64,000 nucleotides of DNA, taken from the NCBI GenBank assembly GCA_001029635.1, contig CP011209.1, positions 414,866-478,865 on the forward strand. The letters run 5' to 3'. The notes below the pieces were generated by a model. The model saw only the letters and a program-made list of their open reading frames with translations. It did no database searches and had not been told where the DNA came from. This DNA comes from Candidatus Wolfebacteria bacterium GW2011_GWB1_47_1 (GTDB lineage Bacteria; Patescibacteriota; Minisyncoccia; UBA6257; UBA9933). Below are positions 1-64,000 of this stretch, piece after piece. How positions within the stretch are numbered: position 1 is the first letter of the stretch; each line of letters opens with the position of its first letter. The translations under genes were made by a program, and so were the position numbers.

Positions 1-152
1 AGGGCACTTGTACGGTTGTGATCGCTAAGGCAAGTCCACGGTGGACCATTACCGTTTCCGCGACGGCAACCGATTATGTAAGGACTATCCAAGTCGTAGT
101 CGATCGATATCCGAATGTGATTAGCATTATACAATGGAAAGAGTTATAAGAG

Positions 153-1349
153 TTGCGCACACTGCTTGCTGTATCCGCTGTTTTGTTTGCCATAGTTTGC
201 TATACTAATCGTATCTATCTATCTATGTTTTTTACTCAAAAACACATCATCTCTATTTCACCGAATGCCATTGTTGTTGCGGCCGTTGATGCTGGAGCTA
301 AGAGAACGGTGACGATTAAAAAACGAATACCATTGAACAAGAGCATGTTACGAGAAACGCTCTTGGATATTAAGAAGAGCTTCAATGGGTCATTCGATGT
401 CATCTTGGGTGATGTGTTTGCGTTTGTATTTGCGGTTGCTATCCCTACCGGTACGAAGGATGAGCGGGAATTTGTACGTATCAAGGCCGCCGAGGAAGTT
501 CCTCAGGAGATCACCCCTATGACAGGGTGGGATTTTAAGGAATTTTTAAAGCATGTCGACCAGAATGAAAAGGTTGTCCAGTGTGTCGTAGTCGAAAATG
601 ATTTCTATTCCCTGTTTTCTGATGCTGTTCGAATGTCGGGAATTTCGATCGATGCCATGGAACCGATGTTATGCTCTCTTGCCCGAGCATTCGAAGAAAA
701 GCCGGAGCCACGATTGGTGCTCTACCAGGAAGAGCGAGTTATTGCATTTGTGACGTATCGGGGTTTGGTTCTCTCGAATGTGAGTTTCGACACAACTCCC
801 GATCCGCATGTCATCGCACAACTGATAGGATTTGTTAAAAAGAAATTTGATATAGTTCCCAAACATGTCTTCCTCGCCGGATCATTCCCCCTGTCGGATG
901 AGATGACCAAGGCGCTCTCAAGTTATATTGTGGAACGGGGAGATCTCGATCCGTTTATGGAAATGGCGAAGAAGAAAGACGGCAAGAATGATAAGGATAC
1001 TGCGAGTCTGAATATTATGCCGGCGGCTATGCGTATATCCGGGGATCCGAAATTGCAGCAGCACATTGTCGGCATCGCCGAACCTTCTCTGGAAACCGGC
1101 GTTATGTCTCATTATGAGCGTATTACCGATGTGCGGAGTGGTTCCTATCCACAAGGGAAGCTATTTACCATACTTATTTTCGCAAGCTCATTTTTGATTA
1201 TTTTAGCAAATGCGATGATCTGGTATCAGCGACTACAGGAGGAGCGGATCAAAGAAATTCATCCTCCGGCAGTATCGACTGGAGTATCTGAGACGACAAC
1301 AATCATACCATCGGGTATTGCCACATCCGTTACGCCAACATCCCTGTAG
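153..1349 (+). CDS. PilM-like actin-fold pilus assembly protein with a C-terminal PilN-like TM/coiled-coil segment
   Basis: A 398-aa ORF with weak similarity to the PilM middle region (..DAVRMSGISIDAMEPMLCSLARAF..). A C-terminal hydrophobic helix is followed by a coiled coil (FTILIFASSFLIILANAMIWYQRLQEERIKE). It is followed by a pilin gene. Confidence 0.4.
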   Translation: MRTLLAVSAVLFAIVCYTNRIYLSMFFTQKHIISISPNAIVVAAVDAGAKRTVTIKKRIPLNKSMLRETLLDIKKSFNGSFDVILGDVFAFVFAVAIPTGTKDEREFVRIKAAEEVPQEITPMTGWDFKEFLKHVDQNEKVVQCVVVENDFYSLFSDAVRMSGISIDAMEPMLCSLARAFEEKPEPRLVLYQEERVIAFVTYRGLVLSNVSFDTTPDPHVIAQLIGFVKKKFDIVPKHVFLAGSFPLSDEMTKALSSYIVERGDLDPFMEMAKKKDGKNDKDTASLNIMPAAMRISGDPKLQQHIVGIAEPSLETGVMSHYERITDVRSGSYPQGKLFTILIFASSFLIILANAMIWYQRLQEERIKEIHPPAVSTGVSETTTIIPSGIATSVTPTSL

Positions 1350-1473
1350 AGAGTTACATAAAAATAAATTGAACAAGCGGTAGTAACACGGTATACTATA
1401 GTATACGGAAGTCAGATCAGTCTTCGGCTGATGCGGTTGATATGGTATTATTAATTAATAAATATATATCCTC

Positions 1474-1950
1474 ATGTACATAAAAGAAAAAATAGCACAA
1501 GCAGGATTTACATTGATCGAATTATTGCTTGTCATTGTGGTCATCGTTGCATTGGCGGTTACGGTGTTTGTTTCGTTGAACCCAGCAAAGCGTTTGGCAG
1601 ATGCTCGGGATGCACGAAGAACGGCAGATGTCGATGCGATATTGACGGCTACCCACCAGTATATCGTCGATAATAAGGGTGCGCTTCCCGCGGGCGTCAG
1701 CATCACTACTGAAATGCAACTCGGCACGGCCGCTTCAGGATGCGCGGTCACGACTGCAACGTGTAATACGGCAACAAACTGTTTGGATCTTTCGACTCCG
1801 CTCGCTGCATATCTAAAAACAATCCCATTTGATCCAAAGTCCGGAACAACCACCGCAACGCTTTACTCCATTGTTGCGGATAGTAATGGAATCGTAACCG
1901 TAAAGGCGTGTGGCGCAGAAAATGTGCCGAGTATTACATCCTCGCGATAA
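1474..1950 (+). CDS. Type IV pilin / pseudopilin (class III signal peptide)
   Basis: The N-terminus KAQAGFTLIELLLVIVVIVALAVTVF is a canonical prepilin cleavage/N-methylation motif (G|FTLIE). 158 aa. Confidence 0.8.
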   Translation: MYIKEKIAQAGFTLIELLLVIVVIVALAVTVFVSLNPAKRLADARDARRTADVDAILTATHQYIVDNKGALPAGVSITTEMQLGTAASGCAVTTATCNTATNCLDLSTPLAAYLKTIPFDPKSGTTTATLYSIVADSNGIVTVKACGAENVPSITSSR

Positions 1951-2945
1951 TACCATAGTATTAGGTCCGTATCGGTATTGATCGGCTGTACCTCGGCTGG
2001 GGTGATCGCAAACGGGTCGTATAGTCGATCGCGCGTCGCAGTCGCCGCGATTTATTCTGATACCATGCGCGTGAGTGCCGCAGTCGCGGAGCATCTGAGT
2101 GCCGGGGCACGGGAGGCGCGGGCATTTCTGCAGCCGAGGCCGATCGTCAGATGATGGTTATGTTGTCTGACGCGTCGCTCACCAAGGCAATTGTAAGCGA
2201 TGTCGTTATGGGTGTTCATGAGGTGTTTGGCGCGTCGGTTAGCATGGTTGGTGGAGGTTCGTCAGATAATTTGAAATTCAAAAAGTCATCGCAGTTTTTG
2301 AATGACACCGTTTATACGGATGCGGCAGTAGGCCTGCTGCTTGTGGCTGATAGTCCTTAGTCTGTGGTATCTCGGCATGGTTGGAGCCCGACCAGTGACC
2401 CGATGGTTGTTACTAAGGCGATTAGGAAAACGGTTTATGAGCTGAATGGCCTTCCCGTTTTAAACGTTTATATGGAACACATTGCGTAGGATATCGAATC
2501 GTTCAATTTTGACCGATTTTATGATGTTGTAATGACGCACCCGTTTGGGTTGCTGTCTGTGGCGGGTAACGAATATGTTATTCGTGATGCACTAGCCGCA
2601 TCCAAAGAGGATAAATCCATATCCTTCGTTGCAGAAGTCCCGCAAGGGGCAATAATACAGTTTATGGTTGGCGGAAGGGATGCATTGCTACAGGCGGGTG
2701 CGGATGCCGCTATACTTGCGAGAGGGGAGATTCGTCATGAGTCGGCGTTGGTTTTTATTGCGGATTGTGTCTCGCGTTTGCTGGTGCTTGGCGTCGAGAC
2801 CGAGAAGGAATTGCGCAATATTGCCAAGCATGTCGGCATGGAAGTGCCAATGATCGGATTCTTCTCGTTCGGTGAAATTAGTAGCGAAACCGATCGGGCG
2901 GCATTTCATAATAAGACATGCTCGTTATATGTTATGCCGGAATAA
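1951..2945 (+). pseudogene. FIST-domain sensor protein remnant (5' truncated, frameshifted, two in-frame TAG)
   Basis: Frame 1 (1951-2151) encodes a FIST_N-like ..LIGCTSAGVIANGSY.. with no start codon, immediately after the pilin stop. Reading shifts to frame 3 at about 2150. In-frame TAG codons fall at 2358 and about 2487. The intact FIST_C-like ORF 2532..2945 is in the same frame. Confidence 0.5.
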
Positions 2946-2953
2946 CTATTATA

Positions 2954-2984
2954 AAAACGCGTAGATATATTGTCTACGCGTTTT
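2954..2984 (+). terminator. Rho-independent terminator hairpin
   Basis: aaaacgcgtagatatattgtctacgcgtttt: perfect 11-bp stem flanked by A/T runs. Confidence 0.6.
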
Positions 2985-3117
2985 CTATTTGTTATTGAAC
3001 ATATACGAGCTACATAATCGATGCCGGCATGCGTGCGTATGTTCTGTTCTGTCTATATTTGCTATACTTATGTATAGCATTAGGCATAGAGTAGTACAAT
3101 GCCGCGATAATTTTATT

Positions 3118-4440
3118 ATGGACCAACTGACTCCTGAACTACGAAATATGTTTGCGGAACAACTATTTGGCGCGTTCGTCGAAAACGGAGAAAACGGCGT
3201 ATTTGTCGTTCGCGCGGATGCTTCCATCGCGTATGTCAATCAGGCTATGGGGAAGCTACTCGCATACGATATTGATGCATTTATCGGAAGGCCATTTTTA
3301 GATTTTTGGGCAACGGAATTCAAGGCACTTGGCGAGGAGCGTTATCAGGCTCGTATTGCAGGAGCGGAGCCGCCCAAGCGATATGACATCGAAATGATTC
3401 GCAAGGATGGTTTGCGGCTTCCGGTTGAGGTGACCGCATATCGAATACTGTTTGAGGGAGTTGCTGCTGATGCAATCGTCGTGCGTGACATTAGCGAGCA
3501 TCGTCGATTGGAGGCGGAATTGCGGAATGCCTTAAAACAATCCCGTGAACTCTCATCCGTCGTTGAAACGAGTTTCGACGCCATTGTCATTACGGATTCC
3601 GAGGGGCTTATTACGTATGTTAATAAGAGCTGGCAGGCACTTAACGGATGGGCATCGGAAGAAGTTGTTGGTAAGGTTACTCCGCGTGTTATTAAATCAG
3701 GAAGACAAAATTCTTCATTCTACCGAGTGTTTTGGCAGACGATTAAAGCCGGCTCCAGTGCTCGGCTGGATGTCACTAATCGGCGTAAAGACGGCTCGGA
3801 ATATTTCGCCGAGCTGATTGTTATGCCACTGAAGGATGACCAAGGGCTTATTACGGGATTTGCCGGATTTCAACACGATGTCACGGCGCGCCATCAGGTT
3901 GAGCAGTCGCTTTTTGAAGCGAAGGAATTTGCCGAGCACATCATCGACAGTGCGAATGCGATGGTCGTGGTACTTGATAACACAGGAGCCATCGAGGTGT
4001 TCAACAAGCGGGCTGAAGCGATAACCGGTTATACTAAGGCAGACCTGCAAGGGAAGAATTGGTTTGAGGTGCTGGCGCCGCGTGAGCGCTATCCCGATGT
4101 TTGGCATGTCTTTGAGGATTATCAGAAGCGGGGCATCGTGTTGCAACAATTTGAAAACCCTATTTTGACGAAAGATGGTCGCGAGTTGATGATTGCATGG
4201 ACAAATAGCGAATTGAATCAAGGAGGGCAGACGGTCGGGACAATTTCGTTCGGCATGGACATTACCGACCGCAAGAAGACAGAAGCTCAGCTTTTAACGA
4301 TAAACCAGGAACTGCAGCGGTTTAAAGACCTAATGGTCGGCCGTGAGCTTAAGATGATTGAATTAAAAAAAGAAGTAGAATTATTGCGCGCTGGACAATC
4401 GGGACATCTTCATGCACAAACAGATATCGCTTCGAAATAA
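3118..4440 (+). CDS. Sensor protein with three PAS/PAC domains and no output domain
   Basis: Repeated PAS blocks (..SIAYVNQAMGKLL.., ..DAIVITDSEGLITYVNKSWQALNGW.., ..VVVLDNTGAIEVFNKRAEAITGY..). It ends in the coiled-coil tail GRELKMIELKKEVELLR. The likely start is ATG 3118 (MDQLTPE); the ORF-track N-terminal extension looks spurious. Confidence 0.7.
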   Translation: MDQLTPELRNMFAEQLFGAFVENGENGVFVVRADASIAYVNQAMGKLLAYDIDAFIGRPFLDFWATEFKALGEERYQARIAGAEPPKRYDIEMIRKDGLRLPVEVTAYRILFEGVAADAIVVRDISEHRRLEAELRNALKQSRELSSVVETSFDAIVITDSEGLITYVNKSWQALNGWASEEVVGKVTPRVIKSGRQNSSFYRVFWQTIKAGSSARLDVTNRRKDGSEYFAELIVMPLKDDQGLITGFAGFQHDVTARHQVEQSLFEAKEFAEHIIDSANAMVVVLDNTGAIEVFNKRAEAITGYTKADLQGKNWFEVLAPRERYPDVWHVFEDYQKRGIVLQQFENPILTKDGRELMIAWTNSELNQGGQTVGTISFGMDITDRKKTEAQLLTINQELQRFKDLMVGRELKMIELKKEVELLRAGQSGHLHAQTDIASK

Positions 4441-6841
4441 AATAACCGCATTTACCGTCGGATCTATTCTTTTATTCGGATCCGTTGCAATTGCGATCGT
4501 GTTTTTTTATGCGCGATCAAATTATTACGCATTGCGACAAGCTGATATTCGGACGGAGGTTCTTGAGCAGGCGAGTGATATAGGGGCTTCACTTGAGCAG
4601 GCGAAGCGCATCGTAAAGCATATTGCAAGCGAGAAAGAATTAATACGGTATTTGGAAGGCGATGCCGAATCTTCAGATCGTGCGCGTATTGTTGATATGT
4701 TAAGTCATTACAACGGGGAGCGGCTGTATGATCCATTATACGTACTTGATCGATCAGGCATCGCTACTGCATCGCTCGATTCTACCTTTGTCGGGAATGA
4801 TTATAGTTTTCGCAGTTATTTTACGAACGCGATGCGTGGTGAGTCAACGGCAGAATTTTTGATTGGCGTAACGTCCGGAAAGGCGGGGTACTATTTTTCA
4901 TCCCCAGTCATTTCCAGTGATGGGGGTATTATCGGTGTCGTTGTAGGGAAGGTTTCCCGGGATATTGGAAATGAATTGATTTCCGGAAGTTTTTTAATAG
5001 AAAACGGGTCAATTATGATTACCGATACCGACGGTATCGTTTTGTACGCAAGTCGGGCGGATCAACTCTACCACTCTATCGGGGTATTGTCTGATGAAGA
5101 TCGGGATAGAATCACAGGAAACAGGCAGTTTGCTAATCTTCCCTTGACCTCGCTTGGATATAACCGCATCTTTCAGGCCATACGAACACATACAGGAACG
5201 CCTGACTTATTTGATTTTTCCAACCCTGTTACCCATGAGAATGAGGTGGTCGCTGTTGTTGCGATCCCGCAGACGGATTTGTTTCTTGTTGTTCAAGAGA
5301 GTGTGGTGTCACTTATTGCGCCGGTGCGCATTATTCTATTCGGTCTTATTATTGCTGTGCTCCTTTCCATGCTCGCCACTTCAATATTTGTGTACGTACT
5401 CGTTCGTCAGTTTTTGGCACCATTATCACGATTAAAATTTGCCGCAGAGCGCATCAGTGCGGGTGCGTTTGATTATCGCGTCGAGATCAAAACCGGTGAT
5501 GAATTAGGTAAAATGGGCGAACAGTTTAATGTAATGGCGGATCGTCTTAAAAATTCGTATGCCGGACTTGAACGAACGGTGGCGGAAAAAACGAGCGAAC
5601 TTTCTGCCAAGTTGGTTAGTATCGAGCAAAAGAATGCGGAGCTACGTGATACGCAACGCGCGGTATTGAATATTTTGGAAGATGCACGCAGTTTGGAAGC
5701 GCAGATTGCAGATGAGCGTAACCATTTGCGCGGGATTCTTGCGGCGATGGGTGAGGGACTCTTTGTGCTCGATGATCGATATCGCATCGTACTGAGCAAT
5801 CCAATTGCCGAGCGGATACTTGATATGCAGGCTGATGAAATTATCGGAAAGAGTATGAGCGATATCATTACGCTCTATAAGGGGAAAGAGGAAGTTCCGG
5901 TTGAAGGACGGCCTATGGTAAAAGTGTTTACTGAGGGCAAGATCATTGCGGCTGATCTGCGGGATGATTTCTATTGGCAGACATCCAAAGGGCGTAAATT
6001 CCCCGTTGGTTTCATCGCTGCTCCACTTACGGTTGGTGGAATACGAAATGAGGTCGTTGTGTTTCGCAACCTGGAAAAGGAGAAAAATCTTGATGAGGCA
6101 CGGACAAGTTTTATTTCCATAACATCACATCAGCTCCGCACGCCGCTTACGTCGATCAAGTGGTTCCTCGAGATGCTCATGGAAGGGAGCTACGCCGATC
6201 CGTTGACCGTAAAACAGCGCGAATTCGCCGACCTTGCGTACCAGGCGAGTGAAAAGATGGTGGGCATCATTAATCTTTTGCTGCAGATCGCTCGCGTCGA
6301 ATCAGGCCGATTGAAGGTGCTTCCGGTCCCTACGGATCTGAAACAGCTTACCGCTTCGATCATTGCATCGTTTGGGAATGCATTCCAGATGCGTAAACAG
6401 GTAATAATAGTCCAGACTGTTCCCGATCCGCTGCCGGTTATTCAGATTGATGTCGACGTCATGGGGCAGGTCATCCAAAACCTGTTGTCCAATGCGAATC
6501 GGTATGCGAACGAAAATAGCACGATTATCATTTCGATTGAAGCGGGTCAAGGAGAACAGGGTAGTGACTTCATTACGTATTCGATCGCCGATCAAGGGAT
6601 TGGTATCGGTAAGAATGCCACCAGTCGCATCTTTGAGAAATTCTATCGCGCAGAGAATGCATTACGATCTGTGCCGGAAGGGTCGGGACTTGGCCTTTCC
6701 TTGGTAAAGTCGCTTGTGGAGGGATGGGGCGGGCGTGTGTGGTTTGAATCTGAAGAAGGGAAGGGTACTACGTTCTTTTTTACGATCCCGATCGGTGGCA
6801 TGCAAGCTCGCGCCGGAGAAGTCGGTATTGCGGTTACTTAA
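4412..6841 (+). CDS. Sensor histidine kinase (TM-Cache-TM-HAMP-PAS-HisKA-HATPase_c)
   Basis: N-terminal TM helix. H-box SITSHQLRTPLTSI. HAMP region (..AERISAGAFDYRVEIKTGDELGKMGEQFNVMADRL..). HATPase G-boxes (GIGIGKNA, GSGLGLSLVKSLVE). Confidence 0.85.
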   Translation: MHKQISLRNKITAFTVGSILLFGSVAIAIVFFYARSNYYALRQADIRTEVLEQASDIGASLEQAKRIVKHIASEKELIRYLEGDAESSDRARIVDMLSHYNGERLYDPLYVLDRSGIATASLDSTFVGNDYSFRSYFTNAMRGESTAEFLIGVTSGKAGYYFSSPVISSDGGIIGVVVGKVSRDIGNELISGSFLIENGSIMITDTDGIVLYASRADQLYHSIGVLSDEDRDRITGNRQFANLPLTSLGYNRIFQAIRTHTGTPDLFDFSNPVTHENEVVAVVAIPQTDLFLVVQESVVSLIAPVRIILFGLIIAVLLSMLATSIFVYVLVRQFLAPLSRLKFAAERISAGAFDYRVEIKTGDELGKMGEQFNVMADRLKNSYAGLERTVAEKTSELSAKLVSIEQKNAELRDTQRAVLNILEDARSLEAQIADERNHLRGILAAMGEGLFVLDDRYRIVLSNPIAERILDMQADEIIGKSMSDIITLYKGKEEVPVEGRPMVKVFTEGKIIAADLRDDFYWQTSKGRKFPVGFIAAPLTVGGIRNEVVVFRNLEKEKNLDEARTSFISITSHQLRTPLTSIKWFLEMLMEGSYADPLTVKQREFADLAYQASEKMVGIINLLLQIARVESGRLKVLPVPTDLKQLTASIIASFGNAFQMRKQVIIVQTVPDPLPVIQIDVDVMGQVIQNLLSNANRYANENSTIIISIEAGQGEQGSDFITYSIADQGIGIGKNATSRIFEKFYRAENALRSVPEGSGLGLSLVKSLVEGWGGRVWFESEEGKGTTFFFTIPIGGMQARAGEVGIAVT

Positions 6842-6915
6842 AACAAAGTGACTGTAATTGAGCGTTGCGTGGATGCGAATACGTACCGCCCGTGCTATAC
6901 TAGTGTAGTAATATC

Positions 6916-7302
6916 ATGAATATAGATACTGCCATCGGCAAAAAGAAAATATTGATCGTAGAGGATGATTCGTTCATTGTAAAGGCGTACCAGATCCGTT
7001 TTGAAAACGATAATTTCGATGTATTCATAGCGACAACCGGCACTGATGCGCTTCACTATCTCGATAAAGAGCCTGTGGATGTTGTGCTCCTCGATCTGAT
7101 GCTTCCTGGGGTGAGCGGATTTGATGTGCTTATGGCGATCAGGAAGAATAATATATGGAAGAACGTTCCCGTAATTATTTTAAGCAATCTTGGACAGACC
7201 GAGGATATTCAGCGGGGGAAGGATCTTGGTGCGACGGATTATATCGTCAAAGCGAACGCGCGTATCAATGAAGTAGCAGATAAGGTTAAACGTTATTTGT
7301 GA
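6916..7302 (+). CDS. Single-domain response regulator (REC only, CheY-like)
   Basis: KKILIVEDD..VVLLDLMLPG..DYIVKA. 128 aa with no output domain. Confidence 0.85.
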   Translation: MNIDTAIGKKKILIVEDDSFIVKAYQIRFENDNFDVFIATTGTDALHYLDKEPVDVVLLDLMLPGVSGFDVLMAIRKNNIWKNVPVIILSNLGQTEDIQRGKDLGATDYIVKANARINEVADKVKRYL

Positions 7303-7315
7303 CAATCGATATTGG

Positions 7316-7358
7316 TTAACATAAACCCCCTCCGTATACGAAGGGGGTTTATGTTAAA
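7316..7358. terminator. Bidirectional terminator hairpin between convergent genes
   Basis: ttaacataaaccccctccgtatacgaagggggtttatgttaa: long perfect stem. Confidence 0.6.
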
Positions 7359-8205
7359 CCACTCTGTCTCGGTGCTCCGCCTTGTGTACTCGCAACTCTT
7401 CTTTTATTTGGATCATCTTGAGTTCGCGATCAATAGTTGCCCTTTGCCATGCTTCAAGTTCCGATACCTTTTGCTCAAGGTCGTTTTTTTGGCCGATTAG
7501 ATCTTGCTGTGATTGTTTAATCGATTGAACCATTGTGTTAAATGAGTCCGCGAGTAATACTGTTTCTTTGCTACCACTAACCGGCATATGCACTTCCATG
7601 TTTCCGTGTGTGAAATTTGCCGCGATTCGTGATAGTTCTGCAATTGGGTCGATTATCGTGCGTGAGAGGCGGAGCATGAGCGCTGAAAGCGTCAGTAACC
7701 CACCCATACTGATCGCGAAGAGAATATAGAAAGCCCGGTCGAATTGAGCCATAGTCTCTGTGAAATCGTATGTTACGCGCATCATCCCGATGAGATATGG
7801 TCCTGAGGTGATGGGCTGATCCAGTGTGAAAATATGACCTCCTTCTTTGTGACTGTCGGTCCCGCCGGCTACTTTTGAGGAAGTAGGCCCTATGGGGGAT
7901 GGTTTTGCTTTTAGGGATGTATATGCGAGTACATTCCCTGCGGGTTCGAATACGGCTAGTGATACAGAGGGTGTCTTAGAATACCGTTCATCAAGTAGTA
8001 TACGAGTCAGAAGAGGAATATCTTTTGAGAGTGTCGCCTCTTTTATGGAATCACTAATGCGTTCCGCGTCGATAAACGCACTTGTTTGAAGATTTTTTTC
8101 AAACCCATCTTTCACATAGATTGAAGCAAATACAAACGAAATACTCCCGATAATCATAAATGGGAGAATGAGAAATAGGAATATTTGTGCTTTGATCGAA
8201 TACAT
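7354..8205 (-). CDS. Membrane sensor with extracytoplasmic domain and HAMP, no recognisable output domain
   Basis: Two TM segments flank a roughly 150-aa domain. HAMP-like ..IAELSRIAANFTHGNMEVHMPVSGSKETVLLADSFNTMVQSIK... It ends in DRELKMIQIKEELRVHK. Confidence 0.55.
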   Translation of the reverse strand: MYSIKAQIFLFLILPFMIIGSISFVFASIYVKDGFEKNLQTSAFIDAERISDSIKEATLSKDIPLLTRILLDERYSKTPSVSLAVFEPAGNVLAYTSLKAKPSPIGPTSSKVAGGTDSHKEGGHIFTLDQPITSGPYLIGMMRVTYDFTETMAQFDRAFYILFAISMGGLLTLSALMLRLSRTIIDPIAELSRIAANFTHGNMEVHMPVSGSKETVLLADSFNTMVQSIKQSQQDLIGQKNDLEQKVSELEAWQRATIDRELKMIQIKEELRVHKAEHRDRVV

Positions 8206-8208
8206 GAT

Positions 8209-9438
8209 TTATAGGCGAATGCAATCCTGCGATTGCTTTTTTCCATCAAGGGGTACAAATTTCCCTCCAATGATGCGCGTTAAGTAGGCATTGCGCAATG
8301 CTTGATGATCGGTCATCGAAAAGGATGCGTGTAATTCTTTTGCGATAGGGTAATCAGTAAGGGATTCCAGGGCGCTGATGAGTGATGTTCTTGTAAGCGA
8401 CGGACCGGCACGTTTGATACCTTCTGCCAGTATTTTTGCATTGATAAATCCTTCAAGTGTTCCGAATGTAGGGTTTTTTTCGGGAAAGTATTTTGCAAGT
8501 AAATATTCGTATCCATCCGGACAATTTGATTCGGGTTGCATATTAGGCAATGGCATTGTTTGAGATATGATAATGTCTTCACTATCGATTCCCAGTTCTT
8601 GCGCGAACGCTTCCGGACCGACAAATGACATCGTTGCGAATATTGGAGTAAACCCTCTTTCGTGCGCCTGTTTTATGAACTGTGTGCTTGGGCCATAGAC
8701 CGATGCAAGAATGACCGCTTCTGGTTTTGCGGCGCTAATCACATCCAGTGCGCGTTCGATATTGATCGTATTTCGTTCATAAGAAGCGGTTGCGACTGGG
8801 CTGAGTTTTGCTTGTTTTAGCGCATTGTCTATTCCTTGCAAGACGTCAAACCCGAAGTCGTCATACTGGTAGAGCACAGCAATCTTCGTTAGCCCGCTTG
8901 TTTTTACGAGGTGATTTACGACAGCAGCGCCTTCTTCATGGTAAGACACCCGGGTGTTAAATATGTACGGTTGTAGTGGTTCTCGAAATATCTTGGCACC
9001 GCTAAACAATCCTACGAGCGGTATCTGCGCTTCGTTGATCATTGGGAGCGCCACTTTTCCGGTCGGTGTACCGACATAATTAAGCAGTGCAAATACACCA
9101 TCATCAACAATGAGTTTTTGTGTATAGTAGGCCGTTTTGGGGGGGTCATATTGGTCATCATACGAAATAAGCCGTATCTTACGGCCGTAAATACCACCCG
9201 CATCGTTGAGGGCATTGATATAGGTTTGCTCACCGATCGCATATTCTGTACCGAGAAATGCGGTTGGCCCGGTCAATGCCTTTACTGTGCCTATTCGGAT
9301 CGTGTCTCGGGTTACGCCGGTCGTATTGGCAACCGTCTCCTCGGTTTGCGGTTTATTGGTGTTACGAAATAAAAAATACGATCCCGTTGCAATAACGGCG
9401 ATTATACTAAGTGCAGATAAGATGGTCCGCTTAGTCAT
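8209..9438 (-). CDS. ABC-type substrate-binding protein, LivK/Peripla_BP_6 family (branched-chain amino acid-type)
   Basis: N-terminal signal/TM anchor. ..ALTGPTAFLGTEYAIGEQTYINALNDAGGIYGRKIRLISYDD.. is typical of the Leu/Ile/Val-binding family. Confidence 0.7.
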   Translation of the reverse strand: MTKRTILSALSIIAVIATGSYFLFRNTNKPQTEETVANTTGVTRDTIRIGTVKALTGPTAFLGTEYAIGEQTYINALNDAGGIYGRKIRLISYDDQYDPPKTAYYTQKLIVDDGVFALLNYVGTPTGKVALPMINEAQIPLVGLFSGAKIFREPLQPYIFNTRVSYHEEGAAVVNHLVKTSGLTKIAVLYQYDDFGFDVLQGIDNALKQAKLSPVATASYERNTINIERALDVISAAKPEAVILASVYGPSTQFIKQAHERGFTPIFATMSFVGPEAFAQELGIDSEDIIISQTMPLPNMQPESNCPDGYEYLLAKYFPEKNPTFGTLEGFINAKILAEGIKRAGPSLTRTSLISALESLTDYPIAKELHASFSMTDHQALRNAYLTRIIGGKFVPLDGKKQSQDCIRL

Positions 9439-9564
9439 TATCTATATAGTATACCATATATTTCTTCGCGTTAGGCAATTAGAGATACGCGGCGACGGAG
9501 TGCCTGACTTCATTATCCGCGATACGATCTCTCAAGTATTTGGGGATCACGCATGGTCAATGGA

Positions 9565-10215
9565 TCATCGTACTACTTTCTTTTGTTGGTGATGGTTTAT
9601 GCCAAGCGCAACGATCACGACCATAAGCACTATTCCGGAAAAACCAAGAAATTGGAGTATATTGCCGAGTAACACTGCCTCGCTGGCATATGCGCTTACG
9701 ATTGCATAGGGGATTTCTGAGAGTACTGTCACGATACAATAGGCTCCGAGCGGGTAATGCACGACACCGAATGCGTAGCCCAATTCAGCCGGAAGTACCA
9801 GTCGTAAGAGAAAGGCTGTTGTGAATGTCGCCCGTTCGTTAATCTGTTTACTCCATACCTCAAATTTCTTTCGGTAGACAAGAAAGGGGACTATTCGTTC
9901 TCCTACTATCCTTCCGATAAGATAGGCAATGATGCCACCGACTAGCCATCCGGTCAGAAGAAGGAGTGTGGTAAGGAGTGGTCCCCAGATCGCTACAGCA
10001 AAAGGGACAAGTGGGATATTGGTCAACGGGCTGATTAATGCTCCGAGAGCCGATGAGATAATGAAAAGCCCTATCGCAAGCAGCTCGTTTTTTGTGACCA
10101 ATAGATTAAAGAAGTCGACGATCCGCCAAAATTCATTTTGCAGCAATGCCGAAGACCAAAATAATAATGCAATGATGATTGCCAGAACTAGTCCGATGAT
10201 CACGCGCTTGTTCAT
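9565..10215 (-). CDS. DedA/VTT (SNARE-associated, TVP38/TMEM64-like) membrane protein
   Basis: Polytopic hydrophobic 216-aa protein with the DedA-like G-rich core (GPLLTTLLLLTGWLVGGIIAYLIGRIVG). Confidence 0.55.
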   Translation of the reverse strand: MNKRVIIGLVLAIIIALLFWSSALLQNEFWRIVDFFNLLVTKNELLAIGLFIISSALGALISPLTNIPLVPFAVAIWGPLLTTLLLLTGWLVGGIIAYLIGRIVGERIVPFLVYRKKFEVWSKQINERATFTTAFLLRLVLPAELGYAFGVVHYPLGAYCIVTVLSEIPYAIVSAYASEAVLLGNILQFLGFSGIVLMVVIVALGINHHQQKKVVR

Positions 10216-10403
10216 ATGGTTAAGTATAGCAAATGTATTGCCTGCGCGCAGGGTTGATCTTCTTCAGAATAACGGTCGCTAGCCGTTTTACACGCCATAT
10301 AATCCCATGCAAAATTGCATAAAAAAGACGCCCGATTGACCTAACGGAAGGAGGCTAAAAAATTTGCAAAATTGATAAATTTCAGGCAATATTAGAAGCA
10401 TAT

Positions 10404-10475
10404 TGCCAGATCGTCTAATGGTAGGACAGCGGACTCTGAATCCGTCAATCTTGGTTCGAATCCAGGTCTGGCAGC
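10404..10475 (+). tRNA. tRNA-Gln (anticodon CTG)
   Basis: Cloverleaf: acceptor tgccaga/tctggca with U1-A72 and discriminator G73 (Gln identity elements). Anticodon stem cgga/tccg with loop cuCUGaa. T-loop TTCGAAT. Confidence 0.8.
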
Positions 10476-10483
10476 CCCGTAAA

Positions 10484-10558
10484 ATAACGCAAAATCAGCC
10501 CCTTCTGGGGCTGATTTTGCGTTATCACGGGGCAAGCCATTCGATGGGTTGCCCCGTG
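10484..10558 (+). terminator. Two tandem GC-rich hairpins immediately 3' of tRNA-Gln (terminator / possible att-region)
   Basis: Hairpin 1: ataacgcaaaatcagcccc-ttct-ggggctgattttgcgttat (10484-10524). Hairpin 2: cacggggcaagcc-attcgat-gggttgccccgtg (10526-10558). Confidence 0.5.
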
Positions 10559-10625
10559 ATATTTTACGAGGGCCACGTGACAAATTTCTTCGCAAATTTG
10601 TTTTACGTGGCGTATACTTATAAAA

Positions 10626-10880
10626 ATGTACTGGACTTATATTTTAGAAAATGAGGTAGATAAAAGTTGGTATATAGGTGCGACTTCTAATCTTGAAAAA
10701 CGTATCGAAGAACATCAGCGCGGACATGGTGGCGCAACTACGGGGATGAAAGTGGGTTGGAAACTTATTTATTGTGAAGGATATATAAATAAGGAAGATG
10801 CTTTTGGTAGGGAGAAATTCCTTAAAAGTGGTTCTGGTAGAAGATTTTTAAAGAAACAGTTAGCGTATTATTTGGCTTAA
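10626..10880 (+). CDS. GIY-YIG nuclease-domain small protein
   Basis: MYWTYILENEVDKSWYIGATSNLEKRIEEH..: GIY..YIG motifs with the conserved R and E. 84 aa. Confidence 0.75.
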   Translation: MYWTYILENEVDKSWYIGATSNLEKRIEEHQRGHGGATTGMKVGWKLIYCEGYINKEDAFGREKFLKSGSGRRFLKKQLAYYLA

Positions 10881-10997
10881 CTCGCGCACCTGATTCCCTT
10901 GCCCAACCCCTCTTTGGGGCGTATTATAAGTGAAATAAGAAGGGAATTAATAAGTGGGATTAAAGGCACTCTCAATCCCTTTAAGTCTTCAAGTGTG

Positions 10998-11834
10998 ATG
11001 CTTGAAATCGATATGGATATACTTAGTTCGACAGTTATTGTTATTGGAAATGGTTTTGATTTAAATCTGGGATTAAAGACGAGCTACCATGACTTTATGA
11101 AGAGTCGGTATTTTTTAGACCTACTTGTTACGGGTAATCGCCTGTGTATTTATTTAAAAAAACGCGAAAATCTTGATAATTGGGTAGATATTGAAAGTGC
11201 GCTAGTCCCTTTTTCATTGATGGAGGATTCTGTAAATTTTAAGAGTGAACTTGCTGTATTAAAGATAGCACTACGCAATTATCTAAATCATATTGATTAT
11301 GGGAATATAAATCGGAGGTCGCACGCTTATGAATTTGTTCGAGACGTGGGCATGAATGCCTCGATGATATTGAATTTTAATTATACGGATACAGTCGAAT
11401 TGATATTGCAGGAGCATGGATTGCATGCTGACTTATCTAAGGGTAAGGTGACCAAGGTTCACGGAACATTATCGAACGGTGCTGGGATAATACTTGGTGT
11501 TGAGGATAAGGCCGAGCATAGAACTGGGCATGCTTTCATTAAAAAATCTTCAGACGATTATTTCCCAGCTGTGAACGTGAGCGAATATCTTTTAGGTGCG
11601 AAATCCATCTATTTTTATGGGCATTCTTTGGGTAAGACAGATCACATGTATTTCGAAAGATTTTTTAATTCAGTAAGCGCTGCAGCTGAACCTAAAAAAG
11701 AACGCATGATTACAATGTCCTACTTAAAATCTGCTGGGAATGCTGACATGATGGAACAATTAAATAAATTAACTTCAAACAATGTGCTCATTCTTAAACA
11801 GGAAAATATTTTTATACCTCTTCCATTAGAATAA
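10998..11834 (+). CDS. AbiH-family abortive-infection protein
   Basis: The N-terminal motif VIVIGNGFDLNLGLKTSYHDF matches the AbiH signature (IGNGFDL..GL.TSY.DF). The start is ATG 10998 or 11013; the upstream part of the ORF-track call is probably untranslated. Confidence 0.7.
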   Translation: MLEIDMDILSSTVIVIGNGFDLNLGLKTSYHDFMKSRYFLDLLVTGNRLCIYLKKRENLDNWVDIESALVPFSLMEDSVNFKSELAVLKIALRNYLNHIDYGNINRRSHAYEFVRDVGMNASMILNFNYTDTVELILQEHGLHADLSKGKVTKVHGTLSNGAGIILGVEDKAEHRTGHAFIKKSSDDYFPAVNVSEYLLGAKSIYFYGHSLGKTDHMYFERFFNSVSAAAEPKKERMITMSYLKSAGNADMMEQLNKLTSNNVLILKQENIFIPLPLE

Positions 11835-11879
11835 CCCGGCATTAAAGAGGTTAGACATCTTTGGTTTTTTGAAACAATT

Positions 11880-12980
11880 ATGGCAAACAATAATCTTGCT
11901 AACGCAAAAAGGGCAAAGAATGACGAGTTTTATACGCAGTATCATGACATTGAGAAAGAAATCACTGCCTACTTTGAATACAACCCCGATGTCTTTCGGG
12001 GTAAAACAGTGCTGTTGCCTTGTGATGATCCAGAATGGAGCAACTTTACCAAGTTTTTTGCGCAAAATTTCCAGAAATTTGGACTCAAAAAACTTATTAG
12101 CACGAGCTATGCTACAGATAGTAAGAACGTTAAAAGTGACTACCAGCCAACTCGATTCGAAACCAGCGATCCGCAATACGACGAAAACAAAACTGCCAGA
12201 AACGGCAAGATTTTTACCTTATCTCACGACAAAACCGGCAACGGAAAGATAGATGTTAATGACTTAGAATGGCATTATCTAGACGGAGACGGCGATTTTA
12301 AAAGCGATGAGATCAAAGCATTACGCGATGAAGCCGACATTGTTATTACGAATCCTCCTTTTTCGCTTTTTCGTGATTTTTTAATGTGGATTATGGAGGC
12401 TAATAAGCGGTTCGTGATCATTGGTAATATGAATGCAATTACCTATAAAGAAGTGTTCGCGTTACTCAAAGAGGATCACATTTGGTTAGGTAATGGTTTT
12501 CATGCCGGCAACGCTTATTTTGCCACGCCTTTTGCCAGAGAATATGCAGGAGGAGTATATGATTCCGAAACCGGTTTAGTGAAATTCAGAAATGTTTGTT
12601 GGTTTACAAATCTTGACCATGGGCGACGCCATCAATTGTTGCCGCTTATGACCATGGAAGATAATTTAAAGTACAGCAAACACAAAGAGATTAAAGGCAA
12701 AGACTCGTATGATCGGTATGATAATTATAACGCTATAGAGGTTCCATTTACCGACGCTATCCCGAGTGATTATGATGGAGTGATGGGGGTGCCGATCAGT
12801 TTTCTCGATAAATATTCCCCTGAGCAGTTTGCGATTTTAGGAAGTGACTACAACATTAAAGAAGGACTATTGCCCGAATTAGTTAACCCGATGTGGAAAG
12901 GTAAGGTAGATAGGGGATATATAAATAATGAAAGGCGTTATAGTCGAATATTTATTAGACATAAGAAAAGTAAAATATAA
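11880..12980 (+). CDS. N6-adenine DNA methyltransferase, M.EcoRI family
   Basis: N-terminus [44 protein letters not shown] matches the characteristic M.EcoRI N-terminal signature. Catalytic motif IV: ITNPPF. Confidence 0.8.
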
Positions 12981-14143
12981 TGAAAACAACCCTAAAAACT
13001 GACATTACCGTTAAAGATATCTGCGAAGGATTTGTCTACAATGAACTCGAAGGCAAGGGGCTATTTGGCTTATCTGGCAAGCTCACTATTCAGCCGGAAT
13101 ATCAGCGTAATTATATCTACGCCGATGGTAAAAGAGATGTTGCTGTTATTGAGTCAATTCTCAAAGGCTATCCGCTCGGATTGATTTATTTCAACAAAAC
13201 CAGCGACGATGTGCTGGAAGTTTTGGACGGGCAACAGCGTATCACCAGTATTGGTCGGTTTGTTACTAACAAGTTTGCTGTAAAAGATGAAAATGGCATG
13301 GAACAATATTTTAGTGGCATCGCAGCTGATAAACAGACCCAAATTATGAACGCAACGCTACTAGTCTACGAGTGCGAGGGCAAAGAGAGCGAGATAAAAG
13401 AGTGGTTTAAGACAATCAATATCGCCGGTGTCCCGCTTAATAATCAGGAATTGCTCAACGCCGTATATTCGGGCCCATTTGTAACGCTTGGTAAAGAAGA
13501 GTTCAGTAATAGTCAAAACTCCAATATTCAAAAATGGAGTGCGTATGTATCGGGTAGTGCTAATCGGCAGGAGTTTTTGGAACGGGCATTGGACTGGGTA
13601 AGTAAAGGCAATATCGGTGATTACATGAGTCGCCACCGCAAAGATAAAAATATTACCGAACTAAAAACTTATTTTAATAGCGTGATCGATTGGGTTTCCG
13701 CTGTATTTACGGACGTAGAGAGTGAAATGCGCGGACTGGAGTGGGGGCGACTGTATGAAGAATATCATAATAAGGCATATAATCCTTCCAGGGTGTCGGC
13801 AGAAGTGCAGAGGCTCTATGGTGACCCATATATCAAAAACCGCAAAGGTATTTTTGAATTTATCTTAGGAGGTTCTGCCGATACAAAATTGCTTGAGGTT
13901 AGAGTTTTTGATGACGCAACCAAAAAATCAGTATACAAAGAACAAGCTACGAAAGCTGAAAAGAAAAAAGAATCGAATTGCCCACTGTGCGCTTTAGGGC
14001 ACGACGTCAACAAGGGTAAAATGTGGAAGTTGGAAGAAATGGACGCCGACCATGTCACAGCGTGGAGTAAAGGTGGGGCGACTTCTGCTAAAAATTGCCA
14101 GATGCTGTGTAAAACACATAACCGAGCAAAAGGAAATCGGTAA
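12980..14143 (+). CDS. DUF262 (ParB/Srx-like, GmrS-type) N-terminal domain fused to a C-terminal HNH endonuclease
   Basis: DGQQR motif ([14 protein letters not shown]). C-terminal HNH: [42 protein letters not shown]. The start overlaps the methyltransferase stop (ATGA), implying translational coupling. Confidence 0.8.
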
Positions 14144-14190
14144 TAGAACCAACGGTTTTAAAGGTATCTGACCTATTTAATTTGCATCGA

Positions 14191-14232
14191 CTAAATCCAA
14201 ACCACCCGCATGTGCGGGTGGTTTGGATTTAG
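14191..14232. terminator. Bidirectional terminator hairpin
   Basis: ctaaatccaaaccacccgca-tg-tgcgggtggtttggatttag: 19-bp perfect stem between convergent genes. Confidence 0.65.
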
Positions 14233-14783
14233 TTGATTTTAATGAGTTCCACATCGAATATTAGGGTCGCCTTTGGTGGGATCGGGCCGTATCCTGCTTC
14301 GCCGTACGCGAGTGTGTAGGGGATGGTTAGTCTACGCTGTTCGCCGACTTTCATGCCGGTAACGCCCATGTCCCATCCTTTGATGACCATGCCGGCCCCA
14401 AGCTTGAATGAGAAGGGGGTTCCTCTATCAAGACTCGAATCGAACTTGGTGCCATCTTCCAAAATTCCCGTATAGTGGACTGCGACGGTGTCGCCGTTTT
14501 TTGCTTCGACTCCTGTGCCTTCCTTAAGCATTTCTTTCTTTATTGTATTTGGTCCAAGTATTGTCATGAGCTGCAATGTTTGCTTTGTGGGATTATTTGT
14601 TGTTGCGGGGGCTTCTTCTTGTTGTAGTGTAGTTGCAGGTAGTTGCTCCTGCGGTGGCGTGGTCGGCTGTTGTTTGGTATTCTTGTTTGTTTTGAAATAT
14701 TCGAACGAGAATAGTAGAGCAATGGTGATTATTAGCGCAGTAATAATCGGTATGACAATTTTTTTATTCATGTATGTAATCAT
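14229..14783 (-). CDS. FKBP-type peptidyl-prolyl cis-trans isomerase, membrane anchored
   Basis: C-terminal FKBP domain (GDTVAVHYTGILEDGTKFDSSLDRGTPFSFKLGAGMVIKGWDMGVTGMKVGEQRRLTIP..LIFDVELI). N-terminal TM helix plus low-complexity linker. Confidence 0.85.
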   Translation of the reverse strand: MITYMNKKIVIPIITALIITIALLFSFEYFKTNKNTKQQPTTPPQEQLPATTLQQEEAPATTNNPTKQTLQLMTILGPNTIKKEMLKEGTGVEAKNGDTVAVHYTGILEDGTKFDSSLDRGTPFSFKLGAGMVIKGWDMGVTGMKVGEQRRLTIPYTLAYGEAGYGPIPPKATLIFDVELIKIN

Positions 14784-14889
14784 ACAAAAGGATTGGGGAA
14801 AATGGAATATTGCCTTTAAAGGGGTAGGTACCTTTAAATTTAAAATAAGGATGTCTTTATGGTATCCTTATTTAATTATTGGCACTGCT

Positions 14890-15552
14890 ATGAATATCGA
14901 AAAACAATATGATGTTGATGGGTTGGTAAGGGGATATGTCGATGGAAGTCTGGAGAATGAGCAGAACGACCTTGGTCGTCAGTTTTTGAGGGAGCGAGTG
15001 GATATATTCGATCGATCCTCTTCTTTATTGGATATTGGCTGCGGAAATGGCATGGATCTTAAGGTATATGCAGGTATGGGTTTTACGCATTTATATGGCG
15101 TTGATCCATCGGAGAATTTTTTGCAGGAAGCGCGCGAGCTGCTTAATGGTAAGATTAAACTTTCCGAAGGGGTCTTTGAGCAACTACCTTTCGAGAACGA
15201 GATGTTTGATGTAGTTGTTTCCCGACATGCGTTGCATTATTCGCATAATCTTACTCGCGCTGCGATAGAGGTTGCACGTGTACTGAAGTCAGGGGGCGCG
15301 TTCATAGTCGTTATAAGCCATCCATTCGCCGACGCACTGTTGCCTAGGGACGAGGAGGGGAATGTGACGGCGACTTTATTTAATGGAGCTGTCTCGATAA
15401 TATTTCCGCAGCATGCACTGAGTGATCTGTTCTCGGCGTCGTTCCTTGATTTGTTTGAGCTCGACCTGCTCTATGAATATGTCGGGAACGAGCGGGATGG
15501 GGCTGTTGCTGAAATTCCCAATACACTTGCCTTTATTGCAATTAAAAAATAA
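14890..15552 (+). CDS. Class I SAM-dependent methyltransferase (Methyltransf_11-like)
   Basis: Motif I LLDIGCGNGMDL. Post-I acidic residue. ..FDVVVSRHALHY... Start chosen at ATG 14890; the upstream ORF-track extension is antisense to the FKBP gene and probably spurious. Confidence 0.7.
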   Translation: MNIEKQYDVDGLVRGYVDGSLENEQNDLGRQFLRERVDIFDRSSSLLDIGCGNGMDLKVYAGMGFTHLYGVDPSENFLQEARELLNGKIKLSEGVFEQLPFENEMFDVVVSRHALHYSHNLTRAAIEVARVLKSGGAFIVVISHPFADALLPRDEEGNVTATLFNGAVSIIFPQHALSDLFSASFLDLFELDLLYEYVGNERDGAVAEIPNTLAFIAIKK

Positions 15553-15556
15553 TATC

Positions 15557-16009
15557 ATGTCTGAAATTACATTCCATAAAGCAACACTCGATGATGTTGA
15601 CGCATATCTTGCGATCGAGCAGAAGGTTATTCATCTTCGGATGTATTCGGGTATTTCGGATAGAGAAGAGGCTCGGGAGGACTTTGCAACCAATGAGGTG
15701 TATTTGATTAAGAAGGATGGGGTTGTTATCGGGAGTACCGAGTACCAGATACAAGAAGGTGGTATCGTGTATATGAGCGGGTTAGTGATCGATCCGGATT
15801 TTCAGGGGCTTGGTATCGCGCGTAAGGCCATTGAATTCAGGCTTTCTCTGGTAGGCGATGCGAAGCGCATGTACGTGGTTACACATCCCCATAACAGCAA
15901 GGTTATTGGCATGTATCTTTCGTATGGCTTTATGATTGAATCTTGGAAGGATGATTACTATGGTGATGGGGAGCCGCGATTGATTCTTGTATTTGATCGA
16001 TCAAAATAA
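15557..16009 (+). CDS. GNAT family N-acetyltransferase
   Basis: GNAT core ..GGIVYMSGLVIDPDFQGLGIARKAIEF... Start at ATG 15557 (MSEITFHKATLDD). Confidence 0.7.
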   Translation: MSEITFHKATLDDVDAYLAIEQKVIHLRMYSGISDREEAREDFATNEVYLIKKDGVVIGSTEYQIQEGGIVYMSGLVIDPDFQGLGIARKAIEFRLSLVGDAKRMYVVTHPHNSKVIGMYLSYGFMIESWKDDYYGDGEPRLILVFDRSK

Positions 16010-16013
16010 AAAA

Positions 16014-16037
16014 AGCCCGGAGAGAAATCTCCGGGCT
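16014..16037. terminator. Bidirectional terminator hairpin
   Basis: agcccggagagaaatctccgggct, preceded by an A-run and followed on the other strand by a T-run. Confidence 0.6.
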
Positions 16038-16073
16038 CGAATGCTCGTTGTCGAGTGCTACCATCGCGGCGCG

Positions 16074-16382
16074 TCAGATGATGATGCTTTTGCCGCTGTC
16101 GGCAGGACTGCTGCGTGCTGCGATCGCAGGGCGGTCTTCGACGAACGTGTAGATCGTGAAGGTTACCGGCGAAGAAGGAATCGTGTATTGGAAGGGGCTG
16201 CTGCGTGCTGCGATGGCGACGGACAGGGAGAGTGGCTGTATATCGATGTTTGCCTGTGCGTCCGCCGTTGGGGCGGTGGCGACGAGCTTGTCGTCGATCG
16301 TTCTCATCGTTGTGCTATCCACTCCGATCCTAATGGCGAGTAGGGCGAACAGAACGACGAGAAAACCCATTAAACGTCTCAC
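16074..16382 (-). CDS. Small secreted/membrane-anchored protein with an internal AIAARSSP repeat (hypothetical)
   Basis: GGAGG RBS 5 nt upstream of GTG 16382. N-terminal hydrophobic signal (MRRLMGFLVVLFALLAIRIG). The AIAARSSP motif occurs twice, mirrored by a DNA direct repeat (gctgctgcgtgctgcgat) at about 16103 and 16199. Confidence 0.35.
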   Translation of the reverse strand: MRRLMGFLVVLFALLAIRIGVDSTTMRTIDDKLVATAPTADAQANIDIQPLSLSVAIAARSSPFQYTIPSSPVTFTIYTFVEDRPAIAARSSPADSGKSIII

Positions 16383-16612
16383 AAGTACCTCCTTTACTAA
16401 AGAGATGTGACACATCGCGCTCAATGCAACCTCCTTTTGTCTCGCATAGCGGTGAGCAACCGTTATACGACGTGATAAGGTGCAGATGATCAAGAAGTGA
16501 TCGTGCATCTAGTATAGTGGTATGACGCCAGGGGAGTCAATGGGGGGCTGTGGAATATTTGGGCTATTCCCTATATGATTAATAGGAACTCATTTATTTA
16601 GTTTTTTATAAT

Positions 16613-16810
16613 ATGGAATATTCATCTATGTATAAGAAAGGAAATACAAAGGGAATGTGCAATGGCGTGTACGGATTCGCCGTGCTTGGCGCAGCAGTTT
16701 ATTTCATTCAACACGCAACGACATTTTGGATGGGAATTTTTGGTATCGGCAAGGCGATCTTTTGGCCTGCTATGGTTATGTATAAGGTTTTGGGCATGCT
16801 TGGTATGTAA
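16613..16810 (+). CDS. Small hydrophobic membrane protein (hypothetical)
   Basis: 65 aa with two predicted TM helices, followed directly by a strong terminator. Confidence 0.35.
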   Translation: MEYSSMYKKGNTKGMCNGVYGFAVLGAAVYFIQHATTFWMGIFGIGKAIFWPAMVMYKVLGMLGM

Positions 16811-16843
16811 GAAAAATCCCCCCCCGCGCGGGGGGATTTTTCT
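16811..16843. terminator. Bidirectional terminator hairpin
   Basis: gaaaaatcccccccc-gcgc-ggggggatttttc. Confidence 0.65.
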
Positions 16844-17298
16844 TACCATATTTCGATGACCTTGAATTCACGCTCTTTTGAGCCGATCATGCCTTTTATT
16901 TGCTGACCAATGCCCTTTCCGAGGAACAGCGCGCCCAGGGGCGATGCGTATGAGATGGTATTTTTAGTGAAGGTGATATGACTCCCAATCTGAAATGTTT
17001 GTATACTATTTGTTTCCAGATCCCGCACCGTTACGGTGTGTCCGATTGCGACAGTTATGACATTTTTAGGCAAGGGGATAATTGTCGCATTTTTGCGAAT
17101 ATGCTCAAGATCTTGGAGTCGTTGCCCTAATAGTCGAGCTTGTTGTTGTGCGTTTTCGAACCCGAAATTATCGTGCCATGTTTCGGACGATTGCGTTACG
17201 GCGGTACGTAGTTCGGTACCTACTTTCCTCAACTTCTCGATCGTTTCTTGAATGCGTGCTTCTAAGACAGCCATATCCTTTTCCAGAAAATAACCCAT
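16843..17298 (-). CDS. greA: Transcription elongation factor GreA
   Basis: Coiled-coil N-terminal domain plus C-terminal FKBP-like domain with ..ISYASPLGALFLGKGIGQ... Confidence 0.9.
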   Translation of the reverse strand: MGYFLEKDMAVLEARIQETIEKLRKVGTELRTAVTQSSETWHDNFGFENAQQQARLLGQRLQDLEHIRKNATIIPLPKNVITVAIGHTVTVRDLETNSIQTFQIGSHITFTKNTISYASPLGALFLGKGIGQQIKGMIGSKEREFKVIEIW

Positions 17299-17463
17299 AT
17301 TATTAGTATAACGGGATTAGGTAGATTTTGTATTGAAGATTTGTATATACGCGACGCTTCGTCGGTGCCGTGGAAGATATGCCGCCACCGACGCTCCGGC
17401 GTGTTGCACGCTCTTCCGCTCTCCGAGTAAACGAATGGAGAGCGTTTCGCTAGCAACGCCTAG

Positions 17464-17490
17464 TTAAAAAAGAGGCAGCCGAAGCTGCCC
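17464..17490 (-). terminator. Terminator for the 3D-domain gene
   Basis: ggcagccgaagctgcc hairpin, followed on the minus strand by TCTTTTTT. Confidence 0.5.
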
Positions 17491-17520
17491 CAATGGGTGT
17501 GGACGAACATGCTGTTTGTC

Positions 17521-18039
17521 CTATACATTCCTACCGACACGGTTGATACGGTACATCTTTACCATGTGCCCTTTTCCTCGTCCCCAAGACTGAGCAATTT
17601 TCCTTCCTGTATCGCCTTCACCTACGAATAGGTCAAAGCGACGTGGGCCTTTGATTGCGCTTCCCTTGTCCTCGACGGTCCAGATGCCACGATCTTTTCC
17701 GTCGATGAATATATGAAACTGTGTTCCTATGGAGTGGTATCGTAGGTCGGCCGCGAGATGGCCGATCCGCACCTTCTTCCCTGAGTAGGTTGTTCCCGTA
17801 CCGTTGAGACGAATATCTCCGCGATATGAGCCCGTCGCATATCTACTTTGCCCGCGGACTGTTTTATAGTAGCAGGTGGTGATCGCAATGAGCGGGCTGG
17901 CCTTGTATGCCTTTTGGATAGGCTTACCGGTTGGCCGAGGATTTAAAACGCTGGGTGGGATTGAAGCATGACTTACCGTGTCGGCGGAGCAAAAAAATGT
18001 CAGCAGTACCAGAATAATGATGGTGTTTAGTGCTCTCAA
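17521..18039 (-). CDS. Secreted 3D-domain (RlpA/MltA-like double-psi beta-barrel) protein
   Basis: Signal peptide. C-terminal ..TYSGKKVRIGHLAADLRYHSIGTQFHIFIDGKDRGIWTVEDKGSAIKGPRRFDLFV.. matches the 3D-domain pattern (TASG..G.iAaD.....G....y.veDtG.aIkG..iDlf). Confidence 0.6.
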   Translation of the reverse strand: MRALNTIIILVLLTFFCSADTVSHASIPPSVLNPRPTGKPIQKAYKASPLIAITTCYYKTVRGQSRYATGSYRGDIRLNGTGTTYSGKKVRIGHLAADLRYHSIGTQFHIFIDGKDRGIWTVEDKGSAIKGPRRFDLFVGEGDTGRKIAQSWGRGKGHMVKMYRINRVGRNV

Positions 18040-18254
18040 ATCTTTGTTCCTCCTTGTGCTGTATATATATTTTTAATGTGCCGTATATAAATGCCGTCAT
18101 GTATTATGGCGGCACCTCATTCGATTCACTTGGCACGCCGAGGATGGCATCCGCTACGTGGTCACGATCGTCGAATGTAAAAAACAAAAACGGCCCTTGG
18201 GGAGCTGTTTTTGTTATTGAATCTACTATAACACACTGTATTTTTTTGTCAATA

Positions 18255-19181
18255 TCACTCACATGCGGTGCGTTTTGTGTGCATTTTTAAAGGCTTTTTG
18301 CCTTCAATCTGGATTTCCTTGATAATTAAGGTGTTTTCCATGGATACATCGGCTTCGAGGAGCTTTATGCGCTTTTCTTTGCCAAAGTGCATATTACACA
18401 GAGATGATGCTATGGTCCAAGTACCCGGCTCGGGGTTTAGGGCGCGGATTTTGCGTTCGATAGTTTTGGCTATTTCTCCACCTTCTATCTGTGCCCGCTC
18501 AATGTCGTGGATGTCTATGAACCCATCGTCCGTCGTAAACTTCTTCGTAAAGGTAGCCTTGGTATGGTCCTGTTCTTGTGGGGTAATTGTGCCCGAGAGA
18601 AAATTGGGAAGAACCGCCGCAATAAGTTCACCACTGATTTCGGAAAGTTTTTTCGCGAGCATCGTGTAATTCATTGTGCCAATCTGTACTGTCTCCTGCG
18701 CGATGATCGGGCCGTGGTCCATCTTTTCGTCGATGAGAAACAATGTCGTTCCGGTGATGTCCGTTCCTTCAAGTAGCGTTGTCTGCATCGGTGATGCTCC
18801 GCGGTAAGTTGGGAGGAGTGATGGATGCACGCCAATCGTGCCGTGCTTTGGTATATCGAGAATGTCTTTTTTGATCAGCTTTGCAAATGCCGCTACCACA
18901 AATACGTCCGGGTTGAATGATTTTAATTGTTCTATAAATTCTGCACCGAGTACTTCCGGTTGCAGGATTGTGATGTTGATAGTCGGGTCTTGTAACTGGT
19001 GCTCCAAGATGAGCAGTTTTACCGCCGGGGGGGTGAGCAGTTTTTTACGCCCGACCGGCCTATCTGGATTACAGACAACTGCTTTAGGGGTTATACCCCT
19101 GTTGAGTAGCTTTTCCAATACGTCCGAGGCAAATTCCGGTGTTCCAAAAAATATAAAGTTTGGCTGAGAGCCGTTTTCCAT
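18255..19181 (-). CDS. fmt: Methionyl-tRNA formyltransferase
   Basis: N-terminal IFFGTPEFA. Formyltransferase core ..HGTIGVHPSLLPTYRGASPMQTTLLEG.. plus C-terminal domain. Confidence 0.9.
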   Translation of the reverse strand: MENGSQPNFIFFGTPEFASDVLEKLLNRGITPKAVVCNPDRPVGRKKLLTPPAVKLLILEHQLQDPTINITILQPEVLGAEFIEQLKSFNPDVFVVAAFAKLIKKDILDIPKHGTIGVHPSLLPTYRGASPMQTTLLEGTDITGTTLFLIDEKMDHGPIIAQETVQIGTMNYTMLAKKLSEISGELIAAVLPNFLSGTITPQEQDHTKATFTKKFTTDDGFIDIHDIERAQIEGGEIAKTIERKIRALNPEPGTWTIASSLCNMHFGKEKRIKLLEADVSMENTLIIKEIQIEGKKPLKMHTKRTACE

Positions 19182-19223
19182 AAAAGCGTTCTTTTTCTGT
19201 TTAGTATGTGCTACGATTATAGC

Positions 19224-19655
19224 ATGAAATTTTTCATAGCGTCACCATGGAAAAATAAAGCTCAAGTTGAACAGCTTACTGAAGAACTTGAGCGCATAGG
19301 ACATTCCGCCTATTCATTCGTCAAAAGCGGAGCAAACTTATTGACGGGTAAGCCTATCGAGGCTGAAATGAAGGAATTCAGCGATGCGCTGATGAACTGG
19401 AAGGCCGATGATCGCATCGCAAAGATTGCCGAATCGGAGGTGCAGGCATTGCGAGATGCCGATGTCGTTGTACTGCTACTCCCCGCGGGGGATTCTTCTC
19501 ATATGGAAGCGGGGATTGGATATGGGTTGGGCAAACGTATGATATTAATCGGGCCGGTCGAAAAACCCGAAATCATTTATTTGCTTTTTAACCACGTATA
19601 TCTCGACGTGAGTTCGTTTTTACGGGAATTTGCATTCCCCAATATGGATGCATAA
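19224..19655 (+). CDS. Nucleoside 2-deoxyribosyltransferase-like protein
   Basis: MKFFIASPW..DADVVVLLLPAGDSSHMEAGIGYGLGKRMILIG matches the Nuc_deoxyrib_tr-like pattern (D..D.GT..E.G.A...K.vi). It is encoded on the opposite strand between def and fmt. Confidence 0.5.
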   Translation: MKFFIASPWKNKAQVEQLTEELERIGHSAYSFVKSGANLLTGKPIEAEMKEFSDALMNWKADDRIAKIAESEVQALRDADVVVLLLPAGDSSHMEAGIGYGLGKRMILIGPVEKPEIIYLLFNHVYLDVSSFLREFAFPNMDA

Positions 19656-19686
19656 AGAAACACCGCCAACGGGCGGTGTTTCTTTA
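19655..19686. terminator. Bidirectional terminator hairpin
   Basis: aaagaaacaccgcc-aac-gggcggtgtttcttt. Confidence 0.65.
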
Positions 19687-19688
19687 TG

Positions 19689-20231
19689 TCATATTTGATC
19701 ATTGTTGGTTTCCTCGGGTTCGCTTTGGTGAAGGTTTTTTGCCTTGTCAATAAACACTACGCCGTTGAGGTGATCCACCTCATGCTGAAATATTCTTGCG
19801 AGCAATCCAATCGCTTTTACTTTGAGCGGTTTTTGATGTTTATCAAATCCAGTCAATGTCACTTCTTGCGGTCGGGTAACGATACCATAAGTTTTGGGAA
19901 CGCTGAGACACCCTTCTTCCATCGTCTGCATCTCCTTTGAAGTGCTTATGATCTTTGGGTTAAATATGGCGTATACTTTTGGCGCCCTGTTGTGTTGTGG
20001 AAGTTCCGCAACGAACAATTGCATATCAAGACCGACCTGGTTTGCGCTCAAGCCGACACCGTTTGCGCTCCGCATAATCGATCGCATATTCGCGATCAGT
20101 TCGCGTAGTTCTTTCGCGGTGTATTTTGAGAAATCAAAATCAGCCGGTCGTTTACGCAGGAATGTTTCTTCTTTCTTATTTGTTACCGTTAGGATGTGTT
20201 GGTTTTTTTCTAACATTGTTTTTTTGGGCAA
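19689..20231 (-). CDS. def: Peptide deformylase
   Basis: Motifs GVGLSANQVG, EGCLSVP and HEVDHLNG. The true start is probably the internal Met at 20216 (MLEKNQHILTV..). Confidence 0.85.
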   Translation of the reverse strand: MPKKTMLEKNQHILTVTNKKEETFLRKRPADFDFSKYTAKELRELIANMRSIMRSANGVGLSANQVGLDMQLFVAELPQHNRAPKVYAIFNPKIISTSKEMQTMEEGCLSVPKTYGIVTRPQEVTLTGFDKHQKPLKVKAIGLLARIFQHEVDHLNGVVFIDKAKNLHQSEPEETNNDQI

Positions 20232-20571
20232 CCACCTTCTTTTTTGCCGGCAACACCTTTTTCGCTCGTTGTTCCTCGGTCTTGATTGGCGCCACTTTTG
20301 GCTGTTTCGGAAGGGGAAACCGCTCGTGCAATACCTTCATGAAGTAGGCTCCCTTATTAGCGACATTACTTCGTTCCGCCGTGTCTTTTGCCAGGGAAAG
20401 AAGAAGCGATTCGTCATACTGCTTCGCCAGTTTTATATAGAGTGCCTTGTGCTTGCTGTCACATAATATTTCGGCAAGCTGAAGGCCAATGTCCTGGAAC
20501 TTTTTATATACGTGGGATACCTTTCCACGTTCCTTGAGTTTGTTGATATAGTCCGCATCGAACATTGACAA
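20176..20571 (-). CDS. Hypothetical protein with a Lys-rich C-terminal tail
   Basis: 131-aa ORF with a basic C-terminus (KKVLPAKKKVVAQKNNVRKK). It overlaps the def start by 40-55 nt. I recognise no family. Confidence 0.35.
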   Translation of the reverse strand: MSMFDADYINKLKERGKVSHVYKKFQDIGLQLAEILCDSKHKALYIKLAKQYDESLLLSLAKDTAERSNVANKGAYFMKVLHERFPLPKQPKVAPIKTEEQRAKKVLPAKKKVVAQKNNVRKKPTHPNGNK

Positions 20572-20657
20572 TAGTATATATTTGTTTTGTAAATTTGTCC
20601 ACCCCGTTGAGTAACTGATGACCTACAACCGACAACGTACAACGGAATGCACTGAAA

Positions 20658-21110
20658 ATGAATAAAAGTTTGTTTTCGGATATACTTACTACCATGTGGA
20701 TCATTTATGCGGTCTTGGCGGCGATTACTGCCGCGGGAGTCGCCATCTTCGCAAAACTTGGACTGAGACAGATCGATGTCGTACTTGCTACGACGATCCG
20801 CGCTTTAATTATGGCCGGATTTTTGGTTGTCGCCAGTTTATTCTTGAAGAAGTTCGATGGGTTTTCTCCATCGTCGTGGAGCGGGCGTGAATGGGGCTTG
20901 ATCGCCTTGGCCGGGTTGAGCGGAGCTATTTCGTGGCTTTTCTATTTTATGGCATTACGCTCGGCCGATGCGTCACGGGTTGCGGCGATTGATCGGACGA
21001 GTCTGGTGTTTGTTGCTTTGCTTGCCGCATTGTTTCTTGGTGAGCAATTAAAGATAAAGGCGATACTCGGAATTGTGTTAATGGTGATCGGAGCGGTTTT
21101 GATGGTGTGA
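20658..21110 (+). CDS. EamA-like small DMT-superfamily membrane protein
   Basis: 150 aa with four or five hydrophobic helices and an EamA-like pattern (..LALAGLSGAISWLFYFMALRSADASRVAAIDRTSLVFVALLAALFLGE..). Confidence 0.5.
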   Translation: MNKSLFSDILTTMWIIYAVLAAITAAGVAIFAKLGLRQIDVVLATTIRALIMAGFLVVASLFLKKFDGFSPSSWSGREWGLIALAGLSGAISWLFYFMALRSADASRVAAIDRTSLVFVALLAALFLGEQLKIKAILGIVLMVIGAVLMV

Positions 21111-21192
21111 ATAAACACATGTAACATTCAATAGCGCTCGTGTAGATGCCAAATAGTGCATATTGCGATGACAATATACGATAATGTTTGTA

Positions 21193-21228
21193 AAAAAAAT
21201 GCGGCCGATGGGCCGCATTGTTGTTTTC
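21193..21228 (-). terminator. Terminator hairpin (aaaaatgcggcc..ggccgcatt family)
   Basis: aaaaaaaatgcggccgatgggccgcattgttgtttt. A near-identical hairpin occurs at 21744-21775. Confidence 0.55.
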
Positions 21229-21256
21229 TAAGAGGAGTTGTTTGTCGGTGTAGCGG

Positions 21257-21670
21257 TCAGTGTCCCTGCAGGACGAGATCCAACCAGCGTGTATCCTCTA
21301 TTCGCTGTGCGTCGAAGGTTTCGGCCCGTTCGTGCCAGACCGGTGTTATAGAAAATGCATGGTTATGTATGCCGTAGAGCTGCGCGAGTCTGTTCGTGTC
21401 CGGGATGATCTCCAGAAGTTTGTGCCTGTATTCTTGGCGGAGCGGGGAGTGCATCACGATCTGCTGTATCAGAATCGCCTGTACTACCGGATCTTTTGTT
21501 CGGTATGCCATGTATATCAGGCTGCCGGTCGCCGTCTTTGTACCGATGATCACGACGCTTTTTACGGTTACCTCGATGCGATCAACTTGCAATTCTCCAA
21601 TGGCTCTTTGAACGGCCTCAAGCCGCTTGGTGGTGGCCTGGTCGAGTGCCTTTTCCAATGCCTTGTTCAT
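21257..21670 (-). CDS. Hypothetical protein
   Basis: 137-aa ORF in coding-dense context, flanked by terminator hairpins on both sides. I recognise no family. Confidence 0.35.
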   Translation of the reverse strand: MNKALEKALDQATTKRLEAVQRAIGELQVDRIEVTVKSVVIIGTKTATGSLIYMAYRTKDPVVQAILIQQIVMHSPLRQEYRHKLLEIIPDTNRLAQLYGIHNHAFSITPVWHERAETFDAQRIEDTRWLDLVLQGH

Positions 21671-21743
21671 CCTTTACTCCTCTCTTGCTTATGATTTGTA
21701 CTAGGTGAATATAACCATAGATATAATTTTATGTAAAGGGTAA

Positions 21744-21775
21744 AAAAATGCGGCCACGGGGGCCGCATTTGTGCG
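21744..21775 (-). terminator. Terminator hairpin (second copy of the aaaaatgcggcc..ggccgcatt family)
   Basis: aaaaaaatgcggccacgggggccgcatttgtg. Confidence 0.55.
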
Positions 21776-21777
21776 GT

Positions 21778-22287
21778 TTATGCGTTTGCACAGGCGCAGT
21801 CTTCGCCGCAGGCGCCGCGAGTCTTTTCGACCGCCTCGACGATCGCCCAGATGAGCGGCTGGATGCTTATGAGGCCGGGGTCTATGGTGCCGAGTTCAGC
21901 GAGCGTTTCTACCTGGGCTTCTGGGTCCAGTCTTTGTTCGAGCAGCTCCTTGTAGTCGTTTCGATACGGTGATATCAGGAGCATAATCGCCAGTGTCTCG
22001 TCGTCGATCTCGACGCAAAGCTCTGCGAGTGTTTCGGCCGCCGCCTTGGTGCCGAGGAACGAGAGCTACTCAGCTGCGAGTGATACACACGGTTCTTCTT
22101 GCGTACGGATGATCGCAGCCAGTATTGCTATGCGCTCGCCAACGATCCGGTCGATGATCTCTTGCAATCGGGGACTTACCACGGGGTACCTCCTTTGGTT
22201 TGGTGAGTTGCTTGTATCGGTATAGCACTGTGGGCTAAAAATGTAAAGACCGCCAACCCTAGGGTTGGCGGTCTTTGTGATGATCAT
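21778..22287 (-). pseudogene. Small Cys-rich protein gene interrupted by one in-frame TAG
   Basis: ORFs 22066..22287 and 21778..21984 share one frame, separated only by a TAG (plus-strand cta at 22066-22068): ..EEPCVSLAAE*LSFLGTKAAAETLAELCVEIDDETLAIMLL..GACGEDCACANA. Confidence 0.4.
22244..22280 (-). terminator. Terminator hairpin downstream of the GT39 gene
   Basis: aaagaccgccaaccctagggttggcggtcttt. Confidence 0.55.
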
Positions 22288-24047
22288 TCGATAATGAAGA
22301 TACGTGCTCCGGGGGGAATGTCGGTTTCCTGTTCCGGGAGAACATAATAAATGTTTTTTTCCTTGCGTTTTTCGGACGTGAATGAGTCGGTGAGATACAT
22401 GACCGTTTGCGCCGGCATTGGAATGCCTCGCACGTCCGTCCCTCCCGTAGTTACAAGAATGTATTTAGGGGTTTCGTTTGGTATTAGCGCAATCTCTCTT
22501 CCTAGGTCGGTATAGTTTTGCGCGAACGCGCCGAATGTGTTTGGATCTTTGCTCCACCGTACGAAGTACATGAAGTACGCTTCGGTTGGTAGGAGGACGA
22601 GGAGGATGACAATGAAGACCTTAAGAATCATTTCCTTTATGTGCGACCAGGTCGACTCCGCATCTGCCCCCCGCGCGAACGCGACCAAGCGCTCATGGAT
22701 CCAGATGCCTCCCGCTCCCGCAAGAATAAATACAGGAGGGATCATAAGGATCGCGCGCAATGCGTGAGGGATGCCTTCCGCGGAGATGACCACCGGAAGC
22801 ATTGCGACCAGGAACCAGAGAAAGGGGACAACGAGCGCGAGTGGCGATGGTTGTTCGATCGATTGGGTATTTTGATTAACATTCTGTCCGATAGGTTGTT
22901 CCCCCAATGCTTTTTTTATAAGTCTGATAGCTAATGAGGCTGTGGCGCGGATCGCCGCAAGAAACCCTATCAGGAACATGATGCCTGCCGGCCAGAAGAG
23001 TTGTGCCCGTCCCGCGACATTGTGTCGCCAATTCATATCACCCTGCACGTAGAACATACCTAGTGTCTTTCCGGTATTAAGTACCAGTTCGTAGATCGGA
23101 TGCTCCGTACTAAATACCGATATCTGACTCGTACGCCCAAAGAAATCTTGTGGGTTTGCGGCAAAATATACCATGAGCGGGAGGAGTGCCAATGCCGCCA
23201 TGGCCGCGAAGATCACAAAGGCGTGGCGCAATTCCCTGCGCGTGTCATGTTTGACGACATACCAATACGCAAACATGACGAGTGGTATGAGTGGCATGAT
23301 GCGGTACGCAATGTAGCTATTGAACCCGAGCCCAAAGATGAAGCCCGCTGCTCCCGCAAAGAGAAGCGTATACAGATTCAACCCCCAATAGGTCTTTTCT
23401 TTCGGTATGGCAAACACGGATGGAGCGCCCAGTTCCAATGTTGTACTTGACGCCGCTTGGCGGTCTTTAAACGCGCTGAGCGTCCGTGTCATAACCAATA
23501 GGAAATATGTTCCCCAGGTCATGAAGAAGGGGGCCATGATTGCACGAAATCCGATACGTGAAAAAATAATATGCCAAAGTGACGTCGCAGCTAAAAATGC
23601 CGCGAGGAGTGCTATTTTTTCGTGCCGCTTAAGTTTCGTGTCGAATATCTCTTCCGCATGCGAACCTTTCTCGGGAAGGAAAAGTTCGCGGGTAAGAAAA
23701 TAAATACCCAAGACCGTTAAAATCCCGAAGATGGCACTGACGCTGCGCAATGCCCATGGCTCATTACCGAACATGCCGACTGAAAGCGCCTGCAGGTTTA
23801 TGAAGAAACCTTCGCGGCCATTGTTCTCCGGATAGAAAACCTTAAATTGTCCGGTTGCGAGTGCTTCGAGTGCGTTGTTGCCATTCATTGCCTCGTCGGG
23901 ATAGAGCCCCGGAGGGGCATCACTGATGTTGTAGAGCCTCATGAAAGAAGCTATAATGACGATAGTAAATAGAAGCAGCGTTGCGAATCGTTTTGGGTTT
24001 TGTACTAATTGTATGAGGGTTGCCATATTGCTTCCATTATACTCCAC
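22284..24047 (-). CDS. GT39/GT83-type (ArnT/PMT-like) membrane glycosyltransferase
   Basis: 587-aa polytopic protein. N-terminal region ..LYNISDAPPGLYPDEAMNGNNALEALATGQFKVFYPENNGREGFFINLQALSV.. is typical of the dolichyl/undecaprenyl-phosphate sugar transferase family. Confidence 0.8.
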   Translation of the reverse strand: MEYNGSNMATLIQLVQNPKRFATLLLFTIVIIASFMRLYNISDAPPGLYPDEAMNGNNALEALATGQFKVFYPENNGREGFFINLQALSVGMFGNEPWALRSVSAIFGILTVLGIYFLTRELFLPEKGSHAEEIFDTKLKRHEKIALLAAFLAATSLWHIIFSRIGFRAIMAPFFMTWGTYFLLVMTRTLSAFKDRQAASSTTLELGAPSVFAIPKEKTYWGLNLYTLLFAGAAGFIFGLGFNSYIAYRIMPLIPLVMFAYWYVVKHDTRRELRHAFVIFAAMAALALLPLMVYFAANPQDFFGRTSQISVFSTEHPIYELVLNTGKTLGMFYVQGDMNWRHNVAGRAQLFWPAGIMFLIGFLAAIRATASLAIRLIKKALGEQPIGQNVNQNTQSIEQPSPLALVVPFLWFLVAMLPVVISAEGIPHALRAILMIPPVFILAGAGGIWIHERLVAFARGADAESTWSHIKEMILKVFIVILLVLLPTEAYFMYFVRWSKDPNTFGAFAQNYTDLGREIALIPNETPKYILVTTGGTDVRGIPMPAQTVMYLTDSFTSEKRKEKNIYYVLPEQETDIPPGARIFIIE

Positions 24048-24090
24048 TTGCGCAACGTAAGTCGATATTCAAATTATTTTTTTTCTCTCC

Positions 24091-24531
24091 ATGGCAGAAG
24101 AAACAACAAATCAAGTTTCTGTTTCCGCGGAACAGGTTGTTGCTACGATGCATGCGCATCCGCTGGCATATCTCGTTTACTATTTGGGTGGAGTATTTAT
24201 TTTTATTGTTTCTTACTGGTACGGGTATCTTTATACGGCCGTCGGTCTCCTTGTTTTGCTCGTGAGCGAAGTGCTTCGTCGGGCGGATACGTTCTCTATT
24301 CTCGAAGACGGTGTGTCGCGTAATTTTTCCCTATTTTCCACAAAACGTGTTTTTACCGGATATGATAAGATCCAGACCGTCACCGTCATACAAAGCGCAC
24401 TGGATAGGATCTTGGGAGTTGGCACTGTCGTTCTTATCACTGCGGGACTCGAAGAGGGGACGATACAGTTTGCAGGAGTGATGAAGCCGTATGAGATAGC
24501 TAAGATGATCCAAGATAGGTTGTCCGCTTGA
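24091..24531 (+). CDS. Membrane-flanked bacterial PH-domain protein (YdbS/DUF304-like)
   Basis: Two TM helices (YLVYYLGGVFIFIVSYWYGYLYTAVGLLVLLV) followed by a bPH_2-like beta-rich domain. Confidence 0.5.
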   Translation: MAEETTNQVSVSAEQVVATMHAHPLAYLVYYLGGVFIFIVSYWYGYLYTAVGLLVLLVSEVLRRADTFSILEDGVSRNFSLFSTKRVFTGYDKIQTVTVIQSALDRILGVGTVVLITAGLEEGTIQFAGVMKPYEIAKMIQDRLSA

Positions 24532-24547
24532 GACGGCTTCTCGTTTG

Positions 24548-24648
24548 ACGAATTGCTTCGTTGCGGGTCCCCGGCGCTGCGGGCGTCGTACCGGTAAGTA
24601 CGCCTTCCTTGCGCCGCTCCCGCGCCTTGCACTTCATTCAAACGAGTG
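24548..24648 (+). repeat. Copy A of a roughly 100-nt structured intergenic element (candidate cis-regulatory RNA)
   Basis: gcttcgTTGCGGGtcc..cgtac-cggtaa-gtacg..ctCCCGCGCCttgca. About 70% identity to copies B, C and D, with compensatory changes in both helices. Confidence 0.6.
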
Positions 24649-24686
24649 CGCCTTAGACAGATCGAATAGTGAAGAAAATATGAACC

Positions 24687-25082
24687 ATGGAAGAACAATT
24701 AGAACAACAGAACAAGATAGAGGCTGACCTGCATCGTGTCGGGCAGGAGGTTCGCGAACAGGTTGGAGGAGTTGTCACACCGGAAGCTACAGAGCGTGCG
24801 TTGGTGCGTCAATCTTTGCAGCCCATGATCACCGCCCCATCAACTCAGACCCCGCAACGGGGGCGTGCGGCAACTGATGACGCAATGCTTCCTACCTATA
24901 TGAAGGATGTTACGGTCGATATTAAAGATCGCGTCGAGCGTCTTGTTGAAGATGCCTTTGCGCATGGCGTAGAGCATGCAGCGGAAGAAGCTCAGAAATC
25001 AGGCCCGTTCGTTGTGGACGCATTGCATGATGCGTTGTCAGATAGGTTCTATGAAGAATTAAAAAAGCGCAATCTCGTTTGA
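24687..25082 (+). CDS. Hypothetical protein
   Basis: 131-aa ORF between repeat copies A and B. Acidic/coiled-coil N-terminus. I recognise no family. Confidence 0.4.
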   Translation: MEEQLEQQNKIEADLHRVGQEVREQVGGVVTPEATERALVRQSLQPMITAPSTQTPQRGRAATDDAMLPTYMKDVTVDIKDRVERLVEDAFAHGVEHAAEEAQKSGPFVVDALHDALSDRFYEELKKRNLV

Positions 25083-25097
25083 TAATGTGCCAGATCG

Positions 25098-25198
25098 ACG
25101 AGTCGCTTTGTTGCGGGCCCCTGCCGGCTCGGTCGCCGTACTGGTAGTACGGCTTTCTCACCGTCTTTCCCGCGCCTCGCATCTCATTCGATCGGACT
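25098..25198 (+). repeat. Copy B of the structured intergenic element
   Basis: gctttgTTGCGGGccc..gccgtac-tggta-gtacggc..ttCCCGCGCCtcgca. It lies 41 nt upstream of the ATPase gene start. Confidence 0.6.
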
Positions 25199-25238
25199 CA
25201 TTATCATTTGGTTCTTAAATTATATTAACGAGTTAATT

Positions 25239-27617
25239 ATGCCTACCACCCTTATCGCTATCGCTGTTGTTTTATTCATCGTGGCCGCTATTTTTTTGTT
25301 TTTTGTGCGTCGTCGCGCAAACCGGATTCGTATGCGACAGGCGTTTGACTTGCATCTTCTATTGATCCGATTCCCGCGTCTTGCGCGGGCAGATGAAGCG
25401 CGAAAGGATTTTAAGGATGAAATCAATCTTTCGGCACAGCTATACAGCATCTTACTTGGATTGAAGACACCCTTTGCGCTAGAGTCTGCCGTCCACAACA
25501 TCGGAGAAGAGATCCATTTTTATATTGGTGTCCCGAAGGATATGACTGCTGCCGTCAGCAGGCAGGTCGAGGGAGTTTTTAAGGATGTGCAGGTTGAACC
25601 GATCGATGATTACAATATCTTTAATGCGACAGGAGTGAGTGTCGGTGCGTACGTGAAGCAACATTATCCGTATGCGCTTCCTATTAGAACATATCAAGAG
25701 GCAAACGTTGATACGTTTTCCCCCATTTTGAGCGGGTTTTCAAAGGTGAGCGAGATCGGTGAGGGCGTTGCATTGCAGGTATTGGTCCGCCCCGCTCCCG
25801 AGAGCGCAAAGAAACACGTCTTTTCCATACTTGGACAATTGAAGCAGGGTGCAAAATTCGAAGACGTCATGCGTGGCGCCGGCATCACGCTTAAGGATAT
25901 GCAAAAGGCGTTTATCGGAGACGTTGGTCCGACTGTCAATCCGCAGGTACTCGAGCAACCAAAGCAGGTTAATGATGAGGCGGTAAAGGCGCTTGAGGCA
26001 AAGATCGCAAAGCCTCTTGTTTTTGCGAATGTGCGATTGATCGCTTCTGCTACTAATCAGATGCAGGCTGATGATCTACTGAACGGAATAGCGCATGGAT
26101 TCGCGCAATTTTCCGCTCCATTTCGACAGGAACTCCGCATTAACAAGCCTAGGAATCTGCAACGCTTTTTACGGCAGTATTCGTTCCGTGAATTTGATGA
26201 TGACCAGTCCATTTGTCTGAATACCGAAGAGGCCGCGAGCTTATTTCATATGCCGACAACATCGCTTGAGGTGCCACGGTTAAAGATGCTGGATTCCAGA
26301 GAATCTGCGCCTCCCGATCAGTTGCCGACCGAAGGTACTCTAATCGGCGAAAGTTTGTTCCGTGGCGATCGCAAGAAGATCTATCTGACGCCACAGGATC
26401 GTGTGAGACACACATACGTGATCGGACAGACGGGTACCGGTAAGTCTACGTTGCTTGTGCAAATGGCACTTGAAGATATCAAACAAGGAAAGGGTGTGTG
26501 CATCATCGATCCTCATGGCGAATTAGTGGATAAGATTCTAAGCCTTATACCCGAGCATCGCTATGAAGACGTCATTGTGTTTGATCCGGCTGATCTTACC
26601 GCGCCAATGGGCATGAACATGCTTGAATATGACTTGACGAAGCCGGAAGAAAAGACGTTTATCGTAGGGGAGCTGTATAACATCATGGACAAGCTTTATG
26701 ATATGAAGACCGCGGGCGGTCCGATGTTCGAGCTGTACTTCAAGAATGCAATCTTGCTGCTCATGGAGGATGCGCGCAATGAGCCGGCCACGTTGATGGA
26801 AATCGGACGTATCTTTACCGATGACGCCTTCCGTGAGCGCAAGCTTGCGCGGATTTATAACCCAACTGTCATTGACTTCTGGGAAAAGGAAGCTTCAAAG
26901 TCTACTGGTGAACATTCACTGGCAAACATGACCACATATATCACTTCGAAATTAAACGCATTCACCGCGAATGATTTCATTCGTCCGATCATCGGACAGC
27001 CGCAATCGGCGTTCAACTTCCGACACGTGATGGATGAGCAAAAAATTCTCCTCGTCAGCCTTTCAAAGGGTCGCATCGGAGATCTTAATATGGGGTTGCT
27101 TGGTATGGTCATTGTCGGCAAGATCTTGATGGCAGCACTCTCACGCACCGATATTCCCGAATCTGAGCGCAAGATGTTTAATTTGTATTTGGACGAGTTT
27201 CAAAATTTTTCGACCGATGCCATTAATACCATCTTTTCTGAGGCACGCAAATACGGCTTGAGTCTGACGGTTGCGCATCAATTTGTTGCTCAATTACCTG
27301 ATAAGATCAAAAGCTCGGTATTCGGCAATGTCGGATCGAAGGTTATCATGCGTGTCGGTATTGAAGATGCTGAAGTATTTGAAAAGGATCTTGCGCCGAC
27401 TTTCACCAAGAATGATCTTGTGAATCTGAAGGCAGGGCAGGCTTATGCAAAGTTGCTTCTTAACGGCCAGGTTGCGCGACCCTTTAATATGCAGACGTAC
27501 AACGTCGCATGGGGCGAACGAACGTTAGTCGAGAAGCTGCGTGAACTGTCTCGTTTGAAGTTTGGGCGTGATCGGCAGGAGGTGGAGGAAGATATATTGC
27601 GGAGATTAAGAAATTAA
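25239..27617 (+). CDS. TraD/VirD4-type (TrwB-like) coupling-protein ATPase with an N-terminal TM anchor
   Basis: N-terminal TM helix. Walker A HTYVIGQTGTGKSTLLV ..GKGVCIIDPHGE. Walker B NLYLDEFQNF. The overall H.L..G.TG.GKS...DP.GE pattern matches type IV secretion DNA-transfer ATPases. Confidence 0.55.
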   Translation: MPTTLIAIAVVLFIVAAIFLFFVRRRANRIRMRQAFDLHLLLIRFPRLARADEARKDFKDEINLSAQLYSILLGLKTPFALESAVHNIGEEIHFYIGVPKDMTAAVSRQVEGVFKDVQVEPIDDYNIFNATGVSVGAYVKQHYPYALPIRTYQEANVDTFSPILSGFSKVSEIGEGVALQVLVRPAPESAKKHVFSILGQLKQGAKFEDVMRGAGITLKDMQKAFIGDVGPTVNPQVLEQPKQVNDEAVKALEAKIAKPLVFANVRLIASATNQMQADDLLNGIAHGFAQFSAPFRQELRINKPRNLQRFLRQYSFREFDDDQSICLNTEEAASLFHMPTTSLEVPRLKMLDSRESAPPDQLPTEGTLIGESLFRGDRKKIYLTPQDRVRHTYVIGQTGTGKSTLLVQMALEDIKQGKGVCIIDPHGELVDKILSLIPEHRYEDVIVFDPADLTAPMGMNMLEYDLTKPEEKTFIVGELYNIMDKLYDMKTAGGPMFELYFKNAILLLMEDARNEPATLMEIGRIFTDDAFRERKLARIYNPTVIDFWEKEASKSTGEHSLANMTTYITSKLNAFTANDFIRPIIGQPQSAFNFRHVMDEQKILLVSLSKGRIGDLNMGLLGMVIVGKILMAALSRTDIPESERKMFNLYLDEFQNFSTDAINTIFSEARKYGLSLTVAHQFVAQLPDKIKSSVFGNVGSKVIMRVGIEDAEVFEKDLAPTFTKNDLVNLKAGQAYAKLLLNGQVARPFNMQTYNVAWGERTLVEKLRELSRLKFGRDRQEVEEDILRRLRN

Positions 27618-27636
27618 ACAATTGGCTTATTGCGCA

Positions 27637-27705
27637 TTGCGAATTACGGATTTTGAACGCTGGATAATTTAAGGGGGTAATTTGTAATGCGTAATTCGCA
27701 ATGGA
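27637..27705 (+). promoter_or_regulatory. 14-bp perfect inverted repeat (cattgcgaattacg / cgtaattcgcaatg) with a 41-nt spacer, in a 5' leader
   Basis: It sits between the ATPase stop and the start of the next small gene. Confidence 0.4.
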
Positions 27706-27719
27706 ATAATTCAAATTAA

Positions 27720-28064
27720 ATGGTTTTACCAAACATCATCAAAGATAATTATTTGCGTGTGGTCCTTGCAGTCACGTTCGCGTTGCATACAATCATCACG
27801 ATCATCGTATTGGTACATTTTTTGCCGCGGAGAGAGTCTATCGTCCTGCACTTTGATGCCTATCGAGGTATTGATTTTGTGGGCGGTCGCATTGATCTTG
27901 TTGGCATTCTTTTGTCCGCATATATCATGCTTGCGCTCAACCTTCTGCTTGCCGATTTTTTGTACGCACGGGATAGGTTTTTTTCTTACGTGCTTGCGTT
28001 CGCCAGCTTGCTGCTTGCAATGCTGTTTGCCGTTGCGATGATGATCGTTTATTCGATTAACTAA
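27720..28064 (+). CDS. Small integral membrane protein (hypothetical)
   Basis: 114 aa with three or four hydrophobic helices. Confidence 0.4.
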   Translation: MVLPNIIKDNYLRVVLAVTFALHTIITIIVLVHFLPRRESIVLHFDAYRGIDFVGGRIDLVGILLSAYIMLALNLLLADFLYARDRFFSYVLAFASLLLAMLFAVAMMIVYSIN

Positions 28065-28092
28065 TCCATATAATCGTTTGAGTCCTGTCGCG

Positions 28093-28839
28093 TCATGCGC
28101 GGGCGATCACCAGTGCGAGGATTTGCTTTGCGCCGGCCGCTTTGAGTGTTTGTGCGGCTTCGGAGAGAGTCGCTCCGGACGTTGAAACATCATCTATTAA
28201 AATGATGTTTTTGTTCCATACGCACTCCGGGCGTGAGATAATGAACGCATCCATCATATGCGCGAAGCGCTCATGGTGCGTTTTTGTTTGCGCTTGCGCG
28301 TCATTGTGCACTATTTTTATAAGTAGTTCGTCATACGGTAATTTGAGCGCTGACGCGAACGATTTTGCGATGAGCGCCGATTGGTTAAATCCGCGCTTTC
28401 GTTTCTTTTTCACATGCAGTGGGATGGGGATAACGATTGGTGCCGTATCGAATAGAGATGGATGAGGGTTAAGATTTTGTGCGTATTCAATAAGTAAGCG
28501 AGCGAGCGGTTCAGATAGCGCATGTATTCCCTGGTATTTGTATGCATAGATGCAGTTTTTGATGACCGGATCCATATACAATGTCGCTGATCCGAGTAGA
28601 TATGGAAATCGGCGAGCGTCGGGTACGCTATGGTTGCAAATGCGTCTGTTGTGCGCGAGTCGGGTTTTGCAGATCGGGCACGTCAGGGTTGTGCATTTTT
28701 CTATAGAGGTGTAACAGTTATCGCAAAGCGATCCTGAAGAATCGCGCATATACATTTCGCAATTGACACAGAGCGGAGGAAAGAGAATGTTAAAAAAGAA
28801 GTGAATAACGGTTCGAATCATACGCAGTATCTGCTTCAT
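28093..28839 (-). CDS. comF: ComF-family competence protein (phosphoribosyltransferase domain)
   Basis: N-terminal Cys pairs (LFPPLCVNCE.., CPICKTRL). C-terminal PRTase motif IILIDDVSTSGATLSEAAQTL. Confidence 0.75.
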   Translation of the reverse strand: MKQILRMIRTVIHFFFNILFPPLCVNCEMYMRDSSGSLCDNCYTSIEKCTTLTCPICKTRLAHNRRICNHSVPDARRFPYLLGSATLYMDPVIKNCIYAYKYQGIHALSEPLARLLIEYAQNLNPHPSLFDTAPIVIPIPLHVKKKRKRGFNQSALIAKSFASALKLPYDELLIKIVHNDAQAQTKTHHERFAHMMDAFIISRPECVWNKNIILIDDVSTSGATLSEAAQTLKAAGAKQILALVIARA

Positions 28840-28848
28840 TATTAATCA

Positions 28849-28875
28849 AAAATATAGTATAGTATACGGTATAGT
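28849..28875. promoter_or_regulatory. Divergent comF/pilM promoter region with reiterated TATAGTAT -10-like boxes
   Basis: tatagtatagtatacggtatagtat. The TATACT/TATAGT motif recurs upstream of many genes in this window. Confidence 0.4.
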
Positions 28876-28905
28876 ATTCTGCTGCGCATCTATTTTATCG
28901 ACACC

Positions 28906-29985
28906 ATGTTTGGAATGAAATTGTTTGGATCAACCTCATATCTTGGCGTAGACATCGGTACTACGTCTATTAAAATTGCCGAGATCGGCAAGGGGAGTTC
29001 CGGTCCTGAATTGCAAAACTACGGTATTTTGGAAAGTTACGGCCATTTGGAGCGGGTTAATAATGCCATCCAGACGAGCACACTCAAAATCATGGAGGCC
29101 GATACAATCCAACTATTAAAGACACTGGTTAAGCGGTCTAATTTTAAGTCGCGGGAGGCTATCGTTTCCATTCCGTCATTTGCCGCGTTTATTACGCTTT
29201 TTGAGATGCCTCAGATGAAGGATTCCGATATTTCAAAGGCTATGCAGTTTCAAATCGGACAATATATACCGCTTCCGATTACTGAAGTTTCGATCGATTG
29301 GCTTAAGGTAGGCGAGCGGCAGGATGAACAGGGGTTTATCAAGGAACAGATCTTGCTCGTTTCGATCCCTAATGAGGTTATCGAAAAATATAGACGCATC
29401 TTCTCCGCGTCAGGGCTAACGTTGCGAGCGCTCGAGATCGAAAGTCTTGCATTGCAACGTTCCGTGACTGACGTTTCTATGTCGCCGACACTCGTCGTTG
29501 ATATCGGATCGCGTTCTACCAATATTGCCGTCATCGATAAGGGTAATTTGCGCTACAATTATCAGACAGACATGTCGGGCGCGAGTATTACGCAAGCGCT
29601 TGCGGGAGGATTGGGAGTGAAGATCCGTCGTGCTGAAAAATTAAAACGTGAGCGGGGTATTTTAGGGGGTTCCGAATCGGAGCTATCCACATTGATGATG
29701 CCTTTCGTTGATGCTATACTAAATGAAGCAAAGCGTGCGAAAGGTAAGTATGAGCAAAATTTTGGCAACGCCGTTACACAAGTCATTCTTGCGGGAGGCG
29801 GCTCGAAAATGCCAGGCATTGCTCCTTACGCGCAAGAACAGTTTGGACTCCCTGTTACCATTGGCGATCCATTTTCAAAAATTCATTATCCACCCGCACT
29901 TGAACCTATCATTCGGGATCTTGGACCATCGTTTGCGATTGCCATTGGTCTTGGTGTTAAAGAATTCTCCGACGGTTCGCTCTAA
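28906..29985 (+). CDS. pilM: Type IV pilus assembly protein PilM
   Basis: N-terminus ..YLGVDIGTTSIKIAEI.. and an actin-like ATPase fold throughout. Confidence 0.85.
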   Translation: MFGMKLFGSTSYLGVDIGTTSIKIAEIGKGSSGPELQNYGILESYGHLERVNNAIQTSTLKIMEADTIQLLKTLVKRSNFKSREAIVSIPSFAAFITLFEMPQMKDSDISKAMQFQIGQYIPLPITEVSIDWLKVGERQDEQGFIKEQILLVSIPNEVIEKYRRIFSASGLTLRALEIESLALQRSVTDVSMSPTLVVDIGSRSTNIAVIDKGNLRYNYQTDMSGASITQALAGGLGVKIRRAEKLKRERGILGGSESELSTLMMPFVDAILNEAKRAKGKYEQNFGNAVTQVILAGGGSKMPGIAPYAQEQFGLPVTIGDPFSKIHYPPALEPIIRDLGPSFAIAIGLGVKEFSDGSL

Positions 29986-30086
29986 TTTAAAAGAGGCCGT
30001 ATGGAAGTTTGAGACGGGATGGTAGGGTACATCATCCTACCGCTTAAACCTCTTACCTCAAATCTCTAACCGCATACTGCATATCT

Positions 30087-30638
30087 ATGCCATACACACA
30101 ATCAGCGTTACAGAGTGAATTATCAAAGCAACATACATCGGCTGCCGGCTGGCCGTGGCGATTAATGACCCTTTCATTGATCGTGCTTTTGACCGTGGCT
30201 GCGGTCTATGCGGGTATGAAGTTTGGGTTTCAAGATGCGTATCTCAAGTCACAGCTAAAAAGTGCCAATGCCGAATCTGCCGACGTATTCAAATCGGTCA
30301 CCGCTGAAGAACAAAAGCAAATCTTTAATTTTTATTCGCAACTGAGCAATATTCATTCCCTGCTGGATACTAGGGGGAAGGGCATTCTTTATCTGGATCT
30401 ACTTGAAAAGAACACATTGAAGACTGTTACGTATAGCAATATCGGAGTTATTGTTGCCGACAAGGAAGTTAACGTGGATCTCGACGGAAGAGCTTCTTCT
30501 TACGGTGCTATTGTTCAACAGATGGACCTCTATAAAAAAATGCCGGGTGTGAAGGATGTGAAATTGTCAGGTGCCCGTGTCGGAGGGCAGGCTGCTGATG
30601 GGGTGCTGTTTTCCATGAAAATAATTGTAAATCGATAA
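30087..30638 (+). CDS. PilN-like pilus assembly protein
   Basis: Short cytoplasmic N-terminus, a single TM helix (LMTLSLIVLLTVAAVYAG), then a coiled coil. It sits in pilN position after pilM. Confidence 0.55.
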   Translation: MPYTQSALQSELSKQHTSAAGWPWRLMTLSLIVLLTVAAVYAGMKFGFQDAYLKSQLKSANAESADVFKSVTAEEQKQIFNFYSQLSNIHSLLDTRGKGILYLDLLEKNTLKTVTYSNIGVIVADKEVNVDLDGRASSYGAIVQQMDLYKKMPGVKDVKLSGARVGGQAADGVLFSMKIIVNR

Positions 30639-30648
30639 TAACCATCGT

Positions 30649-31233
30649 ATGAAATATCTTTCCAAACGATTCATTAGCGTACTCCTCTCATTTACATTCA
30701 TCGCCATCGCGATGGTCATATATGTCAACCTTATCAAGCCCGTGTATGCAAACATCAAGGAGGATCAGGCGGAACTCTCTGCACTGAGGCAAAAGAACCA
30801 CGAATATACCGAAGTGTTTGGAAAATTGAAGGCAATTTTGGATGAACTCAAAAAATCTTCCAATCTTCAGGATAGAATATCGATGACACTTCCCTTGGAT
30901 CCCAACGCATCTGATTCCATGAATCAGATCACTGCGGTGGCGATCGCCAATGGTCTTTCAGTTGCTTCTATTGATATTGCTAGCGCCCCCATCATTCCCA
31001 CTGCAGGTGTGAAGGCGGGAACTGTTTCTTTGATTAAGAGTACTGGCGTTTTAAAAAATACCGTCAAAGCTTCGGGGAGCTATGCGCAGATACGGGCATT
31101 TTTGCAGGGCATTGAATCGGGAGTGCGTCTATCAAGTATTAAATCTCTCAAGATTTCCAAGGTTGGTGTTTCTAATACTCTCGATCAGTTTTCTGTAGCC
31201 GCGGAAATAGAAACCTATTATCAAGTAAATTAA
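30649..31233 (+). CDS. PilO-like pilus assembly protein
   Basis: A single TM helix followed by a long coiled coil (..EDQAELSALRQKNHEYTEVFGKLKAILDEL..). Positional pilO. Confidence 0.5.
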   Translation: MKYLSKRFISVLLSFTFIAIAMVIYVNLIKPVYANIKEDQAELSALRQKNHEYTEVFGKLKAILDELKKSSNLQDRISMTLPLDPNASDSMNQITAVAIANGLSVASIDIASAPIIPTAGVKAGTVSLIKSTGVLKNTVKASGSYAQIRAFLQGIESGVRLSSIKSLKISKVGVSNTLDQFSVAAEIETYYQVN

Positions 31234-31239
31234 TCACGT

Positions 31240-31539
31240 ATGGCAATTGTTATCGAAGGAGAAAAGAAAAGTGTCGATTGGGGATTTATATTAGGTATTT
31301 TGTCAATCGTCGGCATTATTGGAGTCGCGATTGTCTACCTGTTTTTTGTAAATCCTGAAACGGTACAGCAACTCACAACTACGCCCGATCAACAGCGCCT
31401 CAGCGAATTTTCAAAGACGAAGCTAAGACCGGAGGAGATTTTGAACAGCGCCGAGTTTCAGTCACTCCGCACTACGGCAACGATACCCGTTCCGAGTGAA
31501 GGGGAGATTGGCAAGGTTAATCCCTTACTCCCACAATAA
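31240..31539 (+). CDS. Small single-pass membrane protein in the pilus operon (hypothetical)
   Basis: 99 aa, one TM helix (WGFILGILSIVGIIGVAIVYLFFV). Confidence 0.35.
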   Translation: MAIVIEGEKKSVDWGFILGILSIVGIIGVAIVYLFFVNPETVQQLTTTPDQQRLSEFSKTKLRPEEILNSAEFQSLRTTATIPVPSEGEIGKVNPLLPQ

Positions 31540-31695
31540 CCCGTATGGTCGGCGATCTACCGTGTTGCCTTCCTCGTTTGCTCCCGCGAAGGAGTCCATC
31601 TCCATCTTGGGCGCAAGCCTCGTCGGCGCCTCGCAGCTCACTCAACCATACATGTTATTGGCATCGCTATCATTATTGAATGCCGAACGAACCTC

Positions 31696-33435
31696 ATGGA
31701 AAACAAGACATTAGTTGATGCTTTAATTCAAGATAATCTACTCGGAGAGATCGAGGGACGAAAGGTATTGCAGGAGGCCGCGCTTGCGCGTCGTCCCGTT
31801 GATGAATTGATCTACGAACAGCGATTGATTGATGAAGAAAAACTTGCCATGGAAAAGGGCAAGCTTTTGAATGTACCGTATCGAAAGATCGACCCACAAG
31901 AGATTAGCGATGAAACACTTAAACTGTTTCCCGAGGAAACAGTGCGTAATTATAAAGTTATACCAGTCAGCATTAAGGATGATCTTTTGATCGCGGGTAT
32001 GGTCAATCCTGATAATGCTCAGGCTCAGGAAGCACTCAAATTTATCGCAAAACAGCGTCGCTTGAATGTAGGGGCATATATTATTACCCCTTCGCTTTGG
32101 GAGATGATTTTGCGAAGATATTCGCCCTATCGCAGTCTTATCGATGAAGCGGTTAGGGCGAGTTCGAGTATTTCGACGAAAGGTGCCGGGCCTACCCAGA
32201 TCGTCCAATTGGAAGAAACAAGAGCGGGGAACTCGGACGAAACGCCTATTATTCGGATCGTATCAACGACGCTAAAGGAAGCCGTTTGGGAGCGCGCATC
32301 TGATATTCATATCGAGCCACAACGCAATCGTAGTCGCATCCGATTCCGTATCGATGGCGAATTGCAGGAGGTTTCTACGCTACCATTGGCGCTGCATTCC
32401 CTAATCGTATCGCGCGTCAAGATTTTGGCGAATTTAAAGATCGACGAAACACGTATTCCTCAAGACGGACGATTCCGTACTGTTTTGTTTGGTCGGGATA
32501 TAGATTATCGCGTCGCAACGTTTCCGACTCCCGTTGGGGAGAAGGTCGTTATTCGTGTACTTGATCCTTCGACCGGATTGCGTGGTCTCGAAGATCTTGG
32601 CTTACGTGGTCGCAACCTAGATACTGTCAAAAAAGGAATAGAAAAACCTTATGGCGTTATTTTGATCACCGGGCCGACCGGTTCGGGAAAGAGTACGACG
32701 CTGTATGCATTGATGCAGCTTTTAAACAAACCGGATATTAATATTGTCAGCCTCGAAGATCCCGTCGAATACTACATGGATGGATTGAATCAGTCTCAGG
32801 TGAAGCCGGAGATTGGATACGATTTTGCTTCGGGACTCCGCCAGATCCTCCGGCAAGATCCTGATGTTATCATGGTTGGAGAAGTCCGCGACGAAGAGAC
32901 TGCAGGGTTGACCATTCAAGCCGCACTGACCGGGCATATCGTGCTTTCGACGCTCCACACAAACAATTCTGTCGGAGTTATCCCGCGACTTATTGATATG
33001 AAGGTACAGCCATTTTTACTTCCCGCTGCCTTGAATATCATGCTTGCTCAGCGGTTGGTTTCTCGTTTGTGCCAGCAGTGTAAAGTTGCGCAACCCGCTT
33101 CCCAGGAGATTGCCAATGTTATCAGTCATGAGCTCGGTAAACTTACTCCGGAGGCGCGCGGGCAGTATGCTCCGACTGGCCCATACAATATTTATCATGC
33201 GCCTGGATGCGAGGTGTGCAAAGGGAAAGGTGTATCGGGACGACTTGCTGTTTTCGAGGTGATGACCATGACTCCTGAATTGGAGCATATTATCAATATC
33301 GGTGCTACCGAGAGTTCTATATTGGATGAAGCCCGTCGTCAAGGCATGGTGACTATGCACCAGGATGGCATCTTGAAGGCGCTTGAGGGGTTGGTGTCTA
33401 TGGAGGAGGTTTTACGAGAAACCGTCGAAATGTAA
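31696..33435 (+). CDS. pilB: Type IV pilus assembly ATPase PilB (GspE family)
   Basis: N-terminal T2SSE_N domain. Walker A ILITGPTGSGKSTTLYA. Asp and His boxes. C-terminal tetracysteine (CQQC..CEVCKGKG). Confidence 0.9.
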   Translation: MENKTLVDALIQDNLLGEIEGRKVLQEAALARRPVDELIYEQRLIDEEKLAMEKGKLLNVPYRKIDPQEISDETLKLFPEETVRNYKVIPVSIKDDLLIAGMVNPDNAQAQEALKFIAKQRRLNVGAYIITPSLWEMILRRYSPYRSLIDEAVRASSSISTKGAGPTQIVQLEETRAGNSDETPIIRIVSTTLKEAVWERASDIHIEPQRNRSRIRFRIDGELQEVSTLPLALHSLIVSRVKILANLKIDETRIPQDGRFRTVLFGRDIDYRVATFPTPVGEKVVIRVLDPSTGLRGLEDLGLRGRNLDTVKKGIEKPYGVILITGPTGSGKSTTLYALMQLLNKPDINIVSLEDPVEYYMDGLNQSQVKPEIGYDFASGLRQILRQDPDVIMVGEVRDEETAGLTIQAALTGHIVLSTLHTNNSVGVIPRLIDMKVQPFLLPAALNIMLAQRLVSRLCQQCKVAQPASQEIANVISHELGKLTPEARGQYAPTGPYNIYHAPGCEVCKGKGVSGRLAVFEVMTMTPELEHIINIGATESSILDEARRQGMVTMHQDGILKALEGLVSMEEVLRETVEM

Positions 33436-33591
33436 ACCGTCTTATCCTCCTGACGTGTAAAACTTTTACATTTTGGTGAGGAATATGAAATATGGTATAC
33501 TAATTAAAATATTATTCTACGTGCTTAGAGGGCAGAGTGGCAGTGATTGCGGATAATTTACTTCGCCTGCGGCTCGGAAATTTCTACGATC

Positions 33592-34668
33592 ATGACCGAT
33601 TACAAACAACAACTTAACGACCTATTACTTTCCACAGCAAAGCAGAACGCTTCCGATCTTCATATTGGTGTCGGAAAATATCCGATGCTTCGTATTGATG
33701 GACTACTTATTCCTCTACAAAAAGAGGGGATTGTTACTCCAGAAGTTGCTACTGGCTTGATTGGTGAGTTGTTGACTCCGGCGCAGCGGGAAACGGTTGA
33801 TCGCGATCGCGAGATCGATTTTTCTTATACATTTGAGGATAAGGCACGCTTTCGCGTCAACGTGTTCTACCAGAAGGGTTTTCTTGCTGCGGCAATGCGC
33901 TTGATCCCGCCTGAGGCTAGGACTGTGGAAGATCTCAATCTCCCTCCAATCCTCCATGATTTCACAAAGCTTTCTCAAGGATTTATCTTGGTTGTGGGTC
34001 CGGCGGGGCATGGTAAATCTACTACGCTTGCGGCACTTGTAGATGAGATTAACCACACTCGCACCGAACACATCATCACTATTGAAGATCCGATCGAATA
34101 CATGTTCGTACAGGATAAGGCTATCGTTTCTCAACGCGAGGTCATGAGCGATACGCCAGATTTTCACGTGGCATTGAAGTCATTGTTGCGCCAGGATCCT
34201 GATATCGTCATGATCGGAGAAATGCGTGATAAGGAGTCTATTGCGACCGCTATGACCGCGGCAGAAACGGGTCATTTGGTATTCTCCACATTGCATACTA
34301 ACTCGGCTGCGCAGACGATCGACCGCATCATCGACAGTTTTCCGCCCGATCAGCAGGGTCAAGTCGCTTCTCAATTGGCCGCAACGCTTGTGGGTATTGT
34401 TTCCCAACGTCTTATTCCGCGCGTTGATGGAGGGCGCACTCCGGCGTGCGAGATCATGATCGTTAATTCCGCTATTCGTAACCTTATCCGTGAGCGCAAG
34501 GCATATCAGATCGATCTTGTTATCGAAACATCCATGCAGGAGGGTATGATCACCTTAAACCGATCACTTGCCGCATTAGTGCGCAGTCGCCAGATCGCAT
34601 TGGAAGAAGCTGAGCTGTATTCGTTGAATGCATCTGAATTGCGCATTCTTATCGAGCGCGTCTCATAA
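33592..34668 (+). CDS. pilT: Twitching-motility retraction ATPase PilT
   Basis: ..ASDLHI..GFILVVGPAGHGKSTTLAALVD... PilT-type length (358 aa). Start at ATG 33592. Confidence 0.9.
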   Translation: MTDYKQQLNDLLLSTAKQNASDLHIGVGKYPMLRIDGLLIPLQKEGIVTPEVATGLIGELLTPAQRETVDRDREIDFSYTFEDKARFRVNVFYQKGFLAAAMRLIPPEARTVEDLNLPPILHDFTKLSQGFILVVGPAGHGKSTTLAALVDEINHTRTEHIITIEDPIEYMFVQDKAIVSQREVMSDTPDFHVALKSLLRQDPDIVMIGEMRDKESIATAMTAAETGHLVFSTLHTNSAAQTIDRIIDSFPPDQQGQVASQLAATLVGIVSQRLIPRVDGGRTPACEIMIVNSAIRNLIRERKAYQIDLVIETSMQEGMITLNRSLAALVRSRQIALEEAELYSLNASELRILIERVS

Positions 34669-34680
34669 AATATATGCATT

Positions 34681-34778
34681 TTGCGAACTGCTTTGTTGCG
34701 GGTCCTAATTGGTTCGGTCACCGTACTGATGGTACGACTTCCTCTCTAATTCTCCCGCGCCTTACATCTCATCAAAAT
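34681..34778 (+). repeat. Copy C of the structured intergenic element
   Basis: gctttgTTGCGGGtcc..ccgtac-tgatg-gtacg..ctCCCGCGCCttaca. It lies 45 nt upstream of pilC. Confidence 0.6.
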
Positions 34779-34822
34779 GGCAAATATTTTATCTAAAAAT
34801 AAACAGGGTAAAAAGCACGACG

Positions 34823-36037
34823 ATGAAATTCAAATACCAAGCACGAAATAAAGAAGGGGAGTTGCAGGTAGGATTTGTCGAGTCGTATTCCCAAGGGGGT
34901 GCGGCCGATATTTTGGTATCCCATGGATTGTATGTCTTAAGCCTTGAAAACGCAGAGCAGGAGAATTTCTTTGATAAATTCATGCTTGTTTTTAAGCGCG
35001 TTACATTAACCGATAAGATGGTTTTTAGTCGACAGTTTGCGACTTTGCTGGAAGCAAAGGTTTCTTTGAGTGATTCGTTGAAGAATCTACAAAAGCAGAC
35101 GTCCAGTGCGACTATGAAGGAAGTAATCCATGAGATCACGGCTGACATCGACAGCGGGCTTTCGCTTTCTCAATCGCTTGAACGACAGAAGGAAGTCTTT
35201 TCCGAATTTTATGTCAGTATGATCCGCTCCGCAGAGATTACCGGCCGATTAGAAGAGGCAGTCATTTATCTTGCAAATTATTTGGAAAAACAAAAGTTGT
35301 GGCGATCTCGTGTGATTAACGCACTTATTTATCCCGCCGTACTTATCGTCATGTTTATCGGCATTGTTCTTCTGATGGTTACCTTGGTGCTCCCTAATAT
35401 CAGACCTATTTTAGAGGAAGCGGGGGCTGAATTGCCATGGTATACGAGTGCTGTTTTGAATAGTGGGGATATTATTATCAACTGGTGGTGGATCATCATC
35501 ATCGCCGTTGTTCCACTTGTTATGTTCGTCTTGGAATACCTTCGTAGTGATGAGGGTAAAATCGTCCTGGATGAGATTCTCTTGCGAACGCCCGTCTTTG
35601 GGAAGATGTTTTCAAAGATGTATATTGCCCGCTTTGCAGAATCACTTGCTATCTTAATTCAAGGGGGCATCCCCATCGCGCAAGCATTAGAGATCACGTC
35701 CCGGTCGATTGGCAGCTCGGTCTTCGAGGATGTTCTGCATGAGGTAAGCGAACAGGTGCGCGGAGGAGAACTTCTTTCGACCGCACTTGGCCGGTATGAT
35801 TTCTATTTTCCGCCTCTTGTGAGCCAGATGATTTCCATCGGAGAAACGACTGGTCGACTCGATGAACTGCTTTCTCGCATATCCACGTTCTATACCCGTG
35901 AGGTCGATGATATCATGGGCCGGCTTGGTGAATTGATTCAGCCGCTTGTCATTGCAATCATCGGTGTATTTGTCGGCTTCTTGTTTGCATCCATCCTCGT
36001 TCCGATATATAATATGGTAAAGTCATTCGGCGCATAA
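34823..36037 (+). CDS. pilC: Type IV pilus platform protein PilC (GspF family)
   Basis: Two T2SSF repeats and three TM helices, with typical ..LSTALGRYDFYFPPLVSQMISIGETTGRLDE... Confidence 0.9.
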   Translation: MKFKYQARNKEGELQVGFVESYSQGGAADILVSHGLYVLSLENAEQENFFDKFMLVFKRVTLTDKMVFSRQFATLLEAKVSLSDSLKNLQKQTSSATMKEVIHEITADIDSGLSLSQSLERQKEVFSEFYVSMIRSAEITGRLEEAVIYLANYLEKQKLWRSRVINALIYPAVLIVMFIGIVLLMVTLVLPNIRPILEEAGAELPWYTSAVLNSGDIIINWWWIIIIAVVPLVMFVLEYLRSDEGKIVLDEILLRTPVFGKMFSKMYIARFAESLAILIQGGIPIAQALEITSRSIGSSVFEDVLHEVSEQVRGGELLSTALGRYDFYFPPLVSQMISIGETTGRLDELLSRISTFYTREVDDIMGRLGELIQPLVIAIIGVFVGFLFASILVPIYNMVKSFGA

Positions 36038-36102
36038 TAGTAACCGAAAACTAACAACCTACGACCAATAATGAAAGCCGTAGGAATATAATAATTATTT
36101 TT

Positions 36103-36543
36103 ATGAAAACATTGCATTACAAAAAAGGTTTCACGTTGGTTGAAATGCTTATCGTCATCGCCATCATCGCAATCCTCGCTTCCGTTGCGTTGGTAAGCGT
36201 TGGAGGAGTTCGACAGTCCGCTCGTGACACGAAGCGCGTTTCTGATATCAGCAAGCTACAGCAGCAACTCGAAGTATATTATTCCCAGAATGGCGCCTAT
36301 CCGGCCGATCTTGCAACCTTCTCAGCCTTTGCCGGTTCTGAAGCAAACTTCACTGACCCGCTCAATGACCCGTATGCGTATGCCGCATATGACAACGACC
36401 AGAAATATCTTCTTGGTATTAATATGGAAGGAGGGACTTCTGCAGAAAATGAACCGAACGAAGTCGACGCGCTTCCTACTGGGCTTGCAGCATTCAGCAT
36501 CTCATGTACCGAAGCTAATCTTGGTTACTGTGTCGGCAACTAA
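36103..36543 (+). CDS. Type IV major pilin
   Basis: KKGFTLVEMLIVIAIIAILASVALVSV: prepilin leader with the G|FTLVE site. Confidence 0.85.
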   Translation: MKTLHYKKGFTLVEMLIVIAIIAILASVALVSVGGVRQSARDTKRVSDISKLQQQLEVYYSQNGAYPADLATFSAFAGSEANFTDPLNDPYAYAAYDNDQKYLLGINMEGGTSAENEPNEVDALPTGLAAFSISCTEANLGYCVGN

Positions 36544-36561
36544 TAGCTTAGCTGAACAAAC

Positions 36562-37461
36562 GTGGATTACCTATTGTATCTGAGTCTTGCCATATTTGGC
36601 CTGATCTTCGGAAGTTTTCTTAACGTTGTGACTATTCGATATAACCCCGACAAGGGGTTTTCGAATATTAAGTCCATCGGGGGGCGTTCGCATTGTCCGA
36701 ACTGCCGCAATCAATTGGCATGGTACGAGCTCGTACCCGTGCTTAGTTTTTTGTCTCTTCGCGGAAGGTGTCGCCATTGCGGACATGCCATATCCTTGCA
36801 ATATCCGTTCGTTGAATTACTGACCGCACTTATCTTCGTCGTTGTTCCAATGCAGGTTATCCTGTCTTCTCGCATACTTGTTCTTGTGGACGTTAACGCT
36901 CATATTGGTGGTATTATTGCGCTTGCGGCTCTTTGGACCGTCGCATTTGTGCTGTTTCTTGTCCTGGCGATCATTGACTTCAAGCACATGATCATTCCCG
37001 ATTCTATCAATGTTTCTTTAGCAGTTCTCGGGATTGCGATCGCGGGTGTTACACAGTGGGTGCATGGATTCGGCGCGTTCCAGGGCTCGTTTTTGCGCCA
37101 CTATGCCGTTATTTTTGGATTCCGCGATACTATTTGGATGAATCATCTTTTTGCTGCGATCATCGGGCTGCTCTTTTTTGGCGGAATCATCGCGGTGAGC
37201 CGCGGTCGTGCCATGGGGTGGGGCGATTTAAAGCTTGCGGGCGCCCTTGGATTGTTGTTCGGCTGGCCTGATGTTGTATTGGTCTTTGCTTTTTCTTTTA
37301 TTATTGGTTCGATCATCTCGATCGGCTTGATGATGCGCGGCCGCAAGCATATGAAGGATGCCGTTCCCTTTGGTCCGTTTTTGGTTATTGGCGCAGTGAT
37401 GGTATTTTTCTTCGGATTTCAATTGGTGTCGCTGTATTTCGGCATGTTCGATGTGATATAA
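36562..37461 (+). CDS. pilD: Prepilin peptidase PilD (A24 family)
   Basis: N-terminus FGLIFGSFLNVV. Zinc-finger CPNC..CRHC. Polytopic peptidase A24 core. Confidence 0.85.
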   Translation: MDYLLYLSLAIFGLIFGSFLNVVTIRYNPDKGFSNIKSIGGRSHCPNCRNQLAWYELVPVLSFLSLRGRCRHCGHAISLQYPFVELLTALIFVVVPMQVILSSRILVLVDVNAHIGGIIALAALWTVAFVLFLVLAIIDFKHMIIPDSINVSLAVLGIAIAGVTQWVHGFGAFQGSFLRHYAVIFGFRDTIWMNHLFAAIIGLLFFGGIIAVSRGRAMGWGDLKLAGALGLLFGWPDVVLVFAFSFIIGSIISIGLMMRGRKHMKDAVPFGPFLVIGAVMVFFFGFQLVSLYFGMFDVI

Positions 37462-37468
37462 TTAATGC

Positions 37469-38041
37469 ATGCGACAAACAAGGCGTAGCATTTACCGTGT
37501 AGTGGGACGACGGGGGACGACCCTCGTAGAGATCATGATCGTTTTTGGACTCGTTTCCCTATTGATCTCTGCGACGGCTGTTTATAACCGGGCTATTCAG
37601 CGACAGATTGTTCTCACGCGTGAACATGCTACTGCGCTTGGTCTTTTTATTCGTGCACGTTCGGCGGGACTTACCGCCCCAAGAGGCACTTCTGGGGAGC
37701 TTGTTTGCGGATACGGCATCCATATCGATGCCGCATCGAGAACATTCACCTTCTTTAAGGATCTCGGAATATCTCCAGCCGATTGTTCGTCTGCGGACTT
37801 TTCTTATACCGATGCTACCGAGAAGATCGACCAAAAAATTTTAGGAGATTCGGTTAGCGTCACTGACAGTGGCGTTTCTGATATCGTATACACGCCACCC
37901 TATGGGAAGGTCTATACGGACGGAATTGAAGCATCTGATTCTGTTTCGGTCATTATTACTAGCCTTGATACGGGTTCGGCAAAAGGGATCAGGGCAAATG
38001 CCTTTGGGCAGATAACAGAATATCTATTACCAACGCCATGA
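37469..38041 (+). CDS. Minor pilin / pseudopilin
   Basis: N-terminus GRRGTTLVEIMIVFGLVSLLISATAV (prepilin-type). Confidence 0.55.
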   Translation: MRQTRRSIYRVVGRRGTTLVEIMIVFGLVSLLISATAVYNRAIQRQIVLTREHATALGLFIRARSAGLTAPRGTSGELVCGYGIHIDAASRTFTFFKDLGISPADCSSADFSYTDATEKIDQKILGDSVSVTDSGVSDIVYTPPYGKVYTDGIEASDSVSVIITSLDTGSAKGIRANAFGQITEYLLPTP

Positions 38042-38553
38042 AGCAGAAAGCCCACATACATTCACGTGGATATTTATTAATCGAAGCCATGGTCGCTATG
38101 ACCGTTTTAACGACCGGAGTGCTTGGTATCTTTGCGTTGATGTCCCAATCGATCAAACTTACCCGCGTGATTAACGATCAATATATAGCAACCTATCTTG
38201 CCGCAGAAGGTATCGAAGTGACAAAAAATTTGTTGGATGCAAATACTCCCGATATTAACGCGGGGCGACCCTGGAATGATGGTGGATTCGACAGTAGTGG
38301 ATGCTATGAGATCGATATTAATACCTCAGCTTTGAGCAGTGCCTCTCCTGTTGCGTGTGCCGCTGGAAGTGTTACTCCGTTGCAGTTTGATGGATCGGTC
38401 TATCAGTATGGATCGGGTTCGGCAACTCGTTATACGCGGACGGTTGATGTTCAGCCAATCGGCACGATCGGCGTGCGGATTGTTTCGACGGTTGCCTGGG
38501 CAGCGGGTGCCTCGTCTATTACATTGGAGGATAAATTTTATGATTGGCACTGA
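38038..38553 (+). CDS. Minor pilin / pseudopilin (PilV-like)
   Basis: N-terminus SRGYLLIEAMVAMTVLTTGVLGIFAL. Its start overlaps the previous stop (ATGA). Confidence 0.55.
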   Translation: MKQKAHIHSRGYLLIEAMVAMTVLTTGVLGIFALMSQSIKLTRVINDQYIATYLAAEGIEVTKNLLDANTPDINAGRPWNDGGFDSSGCYEIDINTSALSSASPVACAAGSVTPLQFDGSVYQYGSGSATRYTRTVDVQPIGTIGVRIVSTVAWAAGASSITLEDKFYDWH

Positions 38554-38556
38554 TCT

Positions 38557-39243
38557 ATGGATATAACACCACTGCATCGTAAGCGCACAGCGCGCACGGG
38601 CGTTACTTTAATCGAATTCGTTGTTGCGTTCGGTATTTTTACCATGCTGATCACAATTGCGAGCGGCAGCTTTATTCGTTCCATGCGAGTACAGCGCACT
38701 TCGCTGCAGCTTATGTCGGTTAACGACAATATGGGAATTACGCTAGAACAGATGATGCGTGAGATGAGAACCGGATACCATTTCTGCACTGCCACCGACG
38801 GGATGACATACGCGGGCATTCCTGCGGAGGTTATCACCCAGTGTCAAAATCTTGCGTCCGGTCTAAACTTGAGCGAGATTCAGTTCTTTAATGCGAGTAA
38901 CGAAATCGTCCGCTATCGCTGGATAAACGAAATGCTCGAAAAGGGAATCTCGCGTGCGGAATTTTTTGATCCGGTCGCCGGGGCTTCGCTCTGCGGCGAC
39001 GGCACTTTGGATATTGTGAACGGCATCTGCTACCACATCATCACGGGGGATAATATTAAAATCACAAACGCATACTTCAGACCGAGTTATAACGATGACG
39101 GTGATGGCTATTCGCCGCGCATTACATTGAGTTTTTCATTGACGACTAATGATCCAGTCGCCGAATCGATTGCCACTCCTATAACCATTCAGACGACGGT
39201 CAGCGCACGCTGTGGAGAATCTACCTGCCCTGGGGATAGTTGA
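38557..39243 (+). CDS. Minor pilin / pseudopilin (PilW-like)
   Basis: N-terminus TGVTLIEFVVAFGIFTMLITIASG. Confidence 0.55.
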   Translation: MDITPLHRKRTARTGVTLIEFVVAFGIFTMLITIASGSFIRSMRVQRTSLQLMSVNDNMGITLEQMMREMRTGYHFCTATDGMTYAGIPAEVITQCQNLASGLNLSEIQFFNASNEIVRYRWINEMLEKGISRAEFFDPVAGASLCGDGTLDIVNGICYHIITGDNIKITNAYFRPSYNDDGDGYSPRITLSFSLTTNDPVAESIATPITIQTTVSARCGESTCPGDS

Positions 39244-39264
39244 TGCAATAATAGATATTCACTT

Positions 39265-39651
39265 ATGAAAAAAACCATCTTTCCTCATAACCCATATCGG
39301 ACCGGACAGTCGATGATTCTTACCGTATTGGTACTTTCGAGTGCCGTTCTTGCCTTATCGGCTATCGGCGGTTATATGATGCTGATTCGCCTGCGTATCA
39401 ATTCTGACATCGTCAATACGACCAAGGCTATTTATATCGCCGATGCGGGTCTTGAATGTGAGGCGTACAATCAATTCCAATTGGCGGACATTGATTGTAA
39501 TGACATCCCGTATAATGCATTTCCTCATACGAGCGGGGTAGTGGATCCTAGGGCCTCTTATGTTAGTGAATATACCGCCGGCCCTCCCTCGTATATGCTA
39601 TCAAAGGGGTCGTATCGATCTGCGAGTCGCTCCTTTAGACTTGGTTTTTAA
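39265..39651 (+). CDS. PilX-like minor pilin (hypothetical)
   Basis: N-terminal hydrophobic helix GQSMILTVLVLSSAVLALSAIGGYMM. Last gene of the pilin block. Confidence 0.4.
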   Translation: MKKTIFPHNPYRTGQSMILTVLVLSSAVLALSAIGGYMMLIRLRINSDIVNTTKAIYIADAGLECEAYNQFQLADIDCNDIPYNAFPHTSGVVDPRASYVSEYTAGPPSYMLSKGSYRSASRSFRLGF

Positions 39652-39745
39652 ACCCCTATTGCAATACACCCTTCCTTTGGGGCGTGTTTATTTTGCTCTC
39701 AAAATGGGCTATAGTTGATATACATATTATATAACGATCTACCGT

Positions 39746-42568
39746 ATGCAATTCAAAAAAGTTGAGAAAAAGTGGCGGGAAGCATGGAAAAAGGAGGGTG
39801 TCTACCGGGTAAAGGATGCTGTTAAGGGAAAGAAGAATTTTTATCACATGGTTATGTTCCCGTATCCGTCGGGGGATTTGCATATCGGGCATTGGTATAA
39901 TTTTGCGCCGGCAGACGTGTTTGCGCGGTTCAAGCGTATGCGCGGGTTTAACGTTCTTTCTCCAATCGGGTTTGATGCATTCGGTCTTCCGGCTGAGAAT
40001 GCGGCGATCAAGCGCGGAATCCATCCGAAGACGTGGACGTATAAGAATATCAAGACGATGACGGCCCAGTTAGAAAATATGGGTACGATGTATGACTGGG
40101 AGCGAAGCGTGATCACTGCCGATCCCGAGTATTATAAGTGGACGCAATGGATGTTCTTGCAATTGTTCCATGCCGGGCTGGCATATCGCACGAAGGCAAA
40201 GGCAAACTGGTGTCCGAAGGATCGGACTGTTCTTGCGAATGAGCAGGTTATTGATGGTAAGTGTGACCGGTGTGGAACCGAGGTCGTGCAGCGTGATATT
40301 GACCAATGGCTTCTGAAGATCACCAGCTACGCCGATCGGCTATTGGCTGACTTGGAAGGACTTGATTGGCCGGAGAAGACCAAGGCTATGCAGCGTAACT
40401 GGATCGGAAAATCCGAGGGTTCGTTGGTTGCGTTTGCTATTGAGGGTATTGACCAAGCTGTTTCAAAAGAGACGCTTAAATTCAGGCCGTATTTGATCGC
40501 ACCGGTTCTTTCGGGTGAAAAATATATTACTCATCGTCTTGAGTCAAAAGCTGTGAAGGTGGGAGATCTCGTGCCACTCATCAATTGGGCGAGTAAGGAG
40601 CAATTTGGGTTGGCGCGTATTACTAAGGTAGTTAAGGACGTGATGAAAAATGTTTCCGAAACTCAGGATGGCCATGAGAAATTCAAGAACCGAAAGGAAT
40701 TTTATGCAACGTATGCAAAATATTACAACAAGGTCGTCGATGATGATACCGCTATTTGGATGTATCACTTTGAGTTGGTTTCGCCATCGATTGATGTATT
40801 CACAACTCGTGTAGATACCATCTTTGGGTGTACCTATGTCGTGGTAGCTCCCGAGCATAAACTCATCGAGGCGCTGAAAGGGCAGATCGAAAATTATAAG
40901 GAGGTTTCCGTCTATACCGCCAAGGCACGCAAGAAGCTTGAGCTCGATCGCATGATGGAGGAAAAGACAAAGACGGGAGTCGAGCTTAAGGGTATTCGTG
41001 CCATCAATCCTTTTACGGGAGACGCTGTCCCTGTCTATGTCGCGGATTACGTATTAGGCGGTTATGGAACTGGGGCGGTTATGGCCGTGCCGGCACATGA
41101 TGAGCGTGACCTTGCGTTTGCGAAGCAATTTAAATTGCCGATTAAAGTTTCTGTCGCCGGAACGTCTACCGAGCTAGGGGAATGTATGATTGATGATGGA
41201 ACGCTGGTCGATTCCGGATCATTTACCGGGATGAATTCTGTAGCTGCGCGGACTGAGATGACTAAGTGGCTCAAGCAGCAAGACTCCGGTTCTGGAACGA
41301 TCAACTACAAGTTGCGCGACTGGCTTATTTCTCGTCAGCGGTATTGGGGATCTCCTATCCCGCTCGTATTTTGTGAACACTGCAAGACGCGCATCGAATC
41401 GGGCGATTACAAGAAAGGAGAATTCACCAAAGGGGAATTGGCTAATCCGGGATGGATCGGCGTGAAGGAGAAAGCACTGCCGGTACTGCTTCCGCCGGTG
41501 AAGAATTATCTGCCGACCGAAGAAGGCAAGTCTCCACTTGCGCATTCGAAATCTTTTGTGAATACTTCGTGCCCGCACTGTGCTTCCAAAGGTGTTCGTG
41601 AGACGGATACTATGGACACCTTCATGTGCTCTTCTTGGTATTATCTGCGATATCCCGATCCGAAGAATGCAAAGCAATTTGCCGATCCGAAGAAATTGGC
41701 GGCGTGGTTGCCAACCGATATGTATATCGGAGGAGCGGAACATTCCGTCATGCATTTATTGTATGCGCGATTTTTCACCAAGGTCCTTTATGATCTGAAG
41801 CAGGTCAAATTCAAAGAACCGTTTATGGCATTGCGGCATCAGGGAACGATCCTTGGTCCCGATGGACAAAAGATGTCCAAATCAAAAGGGAATGTTATTG
41901 ATCCTGACGATCTGGTCGATCGGTTTGGTGCCGATGCTGTGCGGATGTATCTGTGTTTTATGGGCCCGTATGACCAAGGAGGTCCGTGGCAACCGGGAGG
42001 TATGGTTGGGATCGCCCGATTCCTTCAGCGCACTGAACAATTATATGATGCATATAGCAAAGGTGCGCATACTGCGAAGCGATCGGCAAAGGGTAATCCA
42101 TTGAAGAAGATTTTGCATCAGACTATCAAGAAGGTTACGGAAGATATCGCAGAGTTCCGTTTTAATACGGCTGTGAGTTCGTTAATGATATTACTTAATG
42201 CAATGGATGATCAGCGTGAATATATCGATGCTGAGGTTCTTGAGCAGTTCCTCCTCCTACTTGCCCCATTCGCCCCTTATTTTGCTGAAGAATTGTATCG
42301 TGGCTTGTTGGGCAATAAGACATCTATTCATATCGTGCCATGGCCGAAGTATGCTGCCCGCCTTGCCGTCGAGAATGAGTTTGAACTCGTGATCCAGGTC
42401 AATGGCAAGACGCGTGACACCATGCGGGTGCCCAAGGGTACTACGCAAGAGCGCGCACGTGAGATTGCACTTGCTTCCCCAAAGGTGCACGCCGTCGCCC
42501 TTGGTATGCAGGTCAAAAAGGTCATCTTCGTTCCCGACCGACTTATCAATCTGGTTATAGGAATATGA
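39746..42568 (+). CDS. leuS: Leucyl-tRNA synthetase with a roughly 115-aa insertion upstream of the editing domain
   Basis: HIGH (PSGDLHIGH) and KMSKS (KMSKSKGN) motifs. Zinc knuckle CPKDR..CDRCG. Editing-domain motifs TTRVDT and AHDERD. C-terminal anticodon-binding domain. Confidence 0.95.
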   Translation: MQFKKVEKKWREAWKKEGVYRVKDAVKGKKNFYHMVMFPYPSGDLHIGHWYNFAPADVFARFKRMRGFNVLSPIGFDAFGLPAENAAIKRGIHPKTWTYKNIKTMTAQLENMGTMYDWERSVITADPEYYKWTQWMFLQLFHAGLAYRTKAKANWCPKDRTVLANEQVIDGKCDRCGTEVVQRDIDQWLLKITSYADRLLADLEGLDWPEKTKAMQRNWIGKSEGSLVAFAIEGIDQAVSKETLKFRPYLIAPVLSGEKYITHRLESKAVKVGDLVPLINWASKEQFGLARITKVVKDVMKNVSETQDGHEKFKNRKEFYATYAKYYNKVVDDDTAIWMYHFELVSPSIDVFTTRVDTIFGCTYVVVAPEHKLIEALKGQIENYKEVSVYTAKARKKLELDRMMEEKTKTGVELKGIRAINPFTGDAVPVYVADYVLGGYGTGAVMAVPAHDERDLAFAKQFKLPIKVSVAGTSTELGECMIDDGTLVDSGSFTGMNSVAARTEMTKWLKQQDSGSGTINYKLRDWLISRQRYWGSPIPLVFCEHCKTRIESGDYKKGEFTKGELANPGWIGVKEKALPVLLPPVKNYLPTEEGKSPLAHSKSFVNTSCPHCASKGVRETDTMDTFMCSSWYYLRYPDPKNAKQFADPKKLAAWLPTDMYIGGAEHSVMHLLYARFFTKVLYDLKQVKFKEPFMALRHQGTILGPDGQKMSKSKGNVIDPDDLVDRFGADAVRMYLCFMGPYDQGGPWQPGGMVGIARFLQRTEQLYDAYSKGAHTAKRSAKGNPLKKILHQTIKKVTEDIAEFRFNTAVSSLMILLNAMDDQREYIDAEVLEQFLLLLAPFAPYFAEELYRGLLGNKTSIHIVPWPKYAARLAVENEFELVIQVNGKTRDTMRVPKGTTQERAREIALASPKVHAVALGMQVKKVIFVPDRLINLVIGI

Positions 42569-42726
42569 CGAAGCATATCGGGTCGATCATCGCGTGGATT
42601 ATTATTGCGGGCGTCATTCTCTATGCCGCCCGTCATTTCTCCGATATCGTGGGCGGTGTTACATATGTGAAGCAGTCGATCGACGAGCAGGAGGTTCCTG
42701 ATGCCGTTGAATTGCTATTCAAGTAG
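42565..42726 (+). CDS. 53-aa small membrane protein translationally coupled to leuS (hypothetical)
   Basis: Its ATG overlaps the leuS TGA (ATGA). MTKHIGSIIAWIIIAGVILYAARHF.. forms one TM helix. A terminator follows. It is not in the supplied ORF track because it is under 60 aa. Confidence 0.3.
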   Translation: MTKHIGSIIAWIIIAGVILYAARHFSDIVGGVTYVKQSIDEQEVPDAVELLFK

Positions 42727-42732
42727 AATCAT

Positions 42733-42762
42733 AAAAATGCACAGCTAACGCTGTGCATTTTT
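42733..42762. terminator. Bidirectional terminator hairpin
   Basis: aaaaatgcacagc-taacg-ctgtgcattttt. Confidence 0.6.
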
Positions 42763-42766
42763 TGGT

Positions 42767-43819
42767 TCATTTCTTTTCCGCTAGTTTTGGGGATACGATA
42801 AACATCCTATTTTTGCGCAGGACCTTCAGTCGAATAATATCGCCAATGGTGTGCGACTCGAGCATATCGCCTAATGTCTTTTCTCCACTAATCCGTTTCT
42901 CGTTGCATTCCAGGATAATGTCATGATCTTTGATCCCGGCGAGTGCCGCTGGGCTCTTAGTGATAACACTCTCAGAATATGGTTTTGGACTGACGACCAA
43001 CGCTCCGTAATCCGTTGGCAATTTGAGTTTTTGTTGCAGGGTTTCATTAATCGTAACATAATGTACCCCGAGAAATGGCTGACGGATTCTTCCAAATTGG
43101 CGTAGATCGATCAGATCTTTTTTAAGTGTATTAATCGGAAGTGCGAACCCGATATTTTGTGCGCCCTGGATGATCGCAACGTTAATGCCGATTACCTTGC
43201 CATTGATGCCGACGAGTGGCCCACCCGAATTTCCAGGGTTAATGGCCGCATCGGTCTGGATGAGTCCGTGAATCTCCTGTATGGGTGAGCTCGCATCTAT
43301 CTGTGCCGTGATTGCGCGTGAAAGGCCGGAAATGATGCCACTTGATACTGTATTTTGGAACATGCCGAGTGCATTCCCGACGGCGATGACCGGATCGCCT
43401 AATTCACAATGGGAAGAATCTCCCAGTGAAAGAAAGGGGAATGCGTTTTCTCCTGTTATTTTGAGTATCGCGATGTCGCTGAGCGGGTCCCGGGCTAATA
43501 TCGTTGCCGGATATTTCTTGCCGTCATTGGTGATAATCGTGTATGCGTTTCTTGTTTCGCTGACGATGTGTCTATTGCTGATCACGATGCCCGAAGGATC
43601 GACGATGAATCCTGATCCATTTCCCACTTTGAGCATTCCATTTTTATCGGTTTGTTGTTTGAGAAATCCAAGTTCCTTGCGTTTGAGCCATAGCGGGATA
43701 TCGGGAAAGTGTTCCACTGCTTCACGTTCGATTTCGCCGAACTTTTTTGATACGACGATCGTTACGGTTGCCGGGATGACCTTCTTGATCACCGATACAA
43801 AATTATTTGCGTGTTCCAT
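42767..43819 (-). CDS. htrA: HtrA/DegP-family serine protease (trypsin domain + PDZ)
   Basis: GNSGGPLV active-site Ser. His/Asp context (..SNRHIV.., ..DIAILKI..). C-terminal PDZ. Confidence 0.9.
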   Translation of the reverse strand: MEHANNFVSVIKKVIPATVTIVVSKKFGEIEREAVEHFPDIPLWLKRKELGFLKQQTDKNGMLKVGNGSGFIVDPSGIVISNRHIVSETRNAYTIITNDGKKYPATILARDPLSDIAILKITGENAFPFLSLGDSSHCELGDPVIAVGNALGMFQNTVSSGIISGLSRAITAQIDASSPIQEIHGLIQTDAAINPGNSGGPLVGINGKVIGINVAIIQGAQNIGFALPINTLKKDLIDLRQFGRIRQPFLGVHYVTINETLQQKLKLPTDYGALVVSPKPYSESVITKSPAALAGIKDHDIILECNEKRISGEKTLGDMLESHTIGDIIRLKVLRKNRMFIVSPKLAEKK

Positions 43820-43899
43820 ATGTTTTTATTGTAGCATGAAAGGAGACATTGATGGAATTATTTTGAAATACGACACTATTTTAGTGTATACTGCATCAT

Positions 43900-44781
43900 A
43901 TGAACATTCGCCGGCCAAGCGATATTAGAAAAAAACAGAATAAACGGGATTCTAAGAAGAAATACATCATCGCCGGAGGGAGCGCTGTTTTTTTACTACT
44001 GGTCGTCGGATCGGTATTCGGTATTCGTCAGACATCGTTGTTCCGTATCGATTCCGTTTTCGTAGAGGGGATACCGGAGGCGTATGGCGTTCAGGTGCGA
44101 CGCGATCTCGAATCCTTTTCGAGGGATCATTCGCTTGTGTTTCGATTTTTAGGTAGCGGCAATATGATCGCATGGGATGGCACACCTTCGGCGTTTTTGG
44201 ACGCAAATCCCCAATTTCGCGATGTTCGCATATTAAAGGATTATATGCGCAAGTCCGTAACCATCATTGTCGATGGCCGTGAAAAATTTGGCGTGTGGTG
44301 TCATGATCCGGCACGCTCCACCTTGATGCCGATCGAAGAAGGAGCTGCGAGCACTACGACTAATAATGAAGAATACGAAGAGGAAGAGCCGGATGATACA
44401 TGCTATTGGTTTGATCGCGATGGTGTGCTATTCGCGCGTGCTCCTCAGGTTAAGAGCGAGCTGTTTAATCGAGTCTATGATTCCACGGGGCGCTCGATTG
44501 GGTTGCGTGAAAAGATCCTTCCTGATCGGCTTTTCGTGAATTTGGCAAAGATATTCAAATTGATGGAGATGGCGCAGATCAATACCAAAACCGTATTTGT
44601 GCGCGACCTGGCATTGGAAGAAGTCGATACGGATTCAGTATCCGATCCGAGGATTATATTCAGTCTACGAAACGATCCTTTGTTCGCATTGAGCGCGATT
44701 GACGCATTAAAACAATCGGGAGAGTGGAGCGGATTGCACTATGCGAATTTTACCGTAGAGAATCGTGCTTCGTATAAATAA
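43900..44781 (+). CDS. FtsQ/DivIB-like cell-division protein (POTRA domain)
   Basis: Basic N-terminus, a single TM helix, then ..FRIDSVFVEGIPEAYG.. (POTRA-like). An acidic low-complexity insert (EEYEEEEPDD). Confidence 0.45.
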   Translation: MNIRRPSDIRKKQNKRDSKKKYIIAGGSAVFLLLVVGSVFGIRQTSLFRIDSVFVEGIPEAYGVQVRRDLESFSRDHSLVFRFLGSGNMIAWDGTPSAFLDANPQFRDVRILKDYMRKSVTIIVDGREKFGVWCHDPARSTLMPIEEGAASTTTNNEEYEEEEPDDTCYWFDRDGVLFARAPQVKSELFNRVYDSTGRSIGLREKILPDRLFVNLAKIFKLMEMAQINTKTVFVRDLALEEVDTDSVSDPRIIFSLRNDPLFALSAIDALKQSGEWSGLHYANFTVENRASYK

Positions 44782-44835
44782 TGACCAGACAAATAAAAAA
44801 TCATCCGGGAGAAGGATGATTTTTTATTTGTCTGG

Positions 44836-46533
44836 TCATTCCACATGCGAAGACAGTTTTTTTATCAGCTTCAGATCCCACTCCTTTAGATCGTCTAGCA
44901 GTTTCATGTGAGGATCGATTGCGATCGACCGCCCCAGGTATTGGCCGCTCGTAAAGTGGGGGAATATGACGTAGTCCGCGCCGTGCTGATATAACCGCTC
45001 CACCTCCTTTTCATCATCCGATCGAACGATAATTTTTATGTTGCACCCTTGCTTTTTAAGAGTAGTAACCTCCTTGATCAACATGTCGTTGTTTTTGAAA
45101 TCGGATGTGGTTGATATAACAAGCCGTGCATTGTGTAGATTTGCCTTTTCCAATATCTCCTCATCATCGATATCGCCAAATAAATATGTGTACCCATATT
45201 TTTTCAAAAAGTGGATTATTTCGGGATCGAAGTCGATCACGAGCACATCTTCTTTTTTGAGATTGAATGCAATACTTTGGCCGATACGATGCGCTCCGAT
45301 AAGTATGATGGGTTTCGCGAACTCTTCATCTTCGGATATTTTTTCCGAGAGGTTTTTCCGTTGGAACAATGATAGGAGCGGGATTAGTCGCTGATAGATT
45401 GGCTCCGCGTGCGTTACAAGATACGTCGAGACTGCAATACTAAGAATCGTCGCTCCCGTTATAATGGCGACAATCTCGGTCGAGAGATGTCCGAGCTTCA
45501 TGCCGATACTCGCAAGCACAAGGCTGAATTCGGATACCTGTGCAATGGTCATTCCCGTGAAAAAGGATGTCTTTTTGCGATAGCCCATAGCTCCCATGAT
45601 CGCGAGTATGACGAGCGGCTTGATAATTAATACGAACAGCGTGAACGCCATAAGTGGCAGGATGATGTTTGTATAACTGGAAAACACGAGTGATGAGCCA
45701 AGAATGACAAAGAAGATGAGGATGAAGAAATCCCGTAGATATTTTATCTTTGAAACAATCTGAAACTGATGGGATGAACTCGAGAGGGATATACCCGCAA
45801 GTAATCCGCCTACCTCGATCGGGAAGCCGATGGCAGGATGCGATACGGTTGCCGCAACGATGAATGCCCAGCTGAGACTACTGAAGAAGGTTAATTCTTG
45901 AGAGAGCGCTATCTTGTCGAAAATGACTGGGATAACCTTTCTCCCGATAAGGATCGTTGCTCCAAAGAGCAGGGCCGCCTTGCCGATTGTGAGTGCCAGT
46001 TGCATAGGCATAAACCCGGTTCCTGACGCAATGCCCGAAAGAAGTACGAGAATGAGAATGACTACCATGTCCTGAATTAAGAGGAGTCCAACGCTTAACT
46101 TGCCATAGAGGCTACCCGTATCTTTTTTTTCTGAGAGCATCTTTATTACGATGACTGTGCTTGATAGCGTGAGCGCTATCGCAATATAGGCCGATTCGAC
46201 CGGAGAAAAATGGAACAGCGTTGAAAGTAGAAACCCGAGCGCGAACGTGAGTGCGATCTGCGCCCCACCGATAACAAAGGACGGTTTGCCTATTAGTTTT
46301 AATGACTTGAAGTCTATCTCGAGGCCTACCAGGAAGAGTAGGAACATAATCCCCAGGTCGGAGAAGATTCGAAGCGTTTCCGCATTATTTAAATGAAAAA
46401 GGCCCAGATGGCTGATGATAATACCCGTACCGATGAAGGCCAAAATAAGCGGTTGTTTAAAAAGTCGCGCAATGATGCCAAGCATGGTTGCGATCAAAAC
46501 CACGACGGCGAGTTCTAATATTCCTGTACCCAT
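44836..46533 (-). CDS. CPA2-family cation:proton antiporter with a C-terminal RCK/TrkA-N domain (Kef-type)
   Basis: Polytopic N-terminal exchanger domain. C-terminal Rossmann ..ILIGAHRIGQSIAFNL..VLVIDFDPE... Confidence 0.8.
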   Translation of the reverse strand: MGTGILELAVVVLIATMLGIIARLFKQPLILAFIGTGIIISHLGLFHLNNAETLRIFSDLGIMFLLFLVGLEIDFKSLKLIGKPSFVIGGAQIALTFALGFLLSTLFHFSPVESAYIAIALTLSSTVIVIKMLSEKKDTGSLYGKLSVGLLLIQDMVVILILVLLSGIASGTGFMPMQLALTIGKAALLFGATILIGRKVIPVIFDKIALSQELTFFSSLSWAFIVAATVSHPAIGFPIEVGGLLAGISLSSSSHQFQIVSKIKYLRDFFILIFFVILGSSLVFSSYTNIILPLMAFTLFVLIIKPLVILAIMGAMGYRKKTSFFTGMTIAQVSEFSLVLASIGMKLGHLSTEIVAIITGATILSIAVSTYLVTHAEPIYQRLIPLLSLFQRKNLSEKISEDEEFAKPIILIGAHRIGQSIAFNLKKEDVLVIDFDPEIIHFLKKYGYTYLFGDIDDEEILEKANLHNARLVISTTSDFKNNDMLIKEVTTLKKQGCNIKIIVRSDDEKEVERLYQHGADYVIFPHFTSGQYLGRSIAIDPHMKLLDDLKEWDLKLIKKLSSHVE

Positions 46534-46640
46534 ATTACTTCAGTATAAAGGTAAACCGGGAAAATAAAAAATATACCCAAGGAACAAAAACACCCTTCGA
46601 CATACTGCCAAAGGGTGTGTGTGATAGCGATGATGAGTCG

Positions 46641-47039
46641 CTATTTTTCAACGATGAAGAATTCCGCCAACCTGCGCACTACTTCGAGTCCCAGTGCGGA
46701 ATCTTCTCCCGGGATGTTTCGTTCGTGGATGCTGCGGATCTCGTCCAGAGTCGTTGCACGGCCGAGATCCGCCATGGATAGATTGAGCATTTTCTGGACC
46801 GCCTGATTGAACAGGCGCATTTTGGTCGGATCCTGCTTGCACAATCGCCGCACGAACTGGTCAACTTGTTCATACGTGACTGCCCGATCGAGCTGTTCCT
46901 CGAGTGAAATCTTCCGCATAGGGGCGCTCTTGCTGAGCTTTAACAGAAACGTCTTTGCCATGCTGAGCGGAATATTCCCCGCCTCTGCAAGAGCCTCCAC
47001 GTTAACAATCGCTCCGTTGGGCAACTGCAGTTCTTCCAT
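46641..47039 (-). CDS. Hypothetical protein
   Basis: 132-aa ORF. I recognise no family. Confidence 0.35.
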   Translation of the reverse strand: MEELQLPNGAIVNVEALAEAGNIPLSMAKTFLLKLSKSAPMRKISLEEQLDRAVTYEQVDQFVRRLCKQDPTKMRLFNQAVQKMLNLSMADLGRATTLDEIRSIHERNIPGEDSALGLEVVRRLAEFFIVEK

Positions 47040-47105
47040 TTATGCCTCCTGTGTCTGCGTTGGGGGATAGGTATGTTCTGGGTGCTTTATATAATATTTT
47101 ATTTA

Positions 47106-47720
47106 TTATGTCAAACTCTTATTTTGGCTGATTATAATACTGAAGTTGTATTCCAGGTCACTCCACTCTTCTGCGTGCTCCGCGCCGATGCGTTTTCTTT
47201 TGATGATGTGCTCGGCAGGAATGCTGACATCGCGATCTTCGAACCATAGGCCACTTTCTTTTGTTGCATGTGTGCCATCAAACTCCTTCCCTATCTTAAG
47301 GAATCTCGTGAGCTCTGCCGGGCCTTGAATGTGTTCGATCTCGCCCGTCGGCAGCATGACAAGTGCGCTGCGAATCAGTATTGCTGCGGGATAATCCTTT
47401 GGGCCAGTTACGATATGCAGTATAGGTCGAGCGCTGTCGATTGCTTCGGTTGCCGTAAAATAATTAGTCAGTGTCTCTTTGTTTACCCGTTGGGATATAT
47501 GAACACTGCCTGCTTTCGCAAATAGCGTCTCATTGTGATCCTTGCGCCCTCCGTAGGCGGGGGATAGCCTGTCTTCCGGTCCGTCATACGTCTCCACTTC
47601 GGTGACCATCAGCGACCAGGCGTGATCGTTGTACTCGCGGACTAAAAATTTTCCAAGAAGATCCTGGGCAACGATTAGTGCTTCGCGATCAAAAAATTCA
47701 TGAGGAATCGGTCTGTGCAT
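47106..47720 (-). CDS. DNA-3-methyladenine glycosylase (MPG/AAG family)
   Basis: ..FFDREALIVAQDLLGKFLV..TEVETYDGPEDRLSPAYGGRK.. plus C-terminal ..KRKRIGAEHA.., typical of Pfam Pur_DNA_glyco. Confidence 0.7.
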   Translation of the reverse strand: MHRPIPHEFFDREALIVAQDLLGKFLVREYNDHAWSLMVTEVETYDGPEDRLSPAYGGRKDHNETLFAKAGSVHISQRVNKETLTNYFTATEAIDSARPILHIVTGPKDYPAAILIRSALVMLPTGEIEHIQGPAELTRFLKIGKEFDGTHATKESGLWFEDRDVSIPAEHIIKRKRIGAEHAEEWSDLEYNFSIIISQNKSLT

Positions 47721-47773
47721 ATGTGATTATCCTACAATAAAAATTCCGCCAGACAAAGTGTCTGGCGGAGTTT

Positions 47774-48232
47774 TTATGCACGCTTGGATATTTTTTTGGG
47801 CGTCGCTTTTGTCACCTTTACTGCGACCTTCTTTCCTATTTTCGCAGTATCTTTGGGTATCGTGATCACGAGAATGCCGTTTTCGCATGATGCTTTAATC
47901 TTCTTTTCGTTGACCGGTACCGGCAAACGAATTAGGCGTTCAAATGATCCCCTCCGTATCTCCTTCCTCCAGTAGCCTTTTTCTTGCTCCTTTTCCTTCT
48001 GCTCTGAGGTGCCCGCTATATGGAGAATACCGTCCTTGATCGAGATCTCGATCTTGTCGGCATCAATACCAGGGACGTTCATTTCCGCTATGACATTCGG
48101 ACCTTTCTCATAGATATCCATCGACGGTCGCAGTGGCGCATAGTCCGATAGTGATGGAAAATCGGCGTCGAAAAAACGGTCCATGTCAAAGAGTGATCGA
48201 TAGGGTAATAATGGCATATGGTGATAATACAA
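47774..48232 (-). CDS. Hsp20/alpha-crystallin small heat-shock protein
   Basis: ACD core ..MDIYEKGPNVIAEMNVPGIDADKIEISIKDGILHIAG..GSFERLIRLP..ASCENGILVITIPK. Confidence 0.85.
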   Translation of the reverse strand: MYYHHMPLLPYRSLFDMDRFFDADFPSLSDYAPLRPSMDIYEKGPNVIAEMNVPGIDADKIEISIKDGILHIAGTSEQKEKEQEKGYWRKEIRRGSFERLIRLPVPVNEKKIKASCENGILVITIPKDTAKIGKKVAVKVTKATPKKISKRA

Positions 48233-48298
48233 TTATATAGCCGACCTTTATTATATACCACAAGTATACTATACTAGTGGCATATATTTCATCTTGCT

Positions 48299-48838
48299 AT
48301 GAACACTGGACCCGATCATGATCATCAACTTGTTGCCGCTCTTGAGGCGCTTTTATTTGTACATGGAGATCCGTTGGATGTAAAAAAGATTGCTTCGGTT
48401 TTAAAAACCGAAGCATCCAATGTCGAAGGGGCGATTGCTACACTGGCCGGACACCTGGAACAGGAGGGGCGCGGGTTGATGCTTGTGCGTCAGGAGTCGC
48501 GTGTGCAGCTTGCGACCAAGCCCGCCTTCTCTTCATTGGTTGAGTATTTGGTCAAAGATGCCTTTGAAGAAAATCTTACTCCCGCAGCACTCGAAACGCT
48601 TTCATTAATAGCATACCTTGGTCCTATCTCCCGTGCACGTGTCGATTATCTGCGTGGCGTGAATTCGTCTTATTCCATCCGCAATCTATTAATGCGCGGA
48701 CTCGTTGAAAAGACAGTTGATCCGCAGAGTGCACACGTCACTGCTTATCGGGTGAGTTTTGATCTTCTTAAACATCTTGGTGTCTCGTCTATCGAAGACC
48801 TTCCGGATTACGGCAAATATAAGGAGCAAGAAATCTGA
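48299..48838 (+). CDS. scpB: Segregation and condensation protein B
   Basis: ..LVAALEALLFVHGDPLDVKKIASVL.. and tandem winged-helix domains. Confidence 0.8.
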   Translation: MNTGPDHDHQLVAALEALLFVHGDPLDVKKIASVLKTEASNVEGAIATLAGHLEQEGRGLMLVRQESRVQLATKPAFSSLVEYLVKDAFEENLTPAALETLSLIAYLGPISRARVDYLRGVNSSYSIRNLLMRGLVEKTVDPQSAHVTAYRVSFDLLKHLGVSSIEDLPDYGKYKEQEI

Positions 48839-48959
48839 CCTAAAGCAACCCGATCTCGCGGTTGCTTTTTTAAAAGGCATGTGGCATAACAATTTCAGCG
48901 CCATTTATAATTTATCAAGTCTACGGGTTGTTATCGACCCGCATTAAGGAGTATGCCTT

Positions 48960-49895
48960 GTGAGCCACATCTTCCGAATGATCGTAGATATCCTTTTATT
49001 GTCGAGCTGTTCCCATAATCCGCAATATCTGCCTGGTTCAGTAACCCCTTTCGACGTGTATGGTATCGTCGGCGGCGGCGATGCTGATTCGTTCGCCGCA
49101 TCGAGTTCCTACGTTGCGTCTGTGTTGACGTCTACTGCGGAGGTGCAGGAAGACATTAAGGCAAAGCGATTTCTGGTTACCGTCTTGGGTGATACGGGTC
49201 CGCTGCTCGCGCGCGCGGCTGATCAATCTTGGCCAACAGCATCTATCGCAAAGCTGATGTCGGCCGTTATCGTTGCGGAGCATCTGGATTGTTCCCATTT
49301 AGTCGCTATGACTACCAAGGCTATCGCGACCGAAGGGGAATCGGGGCAGTTTGTTCCGCAGGAACAATTTTTGGTTTACGATTTGTTACGGGCAATGCTG
49401 ATTGCTTCAAGTAATGATGCTGCCGAAGCACTGGCGTTGTATGCCAATCGAGAAACATTTGTGCGCCGTATGAACGAAAAGGCTCGGGAGTTGGGGATGG
49501 ATCATACGACGTTTGTCGATCCTTCCGGTCTTTCCGACAAGAACCGTTCGACACCTGAAGATCTTCTTACATTAATCGCATTCATCTATGCGAAGCATGC
49601 GGACCTGCTTGCTATCACTCGGCTTTCCTCGGTTCGTATTTGTGATGTCCAGTTTGGACATAGGAAGCAGTTGTTATCGACTAACGAGTTTACTCGTACG
49701 GCCAGTACTGCTAGCGATGTTCGACGTGTCGAATTCATCGGCGGGAAAACCGGCTATACGGCGTCGGCGATCGGCAACCTTGTTTCGCTTTTTTCCGTGC
49801 ATGGATATACAATTGCCATTGTCGTCATGGGAAGCACTGACCGATTCGGAGATACTCGACGTTTGCTCGCGCGCGCAGCTCCACGTTTCCGTTAA
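48960..49895 (+). CDS. D-alanyl-D-alanine carboxypeptidase (peptidase S11, PBP5-like)
   Basis: SxxK (ASIAKLM), SxN (SSND) and KTG (GGKTGYT) motifs. Confidence 0.75.
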   Translation: MSHIFRMIVDILLLSSCSHNPQYLPGSVTPFDVYGIVGGGDADSFAASSSYVASVLTSTAEVQEDIKAKRFLVTVLGDTGPLLARAADQSWPTASIAKLMSAVIVAEHLDCSHLVAMTTKAIATEGESGQFVPQEQFLVYDLLRAMLIASSNDAAEALALYANRETFVRRMNEKARELGMDHTTFVDPSGLSDKNRSTPEDLLTLIAFIYAKHADLLAITRLSSVRICDVQFGHRKQLLSTNEFTRTASTASDVRRVEFIGGKTGYTASAIGNLVSLFSVHGYTIAIVVMGSTDRFGDTRRLLARAAPRFR

Positions 49896-49900
49896 TACCA

Positions 49901-49927
49901 AAAGCCCCTTACGTGAGGGGCTTTTTT
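49901..49927 (+). terminator. Rho-independent terminator
   Basis: aaagcccctt-acgtga-ggggcttttttt. Confidence 0.65.
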
Positions 49928-49995
49928 TGCAAGGCGCCAATCCTTCTGATAGAATGGGCTTAATGCGTAGCAGATCCGCTTCGCGTATAGTCCAC

Positions 49996-50096
49996 CCTGT
50001 TACAAATTTTAAAATATCTTATTTGTATTGTTACAGCGTTGTTATTCATACCGCTTGGCAATATGTCGGTATAGTATAAAATTTGTAACGGGGTCC
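49996..50096. repeat. 17-nt inverted repeat pair flanking a putative promoter upstream of the second carboxypeptidase gene
   Basis: ccctgttacaaatttta (49996-50012) and taaaatttgtaacgggg (50080-50096). TTGGCA..TATAGTATAAAAT lies between them. Confidence 0.4.
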
Positions 50097-50114
50097 AGTT
50101 CGACCTGTCTATCT

Positions 50115-51068
50115 ATGAGAAAGAGTAGAATCATTTTATTGGTATTGTTTATCTCGCTTTCCTTTGCGATCGTTAAGGCGATGGAGGACGAAGGAAATCA
50201 TTATGCTGTCGATCAAACGGCTGTGGTAAAAAATACTATTGAAGCCGTCCTTCAACCGGCCCTTATAACCGAAGGCAGTGCTCCCGAGATCGTTTCCTAT
50301 CCGGTACTCGCCGATCTGGAACCGGTCTCTTCGAGTACGACACCGGAGACCTGCACTTCCCGAGTAGAAACTCGCTTTGGCTTAGTCCGGCAGCTTAATG
50401 GCGATACGACAGTATTCGAACGTGGCATTGAAAATCGTTGGCCTATTGCGTCTATCACCAAGCTCATGACCGCAATTGTTGCCACGGAGCACAATGCGCT
50501 TGCAAGTAACATCACCTTTACCGAGTCTATACTGAAAGCAGAGGGGACTGCGGGAGGATTTGCAACGGGAGAAGTTGTGAATGGGGCCGACGTGCTCAAG
50601 GGAATGCTTCTTGTTTCGAGTAATGATGCCGCCGAAGCAATCGCCCAAACATATGGTCGAGACGCATTCATTCGAATTATGAATGAAAAGGCAAAAGAGC
50701 TTCGCATGCTTGATACGAAGTATGTTGACCCATCCGGACTCTCTCCGCAGAACCAGTCGACTGCAAGCGATCTGTATAAGCTCATGGGGTACCTATATGA
50801 TGAGCATCCCGAACTATTACAGATCACCCGGCAACGCAGCGCAAGTATTTCCATCGCTGGCGTGAAGGCGAAGCGTAAATTGAGCAATATCAATATCTTT
50901 GCCGGCCAGGCAAATTTCATCGGAGGAAAGACGGGATACATTACCGAAGCTGAAGGAAACGGAAATCTGCTTACCTTATTCACGTATAATAATCAGCCGT
51001 TCGTTATTGTGGTACTTGGAAGCCCTGATCGATTCGGCGAAACAAAGTCGCTACTCACATGTATCTAA
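50115..51068 (+). CDS. D-alanyl-D-alanine carboxypeptidase paralog (peptidase S11)
   Basis: Signal peptide MRKSRIILLVLFISLSFAIVKA. SITKLM / SSND / GGKTGY motifs. Start at ATG 50115. Confidence 0.75.
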   Translation: MRKSRIILLVLFISLSFAIVKAMEDEGNHYAVDQTAVVKNTIEAVLQPALITEGSAPEIVSYPVLADLEPVSSSTTPETCTSRVETRFGLVRQLNGDTTVFERGIENRWPIASITKLMTAIVATEHNALASNITFTESILKAEGTAGGFATGEVVNGADVLKGMLLVSSNDAAEAIAQTYGRDAFIRIMNEKAKELRMLDTKYVDPSGLSPQNQSTASDLYKLMGYLYDEHPELLQITRQRSASISIAGVKAKRKLSNINIFAGQANFIGGKTGYITEAEGNGNLLTLFTYNNQPFVIVVLGSPDRFGETKSLLTCI

Positions 51069-52138
51069 CCCACGCAGTCCTTATTGTGAAGATCCTTAGC
51101 TTCTTCATGGCATCATTTTTGGTTGCCATTTTATTGGCGCCGATCTTGATTCATTTTCTTTATAAGTATAAGGCGTGGAAAAAGAAGCCGAAAGAAAAAT
51201 CGATCGGTGGATACGATACTCCCATCTTTCAGAAATTTCACGCGAAGAAGGAAGTGTCCACTCCTCGCATGGGTGGTATCTTGATCTGGGGGACCGTACT
51301 TGTTATTGCGATCCTTGATTTTATTTTGGCGCGTGTATTACCGGAGCCGCTTGCCACTCAGGTTGATTTTTTGAGTCGATCGCAAACGTGGCTTCCGTTG
51401 TTCACGCTTGTCGCAGCTTCGTTGCTTGGATTAGTCGATGACATTATGACCGTTCGCAATAGCGGCAACTATATCAGTGGCGGACTGCGCTTTAAATGGC
51501 GGTTGGCAATGGTGTGTCTTATCGCAGTCGTCGGTGCGTGGTGGTTCCATTTCAAGCTTGGTTGGAGTAGTATCTACATTCCGTTCCATGGCAATATCGA
51601 GATTGATGGATTATATATGGTGCTGTTCGTATTGACCATGCTCGCCACGTTTTCAAGCGGTGTCGTCGACGGGCTCGATGGGTTGTCTGCCGGTGTACTT
51701 ACCCCGATCTTTATATCGTTTGGTATCATTGCTTATTCGCGCGGATTGTATGATCTTGTCACTTTGATCGTTGTCATTGTTGGTGCTCTGCTTACGTATC
51801 TTTGGTATAACGTTCCCCCCGCGAAATTTTATATGGGGGAGACGGGCATTCTCGGACTGACAGCTGTGCTGTCGGTGATTGCATTCTTGACCAATTCGGT
51901 CATATTCCTTCCGATTATCGGGATCGTGTTGGTTATCGAATCGATGTCCGTCATCATTCAGCTGACTTCTAAAAAGTTGCGCAATGGAAAGAAGGTATTC
52001 CTTGCCGCCCCGATCCACCATCATTTCGAGGCACTGGGATGGAGCGAAAGCCAGATCACGATGCGTTTTTGGCTCCTGTCGGCGATCTTTTCCGGATTAG
52101 GATTGATATTGTACTTTTTGAGCAAATATCTCTATTAA
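51059..52138 (+). CDS. mraY: Phospho-N-acetylmuramoyl-pentapeptide transferase MraY
   Basis: ..TPRMGGILIW.., DD motif (LVDDIMTV) and polytopic topology. An alternative start is Met 51107 (MASFLVAILL). Confidence 0.85.
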   Translation: MYLTHAVLIVKILSFFMASFLVAILLAPILIHFLYKYKAWKKKPKEKSIGGYDTPIFQKFHAKKEVSTPRMGGILIWGTVLVIAILDFILARVLPEPLATQVDFLSRSQTWLPLFTLVAASLLGLVDDIMTVRNSGNYISGGLRFKWRLAMVCLIAVVGAWWFHFKLGWSSIYIPFHGNIEIDGLYMVLFVLTMLATFSSGVVDGLDGLSAGVLTPIFISFGIIAYSRGLYDLVTLIVVIVGALLTYLWYNVPPAKFYMGETGILGLTAVLSVIAFLTNSVIFLPIIGIVLVIESMSVIIQLTSKKLRNGKKVFLAAPIHHHFEALGWSESQITMRFWLLSAIFSGLGLILYFLSKYLY

Positions 52139-52402
52139 TACATTAATCAAGAGCTGCCCTACGGGGCGGTTTTTGGTTGCGCAATCTCGTATACTACTCT
52201 ATACTAAGAAGGTATTTTATTGCATGTATGGGTTCACAATCATATATAGGAATTTCTCATTCTTCTTGCGTGGAATCCGATATTCGATCGAGCGCCGTTT
52301 CTAGGGTTATTTTTCTTATTTTGCAACGACCGCATGGGTCGCTTTTTTATTTTTAAAGACTTCACTTTTTTTTAGTTGTCTTCTATAATGCCTGTACGTA
52401 TT

Positions 52403-52473
52403 AGCGGGTATTGCATAGTGGTAGTGCGCAACCTTCCCAAGGTTGAAGCGAGGGTTCGATTCCCTTTACCCGC
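52403..52473 (+). tRNA. tRNA-Gly (anticodon CCC)
   Basis: Acceptor gcgggta/tacccgc. Anticodon stem caacc/ggttg with loop ttCCCaa. T-loop TTCGATT. Discriminator U. A TATAAT box 14 nt upstream. Confidence 0.8.
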
Positions 52474-52474
52474 T

Positions 52475-52520
52475 CACAACTTAAAAACCCCCGGGAAACC
52501 CCCGGGGGTTTTTAAGTTGT
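52475..52520 (+). terminator. Strong terminator hairpin 3' of tRNA-Gly
   Basis: cacaacttaaaaacccccgg-gaaa-cccccgggggtttttaagttgtg. Confidence 0.7.
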
Positions 52521-52651
52521 GGATGAGTAGATACGGGAATCGAAGGGTATCTGAAAAATATAAACTGCTTTATATTTTTCAGAACCCCGGCTTTGAAGGA
52601 GGAGTGGAACCTGTGCGAATTTATGAGCACGATGGAGCGACGGGTGAAAAG

Positions 52652-52668
52652 GATTCCCTTTACCCGCT
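52652..52668 (+). repeat. 17-nt exact direct repeat of the tRNA-Gly 3' end (att-like scar)
   Basis: gattccctttacccgct is identical to tRNA positions 52457-52473. A second hairpin follows at 52669-52710 (aacaacataaaagcc-tttg-aggcttttatgttgtt). Confidence 0.5.
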
Positions 52669-52709
52669 TAAAAAAAACAACATAAAAGCCTTTGAGGCTT
52701 TTATGTTGT

Positions 52710-53513
52710 TCAGTATGAAAAGGGAACGGGGGTATTAGCTCTTGTCGGCTTGTTGATCCGGAATTTTTCGTGTAGTACTCGCGCTTTAAGGAGGAAGTCG
52801 ATCGCGTCATTCGCATCTACCGATATGATCGATGCCAATGTGCTCAGTTTTGTATTGAATACCGCACGGTCGGATCGTGGAATTCTTACTCCTTCGTTTG
52901 TCCTAATGTATAATTCTTCGTTGAGATGGTTAGTATCCGCGACACAGATGAGGTGATCTACCGTCCCAGTTTTTTGATCCAAGAAGCGTATCGATAGCGT
53001 GGTCTGTTCTTCGTGTAATGCCCGAAATATATAATCATTAAAATCGAGATCGTCTGATATGCCACGCGTCAGGTTGAATGTGAACCGGTCGACACGTTCC
53101 TGACCTGGCCAGTCTTTTGCAATTGTAATGATGTCTCCTTCGCGCATGACCCGTATTGTACTGGGGACTCCTTGTACGATGGGGTATGCGGGAATCGTTC
53201 GAGTGTCTTTGATACCATCTACATCGATCAGTTCACGGTGCATGAAGTATGGGCAAAAAATAAATCGTCGCTTATTTGTGTAACAGAGGATCGATCGGTG
53301 GCGGCCAACGATCATATCCTCGATGTAATAGGTCTGATCGAACCCTGCCTTGGTTAATTCATTCCTGATGTTTCTCGACTGTTCATAGCAGTTCGACCCG
53401 AACTGTTTAGACGGCCTTTGTCCGTTTAGGACATACATGGACGCGGCGGAACTATATTGAAATGAGAGCGAATTATCTAGAATTCGCTTTAGTTTTTTTA
53501 GCCCCGTATTCAT
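52710..53513 (-). CDS. Hypothetical protein (possible Cys-nucleophile fold; weak NAT/transglutaminase-like G.NCYE motif)
   Basis: 267-aa ORF. ..KQFGSNCYEQSRNIRNELTKAGF.. loosely resembles the arylamine N-acetyltransferase/transglutaminase catalytic-Cys region. This is speculative. Confidence 0.35.
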   Translation of the reverse strand: MNTGLKKLKRILDNSLSFQYSSAASMYVLNGQRPSKQFGSNCYEQSRNIRNELTKAGFDQTYYIEDMIVGRHRSILCYTNKRRFIFCPYFMHRELIDVDGIKDTRTIPAYPIVQGVPSTIRVMREGDIITIAKDWPGQERVDRFTFNLTRGISDDLDFNDYIFRALHEEQTTLSIRFLDQKTGTVDHLICVADTNHLNEELYIRTNEGVRIPRSDRAVFNTKLSTLASIISVDANDAIDFLLKARVLHEKFRINKPTRANTPVPFSY

Positions 53514-53633
53514 ACGTACACGTATACCATATAATCGCAGATTGTACAGGGGGATACTGGCTTTTTCGACCTGTTTTTGCTATACTGAGGTATATCAATA
53601 AGCGCCAGAAGATGGCCTTTTATTTTCTAAATT

Positions 53634-55658
53634 ATGGCGAAAAAAGCAGAAAACATCGATGAGCTAATCGAGCAGGCTCAGGAAAAGGAGTCGAAGAAGG
53701 TAGCCGCCAAAAAATTGGAGGACCCGATCGATAACAGGGGCAATGCCTCGTATAGTGCAAAGGATATTCAGGTTCTCGAAGGATTGGAACCGGTGCGCAA
53801 GCGTCCGGGTATGTATATCGGCTCTACTGGAGCGCAGGGATTGCACCACTTGATTTGGGAAGTTTTCGACAACTCGCTCGATGAAGCGATGGCGGGCTAC
53901 GCCAAGAATATCAAAGTAGAGTTGTTAAAGGATGGTACGGTCACTGTGCAGGATGACGGACGTGGCATTCCCGTAGACATTCATCCGAAGACAAAAAAGT
54001 CGGCGCTCGAAACTGCGGCGACTACATTGCATGCCGGCGGAAAATTCGATGGTGATTCATATAAGGTCTCCGGAGGCTTGCATGGCGTGGGACTTTCTGT
54101 TGTGAACGCACTTTCTACCTGGATGAAGATAGAAGTGTGCAAGGAGGGAACGATGTACGTGCAAGAGTATAAGATCGGCAAACCACAATATGATGTAAAG
54201 AAGGCTGGCAAGTGCACGGCAAATGGAACCAAGGTTTCATTCAGGCCTGACGGGACAATCTTTTCAACACTCGAATTCGATCGCAAGGAGATTGTCGGAC
54301 ATTTGCGCCAACAGGCATTTCTTACGAAGGGCATCCGTATCGAGATCATCGACGATCGTGAGGATGTTCCGTTTTACTACTCGTTTTATTTTGAAGGTGG
54401 ACTCGTTTCGTTCGTTCGGTACGTGAATCGTAATCACACTCCCGTACATAAGGAGATCTTCTATGTGCATAAAAGTTCGGAGAGTATCGACGTTGAAACC
54501 GCATTTATTTATAACGATGACCCGGATGCTCGTGAGCTTAGCTTTGCGAACAATATCTATACGCCTGACGGAGGTATGCATGTGACCGGATTCCGTACTG
54601 CATTGACGCGTGCGTTGAATGACTTTGCGCGAAGTATTAATGCGCTGAAGGGATCCGAAGATAATTTGACTGGCGATGACGTACGCGAAGGCATTACGGC
54701 AATCATTTCCGTCAAGCTGCGCGACCCACAATTCGAAGGGCAGACCAAAGCTCGTCTCGGAACACCTGGGGCGCGGGGTGCAGTGGAGTCCGTGCTTTCG
54801 GAGGCGCTAAAGGAATACTTTGAAAAATATTCCGGGGATGCGAAGGCAATTATCGAAAAATGTATCTTGGCGCAAAAGGCCCGCAAGGCCGCCAAGGCCG
54901 CCAAGGACACCGTACTACGTAAGGGCATGCTCGAGGGGATGACCCTGCCGGGTAAGCTCGCGGATTGTTCGAGTCGCAAGGCGCAGGATTCCGAGATTTA
55001 CATCGTTGAGGGAGACTCCGCAGGCGGTAGCGCCAAGCAGGGGCGTGATCGTCGATTCCAGGCGATTCTTCCGCTTAAAGGAAAGATCTTAAACGTTGAG
55101 AAGGCGCGTTTGGATAAAATGTTATTGAACAATGAAATCAAGTCCTTGGTCATCGCGTTGGGTACTGCTATCTCGGATAGTTTTGATATCGAAAAATTAC
55201 GTTATCATAAGGTGATTATTATGACCGATGCTGATACTGATGGAGCGCACATCCGCACGTTGTTGTTGACGTTGTTCTATCGGTATTTCCGTCCTGTTAT
55301 TGAAGGAGGATTTTTGTATATCGCGCAGCCACCGTTGTTCCGACTTCAGTTGGGTAAGGATGTTCGCTATGTCTATACGCCCGATGAAAAGGACAAGGCC
55401 GTTACCGATATGACTGCCGGTAAAAAGGCTGAGGCTAACGTGAATGTGCAGCGCTATAAGGGACTCGGAGAAATGAACCCTGATCAGTTGTGGGATACGA
55501 CCATGAATCCTGAATTCCGTACATTGCTTCAGGTTATGATCGATGATGCTGAGGAAGCTGATCGCTTGTTCGAGATCCTTATGGGTGATGAGGTTGCTCC
55601 GCGTAAGCAGTTTATTCAATCGAATGCTACGCTTGTTAGTAATCTCGACATCACTTAG
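53634..55658 (+). CDS. gyrB: DNA gyrase subunit B
   Basis: ..LEGLEPVRKRPGMYIGSTG.. HATPase N-terminal domain. TOPRIM (EIYIVEGDSAGGSAKQGRDRRFQAILPLKGKILNVEKA). C-terminal ..QRYKGLGEMNPDQLW... It ends in a TAG stop. Confidence 0.95.
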   Translation: MAKKAENIDELIEQAQEKESKKVAAKKLEDPIDNRGNASYSAKDIQVLEGLEPVRKRPGMYIGSTGAQGLHHLIWEVFDNSLDEAMAGYAKNIKVELLKDGTVTVQDDGRGIPVDIHPKTKKSALETAATTLHAGGKFDGDSYKVSGGLHGVGLSVVNALSTWMKIEVCKEGTMYVQEYKIGKPQYDVKKAGKCTANGTKVSFRPDGTIFSTLEFDRKEIVGHLRQQAFLTKGIRIEIIDDREDVPFYYSFYFEGGLVSFVRYVNRNHTPVHKEIFYVHKSSESIDVETAFIYNDDPDARELSFANNIYTPDGGMHVTGFRTALTRALNDFARSINALKGSEDNLTGDDVREGITAIISVKLRDPQFEGQTKARLGTPGARGAVESVLSEALKEYFEKYSGDAKAIIEKCILAQKARKAAKAAKDTVLRKGMLEGMTLPGKLADCSSRKAQDSEIYIVEGDSAGGSAKQGRDRRFQAILPLKGKILNVEKARLDKMLLNNEIKSLVIALGTAISDSFDIEKLRYHKVIIMTDADTDGAHIRTLLLTLFYRYFRPVIEGGFLYIAQPPLFRLQLGKDVRYVYTPDEKDKAVTDMTAGKKAEANVNVQRYKGLGEMNPDQLWDTTMNPEFRTLLQVMIDDAEEADRLFEILMGDEVAPRKQFIQSNATLVSNLDIT

Positions 55659-55670
55659 GGAGTGCATGGG

Positions 55671-55775
55671 GTTCGCGAACCGTTGCGTTGTGGGCCCCTG
55701 TTGCTTCGGTCGCTGTATCGGTAAATACAGCTTCCTCAGTAACTTTCCCACGCCTTACGTTTCATCGAACCGCAT
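55671..55775 (+). repeat. Copy D of the structured intergenic element
   Basis: ccgttgcgTTGTGGGccc..gctgtat-cggtaa-atacagc..ttCCCACGCCttacg. Both helices carry compensatory substitutions (GCGGG/CCCGC becomes GTGGG/CCCAC; CGTAC/GTACG becomes CTGTAT/ATACAG). Confidence 0.6.
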
Positions 55776-55868
55776 GCACTCCAGTATCCCTAGGCTAAAC
55801 CTTGCATTTTACTGGGGTTTAGTGTATGGTAATAACTGACTAATTTAAGCAAATCCCGAAAAACTCTT

Positions 55869-56054
55869 ATGTTTTCACGTCTTACTTCGTATATTCAGGA
55901 ATCGCGGCAGGAATTTAAGCGCGTCAATTGGCCAACTCGCCAAGAGACGATTCGATTGACCGGCATGGTTATTGGACTTTCGCTCATCTTCGCCGTATTT
56001 TTAGGGGTATTGGATATGGTATTTAATTATATTCTTGTTACGTATCTCATATAA
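55869..56054 (+). CDS. secE: Preprotein translocase subunit SecE
   Basis: 61 aa. ..EFKRVNWPTRQETIRLTGMVIGLSLIFAVFLGVLD.. It lies directly upstream of nusG, the conserved secE-nusG-rplK order. Confidence 0.8.
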   Translation: MFSRLTSYIQESRQEFKRVNWPTRQETIRLTGMVIGLSLIFAVFLGVLDMVFNYILVTYLI

Positions 56055-56057
56055 TCC

Positions 56058-56663
56058 ATGACTGAAACAACACCACAGCAGGAACATGCAAAGCCTTCGG
56101 AAAAAAAATCCGAAAAGAAGGAGCTTTCCCAGAAGGGAGAGCGACATTGGTATGCAGTGCACACCTATTCCGGGTACGAAGACGCTGTTGCTCGGTATTT
56201 GAAACAGCGAGTTGACTCTTTGGAAATGGACAACAAAATCTTCAATGTTGTTGTTCCTAAGGAAAAGAGTATTAAGATCAAAAACGGAAAGCGTAAAGAG
56301 GTCGAGGAAAAAATCTATCCGGGGTATGTGCTCGTCGATATGATCATGAGCGAAGATTCATGGTATGTCGTTCGCAATACGCCTCGCGTGACCGGTTTCG
56401 TCGGATCTGATTCTACTGAGCCGACACCGCTTTCAAAGGAAGAAGTTGATTTCTTGCTCGCCCGTATGGATGGCGTCGAAAAGAAGGTTAAGCTTGATTA
56501 TATTCTTGGTGAAACCGTGAAGATCACGGATGGACCGTTCAAGGACTATGAAGGAAAGATCAGTGACATCGATCACGAACATATGAAGATTAAGGTCTTG
56601 GTACCGATCTTCGGCCGAGAGACCGCAGTCGAGCTAGACTCGCTACAGTTGCAAAAAATCTAA
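56058..56663 (+). CDS. nusG: Transcription termination/antitermination factor NusG
   Basis: NGN domain (HWYAVHTYSGYEDAV..) plus C-terminal KOW (..GETVKITDGPFKDYEGKI..). Confidence 0.9.
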   Translation: MTETTPQQEHAKPSEKKSEKKELSQKGERHWYAVHTYSGYEDAVARYLKQRVDSLEMDNKIFNVVVPKEKSIKIKNGKRKEVEEKIYPGYVLVDMIMSEDSWYVVRNTPRVTGFVGSDSTEPTPLSKEEVDFLLARMDGVEKKVKLDYILGETVKITDGPFKDYEGKISDIDHEHMKIKVLVPIFGRETAVELDSLQLQKI

Positions 56664-56684
56664 ACATCAGTACAATACACGAGT

Positions 56685-57107
56685 ATGGCAAAAGCAATCA
56701 AAACAATCGTAAAGCTTCAGATCCCAGGCGGGGCGGCAAATCCTGCTCCTCCGATCGGACCGGCTCTTGGCCAGCACGGCGTAAACATCGCCCAGTTCTG
56801 TCAGCAGTTCAACGAAGCGACCAAGGACATGGTGGGAACCATCATTCCTGCAGAGATCAGTATCTATGAAGATCGAACCTTCGACTTCAAGCTAAAGACC
56901 CCTCCGGCGTCTGACTTGCTCCGCAAGGCGGCAGGTGTTACCAAAGGATCGGCAAACCCGCTGAAGATCAAGGTGGGAACCGTTTCTGAGGCACAGGTAC
57001 GTGAGATCGCAACCCGAAAGATGGAAGATCTCAATACCGAGGATGTCGAACAGGCAGCTAAGATCATCAAGGGCGCAGCCCGATCGATGGGAATCGAAGT
57101 TAAATAA
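56685..57107 (+). CDS. rplK: 50S ribosomal protein L11
   Basis: ..[36 protein letters not shown]... Highly conserved throughout. Confidence 0.95.
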
Positions 57108-57115
57108 GTTTGATA

Positions 57116-57150
57116 TGGAAAAGAGGCGGAAACGCCTCTTTTTGTTTTTT
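57116..57150 (+). terminator. Rho-independent terminator after rplK (no rplA follows)
   Basis: gaaaagaggcg-gaaa-cgcctctttttgtttttttt. Confidence 0.7.
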
Positions 57151-57250
57151 TTGTCTGTCATTCCAGCGGAGGCATGTCCTCGTGCCAACTTGTGAAGCAT
57201 TTTGGTGGTGAGGGCGGGAATCCACTTCTATTTTTTAAACAATATTTCTT

Positions 57251-57272
57251 GTACTTTTTCTAGAAAAAGTAC
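57251..57272. promoter_or_regulatory. 22-nt perfect palindrome (candidate operator)
   Basis: gtactttttctagaaaaagtac, in the 270-nt gap between the rplK terminator and the SDR gene. Confidence 0.35.
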
Positions 57273-57427
57273 CAAAAAGTCCGCGAGCAAAATAAAAAAG
57301 CGGAACGAACACTTTTTACAGCTCGCACGGGAAATAAAGCATGCACCTTCCTGTTCATGAACTTGTCAGCTTCACATGCTCTCAGATAAAATGCAAGCGG
57401 AGAAAGATGTGATATACTAATACCATT

Positions 57428-58159
57428 ATGGATATCAAAGGAAAGACAGTATTTATCACGGGCGGGGCGTCGGGCATCGGACTTGAGACTGCAAAAAAAT
57501 TTATTAATGAAGGTGCAAATGTGATCGTGTATTCGCGCGGAACCGCGGGGTCGGAGGCGCTTGCGCTTCCTTCTGAGCGGACACTGGTCATTGAGGGAGA
57601 TGTATGTGACCGCGATGCGGTTGGGCGTGCCGTTAACGCGACCATGCAACGCTTTGGCTCTCTCGATGTGTTGGTTAACAATGCAGGTATTGCGCAGCGC
57701 AAACGATTTGAAGATATGCTTGAAGAAGAGTGGAATCGTATGCTCAACGTAAATCTCTGTGGTATGTTCGTTGTGACCCAGGAGGCGCTTAAGGCAATGG
57801 ATACTGGGTCTGTCGAAACCGACCACGATGGATGCATTACCAAGCGCAAGTGCATCATCAATATTTCTTCGGGTGCCGGGTTGTTCGGCATTCCTGAGCT
57901 CTCTATCTATTCTGCGACCAAGGCTGCCGTGATCGCATTTACGCAGGCATTGTCTGCAGAGTTGGTGCAGTCGGGCATCGATGTTATTACTATTACGCCT
58001 GGCTCTGTAGGTACGGATATGTTCAAGGAACTATTCAAGGGTGTTGAGGCGCATCACACGCCCGCAGACGTCGCTGAGGTCATCTACAAGACGGTTATTG
58101 GCGATATGAAGCCCGACAACCGCCTGATCGTGGATACGTTCTATCATCAGAGGGTATAA
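57428..58159 (+). CDS. SDR-family short-chain dehydrogenase/reductase
   Basis: TGGASGIG cofactor motif. NNAG. Catalytic S..Y..K (SGAGLFG..YSATKAA). Confidence 0.85.
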   Translation: MDIKGKTVFITGGASGIGLETAKKFINEGANVIVYSRGTAGSEALALPSERTLVIEGDVCDRDAVGRAVNATMQRFGSLDVLVNNAGIAQRKRFEDMLEEEWNRMLNVNLCGMFVVTQEALKAMDTGSVETDHDGCITKRKCIINISSGAGLFGIPELSIYSATKAAVIAFTQALSAELVQSGIDVITITPGSVGTDMFKELFKGVEAHHTPADVAEVIYKTVIGDMKPDNRLIVDTFYHQRV

Positions 58160-58184
58160 GGGGTAGTAAAATGGAAAAAGAAAT

Positions 58185-58664
58185 ATGGAAAACGAAATCG
58201 AGCGAAAATTTTTTGTCAAAGAAATGCCCGACCTGTCGGGCATACACCCGCTTCACTATGAGCGATATTTTTTAGAACGAGGAGCTGGGAAAGAAGTGCG
58301 TATTTCTAAGGTCAACGATTCCTATGTATTCGAGGAGAAGTCGGAGGTTTCCGATCTGGAGCGAACGCGCACAAAAAAAGAAATCTCGCGTGAAGAATTT
58401 GAGCGTTTGAAAGAAAATGCATCCGAGGGAATCGTTCGCGATCGGTATGCAATATCTTCCAATCCGGATATTGCCATACAGATATATCATGGGCGATTTG
58501 ATGGGCTGGTTCGGGTGGAGGTTGAGTTCGATTCGGAAGGGGATGCTAAGCTATTTGTCCCATTGCCGTGGATGGGGAGGGAAATGACGGGATTGCCTAT
58601 TGCGCGTGACGCGCGTCTCATCGAATTAACTAATGAAGAATTCCATAATTATCTGGGCATATGA
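58185..58664 (+). CDS. CYTH-domain protein (triphosphate tunnel metalloenzyme / class IV adenylate-cyclase-like)
   Basis: N-terminal EIERKF (ExExK signature). Acidic beta-strand pattern ..RVEVEFD... Confidence 0.65.
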   Translation: MENEIERKFFVKEMPDLSGIHPLHYERYFLERGAGKEVRISKVNDSYVFEEKSEVSDLERTRTKKEISREEFERLKENASEGIVRDRYAISSNPDIAIQIYHGRFDGLVRVEVEFDSEGDAKLFVPLPWMGREMTGLPIARDARLIELTNEEFHNYLGI

Positions 58665-59023
58665 ATCTTACCGAAAAACAAAAAGAATTATTAAACAGAA
58701 GAAAGGTTGTTGCGCTGGCGACTGCGAGTAAGGATGCGGACCCGCAGGTCACTTTTGTTGAAATTAATCTTGTAGAAGATGATGATCTTGTCTTTACGGA
58801 TAATCAAATGACGACGGCCCGCAATAATATTCTCGAAAACGGGAAGGTTGTCCTGATGGCGTTCGAGCAGGATTATGGATATTGTCTCAAGCTGTTCGGA
58901 ACCGCACAATATCATACGGGAGGAGAGCGATTCGAGTACGTGAAGCATCTTGCGGATAATGAAGGGTTTTCGCCCAGAGCTGCGGTGGTCATAACGATCG
59001 AACATGTTATCGAGTTTAGTTGA
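58661..59023 (+). CDS. Pyridoxamine 5'-phosphate oxidase-like FMN-binding split-barrel protein
   Basis: ..LLNRRKVVALATASKDADPQVTFVE.. is typical of the PNPOx-like/general-stress-protein-26 fold. It overlaps the previous stop (ATGA). Confidence 0.5.
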   Translation: MNLTEKQKELLNRRKVVALATASKDADPQVTFVEINLVEDDDLVFTDNQMTTARNNILENGKVVLMAFEQDYGYCLKLFGTAQYHTGGERFEYVKHLADNEGFSPRAAVVITIEHVIEFS

Positions 59024-59026
59024 AAT

Positions 59027-59088
59027 GTACGTCATTCGATGACGTACATATAGCCATTATTAAAAATCCTCTCAATGAGAGGATTTTT
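59027..59088. terminator. Two tandem hairpins between convergent genes
   Basis: atgtacgtcat-tcg-atgacgtacat and aaaaatcctctc-aat-gagaggattttt. The latter arms recur at 61020-61052. Confidence 0.55.
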
Positions 59089-59099
59089 AACTGCACATA

Positions 59100-59786
59100 T
59101 TAATCTACGATTAGCTTGTGATAGTGAAGGCGCAGATAGAGCGATTCAATGATGCTTTGGGCAAATAGTGCCGCATCCGCATTGTCGATGCGATAAAAGT
59201 AGTTGTGCTTCCTGGAAAAATAGACGATCGAATCTCTGAATGAAACAAGCATGCAAGAGCCGGGTATCGCATCGATTGTGAAGCGCGCAGACCCGCTTCT
59301 CCGCTTGATCTCTCCTTGAAGTCGCTTGTCTATGCTTGATCGAAAAAGGGTTAGCGCCTTGGAGCTCCCAATGCCCTTTAATACAATACCCTTGTCGGCA
59401 AGAGTTTTTTGCCATTCGAGTAGACCGCCTTCGGTTTCAAGAAGCTCTTTGATCTCAGCATCGGATTCGATGGAGTACAAAATTTCCCCTCGTTTCAATT
59501 GGAGCATTTCGCGTAGTAGTGACGCTATTTGTTTCCGCGCATCTGCCCCCTGCGCTTCGGATGGCTTCAATTGCTCGGATGCCAGCGTGTAGTCAAATCC
59601 TTTTCTGATTACGATCCTTTTGTCGATAAGCGAATCAAGCGCATTATATATGCTTGTCCGGGCAAGATGTATGGCATGCGATATTTGCGAAATTGACGCC
59701 CCCAGTTTTTGGGATGTCAGATGTGTTACAACCCTTTCTTCGGTTGGGGTTAAAACCAGATAGGAGCGGGAGGAAGGGGGAGGCAT
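59100..59786 (-). CDS. HTH-type transcriptional regulator (TrmB/MarR-like winged helix), putative
   Basis: N-terminus ..LTPTEERVVTHLTSQKLGASISQISHAIHLARTSIYNALDSLIDKRIV.. is wHTH-like. The rest is uncharacterised. Confidence 0.45.
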   Translation of the reverse strand: MPPPSSRSYLVLTPTEERVVTHLTSQKLGASISQISHAIHLARTSIYNALDSLIDKRIVIRKGFDYTLASEQLKPSEAQGADARKQIASLLREMLQLKRGEILYSIESDAEIKELLETEGGLLEWQKTLADKGIVLKGIGSSKALTLFRSSIDKRLQGEIKRRSGSARFTIDAIPGSCMLVSFRDSIVYFSRKHNYFYRIDNADAALFAQSIIESLYLRLHYHKLIVD

Positions 59787-59905
59787 AACGATAAATAAAT
59801 GTACATATATTGTACATATTTTTACAGCGCCGTCAACTCATGGTTTACTGGAAGAAAGTATTCATTTAATGGTGTTTTTACAATCAAGGTAAGCAAAAAT
59901 ATAGT

Positions 59906-60976
59906 ATGAATCGATCTAAAAAATGGGCCCTCGGTATCGTTTCAATTATTGCGATAGTTGCAACGGGGTATCTTATTACCAAAGGACCAGACGGAATTGA
60001 ATCACCTAGGCCAATAAAAATAGGATTTATCGGCCCACTTACGGGGGAAAATGCCGCCATAGGAGAGGGTATAAAAAATGCCATCGCGTTATCGGCGAAG
60101 GACAAGAATATTCAAGTTATTTATGAAGACGACCGGTTTGATGGCAAACTGGGCGTTGCGGCCTATCATAAATTGCGCACCGTGGATAAGGTCGATGCGA
60201 TCATCAATACAACCCCTGCTGTAATCGATGCGATTACTCCGTTGGTAAAAAATGATCCCATTGTAATCATACAGATCGCAGAGCCTGAACTGAGCGCTAA
60301 TGATACCATATTCCAGATCATGCCAAGCGGTGCAATGTTATACAAAAAACTGGGAGGAATAGCAAAGGATAGCTACACCTCATTTGCCTTTGTGTATCAG
60401 GAAGGGGCTGCGTTCGAAAAAGCAAAAGATGCCTTTAAAAAAGAGTATACAGATTCGGATCATTTGTTTAGAGAATATCGTGTTGGTACAAGCAAGGACT
60501 ATCGAGCAATCATTACAAAAATAAATAATGAAGGAGTTGCGGCCTATACAGTTATCGGTACGCCAAGCGTCGGCTCACAATTCATTAAGCAGGCGATGGA
60601 GCAGAGGATACAATCGCGCTTACTGTGCAATGCCGATATGGAAGTTACCATAGGCGAATATCTTAAGGTCTTACCGAGCAGTGCATTCAATGATTGTCTG
60701 TCGGTCATGTTCGCCGATAGAATGTCCACTAGTTTTAAAAGTGATTACAAGAATCAATTCGGGACAGATCCTGGTTTTGCGACTGATTATGGGTTCGATG
60801 CCGTAGCAATTCTTATCGGCACGTATTATAAAGATATTTTAAAATGGGCTGACGCACTTAACCATTTAAATTTTGATGGAGCGTCCGGCAAAGTGCAATT
60901 TAATGATTTTGGGGTGCGTATCCCGGAAATCGAAACGCATATATTTAAGGACGGGAAATTTACGAATATTCGATGA
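59906..60976 (+). CDS. Periplasmic-binding-protein-type substrate-binding protein (LivK/Peripla_BP_6-like)
   Basis: TM/signal anchor, then ..IKIGFIGPLTGENAAIGEGIKNAIALSA..YHKLRTVDKVDAIINTTPAVIDAI... Confidence 0.6.
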   Translation: MNRSKKWALGIVSIIAIVATGYLITKGPDGIESPRPIKIGFIGPLTGENAAIGEGIKNAIALSAKDKNIQVIYEDDRFDGKLGVAAYHKLRTVDKVDAIINTTPAVIDAITPLVKNDPIVIIQIAEPELSANDTIFQIMPSGAMLYKKLGGIAKDSYTSFAFVYQEGAAFEKAKDAFKKEYTDSDHLFREYRVGTSKDYRAIITKINNEGVAAYTVIGTPSVGSQFIKQAMEQRIQSRLLCNADMEVTIGEYLKVLPSSAFNDCLSVMFADRMSTSFKSDYKNQFGTDPGFATDYGFDAVAILIGTYYKDILKWADALNHLNFDGASGKVQFNDFGVRIPEIETHIFKDGKFTNIR

Positions 60977-61019
60977 TGTGATTATATTGAAATGGATTCC
61001 CGCCTGCGCGGGAATGACA

Positions 61020-61052
61020 GAAAAATCCTCTCATTCGCGAGAGGATTTTTTT
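61020..61052. repeat. Second copy of the aaaaatcctctc/gagaggattttt hairpin, overlapping the scpA 3' end
   Basis: gaaaaatcctctc-attcgc-gagaggatttttttatc. The last roughly 7 codons of scpA (..KKSSRE*) lie inside it. Confidence 0.45.
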
Positions 61053-61753
61053 ATCGAGATATCGCCAAAGCGATCGGACTGATCGACGTGAATGTGTTGG
61101 TCGCGCAGGAGGTGTAATAGTGCAAGGAAAAGCACCACTACTTCTTTCTTGGATTTTTCATTTATCAGCGCTCCGAAGCTTCGTATGCCCGAAGTTACTT
61201 TTGAGAGGATTTCCTCAATCTTTTCCTCCAGACGCACTACGGTATGTTCAACTTTTTTGAGATCGAGCGATGCAGCCCTGATCGTCTCAAAGAGATTGCG
61301 CATTGCTTCGTGTAGTGAACGCGATGTTATTTCCGGAGCGGGATAAAAGATAGTCGGTCGTCCAAGGAGCAACGGGCGTGATACCGCAACTGCTTCCCGT
61401 TCGTATAGCTCCTTAATGTGCACCATGGCTGGTTTAAACTGCTGATAGAATTTCAAGCGTTGTTCCAGATCCTTGATGTCTTCTTGATCCTCGTTTGATA
61501 GTTCGAGCGAGGGGAGGAGTGCTTTTGATTTGATTAGGAGTAGGCGAGATGCAATCGCGACAAAATCGGATAAGAATCGAATTTCCTCCTCGTTACGTTC
61601 CTTACCAGTCGCATTCATCTCCTGTACGAATTTCAAGAAATCATCGGTCACCAATGCAAGACTCACCTGTGTGATCTCCAATTTGCGCCCCTCGATCATC
61701 TCGAGCAGTGTTTCGATCGGTCCGGTGAATTGTGACGTCTTAATCTGGTACAT
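61031..61753 (-). CDS. scpA: Segregation and condensation protein A
   Basis: N-terminus ..FTGPIETLLEMIEGRKLEITQVSLALVTDDFLKFV.. matches the ScpA signature. Confidence 0.8.
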   Translation of the reverse strand: MYQIKTSQFTGPIETLLEMIEGRKLEITQVSLALVTDDFLKFVQEMNATGKERNEEEIRFLSDFVAIASRLLLIKSKALLPSLELSNEDQEDIKDLEQRLKFYQQFKPAMVHIKELYEREAVAVSRPLLLGRPTIFYPAPEITSRSLHEAMRNLFETIRAASLDLKKVEHTVVRLEEKIEEILSKVTSGIRSFGALINEKSKKEVVVLFLALLHLLRDQHIHVDQSDRFGDISIKKSSRE

Positions 61754-61849
61754 AATAATAACCTATAACTTACAACCTACGGCCAATGACGGAATGCAAT
61801 ATTTAATACTGGCAGCTTTTGTTGTAAGTCGTAGGTTGGTGGTCGTTGT

Positions 61850-63085
61850 TTAAGGTTTATCGAACAGAGTGGTGAGTGGATCGACGTAGCCGTAGTCGCG
61901 CGGGTGTCCCGGCGTGTAGCCGTAGCAGACGTGCGGCTCCCCGGTCGTTTTTAGCTTGCATGCCGTACCCCCCTCCGGATTCTCCAGTACCGGCTTCGTT
62001 TTGAGCTCGAAGTGCAGATGAGTGTCATTCGGATTGGCACTTTCGCATCCGTCGGTGCCTACTTTCCAATAGGATTGGCATCCGTATGCGCTATTGCCGA
62101 CCGTTCCGAGGACCGTCCCTGATGGGATCGGTGATCCTTCCGTGAGTGTATTCGTGATGGATGCGAGATGCGCGTATACGCCATAGAGTGTCCTATCACC
62201 GATCGCATGTTTTACGACGATCGTTGCTCCCATGCCATGGTCCTGTCCGTCGTTCTGCTGGATCTGTATGACTGTTCCGTCTGCGATCGCATATACGTTT
62301 AGGTCCTTTGCATCCTGATTGGGGGAGAGGTCTATCCCCGTGTGTTCGTCATAGTCGAGCATTAACTTTTCGAGATTACCCGAATAGTTCCAAGCACTTC
62401 TTATTGGACTATTGAAACGTTGTCGGACCCAGAATTGGTCAAGTGTTACCGGGGAGCGCAAGCCTTCCTTTGCTGTGAGTCCCGCAGTGGTCTTGTAGAT
62501 GATCAATTGGTCCCCGCGGTTAAGAAATTCGAATAGCCGTTTTGCGACTTCCGTCTCAAAGCGGATACATCCGCCGCTGAATTTTGAAGTTACCTTTGTA
62601 CCATCATCGTAGAAAGGAATCTCATGCATAAAGAAATCTTCAGTGATCTGAATTGCGTAGGGCATATTAACCGGGAAGAGCGAAGATCGATGCTTTGCGT
62701 TCATTGCGCCTACGCGAAAATATCCAGTTGGCGTCTGAAACCACACGCCTTCGGGCGATTGGTAGGCGACGGGTACTATTTCGATCAACTTCCCATTTTC
62801 GAAGAGTAGCGCTTTTTGCGTCGTCAGATCGATCTGTACGCCTTTTGATTCCGTTAATTTTGGCGCTTCAAAACAATAGTGTCGATCCGTTTCGTCTAAT
62901 AGCTTGAGCGTTTCCGCGCATACGTCACTTTTTGTGACTTCAGGAATTTCTGATCGTATATGTGTTGGCGGGGTAATTGGCATGGTCATTGACTCCGGAT
63001 AGACGGCCTTGCCGATGTTCCAGCCTCCCCAAAAAAGAAGCGGGGTTGCGACAATGATCCCTGTTGTTGTCCTAATATTGTTCAT
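61850..63085 (-). CDS. Bifunctional cell-wall enzyme: L,D-transpeptidase (YkuD) domain fused to a C-terminal M23 (LytM) peptidase domain
   Basis: YkuD core ..HEIPFYDDGTKVTSKFSGGCIRFE.. (catalytic H..SGGC). M23 motifs HTGIDLS ..DGTV.. HLHFEL. N-terminal signal/TM. Confidence 0.7.
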   Translation of the reverse strand: MNNIRTTTGIIVATPLLFWGGWNIGKAVYPESMTMPITPPTHIRSEIPEVTKSDVCAETLKLLDETDRHYCFEAPKLTESKGVQIDLTTQKALLFENGKLIEIVPVAYQSPEGVWFQTPTGYFRVGAMNAKHRSSLFPVNMPYAIQITEDFFMHEIPFYDDGTKVTSKFSGGCIRFETEVAKRLFEFLNRGDQLIIYKTTAGLTAKEGLRSPVTLDQFWVRQRFNSPIRSAWNYSGNLEKLMLDYDEHTGIDLSPNQDAKDLNVYAIADGTVIQIQQNDGQDHGMGATIVVKHAIGDRTLYGVYAHLASITNTLTEGSPIPSGTVLGTVGNSAYGCQSYWKVGTDGCESANPNDTHLHFELKTKPVLENPEGGTACKLKTTGEPHVCYGYTPGHPRDYGYVDPLTTLFDKP

Positions 63086-63094
63086 GAGCCTGTT

Positions 63095-63946
63095 TTAGCG
63101 TTCGATGCGGATGGATAATAATTCTTTGGCATGCGTGTAGTAGACAGTCTTTTCTTTTGCGCTGTACCGGTAATCGATGAAATTGCTCGCGAGCGGGAAG
63201 ATGTTTAGCGGGGTGCGATCGTCCAGTTCCGTTATGACTAACTTGGATGGGTGTTCTACGAGCAGGTGATAGGAATCCCCATACCATTCAATGGTTTTCA
63301 CCGTATCTGTTTGTGGCAGTGCTATCGTGATCATATCACCCTCCTTTTTGCGAATATCTCCGTCAAAATCTTCAATAAAGAGGACGGATGGATTCCCACT
63401 ATTGGGTTTGATCAATAATTTTTTATTGTCCGGTGAAAATGTGAAGGAATGGATATTCTCCGCTATGTGCTTGAGTTTTTTTTCCTTGGGCGTGAATAGG
63501 AACAACCCATTCTCCACATCAGAGAAAGCGATCGTGGCGAGATTGCTTGTTGCGTCTATTTGCGTGAGATAGGTTGTTTTTGGAATCTCCGTGTTTAGGT
63601 CATTTAAAGACGTCTTTGTCTTGAAGATAAGGCTAAAGGTAAATATCTCCTGTGCGCGTGTCTTCGTGTTTGTTTCTACGACAATCATTGTAGAATCCCG
63701 CATGGTCCAGGCAACAATCGATCCCTTGTAGAGCGTTTCAATTGTCTTCTTTTCCGAGTCGAACAGCTTAAAACCCGTTGCGTCTTCTATGACGAATTGT
63801 GTCGGCTTGAAGGGGATGAATGCGATGCGTTTTATCTTTTGTCCGCGCTTTGCATTGGAGACCGCCATGGTTAAATTGACCGTGCTGGATGCGTTTGTCT
63901 TTGTGTGTAAATAGTGGATGCCGGTCGATGTATCCTTGAGAATCAT
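63095..63946 (-). CDS. Hypothetical beta-propeller-like (TolB-repeat-like) protein; N-terminus may extend
   Basis: Repetitive beta-rich sequence with ..FSPDNKKLLIKPNSGNPSVLFIEDFDG.. resembling TolB/WD-like blades. The frame may continue upstream of the first Met toward the window edge. Confidence 0.3.
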   Translation of the reverse strand: MILKDTSTGIHYLHTKTNASSTVNLTMAVSNAKRGQKIKRIAFIPFKPTQFVIEDATGFKLFDSEKKTIETLYKGSIVAWTMRDSTMIVVETNTKTRAQEIFTFSLIFKTKTSLNDLNTEIPKTTYLTQIDATSNLATIAFSDVENGLFLFTPKEKKLKHIAENIHSFTFSPDNKKLLIKPNSGNPSVLFIEDFDGDIRKKEGDMITIALPQTDTVKTIEWYGDSYHLLVEHPSKLVITELDDRTPLNIFPLASNFIDYRYSAKEKTVYYTHAKELLSIRIER

Positions 63947-64000
63947 CCTATCGGCGCTTTCCGTTGCATCAATAAACGTTGTTCCTTTTGTCGGTGCGAT

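What the first reader, a model, noticed from the sequence alone, without database searches (positions are those of the whole stretch)
3118..8205. Sensory gene cluster in which two output-less sensors share a conserved C-terminal 'DRELKMIxLKxE' coiled-coil tail
The cluster runs FIST remnant, triple-PAS protein, Cache/HAMP/PAS histidine kinase, stand-alone receiver, then on the opposite strand a HAMP-only membrane sensor and a LivK-like binding protein. The triple-PAS protein ends in ..LMVGRELKMIELKKEVELLR (nt about 4333-4395). The HAMP sensor ends in ..RATIDRELKMIQIKEELRVHK (nt 7354-7434). Neither has a kinase, GGDEF or other output domain. The histidine kinase has a PAS domain and DHp but no such tail. 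A shared short helical tail on two different input proteins suggests a dedicated docking or heterodimerisation module. One hypothesis is that it targets the adjacent histidine kinase or the single-domain receiver, which would make a split, multi-input two-component system.
Basis: partly seen in the sequence, partly recalled or inferred. Interest (0 to 1): 0.6.

Follow-up and report, generated by a model that had tools for sequence, protein, structure and literature searches.

The report
Docking tail linking sensors to kinase
Two sensor proteins with no output domain end in the same short helix; that helix belongs to a very large, apparently undescribed family found across bacteria and archaea, and its gene almost always sits just upstream of a histidine kinase carrying a matching 21-residue motif, so it most likely plugs separate sensors into a kinase.

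Summary
RELKMI[EQ][LI]K occurs exactly twice in the six-frame translation of the window, at the C-terminal ends of the triple-PAS protein and the membrane HAMP protein. About 8e-7 occurrences are expected by chance.

The tail is not a DHp stump and is not specific to CPR. A tail profile matches 17,861 protein clusters from CPR, Bacteroidota, Actinomycetota, Acidobacteriota, Chloroflexota, Proteobacteria and archaea. The motif lies within about 35 residues of the stop codon in nearly all of them. It follows PAS, HAMP, REC, GAF or Cache domains and never a kinase or cyclase.

The decisive result is gene linkage:
- The next gene, often overlapping, is a histidine kinase whose N-terminus carries one to six exact 21-residue repeats, LEDTQRAVLNILEDFxxEKxR ("NILED").
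- In the reverse test, 72 of 80 loci chosen by NILED repeats alone have a tail gene just upstream.
- A receiver gene usually follows the kinase.

The window kinase carries one NILED unit between its HAMP and PAS domains, and so do its orthologues.

Best reading: the tail is a docking helix for the NILED segment, giving a split, multi-input two-component system. Binding itself is inferred, not shown. I found no curated family, solved structure or paper describing either motif.

The parts
3118..4440 (+). Gene for the triple-PAS sensor with the C-terminal tail (AKM78160). The ORF is open from 2989, and the annotated start is 3118.
   Evidence: Searches show three PAS domains and no output domain. 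One search gives an exact match to a 440-aa Wolfebacteria protein.
4309..4386 (+). Tail of the PAS protein: ELQRFKDLMVGRELKMIELKKEVELL.
   Evidence: locates the motif. One search shows R, E, L, K, M and K invariant and L, F, L, G, I, E, L, E and L at least 90% conserved in 71 proteins from many phyla.
4412..6841 (+). Histidine kinase with dCache_1, HAMP, NILED motif, PAS, HisKA and HATPase_c. It overlaps the PAS-tail gene by 29 nt.
5642..5704 (+). Single 21-residue NILED unit, LRDTQRAVLNILEDARSLEAQ. This is the proposed socket for the tails.
   Evidence: One search places it at nt 5660-5683. One search gives the repeat consensus. One search shows it conserved only in true orthologues. One search places it inside an 82-residue predicted helix.
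6916..7302 (+). Single-domain receiver, the presumed phosphoryl acceptor.
   Evidence: In one search the gene after the kinase has a receiver domain in 31 of 42 systems.
7354..8205 (-). Membrane sensor with HAMP domain and C-terminal tail (AKM78163).
   Evidence: In the model, residues 213-282 form one continuous helix.
7393..7461 (-). Tail of the HAMP protein: ELEAWQRATIDRELKMIQIKEEL.
8209..9438 (-). Peripla_BP_6 (LivK-like) solute-binding protein, encoded 3 nt upstream of the HAMP-tail gene. It is the likely ligand-binding partner of that sensor.
   Evidence: The same pairing of a binding protein with a HAMP-tail sensor is seen in L006 and L044 and L161.
1978..2945 (+). FIST domain broken into three ORF pieces. 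This is context only, probably a decayed stand-alone sensor gene.

Best explanation
The tail has the consensus ELERFQKLTVGRELKMIELKKEIEELKK. It is a dedicated C-terminal docking helix that takes the place of an output domain on stand-alone sensor proteins.

Its partner is the NILED unit (LEDTQRAVLNILEDFxxEKxR, exact 21-residue period). This unit lies in the long helix that leads into a histidine-kinase core. I propose that the tails of a sensor dimer pack against the NILED segment of the kinase dimer. The sensor's state would then reach the DHp and catalytic domains without a covalent link.

In this Wolfebacteria window one kinase would integrate three inputs:
- its own dCache and PAS domains;
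- the cytoplasmic triple-PAS-tail protein, which is translationally coupled to it;
- the membrane HAMP-tail protein, which is probably loaded by the adjacent solute-binding protein.
The kinase then phosphorylates the single-domain receiver.

Shown: the family, its obligate C-terminal position, the reciprocal gene linkage, the operon order and the predicted helices. Inferred: direct tail-NILED contact, the stoichiometry and the direction of regulation.
For: Size and position of the family:
- The tail family has 17,861 clusters at 50% identity with E<=1e-3 and 3,728 with E<=1e-10.
- In all 84 ORFs of 80 genome loci the motif ends 6-29 residues before the stop. Most of the best 150 matches in the protein library show the same.
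- It follows PAS domains in 59 of 71 proteins, HAMP in 5, REC in 5, GAF in 3 and dCache in 3. No kinase or cyclase domain is among the 25 families listed.

Selection acts on the protein. GRELKMIELKKE is unchanged in 132 copies that use all 4 Gly, all 6 Arg and all 6 Leu codons.

Gene linkage:
- 56 of 82 tail ORFs have a strict NILED motif within 1.8 kb downstream on the same strand. The median distance from the stop is 73 nt. The controls gave 1 upstream and 0 on the opposite strand.
- Gaps between the two genes are mostly -16 to +15 nt and often ATGA overlaps.
- With a looser pattern, the CPR kinases that failed the strict pattern also show one NILED-like motif.
- In the reverse test, 72 of 80 metagenome loci selected by NILED alone have a tail ORF ending less than 600 nt upstream. 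Four of the other eight have the first repeat within 172 nt of the contig start, leaving little or no room for an upstream gene.

The partner is a kinase:
- 61 of 63 NILED proteins have HATPase_c, 60 have HisKA and 3 have HisKA_2.
- The tail is nearly invariant while the DHp families differ. The common partner element is therefore NILED, not the DHp.

Orthologues: NILED is absent from the other hits of the search with the window kinase; besides its own near-identical cluster, only the three orthologues P0209-P0211 carry it. The orthologous loci keep the order tail gene, kinase, receiver.

Predicted structure and residue pattern:
- Both elements lie in long predicted helices. HAMP-tail residues 213-282 have pLDDT 81-86 over residues 231-270. 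Kinase residues 364-445 form one helix.
- Both motifs have a short patch that is hydrophobic on two faces and is flanked by charged residues. This reading comes from the consensus and from the sequence.
Against: - There is no direct evidence of binding.
- About a fifth to a third of tail genes have no NILED kinase immediately downstream. The HAMP-tail gene of this window is one of them, so such tails must act on kinases encoded elsewhere or nearby.
- Many kinases carry 3-6 repeats but have only one adjacent tail gene, so the stoichiometry is unexplained.
- Both AlphaFold models rest on four-sequence alignments and have pTM 0.40.
- Linkage in an operon shows functional coupling. It does not show which surfaces touch.
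Confidence: 0.6

Rival explanations
1. The tail regulates the kinase by binding another part of it (the DHp or the catalytic domain) or by binding the receiver, as an anti-kinase or connector would. NILED would then have a separate role.
For: - The operon linkage shows coupling to the kinase-receiver pair but not the contact site.
- The tail sits where a DHp would follow the signalling helix. Examples are P0041 and P0042.
Against: - The tail is almost invariant, whereas the partner kinases use unrelated DHp families, HisKA and HisKA_2/HWE, and the receivers vary.
- The only equally invariant element that co-occurs with the tail is NILED.
Confidence: 0.15
2. The tail is only a homodimerising coiled coil that stabilises sensor dimers. 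Sensor and kinase communicate through other surfaces or only share an operon.
For: - The tail is predicted as a long helix continuing from HAMP AS2.
- Its weak matches to solved structures are to generic coiled coils.
Against: - Generic coiled coils do not keep G, R, E, K and M invariant across bacterial phyla and archaea.
- Simple dimerisation does not explain the obligate C-terminal position.
- It does not explain the reciprocal linkage to NILED, seen in about 90% or more of NILED-selected loci.
Confidence: 0.12
3. The tail is mainly a site for modification or adaptation, for example methylation by a CheR-type enzyme, or it binds some other universal partner.
For: - Tails of the second subtype (..EINELLxxxGxxxKYxI) are followed by a stand-alone CheR gene in L002, L017, L019, L047 and L068, and by a CheB-CheR fusion in L079.
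- A CheR-like enzyme methylates the signalling helix of the kinase RsbK in Bacillus cereus (PMC4574943, found).
Against: - No CheR gene lies within or next to the cluster, 1-11.8 kb of the window, or in loci L161 and L162; the rest of the window was not scanned for one.
- The main subtype is followed directly by the kinase.
- In L017 the CheR system still ends in a NILED kinase.
Confidence: 0.08
4. The tail is the leftover first helix of a truncated DHp (HisKA) domain, so these are decayed kinases.
For: There is a superficial resemblance between GRELKMIEL and the H-box SHELRTPL. This is my own reading of the sequence.
Against: - hhalign of the tail profile against 53 H-box regions gave 0.9% probability.
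- Pfam gave no HisKA hit at E<=10.
- There is no room for decayed kinase remnants downstream.
- Thousands of proteins stop at the same point.
- The tail is kept under purifying selection.
Confidence: 0.02

Closest known systems
Docking domains of modular polyketide and non-ribosomal peptide synthases (own knowledge)
   Same: A short C-terminal helix on the upstream protein pairs with an N-terminal coiled coil on the protein encoded next. This joins separately translated modules in a defined order.
   Different: The biology is different (assembly-line enzymes), and the sequences are unrelated. Those docking pairs are diverse and specific to each pair. Here a single, nearly invariant pair is used across prokaryotes.
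Stand-alone sensors encoded beside sensor-less kinases: H-NOX/HnoK and NosP (FIST)/NahK (PMC6769237, PMC12570481)
   Same: The sensor and the kinase are separate proteins in one operon, and the sensor controls kinase activity through protein-protein contact.
   Different: Those sensors act through globular domains and no shared tail or socket motif is described for them. Here many kinds of sensor domain share one tail.
Signalling helix (S-helix) and coiled-coil linkers of histidine kinases (PMC1592074)
   Same: It is a helical, coiled-coil-like element placed after PAS or HAMP domains that carries the signal towards the DHp. An ERT-type S-helix precedes NILED in the window kinase and precedes the tail in some tail proteins.
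   Different: The S-helix is defined by an ERT signature and always joins two domains within one polypeptide. The tail lacks ERT, is always terminal, and would act between polypeptides.
Chemoreceptor-CheW-CheA arrays (own knowledge)
   Same: Many separate sensor proteins feed one kinase that has no sensor of its own. The CheR linkage of the second tail subtype adds a parallel with adaptation.
   Different: There is no MCP signalling domain, CheW or CheA here. The kinase is an ordinary HisKA or HisKA_2 kinase.
Split histidine kinases such as Hik36-Hik43 (PMC3591291, PMC7656254)
   Same: One kinase function is spread over two polypeptides.
   Different: As I recall, those cases split the kinase core itself (DHp and catalytic domain on separate proteins). 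Here the core is intact and the split lies between sensor and core.

Membership tests
HisKA / DHp domain (the tail as a DHp stump) | The sequence matches the HisKA profile and has a phospho-acceptor His in an H-box. | tested here: not met
   Pfam gave no hit at E<=10 on tails alone. hhalign against 53 H-box regions gave 0.9% probability. Arg or Lys stands where the His would be.
HisKA / DHp domain (the tail as a DHp stump) | A second helix and a catalytic ATPase domain follow. | tested here: not met
   The proteins stop 6-29 residues after the motif. No HATPase_c is found in the window tail proteins, and HATPase_c is not among the 25 Pfam families listed for the 71 tail proteins.
Signalling helix (S-helix) | A conserved ERT signature lies in the central heptad. 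| tested here: not met
   The definition comes from PMC1592074. The tail consensus has no ERT. An ERT does occur upstream of NILED in the kinase (LERTVAEK).
Signalling helix (S-helix) | The helix lies between two signalling domains of one polypeptide. | tested here: not met
   The tail is always C-terminal.
Two-component system (kinase plus receiver) | A kinase with HisKA and HATPase_c is present, with a receiver-domain protein encoded beside it. | tested here: met
   One search gives HisKA at 3.6e-15, HATPase_c at 1.4e-25 and Response_reg at 2.8e-24. The same operon order is seen in 31 of 42 systems.
Tail / NILED sensor-kinase pair (family defined here) | The C-terminal motif G/D-RELKM-I/V-x-L/I-K lies within about 35 residues of the stop, after a sensor domain, with no output domain. 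| tested here: met
   Both window proteins meet this.
Tail / NILED sensor-kinase pair (family defined here) | The adjacent kinase carries a QRAxLNILED unit N-terminal to its core. | tested here: met
   The window kinase has the unit at nt 5642-5704, and orthologues P0209-P0211 keep it.
Tail / NILED sensor-kinase pair (family defined here) | The tail physically binds the NILED helix. | not testable with these tools
Methyl-accepting chemotaxis protein | An MCP signalling domain is present. | tested here: not met
   Neither window tail protein has an MCPsignal hit.

The most novel reading that the evidence does not exclude
Tail and NILED form a universal plug-and-socket standard for prokaryotic two-component signalling. 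Each 21-residue NILED unit would be one socket. A bare kinase core with one to six units could then accept several interchangeable sensor proteins, adjacent or encoded elsewhere, and add up their signals. In one subtype CheR-type methylation would tune the connection.
Probability: 0.35. Interest if true: 0.9.

Novelty: new variant of a known kind. Interest (0 to 1): 0.78.

Why it matters
- **Annotation.** Thousands of proteins now labelled "PAS domain S-box protein" or wrongly "sensor kinase" or "GacS" would be recognised as detachable sensors for specific kinases. Their partners could be read directly from sequence.
- **Sensor-less kinases.** The finding would explain how the many kinases that lack a sensor domain receive their signals.
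- **Signal transmission.** It offers a simple system for studying how a conformational signal crosses a non-covalent helical junction.
- **Engineering.** It would give synthetic biology a natural, compact connector of about 28 plus 21 residues for wiring new sensors to kinases.
- **Small genomes.** In a CPR bacterium of about 1 Mb, it shows one kinase integrating several inputs next to type IV pilus genes.

Tried and rejected
- **Short-profile protein search.** The search for homologous proteins with the 40-residue tail profile returned only short fragments of 25-70 aa. These helped with the consensus but not with domain architecture. The exhaustive representative search and the locus scans replaced it.
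- **Existing families and structures.** Pfam, NCBIfam and PDB sequence searches found nothing covering the tail or NILED.
- **Homology tests.** hhalign found no homology between the tail and the HisKA H-box, or between the tail and NILED.
- **Plasmids.** tblastn of the tail consensus against plasmids found no match.
- **Literature.** Searches for the motif strings and for the concept found no description of this pair.
- **RNA or DNA element.** I considered that conservation of the tail might reflect an RNA or DNA element at the gene junction. I rejected this because synonymous codons vary freely.
- **Recoding.** I considered programmed frameshifting that would fuse the two genes. I rejected this because the junction varies in spacing and frame.
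- **Covariation.** I did not attempt covariation analysis between tail and NILED. The contact candidates are nearly invariant, and the variable positions follow phylogeny.
Full report
**1. What is in the window**

Pfam gives the following:
- Three pieces of a FIST domain at 1978-2945.
- A protein with three PAS domains and nothing else, at 2989/3118-4440.
- A dCache_1-HAMP-PAS-HisKA-HATPase_c kinase at 4412-6841.
- A 128-residue receiver at 6916-7302.
- On the other strand, a membrane protein whose only Pfam domain is HAMP, at 7354-8205.
- A Peripla_BP_6 solute-binding protein at 8209-9438.

The pattern RELKMI[EQ][LI]K occurs exactly twice in all six reading frames, at 4342-4368 (+) and 7402-7428 (-). 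From residue frequencies 8.3e-7 occurrences are expected, and 100 shuffles gave none. The proteins are exact matches to AKM78160, AKM78161 and AKM78163 of Candidatus Wolfebacteria bacterium GW2011_GWC2_46_275. There the two tail proteins are annotated "Two-component sensor kinase" and "Sensor protein GacS" although neither has a kinase domain.

**2. The tail defines a very large family and is always C-terminal**

- Close homologues of the HAMP protein keep the tail. An unrelated 308-residue HAMP protein also ends in MIGRELKMIELKKEIEELKKQTNT.
- A profile of tails, searched against 1.84 billion cluster representatives, found 17,861 clusters with E<=1e-3 and 3,728 with E<=1e-10.
The carriers include Patescibacteria, Bacteroidota, Actinomycetota, Acidobacteriota, Chloroflexota, Planctomycetota, Nitrospirota, Myxococcota, Proteobacteria and archaea such as Methanoperedens.
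- In all 84 ORFs of the 80 loci kept, the motif ends 6-29 residues before the stop.
- Among the best 150 representatives the distance is 8-37 residues. The few exceptions look like read-through or frameshifted gene calls.
- In 71 full-length proteins R, E, L, K, M and K are invariant, and G, I, E, L and the upstream L..F..L are at least 90% conserved.
- The twelve residues GRELKMIELKKE are identical in 132 copies that use every Gly, Arg and Leu codon. Selection therefore acts on the protein and not on an RNA or DNA element.

**3. What carries the tail**

Of 71 tail proteins, 59 have PAS domains, 5 HAMP, 5 a receiver domain, 3 GAF and 3 dCache. No HisKA, HATPase_c, GGDEF or other output family appears among the 25 families listed. 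The tail therefore sits where an output domain would be. In some proteins it follows an ERT-type signalling helix (P0041 and P0042), which is the position a DHp holds in an ordinary kinase.

**4. It is not a DHp stump and matches no known family**

- Pfam finds nothing on isolated tails even at E<=10.
- NCBIfam models cover only the sensor domains.
- The best PDB sequence matches are generic coiled coils at E>=0.25.
- Profile-profile comparison with 53 H-box regions gives 0.9% probability, and the tail is not homologous to NILED either.
- The S-helix is defined by an ERT signature and an inter-domain position (PMC1592074). The tail has neither.

**5. The decisive result: linkage to a second motif**

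- The gene immediately downstream of the tail gene is nearly always on the same strand. The gap is -16 to +15 nt and often an ATGA overlap.
- Its product starts with tandem repeats of the type TQRAVLNILEDFxxEKxxLE.
- The period is exactly 21 residues. From 127 units the consensus is L-E-D-T-Q-R-A-V-L-N-I-L-E-D-F-S-E-E-K-x-R, with N10 and D14 invariant and A7 conserved in 126 of 127 units.
- 56 of 82 tail ORFs have a strict NILED motif within 1.8 kb downstream. The median distance from the stop is 73 nt. The controls gave one upstream and none on the opposite strand.
- A looser pattern also finds one NILED-like unit in the CPR kinases that failed the strict pattern.
- In the reverse test, 80 metagenome loci were chosen by NILED repeats alone. 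Of these, 72 have a tail ORF ending less than 600 nt upstream. Four of the remaining eight have the first repeat within 172 nt of the contig start, which leaves little or no room for an upstream gene. One (L110) is a fused TM-PAS-NILED kinase.
- NILED proteins are kinases: 61 of 63 have HATPase_c, 60 HisKA and 3 HisKA_2. Most are only 330-400 residues long and have no sensor domain.
- The kinases use unrelated DHp families while the tail stays constant. The constant partner element is therefore NILED.
- The gene after the kinase has a receiver domain in 31 of 42 cases, most of them products of only 114-167 residues.

The archetype is sensor-tail, then NILED-kinase, then receiver. The window follows this order.

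**6. The window version**

The window kinase has a single NILED unit, LRDTQRAVLNILEDARSLEAQ, at nt 5642-5704 between HAMP and PAS. Among the proteins returned by the search with this kinase, only its own cluster and three full-length orthologues (58%, 48% and 31% identity) carry the motif. NILED is therefore not a general feature of kinase linkers.

The orthologous loci keep the order PAS-tail gene, overlapping kinase, receiver. One of them also keeps the convergent pair of solute-binding protein and HAMP-tail sensor. Other CPR loci repeat the pairing of a binding protein with a HAMP-tail sensor (L006, L044). They also repeat the order of tail gene followed by a membrane kinase with one NILED-like unit (L001, L004, L009, L050).

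**7. Structure predictions**

With shallow four-sequence alignments (pTM 0.40), AlphaFold2 gives two results:
- HAMP-tail residues 213-282 form one continuous helix, with pLDDT 81-86 over residues 231-270.
- Kinase residues 364-445 form one 82-residue helix that runs from HAMP AS2 through the ERT segment and NILED into the PAS domain.

I read the 21-residue unit in heptad register from the consensus. L1, V8 and F15 fall at position a, and I11 at position d. A7, L9 and L12 add hydrophobic residues at positions g, b and e of the central heptad. In a two-stranded coiled coil these would be exposed, and they are the positions where further helices pack in four-helix bundles. The tail likewise has two offset hydrophobic stripes (V, L, I and M, L, I, L) around RELKMIEL. 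This fits a short 2+2 helical bundle, but it is inference only.

**8. Most likely mechanism**

The tail is a docking helix and NILED is its socket. Together they join a separately encoded sensor to a kinase core without a covalent link, and translational coupling helps the two assemble.

In Wolfebacteria the kinase would integrate three inputs: its own dCache and PAS domains, the triple-PAS-tail protein, and the HAMP-tail protein fed by the solute-binding protein. It would signal to the single-domain receiver. My confidence is about 0.85 that the tail is a dedicated module coupled to NILED kinases. It is about 0.6 for the full statement that includes direct tail-NILED contact.

The rival explanations are:
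- binding to another part of the kinase or to the receiver;
- plain dimerisation;
- a modification site;
- a DHp stump, which is effectively refuted.

**9. Comparison with known systems, and novelty**

In function the pair resembles several known arrangements: the docking domains of modular synthases, stand-alone sensors such as H-NOX or NosP beside sensor-less kinases, chemoreceptor-CheA arrays, and, in cis, the signalling helix. It belongs to none of these families.

Searches of the held literature for the motif strings and for the concept found no description. Pfam, NCBIfam and the PDB contain no model or structure of either motif. That literature library is incomplete, so a prior description cannot be excluded.

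I rate this a new variant of a known kind: a two-component system with a previously undescribed, pan-prokaryotic connector between sensor and kinase.

**10. Limits**

- No binding data and no multimer model exist.
- Gene calls in the fetched loci are my own simple ORF calls.
- The locus sets are the best-scoring 80 of more than 480 in each scan, so the percentages describe those samples.
- The stoichiometry between repeats and tails is unknown.

Noticed in passing
L002, L017, L019, L047, L068, L079 (for example L017:1241-2089 and L017:2212-4020): A second tail subtype ends in ..EINELLxxxGxxxKYxI and is seen mostly in Bacteroidota. It is followed by a stand-alone CheR methyltransferase or a CheB-CheR-PAS fusion. 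In L017 a NILED kinase comes next. This suggests methylation-based tuning of the connection, as RsbM does for the signalling helix of RsbK (PMC4574943).
   Followed up: partly
window 153-1950; L161 and L162: The sensor-kinase-receiver cluster lies next to a type IV pilin gene in the window (N_methyl pilin at 1474-1950). In the orthologous loci it lies among PilM/N, T2SSE, T2SSF and pilin genes. The receiver may therefore control pilus function in these CPR bacteria.
   Followed up: partly
window 1978-2945 (+): A FIST domain (the sensor fold of NosP) is split over three ORFs at 1978-2154, 2151-2360 and 2532-2945. It is probably a decayed stand-alone sensor gene upstream of the operon. Assembly frameshifts are the alternative.
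   Followed up: partly
window 3118-4440 and 7354-8205: The public annotation calls the PAS-tail protein "Two-component sensor kinase" and the HAMP-tail protein "Sensor protein GacS". Neither has a kinase domain, so the annotations are misleading.
   Followed up: yes
alignment A4 (consensus): Many tail proteins from non-CPR phyla share an unusually conserved last PAS domain (YARSLIEASLDPLVTIS.EGKITDVNEA...VLGVFA.ARDVT). Pfam families that seem out of place (Bcl-2_3, ATPaseInh_sub_z, DUF2508, SymE_toxin, 3H) each hit several tail proteins (4-12 of 71). None of them matched isolated tails, and which part of the proteins they match was not determined.
   Followed up: no
window 10403-10477, 10626-10880, 10899-11834: A tRNA-Gln gene is followed by a small GIY-YIG nuclease gene and an AbiH-like abortive-infection gene. 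GC content drops to 0.39-0.40 over 10-14 kb, so this may be an integrated mobile or defence islet.
   Followed up: no
L019:3137-9412: Three tail-bearing sensor genes lie in tandem before a CheR gene. One of them encodes a 1090-residue Reg_prop/Y_Y_Y/PAS protein. This is an example of several sensors that may share one downstream kinase.
   Followed up: no

Follow-up and report, generated by a model that had tools for sequence, protein, structure and literature searches.

A foreign-looking islet of defense-type genes between tRNA-Gln and an FKBP gene in a Candidatus Wolfebacteria genome

Genes and borders of the islet

The window analyzed here, a stretch of 64,000 nucleotides, lies in the 984,447-bp contig of Candidatus Wolfebacteria bacterium GW2011_GWB1_47_1, a sub-megabase CPR genome, and holds an AT-rich stretch of 3.7 kb between a tRNA-Gln gene and an FKBP gene (Table 1). 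The four open reading frames that a first-pass annotation had placed there were all found in position and on the same strand, and their calls as GIY-YIG, AbiH, methyltransferase, and DUF262–HNH proteins were backed by Pfam. The same is true of tRNA-Gln(CTG) and the two tandem hairpins behind it, recovered at the same positions by ARAGORN, Rfam, and an inverted-repeat search, and of the reported absence of an integrase, as the Pfam lists show neither integrase nor transposase within ~8 kb on either side.

Table 1. Features of the islet and its borders (positions in the window)
Feature	Position	Strand	Evidence and remarks
tRNA-Gln (anticodon CTG)	10403..10477	+	ARAGORN; Rfam tRNA 61.9 bits; left border of the AT-rich segment
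Structured spacer	10478..10612	+	Inverted repeats and fold; most likely stacked intrinsic terminators
GIY-YIG gene	10626..10880	+	Pfam GIY-YIG 58.2 bits; 84 aa; AKM78167
AbiH-family gene	10998..11834	+	Pfam AbiH 99.9 bits; 278 aa
EcoRI-family N6-adenine DNA methyltransferase gene	11880..12980	+	Pfam EcoRI_methylase 405 bits; 366 aa; AKM78169
DUF262 + HNH nuclease gene	12980..14143	+	Pfam GmrSD_N 79 bits, HNH 29 bits; 387 aa; AKM78170
Long-stem hairpin	14186..14237	.	Inverted repeat, terminator scan; shared convergent terminator, right border
FKBP gene	14229-14783	minus	Last codons overlapped by the terminal hairpin

In the spacer after tRNA-Gln, hairpin 1 (10484–10525) has 19-nt arms that are 100% complementary and hairpin 2 (10523–10561) has 18-nt arms that are 94% complementary; a closing stem, in which 10478–10486 pairs with 10560–10568, surrounds both, and an imperfect third hairpin (~10571–10612) completes the structure. 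The 148-nt spacer folds with −83.5 kcal/mol (z = −12.4 against shuffled sequences). At the far border, the terminal hairpin has 25-nt arms, 96% complementary. A terminator before the FKBP gene had been correctly recognized, but not its length: instead of a 19-bp stem, the terminator scan, with its ceiling of 20 pairs, gives 20. An RNA family or a repeated element was considered for the hairpins and rejected, as no Rfam family matched those of the spacer, and a search across the window found no second copy of them or of the GIY-YIG gene. In the window, long-stem hairpins are frequently found where genes end (27 pairs), and three tandem ones also stand behind tRNA-Gly (52475–52710), in the same layout as at tRNA-Gln. 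One similar hairpin stands immediately 3′ of the tRNA-Gln of a relative (L089), and the FKBP gene of one relative likewise has a hairpin of its own after it. Because such hairpins are so frequent in the window, we read those of the islet as ordinary terminators of the host genome and, with the tandem set at tRNA-Gly, as no marker of the islet.

Base composition and the GIY-YIG gene

The GC content of the islet is 39.8% and the mean of the window 46.3%, with an SD of 1.9% among equally long windows, which places the islet in the lowest 1%. Its lowest 300-nt window has 34% GC, and the flanks have 42–52%; the segment is thus AT-richer than its surroundings, as had been claimed, but the contrast is far from the 25–35% against 50–65% first proposed. 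GC3 climbs along the islet from 27% (GIY-YIG) through 34% (AbiH) and 40% (methyltransferase) to 43% (nuclease), a spread of 16 points, against 50 ± 5% for the remaining 65 ORFs; the values of GIY-YIG, AbiH, and methyltransferase are the lowest in the window, with that of the GIY-YIG gene at the bottom. Tetranucleotide distance reaches its maximum at 10501, about 4.3 SD. Sliding-window GC, GC3, and tetranucleotides all upheld the deviant composition, and no other segment of the window deviates as strongly.

The GIY-YIG protein is a stand-alone nuclease domain whose 90%-identity cluster holds one member. Profile searches confirmed the GIY-YIG domain, like those of AbiH and DUF262, but not the defense role that had been attributed to its bearer, for which the PADLOC defense models gave no match. 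Together with the GC3 value, a weak PHROG homing-endonuclease match and the fact that the sole clear homologue among the fetched loci (L068) abuts tRNA-Leu would fit a small selfish element, composed of the GIY-YIG gene and the hairpins, that targets tRNA neighborhoods and beside which the defense genes landed later. This is quite unlikely, however, since it draws on two cases only, the protein lacks a DNA-binding domain of the kind that known homing GIY-YIG enzymes have, the gene and hairpins are single-copy in the window, and the tandem hairpins at tRNA-Gly are found without a GIY-YIG gene.

The AbiH protein

The AbiH protein scores 99.9 bits with PF14253 (cut-off 30.9), a domain present in all 120 AbiH homologues among the matches listed; an in-frame TTG at 10899 would extend it to 311 aa. 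With the PADLOC AbiH model (33 bits, E 1e-8), only 23 N-terminal residues aligned (46–68; model positions 3–25 of 343). The nearest relatives found are only ~40% identical, and the homologues stand alone in unrelated gene contexts. Here, the gene lies 45 bp upstream of the restriction-modification pair, but no AbiH-family match was found in any of the 122 other loci carrying that pair.

The predicted structure, a high-confidence model, has the fold of a defense-type SIR2 domain, with the glycine-rich loop, the Asn, and the His-Gly conserved. Because of this fold with its conserved Asn and His, the model suggests that AbiH may be a consumer of NAD+ and a candidate abortive-infection effector. 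No AbiH with a described biochemical activity or mechanism turned up in the literature searched. According to a review, AbiH may act by depleting NAD+ (PMC13064643), and an independent SIR2-like model with conserved catalytic-type residues renders this proposal directly testable.

The methyltransferase–nuclease pair

The methyltransferase matches PF13651 (EcoRI_methylase, 405 bits) over its full length and the PADLOC model MTase_II with 295 bits, and its NPPF motif is invariant (67 of 67 sequences). The nuclease, whose start codon shares 1 nt with the stop codon of the methyltransferase, gives a full-length match of 286 bits to the PADLOC model REase_II (PDLC03418). Its DUF262 domain is of the ParB/Srx type, with the DGQQR motif in 67/67 sequences, and its C terminus is a zinc-ribbon HNH domain that keeps DH...HN and the Cys pairs unchanged in all 67 sequences; the only Pfam matches in this part were PF01844 HNH and HNH_5, with none to DUF1524 at E ≤ 0.01. 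Sequence and profile searches of the PDB found no significant solved structure for the nuclease; a weak profile match to BrxU (7p9k) covers the DGQQR motif, and a single-sequence AlphaFold2 model (pLDDT 33) was unusable. In the literature searched, no member of the nuclease–methyltransferase family had a measured target or cleavage activity.

With regard to the recognition site, palindrome avoidance over the 64 kb was not diagnostic, only TGCA and CTAG being mildly low. A single variable specificity region in the methyltransferase, which would have meant many specificities served by one nuclease, was also considered and rejected, as the variability is spread over 81–120, 201–240, and 321–366 and is not clear-cut. 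Type II enzymes cut at or near a fixed sequence with Mg2+ only and no NTP, and are blocked by the cognate methylation. The islet pair has, in sequence, a methyltransferase with its catalytic motif and a linked, separate nuclease with an intact active site; the invariant DGQQR raises doubt, however, about whether the nuclease would be independent of NTP.

The nuclease is 80–87% identical to its best 80 matches, which span Chloroflexota, Bacteroidota, Proteobacteria, Omnitrophota, and other Patescibacteria, and few restriction-type proteins in these searches were as widely shared or as well conserved. The pair was found across phyla, in the genomes of more than 590 species, in 142 plasmid records, in 42 viral contigs, and in a cultured Flavobacterium phage. 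The horizontal origin proposed for it is therefore well supported by the cross-phylum identity and by its presence in plasmids and phages. DNA similarity to other pair loci is confined to 11872–14147 and ends at the start and stop codons of the pair.

In all 66 genome loci from which both genes were recovered, the methyltransferase is upstream of the nuclease, and at the junction the two mostly overlap by 4 nt or stand 1 nt apart; most viral, phage, and plasmid loci fetched have this order too. Other genes lie between the two in 14 of the 66 loci (PIN_8, OLD-type ATPase, C5 methyltransferase with HATPase, SMODS-like with Fic, D12 methyltransferase, Bro-N, and RhuM), so strict co-expression of the pair is not universal. 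Of the two proteins, the nuclease shows the stronger conservation, in 99.4% of pairwise comparisons and at 32 of 35 loci from viruses, phages, and plasmids, which is unusual for classical Type II pairs.

Both the intervening genes and this stronger conservation would be in keeping with a modification-dependent, GmrSD-like Type IV nuclease directed against modified phage DNA, to which the methyltransferase would not be a protective partner; moreover, the described DUF262 proteins GmrSD, BrxU, and SspE sense modified DNA (PMC4619093, PMC12707154, PMC12065111). We consider it improbable that the DUF262–HNH protein is such an enzyme, because the methyltransferase is upstream in 66/66 loci, with stop and start codons mostly overlapping, the zinc-ribbon HNH comes without DUF1524, and the Type II restriction-enzyme model is matched from end to end. 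In addition, 9-kb plasmids and a phage carry the pair by itself, as would fit a self-sufficient restriction-modification unit.

More tentatively, and with the odds against it, the pair could represent a very widespread, uncharacterized class of restriction-modification system in which a ParB/Srx-type nucleotide switch gates the cutting of unmethylated DNA, and which serves as a landing pad for defense genes. If true, nucleotide gating would account for the stronger conservation of the nuclease, and the pair would therefore not be a true Type II system. As passengers of the landing pad one would count AbiH in the islet and PIN, OLD, Fic, RhuM, Bro-N, and extra methyltransferases in other genomes.

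Comparison with related genomes

Five related contigs, whose Fmt is 73–79% identical, do not have the islet; five relatives from an Fmt-anchored metagenome scan keep the order 3D-Fmt-Def-EamA, and beyond GNAT or 3D each of them differs. In L088, L089, and L094–L099, not only the islet but also tRNA-Gln, FKBP, and the neighboring genes are missing at that place. An empty site was sought through homologues of the left-flank VTT gene, on contigs at 79%, 59%, and 55% identity, none of which has tRNA-Gln beside VTT, and through FKBP, where the search was swamped by FKBP domains of all bacteria; one full-length FKBP relative was obtained, whose contig, of 1.4 kb, stops 86 nt past the gene. In every relative retrieved, the locus is arranged differently, and for this reason no empty site was found. 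Contigs of the same species, from several metagenomes, are clonal and all have the islet, with 0–4 differences over ~14 kb. The 3′ end of the tRNA is not repeated: the direct repeats in 10200–14400 are short and two-copy, and none involves the tRNA. Of the insertion at tRNA-Gln that had been proposed, the adjacency to the tRNA thus stood, while the tRNA 3′ repeat and an integrase were lacking; as the relatives are without the islet but have a rearranged locus, such an insertion is plausible and unproven.

That the four genes are native to Wolfebacteria, with an AT-richness that comes from function or expression and not from foreign origin, might be read from the uniform carriage in same-species contigs and the lack of mobility genes. 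It is highly improbable, however, since the nuclease is 80–87% identical in other phyla, against only 54–84% between the housekeeping proteins of the host and those of the nearest relatives found, these relatives lack the islet, and its GC3 and tetranucleotide values are outliers.

Origin and proposed function of the islet

The islet is real, foreign-looking, and built from known kinds of parts. It had been described as one compact defense island, which does not hold, as AbiH and GIY-YIG accompany the pair in 0 of 122 other loci and the DNA shared with these is the pair's own. A single genomic island that entered in one site-specific integration at the 3′ end of tRNA-Gln and has since lost its integrase is unlikely: the four genes are together in none of these other loci, the shared DNA is limited to the pair, GC3 differs by 16 points across the islet, no integrase is present, and the far border bears no copy of the tRNA end. 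The same-strand tRNA does adjoin the islet, with the AT-rich composition starting right after it, and about 10 of 80 other pair loci have a same-strand tRNA within ~2 kb upstream, including a tRNA-Gln(TTG) 135 bp upstream of the pair in one (L008); the tRNAs at these other loci, however, are of many kinds.

We therefore read the islet, with a probability of roughly 0.7, as a patchwork of separately acquired defense genes between tRNA-Gln and the FKBP gene, comprising the pair, AbiH, and a GIY-YIG gene without a demonstrated defense role. Separate acquisition, and with it the number and order of the events, we infer because the genes do not co-occur elsewhere and because of the GC3 gradient. 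The arrangement had been called notable for a small CPR-type genome; the host is indeed of this group, but restriction-modification systems are common in CPR genomes, which makes it less notable than proposed. What the islet offers is a case of defense genes that have piled up beside a tRNA, with no mobility gene, in a CPR genome of less than a megabase. For the window itself, this adds little beyond the hints in the public annotation of the same genome; the wider value is in the gene pair. Its nuclease has a nucleotide-binding DUF262 domain, hitherto known from modification-dependent enzymes, but is coupled to a putatively protective methyltransferase, and biochemistry on one member would supply a mechanism for hundreds of loci.

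In the function that we propose, the EcoRI-family methyltransferase would mark adenine in host DNA, and the translationally coupled DUF262–HNH protein would cleave incoming DNA without the methyl mark. The motifs suggest that this putative restriction activity may depend on NTP, nucleotide binding or hydrolysis at DGQQR gating the HNH nuclease as in GmrSD, BrxU, and SspE. AbiH, acting alone, would most likely consume NAD+ once infection is sensed, and thereby abort it; both the NADase activity and the phage trigger are presumed.

Comparison with known systems

With tRNA-integrated islands, the islet shares the tRNA adjacency and the deviant composition, but neither a tRNA 3′ repeat nor an integrase. 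Like the lactococcal AbiH reportedly described by Prevots et al. in 1996, its AbiH belongs to the Pfam AbiH family and is the product of one gene. The predicted SIR2-like fold with glycine-rich loop, Asn, and His-Gly is also that of defense SIR2 NADases (ThsA, HerA-SIR2, DSR, and Avs5), but, in contrast to ThsA/ThsB and HerA-SIR2, the islet protein has no fused sensor domain or partner gene.

Type I restriction-modification loci embed defense genes, e.g., RhuM, Fic/DOC, and Abi, between their hsd genes, and defense-type genes likewise stand between methyltransferase and nuclease in pair loci of other genomes. The islet pair, however, consists of two genes, with no specificity or translocase subunits, and the extra gene, AbiH, is upstream and not inside. 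Closer is the likeness to Type II systems with an EcoRI-family methyltransferase: besides the full-length PF13651 match and NPPF, the islet enzyme shares ~40% identity with an EcoRI-family enzyme of 326 aa from a ColE1-type plasmid of E. coli, the adjacent nuclease gene overlaps, both proteins match PADLOC Type II models, and small plasmids and phages carry the pair. Unlike EcoRI, the islet nuclease is not of the PD-(D/E)xK type, but has a ParB/Srx-type DUF262 with intact DGQQR fused to HNH; possible NTP involvement and a nuclease more conserved than its methyltransferase also set the pair apart from Type II.

An N-terminal DUF262 with DGQQR and a C-terminal His-Me-finger nuclease are features shared with GmrSD, BrxU, and SspE (DUF262 + DUF1524), from which the islet protein differs in being shorter (387 aa) and in ending with a PF01844 HNH with zinc-binding Cys instead of DUF1524. 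Finally, Type IV GmrSD acts without a cognate methyltransferase, whereas the islet nuclease belongs to a family paired with one, and given this constant pairing, the nuclease should be modification-blocked and not modification-dependent.

Gene content and base composition of the islet

The identity of the four genes lying between tRNA-Gln and the FKBP gene was verified by Pfam HMM search, and all four assignments of the first-pass annotation were upheld: 58 bits for GIY-YIG, 99.9 for AbiH, 405 for EcoRI_methylase (full length) and, for the nuclease, 79 for GmrSD_N/DUF262 and 29 for HNH. Among the PADLOC models, the methyltransferase matched a Type II methyltransferase (295 bits) and the nuclease a Type II restriction enzyme (286 bits), both over the full length. 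The alignment to the PADLOC AbiH model covers just 23 N-terminal residues of the AbiH protein, and the GIY-YIG protein had no match to the PADLOC defence models. The public gene calls and the homologues favour the ATG as the probable start of AbiH over an in-frame TTG at 10899, which would give 311 aa. The host is indeed a small CPR-type genome, being Candidatus Wolfebacteria in public records, with a contig of 984,447 bp; the GIY-YIG protein, the methyltransferase and the nuclease are deposited as AKM78167, AKM78169 and AKM78170.

The islet had also been described as AT-rich. The deviation is real, although milder than the figures first claimed: GC is 39.8% in the islet against 46.3% in the window (SD of same-size windows 1.9%; islet in the lowest 1%), and 300-nt GC ranges from 34 to 44% within it and from 42 to 52% outside. 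The GC3 values of the GIY-YIG, AbiH, methyltransferase and nuclease genes are 27, 34, 40, and 43%, respectively, the first three being the lowest of the window, while the remaining 65 ORFs average 50 +/- 5%. The tetranucleotide distance peaks at 10501. As GC3 climbs steadily along the islet, it gives one hint that the four genes were not acquired together.

Features of the islet and of loci compared with it (L numbers with split pairs or tRNAs are other genome loci carrying the methyltransferase–nuclease pair)
Feature	Sequence	Position	Strand	Remark
tRNA-Gln(CTG)	window	10403-10477	+	ARAGORN, Rfam
First hairpin after tRNA-Gln	window	10484-10525		
Second hairpin after tRNA-Gln	window	10523-10561		
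GIY-YIG ORF	window	10626-10880	as tRNA-Gln	84 aa
AbiH ORF	window	10998-11834	as tRNA-Gln	278 aa
Methyltransferase ORF	window	11880-12980	as tRNA-Gln	366 aa
DUF262-HNH nuclease ORF	window	12980-14143	as tRNA-Gln	387 aa; 1-base overlap with methyltransferase stop codon
Right-border hairpin	window	14186-14237		25-nt arms; overlaps final codons of convergent FKBP gene
tRNA-Gly(CCC) region	window	52404-52710		
Hairpins after tRNA-Gly(CCC)	window	52475-52521; 52545-52588; 52676-52710		long stems, in tandem
GIY-YIG homologue	L068	5717-5974	-	47% identical
Pair in phage laban6-1	L110	3781-6143		complete
Split pair	L019	4627-5985		inserted genes
Split pair	L023	1633-4414		inserted genes
Split pair	L027	4109-5938		inserted genes
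Split pair	L036	4950-5999		inserted genes
Split pair	L050	2868-5689		inserted genes
Split pair	L051	5153-6004		inserted genes
Split pair	L078	5135-5980		inserted genes
tRNA	L008	4002-4073	as pair	just upstream
tRNA	L051	2103-2177	as pair	just upstream
tRNA	L070	3872-3947	as pair	just upstream
tRNA	L077	34-109	as pair	just upstream
tRNA	L086	4272-4363	as pair	just upstream
tRNA	L087	3990-4061	as pair	just upstream
tRNA	L050	7219-7293		just downstream of pair

Hairpins and the GIY-YIG gene

The 148 nt that follow tRNA-Gln contain two almost perfect hairpins within a short closing stem and then a third, imperfect one, the whole spacer folding at -83.5 kcal/mol (z = -12.4 vs shuffles). These hairpins belong to no Rfam family and have no further copy in the window. 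They are best read as terminators: many genes in the window end in long-stem hairpins, the layout after tRNA-Gly(CCC) is the same, and a relative (L089) has one hairpin 3' of its tRNA-Gln. The right-border hairpin is likewise read as the native FKBP terminator, serving both transcription directions, because a relative's FKBP gene has its own hairpin at the equivalent place. The longest inverted repeat of the window lies elsewhere, at 44768-44852 (39-nt arms, 87% complementary, 7 nt apart), at the ends of the ORFs 43900-44781 (+) and 44836-46533 (-).

The GIY-YIG protein is a bare GIY-YIG domain with no second copy in the window. The fetched loci yielded a single clear homologue, located right beside tRNA-Leu on an alphaproteobacterial contig; with two cases only, the placement of small GIY-YIG genes beside tRNAs is suggestive.

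The AbiH-family gene

The closest AbiH homologues are about 40% identical, mostly ~265-300 aa long, all with PF14253 and, where named, from Bacteroidota and Campylobacterota. The three that were looked up are stand-alone genes in unrelated contexts, one of them adjoining prophage terminase genes. A family-profile search found no AbiH gene in 122 loci carrying the pair, so the adjacency of AbiH and the pair in the window is particular to this lineage.

With an alignment of 60 sequences, AlphaFold2 gave a model with a pLDDT of 91.4 and a pTM of 0.90. Invariant in the family are a G-N-G-F-D loop, N128, and H155-G156, and from the order of these motifs we infer that the loop, N128, and H155 would be equivalent to the glycine loop, catalytic Asn, and His of sirtuins. 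The same SIR2-like fold is given for lactococcal AbiH in a 2026 review, which proposes NAD+ depletion and lists the mechanism as unknown (PMC13064643).

The methyltransferase–nuclease pair

With each species represented by a single genome, a scan turned up more than 591 loci with the pair. The 80 best-matching nucleases share 80-87% identity with that of the window and belong to Patescibacteria, Chloroflexota, Bacteroidota, Ignavibacteria, Proteobacteria, and Omnitrophota. Wherever both genes were recovered (66 of 66 loci), an EcoRI-family methyltransferase gene immediately precedes the nuclease gene; at most junctions the two overlap by 4 nt or are 1 nt apart. The pair is also borne by plasmids (for example, a 9-kb Pediococcus plasmid), by 42 IMG/VR contigs and by the cultured Flavobacterium phage vB_FspS_laban6-1 (NC_048834.1), where it is inserted on the opposite strand, flanked by the tape-measure gene and further genes of the structural region, with an 80% identical nuclease. 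DNA similarity of the window to the other loci spans 11872-14147 and nothing beyond; the common unit coincides exactly with the coding regions of the two genes. The methyltransferase and nuclease are a mobile two-gene module of predicted restriction-modification function.

Across 67 sequences, the methyltransferase invariably has NPPF, and the nuclease invariably has DGQQR, the zinc-binding cysteines, and the DH...HN residues of its HNH domain, which in the window's protein are D357/H358 and H380/N381. Among 1.84 billion representative proteins, 468 clusters were matched at E <= 1e-30, many of them full-length at 36-51% identity, which makes the highly conserved clade one branch of a large family. 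The literature searched describes no tested member of the nuclease–methyltransferase family, and a sequence search detected no solved structure for it. The family profile of the nuclease weakly matches, at residues 245-292 (13712-13855), three CW_7 repeats of lysozyme chain 5i8l (whole-sequence E 1.8e-4; every single repeat weak alone).

Mean pairwise identity is 81% for the nuclease vs 60% for the methyltransferase. The nuclease is the better conserved of the two in 99.4% of 2,211 locus pairs, drawn from loci picked by nuclease identity, and in 32 of 35 viral, phage, and plasmid loci, a less biased set. The reverse is expected for Type II pairs. In 14 of the 66 loci, other genes intervene between the two; by Pfam they include PIN_8, OLD-type ATPase, D12 methyltransferase, Bro-N, and RhuM, and, in combination, a C5 methyltransferase plus a HATPase protein, and Fic plus a nucleotidyltransferase that weakly matches SMODS. 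At another locus (L024, 228-659), a weak GIY-like ORF stands directly upstream of the nuclease, at the normal place of the methyltransferase.

Position next to tRNA-Gln

The 3D-Fmt-Def-EamA block is conserved in relatives with 73-79% identity in Fmt, along with GreA and GNAT in two cases, and none of them has the islet. At the corresponding place, tRNA-Gln, FKBP, and the left-flank genes are missing from these relatives as well; no empty site was present in the relatives' contigs compared, and same-species contigs are clonal. No repeat of the tRNA end was found at the far border, and no integrase was called within ~8 kb. Elsewhere, about 10 of the 80 other pair loci have a same-strand tRNA no more than ~2 kb upstream, and in the closest match (L008) the pair lies 135 bp after tRNA-Gln(TTG). 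These tRNAs are of several kinds, mostly in Patescibacteria contigs, and by a rough estimate their proximity exceeds chance for small genomes. The proposed insertion at tRNA-Gln is thus plausible, given the relatives without the islet and the tRNAs near other pairs, but a single integrase-mediated event is unlikely, with neither integrase nor tRNA-end repeat.

Nearby, the ~830 bp between GNAT and GreA (16010-16842; up to 59% GC, small ORFs only, no Rfam match) look like another lineage-specific insertion, because the gap is only ~35-45 nt in two relatives' contigs (L096, L097). In a Candidatus Yonathbacteria contig (L091, 7728-9327), a Y1 transposase gene of the IS200/IS605 type comes after tRNA-Gln(TTG) and a VTT homologue.

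Overall reading

The part of the first-pass reading that stands is that of acquired, predicted defence genes in a CPR genome, with the GIY-YIG role not assigned to defence. One compact defence island it is not, as the shared DNA is confined to the pair and AbiH is missing from the other pair loci. Instead, the islet is a patchwork that combines a highly mobile pair of predicted restriction-modification genes with a GIY-YIG gene and an AbiH-family SIR2-like gene unrelated to the pair. Its parts belong to already known kinds; the chief interest is in an uncharacterised, possibly nucleotide-gated DUF262-HNH protein as predicted restriction partner, and in the habit of the pair of gathering other defence genes, those lodged inside it elsewhere being reminiscent of genes that sit within Type I restriction loci.

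Follow-up and report, generated by a model that had tools for sequence, protein, structure and literature searches.

A putative Type II-like restriction-modification cassette pairing an EcoRI-family methyltransferase with a DUF262-HNH nuclease in Candidatus Wolfebacteria

The classical EcoRI restriction-modification (R-M) system consists of an endonuclease with the PD-(D/E)XK fold (R.EcoRI, PF02963) and an adenine methyltransferase (M.EcoRI, PF13651), carried in the order R then M on the EcoRI plasmid. Nucleases with a DUF262 domain have been described in other contexts. The GmrSD and BrxU enzymes of the Type IV group join DUF262 to DUF1524 in proteins of about 580 amino acids and act alone on modified DNA (Machnicka 2015, PMC4619093; EcoSal review, PMC12707154). 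In the SspABCD-SspE system the DNA is phosphorothioated by SspABCD and cut by a DUF1524 nuclease, and DUF262 regions are also present in NsnA of the Menshen system and in subunit A of PD-T4-2. The GmrSD phylogenomics paper (PMC4619093), the 2025 R-M review (PMC12707154) and the Menshen paper cover DUF262 solely in Type IV, Ssp or Menshen settings.

The locus described here, from a Candidatus Wolfebacteria genome, combines elements of these systems. It shares its methyltransferase family with the EcoRI system, and both are two-gene, Type II-style arrangements found on mobile DNA. The gene order is M then R, however, and the place of the PD-(D/E)XK endonuclease is taken by an unrelated DUF262-HNH protein.

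The locus and its products

Within the window, by which we mean the whole 64-kb stretch of DNA that was analysed, the two genes form the last part of a low-GC islet (GC 0.36-0.42, compared with about 0.46 around it), the borders of which are defined solely by the dip in GC and the tRNA gene at its left edge. The features are as follows.

10403..10477, + strand: tRNA-Gln(CTG), left edge of the low-GC islet (ARAGORN, composition profile)
10626..10880, + strand: small GIY-YIG protein, 84 aa, first islet gene after the tRNA-Gln (Pfam GIY-YIG, E=1e-15)
10998..11834, + strand: AbiH-family abortive-infection gene (Pfam AbiH, E=3.3e-28; gene call in the identical contig L094)
11880..12980, + strand: EcoRI-family (gamma-class) N6-adenine DNA methyltransferase, 366 aa (Pfam PF13651, PADLOC PDLC03297)
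12978..12982, + strand: stop/start overlap TAATG, one base in common (read from the sequence)
12980..14143, + strand: DUF262 (ParB/Srx-like NTP-binding)-helical-HNH nuclease, 387 aa, predicted restriction subunit (Pfam PF03235 and PF01844)
13085..13468, + strand: DUF262/GmrSD_N domain of the nuclease, aa 36-163 (Pfam PF03235, E=5.3e-22)
13979..14140, + strand: zinc-ribbon HNH nuclease domain, aa 334-387 (CxxC, D-H, N, Cys and H-N residues)
14186..14237, no strand assigned: inverted repeat with 25-nt arms, 96% complementary, followed by a T run (terminator-like site)

A preliminary description of this DNA had placed the two open reading frames at 11880-12980 and 12980-14143 on the plus strand, and both are found there. 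It had also joined them by an ATGA overlap, which does not match the sequence: a single base both ends the methylase stop TAA (12978-12980) and begins the nuclease start codon ATG (12980-12982), in a TAATG junction. ATGA, a 4-base overlap, is the commonest junction in homologous loci, most of which have either ATGA or a 1-nt overlap or 0-1 nt spacing. Judged from its sequence, the TAATG overlap implies that the methyltransferase and nuclease would be translationally coupled. The inverted repeat beyond the nuclease is likely to be a bidirectional terminator that would serve both this operon and a convergent FKBP gene.

The AbiH gene ends 45 nt upstream of the methyltransferase, inside the islet, and was considered as a possible part of the module, as was the GIY-YIG gene. 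AbiH was rejected on its absence from all 80 of the related genome loci, and GIY-YIG on its absence from the same loci, apart from one unrelated match on the opposite strand. Neither a direct repeat of the tRNA-Gln 3' end nor any att-like repeat was found around 10300-14400.

The methyltransferase matches the Pfam EcoRI_methylase family PF13651 from end to end, with residues 5-362 on positions 1-345 of the 345-position profile (E=3.9e-121; 405 bits against a cut-off of 26.4). This bears out its earlier assignment to the M.EcoRI family, and the motifs then quoted, together with NPPF, are present in the translation. NPPF is a form of catalytic motif IV (NPPF/NPPY) and lies at aa 158-161 (nt 12351-12362), where it aligns with the NPPF of a methyltransferase that adjoins an EcoRI endonuclease; the protein is 39% identical over 310 residues to the methyltransferase beside a true EcoRI-family endonuclease. 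The PADLOC profile MTase_II PDLC03297 also matches over its full length (E=2.4e-88), and GenBank entry AKM78169.1, titled ‘Modification methylase EcoRI family protein’, has the identical sequence, the accession of its nuclease partner being AKM78170.1.

The second protein was likewise correctly recognized as a DUF262 domain with a DGQQR motif fused to an HNH endonuclease. Its PF03235 domain holds a YQR motif (Q42, R43) and DGQQR (aa 83-87, nt 13226-13240), and its C-terminus is a PF01844 HNH domain with Cys4 zinc ligands (aa 347-387, E=8.9e-07), containing CxxC (C334, C337), D357-H358 (nt 14048-14053), N372, C373, C377 and H380-N381. Across two subfamilies of about 40% identity, Q42, R43, E80 and D83-G-Q-Q-R87 are invariant or nearly so, as are C334, C337, D357, H358, N372, C373, C377, H380 and N381, which indicates selection on both the nucleotide-binding pocket and the HNH site. 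In an AlphaFold2 model (pLDDT 81.8) a helical middle region connects an alpha/beta domain at the N-terminus to a small HNH domain at the C-terminus, and the nearest folds are those of BrxU, which is the best match, McrA and SspE. A sequence search of the PDB gave no significant match for either the methyltransferase or the nuclease, and no solved structure of the nuclease was found.

These features separate the nuclease from each of its described relatives. It shares the N-terminal DUF262 domain and DGQQR motif with the GmrSD family, but at 387 aa it is much shorter than GmrSD or BrxU, has a zinc-ribbon PF01844 HNH domain, with no DUF1524 match in the Pfam scan, and is almost always coupled to a methyltransferase, so that it does not belong with the stand-alone GmrSD enzymes. 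Where the Ssp system uses phosphorothioation and a DUF1524 nuclease, this locus has adenine methylation by a single enzyme and an HNH nuclease; there are no ssp genes beside the cassette, the neighbours being the tRNA-Gln, GIY-YIG, AbiH and FKBP genes. The solved HNH restriction enzymes returned by our searches, unlike this protein, have no N-terminal DUF262, and this includes the comparison with HNH-type Type II enzymes and EcoKMcrA. NsnA and PD-T4-2 subunit A resemble the nuclease in its N-terminal half only, giving partial PADLOC matches over the DUF262 region (NsnA, E=7.5e-29, aa 33-209; PD-T4-2_A, E=2.1e-15). Both are without an HNH fusion or a methyltransferase partner, and profile scans and the gene list of the identical contig returned no NsnB, NsnC or PD-T4-2 partner beside the cassette.

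Distribution, linkage and annotation of the pair

Homologues of the nuclease number more than 8000 in the databases, and a scan using one genome per species found relatives in at least 591 species. The best 120 homologues, at 83-100% identity, belong to Patescibacteria, Chloroflexota, Bacteroidota, Spirochaetota and other groups. The preliminary description had proposed a gene-neighbourhood check on whether DUF262-HNH genes co-occur with EcoRI-like methyltransferases, and they clearly do. Among the best 80 genome loci, 73 extend 1.1 kb or more beyond the start of the nuclease, and every one of these has an EcoRI-like methyltransferase upstream on the same strand; the other seven are truncated. 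Of 80 viral contigs from IMG/VR (nuclease identity 39-85%), 72 also have a methyltransferase adjoining the nuclease, and five of the remaining eight are too short to show one. These counts, over 39-87% nuclease identity in all, place the pairing far above chance. It extends to a gut Clostridia subfamily with a 369-aa nuclease of only 38-40% identity, where the methyltransferase is adjacent too, and in one cluster representative the methyltransferase, DUF262 and HNH parts are fused in a single protein of 688 aa. We therefore take the pairing to be real, ancient and the dominant arrangement for methyltransferases of this family.

The cassette is also mobile. Plasmids bearing the pair occur in Enterococcus faecium, Pediococcus, Apilactobacillus, Arthrobacter, Rhodococcus, Moraxella and Mammaliicoccus, spanning Firmicutes, Actinobacteria and Proteobacteria, and range from small plasmids to large resistance plasmids; some of those from E. 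faecium also bear optrA and erm(A). It is found as well in the genome of Flavobacterium phage laban6-1 and in prophages. Cultured bacteria with the cassette include Flavobacterium xanthum DSM 3661, Lacihabitans sp. CCS-44, E. faecium BN83 and Pediococcus pentosaceus XY62; the plasmid copies include WWY82679.1/WWY82680.1 of the last of these and WP_214330490.1/WP_214330488.1 of E. faecium. When plasmid records with the best-matching EcoRI-family methyltransferases were inspected, 45 of 60 also held a DUF262-HNH homologue, while the other 15 include the true EcoRI systems of Enterobacteriaceae. EcoRI-type methyltransferases appear to have the DUF262-HNH nuclease as their principal natural partner.

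The two genes are not always contiguous: about 15 of 66 genome loci, as well as several viral contigs, have 0.3-3 kb of other genes between them. These include a recurrent 283-aa Bro-N protein, RhuM, Fic, PIN_8, an OLD-like ATPase-TOPRIM, T5orf172 with DUF3800, DUF2130, a C5-methylase (Dcm) with a HATPase_c_3 protein, a SMODS-like nucleotidyltransferase and Dam. Several of them are typical guests of Type I R-M operons, and the presence of such defence-type inserts suggests that the locus behaves as an R-M scaffold.

Standard defence annotation already calls the pair Type II R-M, as the PADLOC profile REase_II PDLC03418 covers the nuclease essentially in full (E=1.4e-85; residues 7-386 on 6-371 of 372) alongside the MTase_II match to its partner; the PADLOC papers do not state how the REase_II profiles were seeded. 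No NCBIfam model matches the methyltransferase or the nuclease, and so neither has a curated NCBI name. The nuclease appears in records as ‘DUF262 domain-containing protein’, ‘HNH endonuclease’ or, for many homologues annotated by JGI, ‘McrA’, and the identical protein in Candidatus Wolfebacteria GenBank records is a ‘hypothetical protein / HNH endonuclease’. A full-text literature search returned no description or name for the methyltransferase/DUF262-HNH pair and no biochemistry of the nuclease. The view of the locus as an unusual and unnamed R-M pairing therefore needs to be divided: no paper naming the pair was found, but the pairing is very common and PADLOC labels it Type II. The cassette is a further member of a catalogued R-M family that is, as far as we could find, uncharacterised.

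Evolution of the two genes

The two genes have diverged at very different rates. Over 66 locus pairs the nucleases share a median of 81% pairwise identity and the methyltransferases 62%, with dN of 0.11 and 0.30, respectively, so that the nuclease evolves about 2.7 times more slowly. Identity at four-fold degenerate sites is only about 0.38 in the nuclease and 0.34 in the methyltransferase, and pS is about 0.80, which means that synonymous sites are saturated. The nuclease nevertheless keeps 80-87% identity across phyla, and its GC3 tracks the GC of the host flanks (r=0.64). Synonymous saturation together with host-following GC3 points to strong purifying selection over a long period of divergence, and the two observations rule out recent horizontal spread as the source of the high nuclease identity. 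As we understand Type II systems, the endonuclease is usually the less conserved of the two proteins, and in this respect the slower evolution of the nuclease sits against a Type II-like reading of the pair.

The methyltransferases fall into two clades, 52% identical to each other, that pair with 387- and 389-aa forms of the nuclease (80% identical to each other). This correspondence indicates that the genes are inherited together, and free shuffling of methyltransferases among nucleases was rejected on the same grounds. Variation in the methyltransferase is found mostly at aa 81-120, 201-240 and 321-366. Of the four 20-residue blocks that make up aa 241-320, three have 0.83-0.84 identity to the window sequence and the fourth (261-280) has 0.64, and the conservation of this region suggests that the family may retain one fixed specificity.

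Function of the cassette and variant loci

We consider that the pair is probably a mobile two-gene Type II-like R-M cassette, in which one enzyme, the methyltransferase, confers protection at a specific site while the other, the DUF262-HNH protein, cuts unmarked DNA, and we assign this reading a probability of about 0.72. The separate but adjacent genes for methyltransferase and endonuclease are inherited together, and both products match Type II MTase and REase profiles over their full lengths. The reading draws in addition on the linkage, the gene order, the fusion, the co-variation of the clades, the invariant motifs, the folds, the R-M-like inserts and the islet. In the proposed mechanism, the upstream enzyme of the cassette, which lies in a small defence islet beside tRNA-Gln, would mark a specific host sequence by N6-adenine methylation, the methyltransferase-first coupling would provide protection before the nuclease is made, and the downstream DUF262-HNH subunit would cut DNA that lacks the mark. 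Domain content, intact motifs, ancient and strict linkage, methyltransferase-first coupling, mobility and the Type II profiles are directly supported; we infer protection by methylation, and unmethylated DNA as the target, for this cassette.

Whether the enzyme would be a strict Type II nuclease is a separate matter. Enzymes of that kind cleave in or close to a defined sequence, need a divalent metal only and are stopped by their cognate methylation, and the conserved DGQQR raises a possible NTP dependence, which would be a departure. By analogy with GmrSD, BrxU and SspE, we put at about even the chance that NTP binding or hydrolysis by the DUF262 domain gates the HNH domain. All characterised DUF262 nucleases known to us are modification-dependent or modification-sensing, an observation that also runs against a Type II-like reading. 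The nuclease open reading frame is intact in the two prophage contigs L115 and L139, where no sign of an EcoRI-like methyltransferase was seen up to 4 kb away. Such nuclease-only loci would be unexpected under a Type II-like reading if the nuclease alone were lethal; a methyltransferase could sit elsewhere in the host.

These loci, and the conservation of the nuclease over that of its partner, keep alive an SspE-like alternative in which the DUF262 domain reads the m6A placed on host DNA by the partner, its NTPase is stimulated, and the HNH domain then nicks or cuts the unmarked invader. The nuclease would then need the methyltransferase for activity, beyond protection, and would be harmless alone. 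Methyltransferase-first coupling and clade co-inheritance are equally expected of classical R-M, the conserved aa 241-320 region of the methyltransferase suggests one fixed specificity and both methyltransferase-less cases are incomplete viral contigs; we regard it as improbable. The rare nuclease-only loci also count in favour of a stand-alone Type IV enzyme that attacks foreign modified DNA in the manner of GmrSD or BrxU, the methyltransferase having a function of its own, such as that of an orphan or anti-restriction methylase that accompanies the nuclease. That the best fold match is the Type IV enzyme BrxU, and that JGI labels so many homologues ‘McrA’, agrees with such a role. Against it, however, virtually all loci, at identities of 39% to 100%, keep the two genes adjacent, co-oriented and coupled, a fusion protein is not expected of independent functions, and the C-terminal HNH is PF01844, unlike the DUF1524 of GmrSD. 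An m6A-dependent nuclease beside an m6A methyltransferase would moreover be suicidal unless their specificities differ. The near-obligate linkage, coupling and fusion together disfavour an independent Type IV enzyme, which we consider very unlikely.

The cassette could also be thought of as a selfish addiction or exclusion module that persists through post-segregational killing or superinfection exclusion and brings little benefit to the host. It is indeed carried on small plasmids, resistance plasmids, prophages and a phage genome, and is spread over very distant phyla. Such an account describes selection, leaving the biochemistry aside, and is compatible with an R-M mechanism; the tracking of host GC by GC3 and the saturation of synonymous sites point instead to long residence under purifying selection, and we give this the least credence of the readings considered here. 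A more tentative reading, which we hold to be possible but on balance doubtful, is that DUF262-HNH nucleases paired with EcoRI-family methyltransferases constitute a distinct and very abundant class of restriction enzyme, in which an NTP switch would gate the HNH domain and might be set by the m6A of the partner, much as SspE reads phosphorothioate. If true, this would join Type II and Type IV logic, and it could account for the 80-87% nuclease identity seen across phyla while the methyltransferase drifts.

On the plainest reading, the locus is a further instance of a very widespread R-M cassette, ordinary in distribution and annotation and new only in being present in a candidate-phyla-radiation genome of roughly 1 Mb. 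The earlier interpretation is partly supported: it holds as regards an R-M-like operon with a Type IV-style nuclease architecture, and fails as regards the rarity of the pairing. We prefer to place the interest in the family, which has members in hundreds of species, in phages and on plasmids that include the optrA/erm(A) plasmids of E. faecium, and which combines that nuclease architecture with a conserved nucleotide-binding motif. Purifying selection on its nuclease is much stronger than on the methyltransferase, which, as we understand it, is unusual for a restriction endonuclease. The recognition site, together with any requirement for NTP or methylation, would separate a routine Type II enzyme from a new mechanistic class, and the nuclease could become a new reagent enzyme.

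Palindrome counts in the 64-kb window were considered as a route to the recognition site and dropped, because a window of this size, with no control set, is insufficient. CTAG alone shows clear depletion there (observed/expected 0.53), of a generic kind, while AATT (0.91), CAATTG (1.46) and the M.EcoRI site GAATTC (0.89; 18 observed, 20 expected) show none; the lack of an avoided palindrome beyond CTAG in this window is a further observation on the side against a Type II-like reading. Among variants of the cassette, one contig has two tandem EcoRI-like methyltransferases, one distant member has the R-then-M order, and decayed copies are present on plasmids.

The defence islet ahead of the methyltransferase–nuclease pair

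A small defence islet (10403-11834), in which GC falls to 0.36-0.42, lies ahead of the pair formed by the EcoRI-family methyltransferase and the DUF262-HNH nuclease. It is composed of a tRNA-Gln(CTG) gene and genes for a GIY-YIG and an AbiH protein, neither of which accompanies the pair in other genomes. Directly past the tRNA are two adjoining near-perfect hairpins (10484-10561), which may be terminators or the remnant of an integration site.

Features of the islet in the window
10403-10477: tRNA-Gln(CTG), at the left edge of the islet
10484-10502/10507-10525: arms of hairpin 1, 100% complementary
10523-10540/10544-10561: arms of hairpin 2, 94% complementary
10626-10880: GIY-YIG protein, 84 aa
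10998-11834: AbiH-family abortive-infection gene

Genes between and without the partners

Among the homologous loci (L-numbers, with coordinates local to each), a Bro-N-domain protein is repeatedly found directly 5' of the nuclease, giving a three-gene variant of methyltransferase, Bro-N protein and nuclease that is carried by unrelated genomes and gut prophages. Most copies of the protein are about 283 aa long, and that of L049 is called at 337 aa. In L029 its position is occupied by a RhuM-family protein.

Genes for the Bro-N-domain protein
L049: 4986-5999
L063: 5148-5999
L071: 5135-5980
L072: 5156-6004
L139 and L146: both 3127-3978

The methyltransferase–nuclease junction is also a hotspot at which other defence-type genes have inserted in seven loci (L012, L016, L020, L043, L044, L070 and L071), where the inserts occupy the interval from the methyltransferase to position 6001 or its equivalent. 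They encode PIN_8, a C5-methylase paired with a HATPase_c_3 protein, an OLD-like AAA_15/TOPRIM protein, a SMODS-like nucleotidyltransferase together with Fic, T5orf172 together with DUF3800, DUF2130, and Dam.

Two prophage contigs hold an intact DUF262-HNH reading frame (L115, 4001-5176; L139, 4001-5173) with no EcoRI-like methyltransferase detected by tblastn within 4 kb of the nuclease, even at E=10. The L139 nuclease gene sits between its neighbours, an S24 repressor, the Bro-N gene and an integrase.

Gene order, number and fusion

In L129 (1549-3850), EcoRI-family methyltransferase genes for products of 374 and 411 aa stand in tandem ahead of a single nuclease gene, an arrangement that could reflect duplication or a two-methylase variant. 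The cluster representative P0175 (688 aa) combines EcoRI_methylase, GmrSD_N (the DUF262 domain) and HNH in one polypeptide, through either natural fusion of the genes or an artefactual frameshift at the ATGA junction. The usual order is reversed, nuclease first, in the distant member L174 (2874-4946; 39% identity), the methyltransferase of which is nearer to the EcoRI-type enzyme (47%).

Plasmid contexts

Enterococcus faecium megaplasmids, such as pBN83-1 (L082, 1-6164), carry the cassette a few kb from the resistance genes optrA and erm(A), with a Type ISP restriction gene fragment nearby. On a plasmid of Campylobacter sp. RM16187 (L087, 2956-4531), the place after the EcoRI-family methyltransferase is taken not by a DUF262-HNH or EcoRI endonuclease but by a protein of 201 aa without a Pfam match. 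This protein may be a third kind of partner nuclease.
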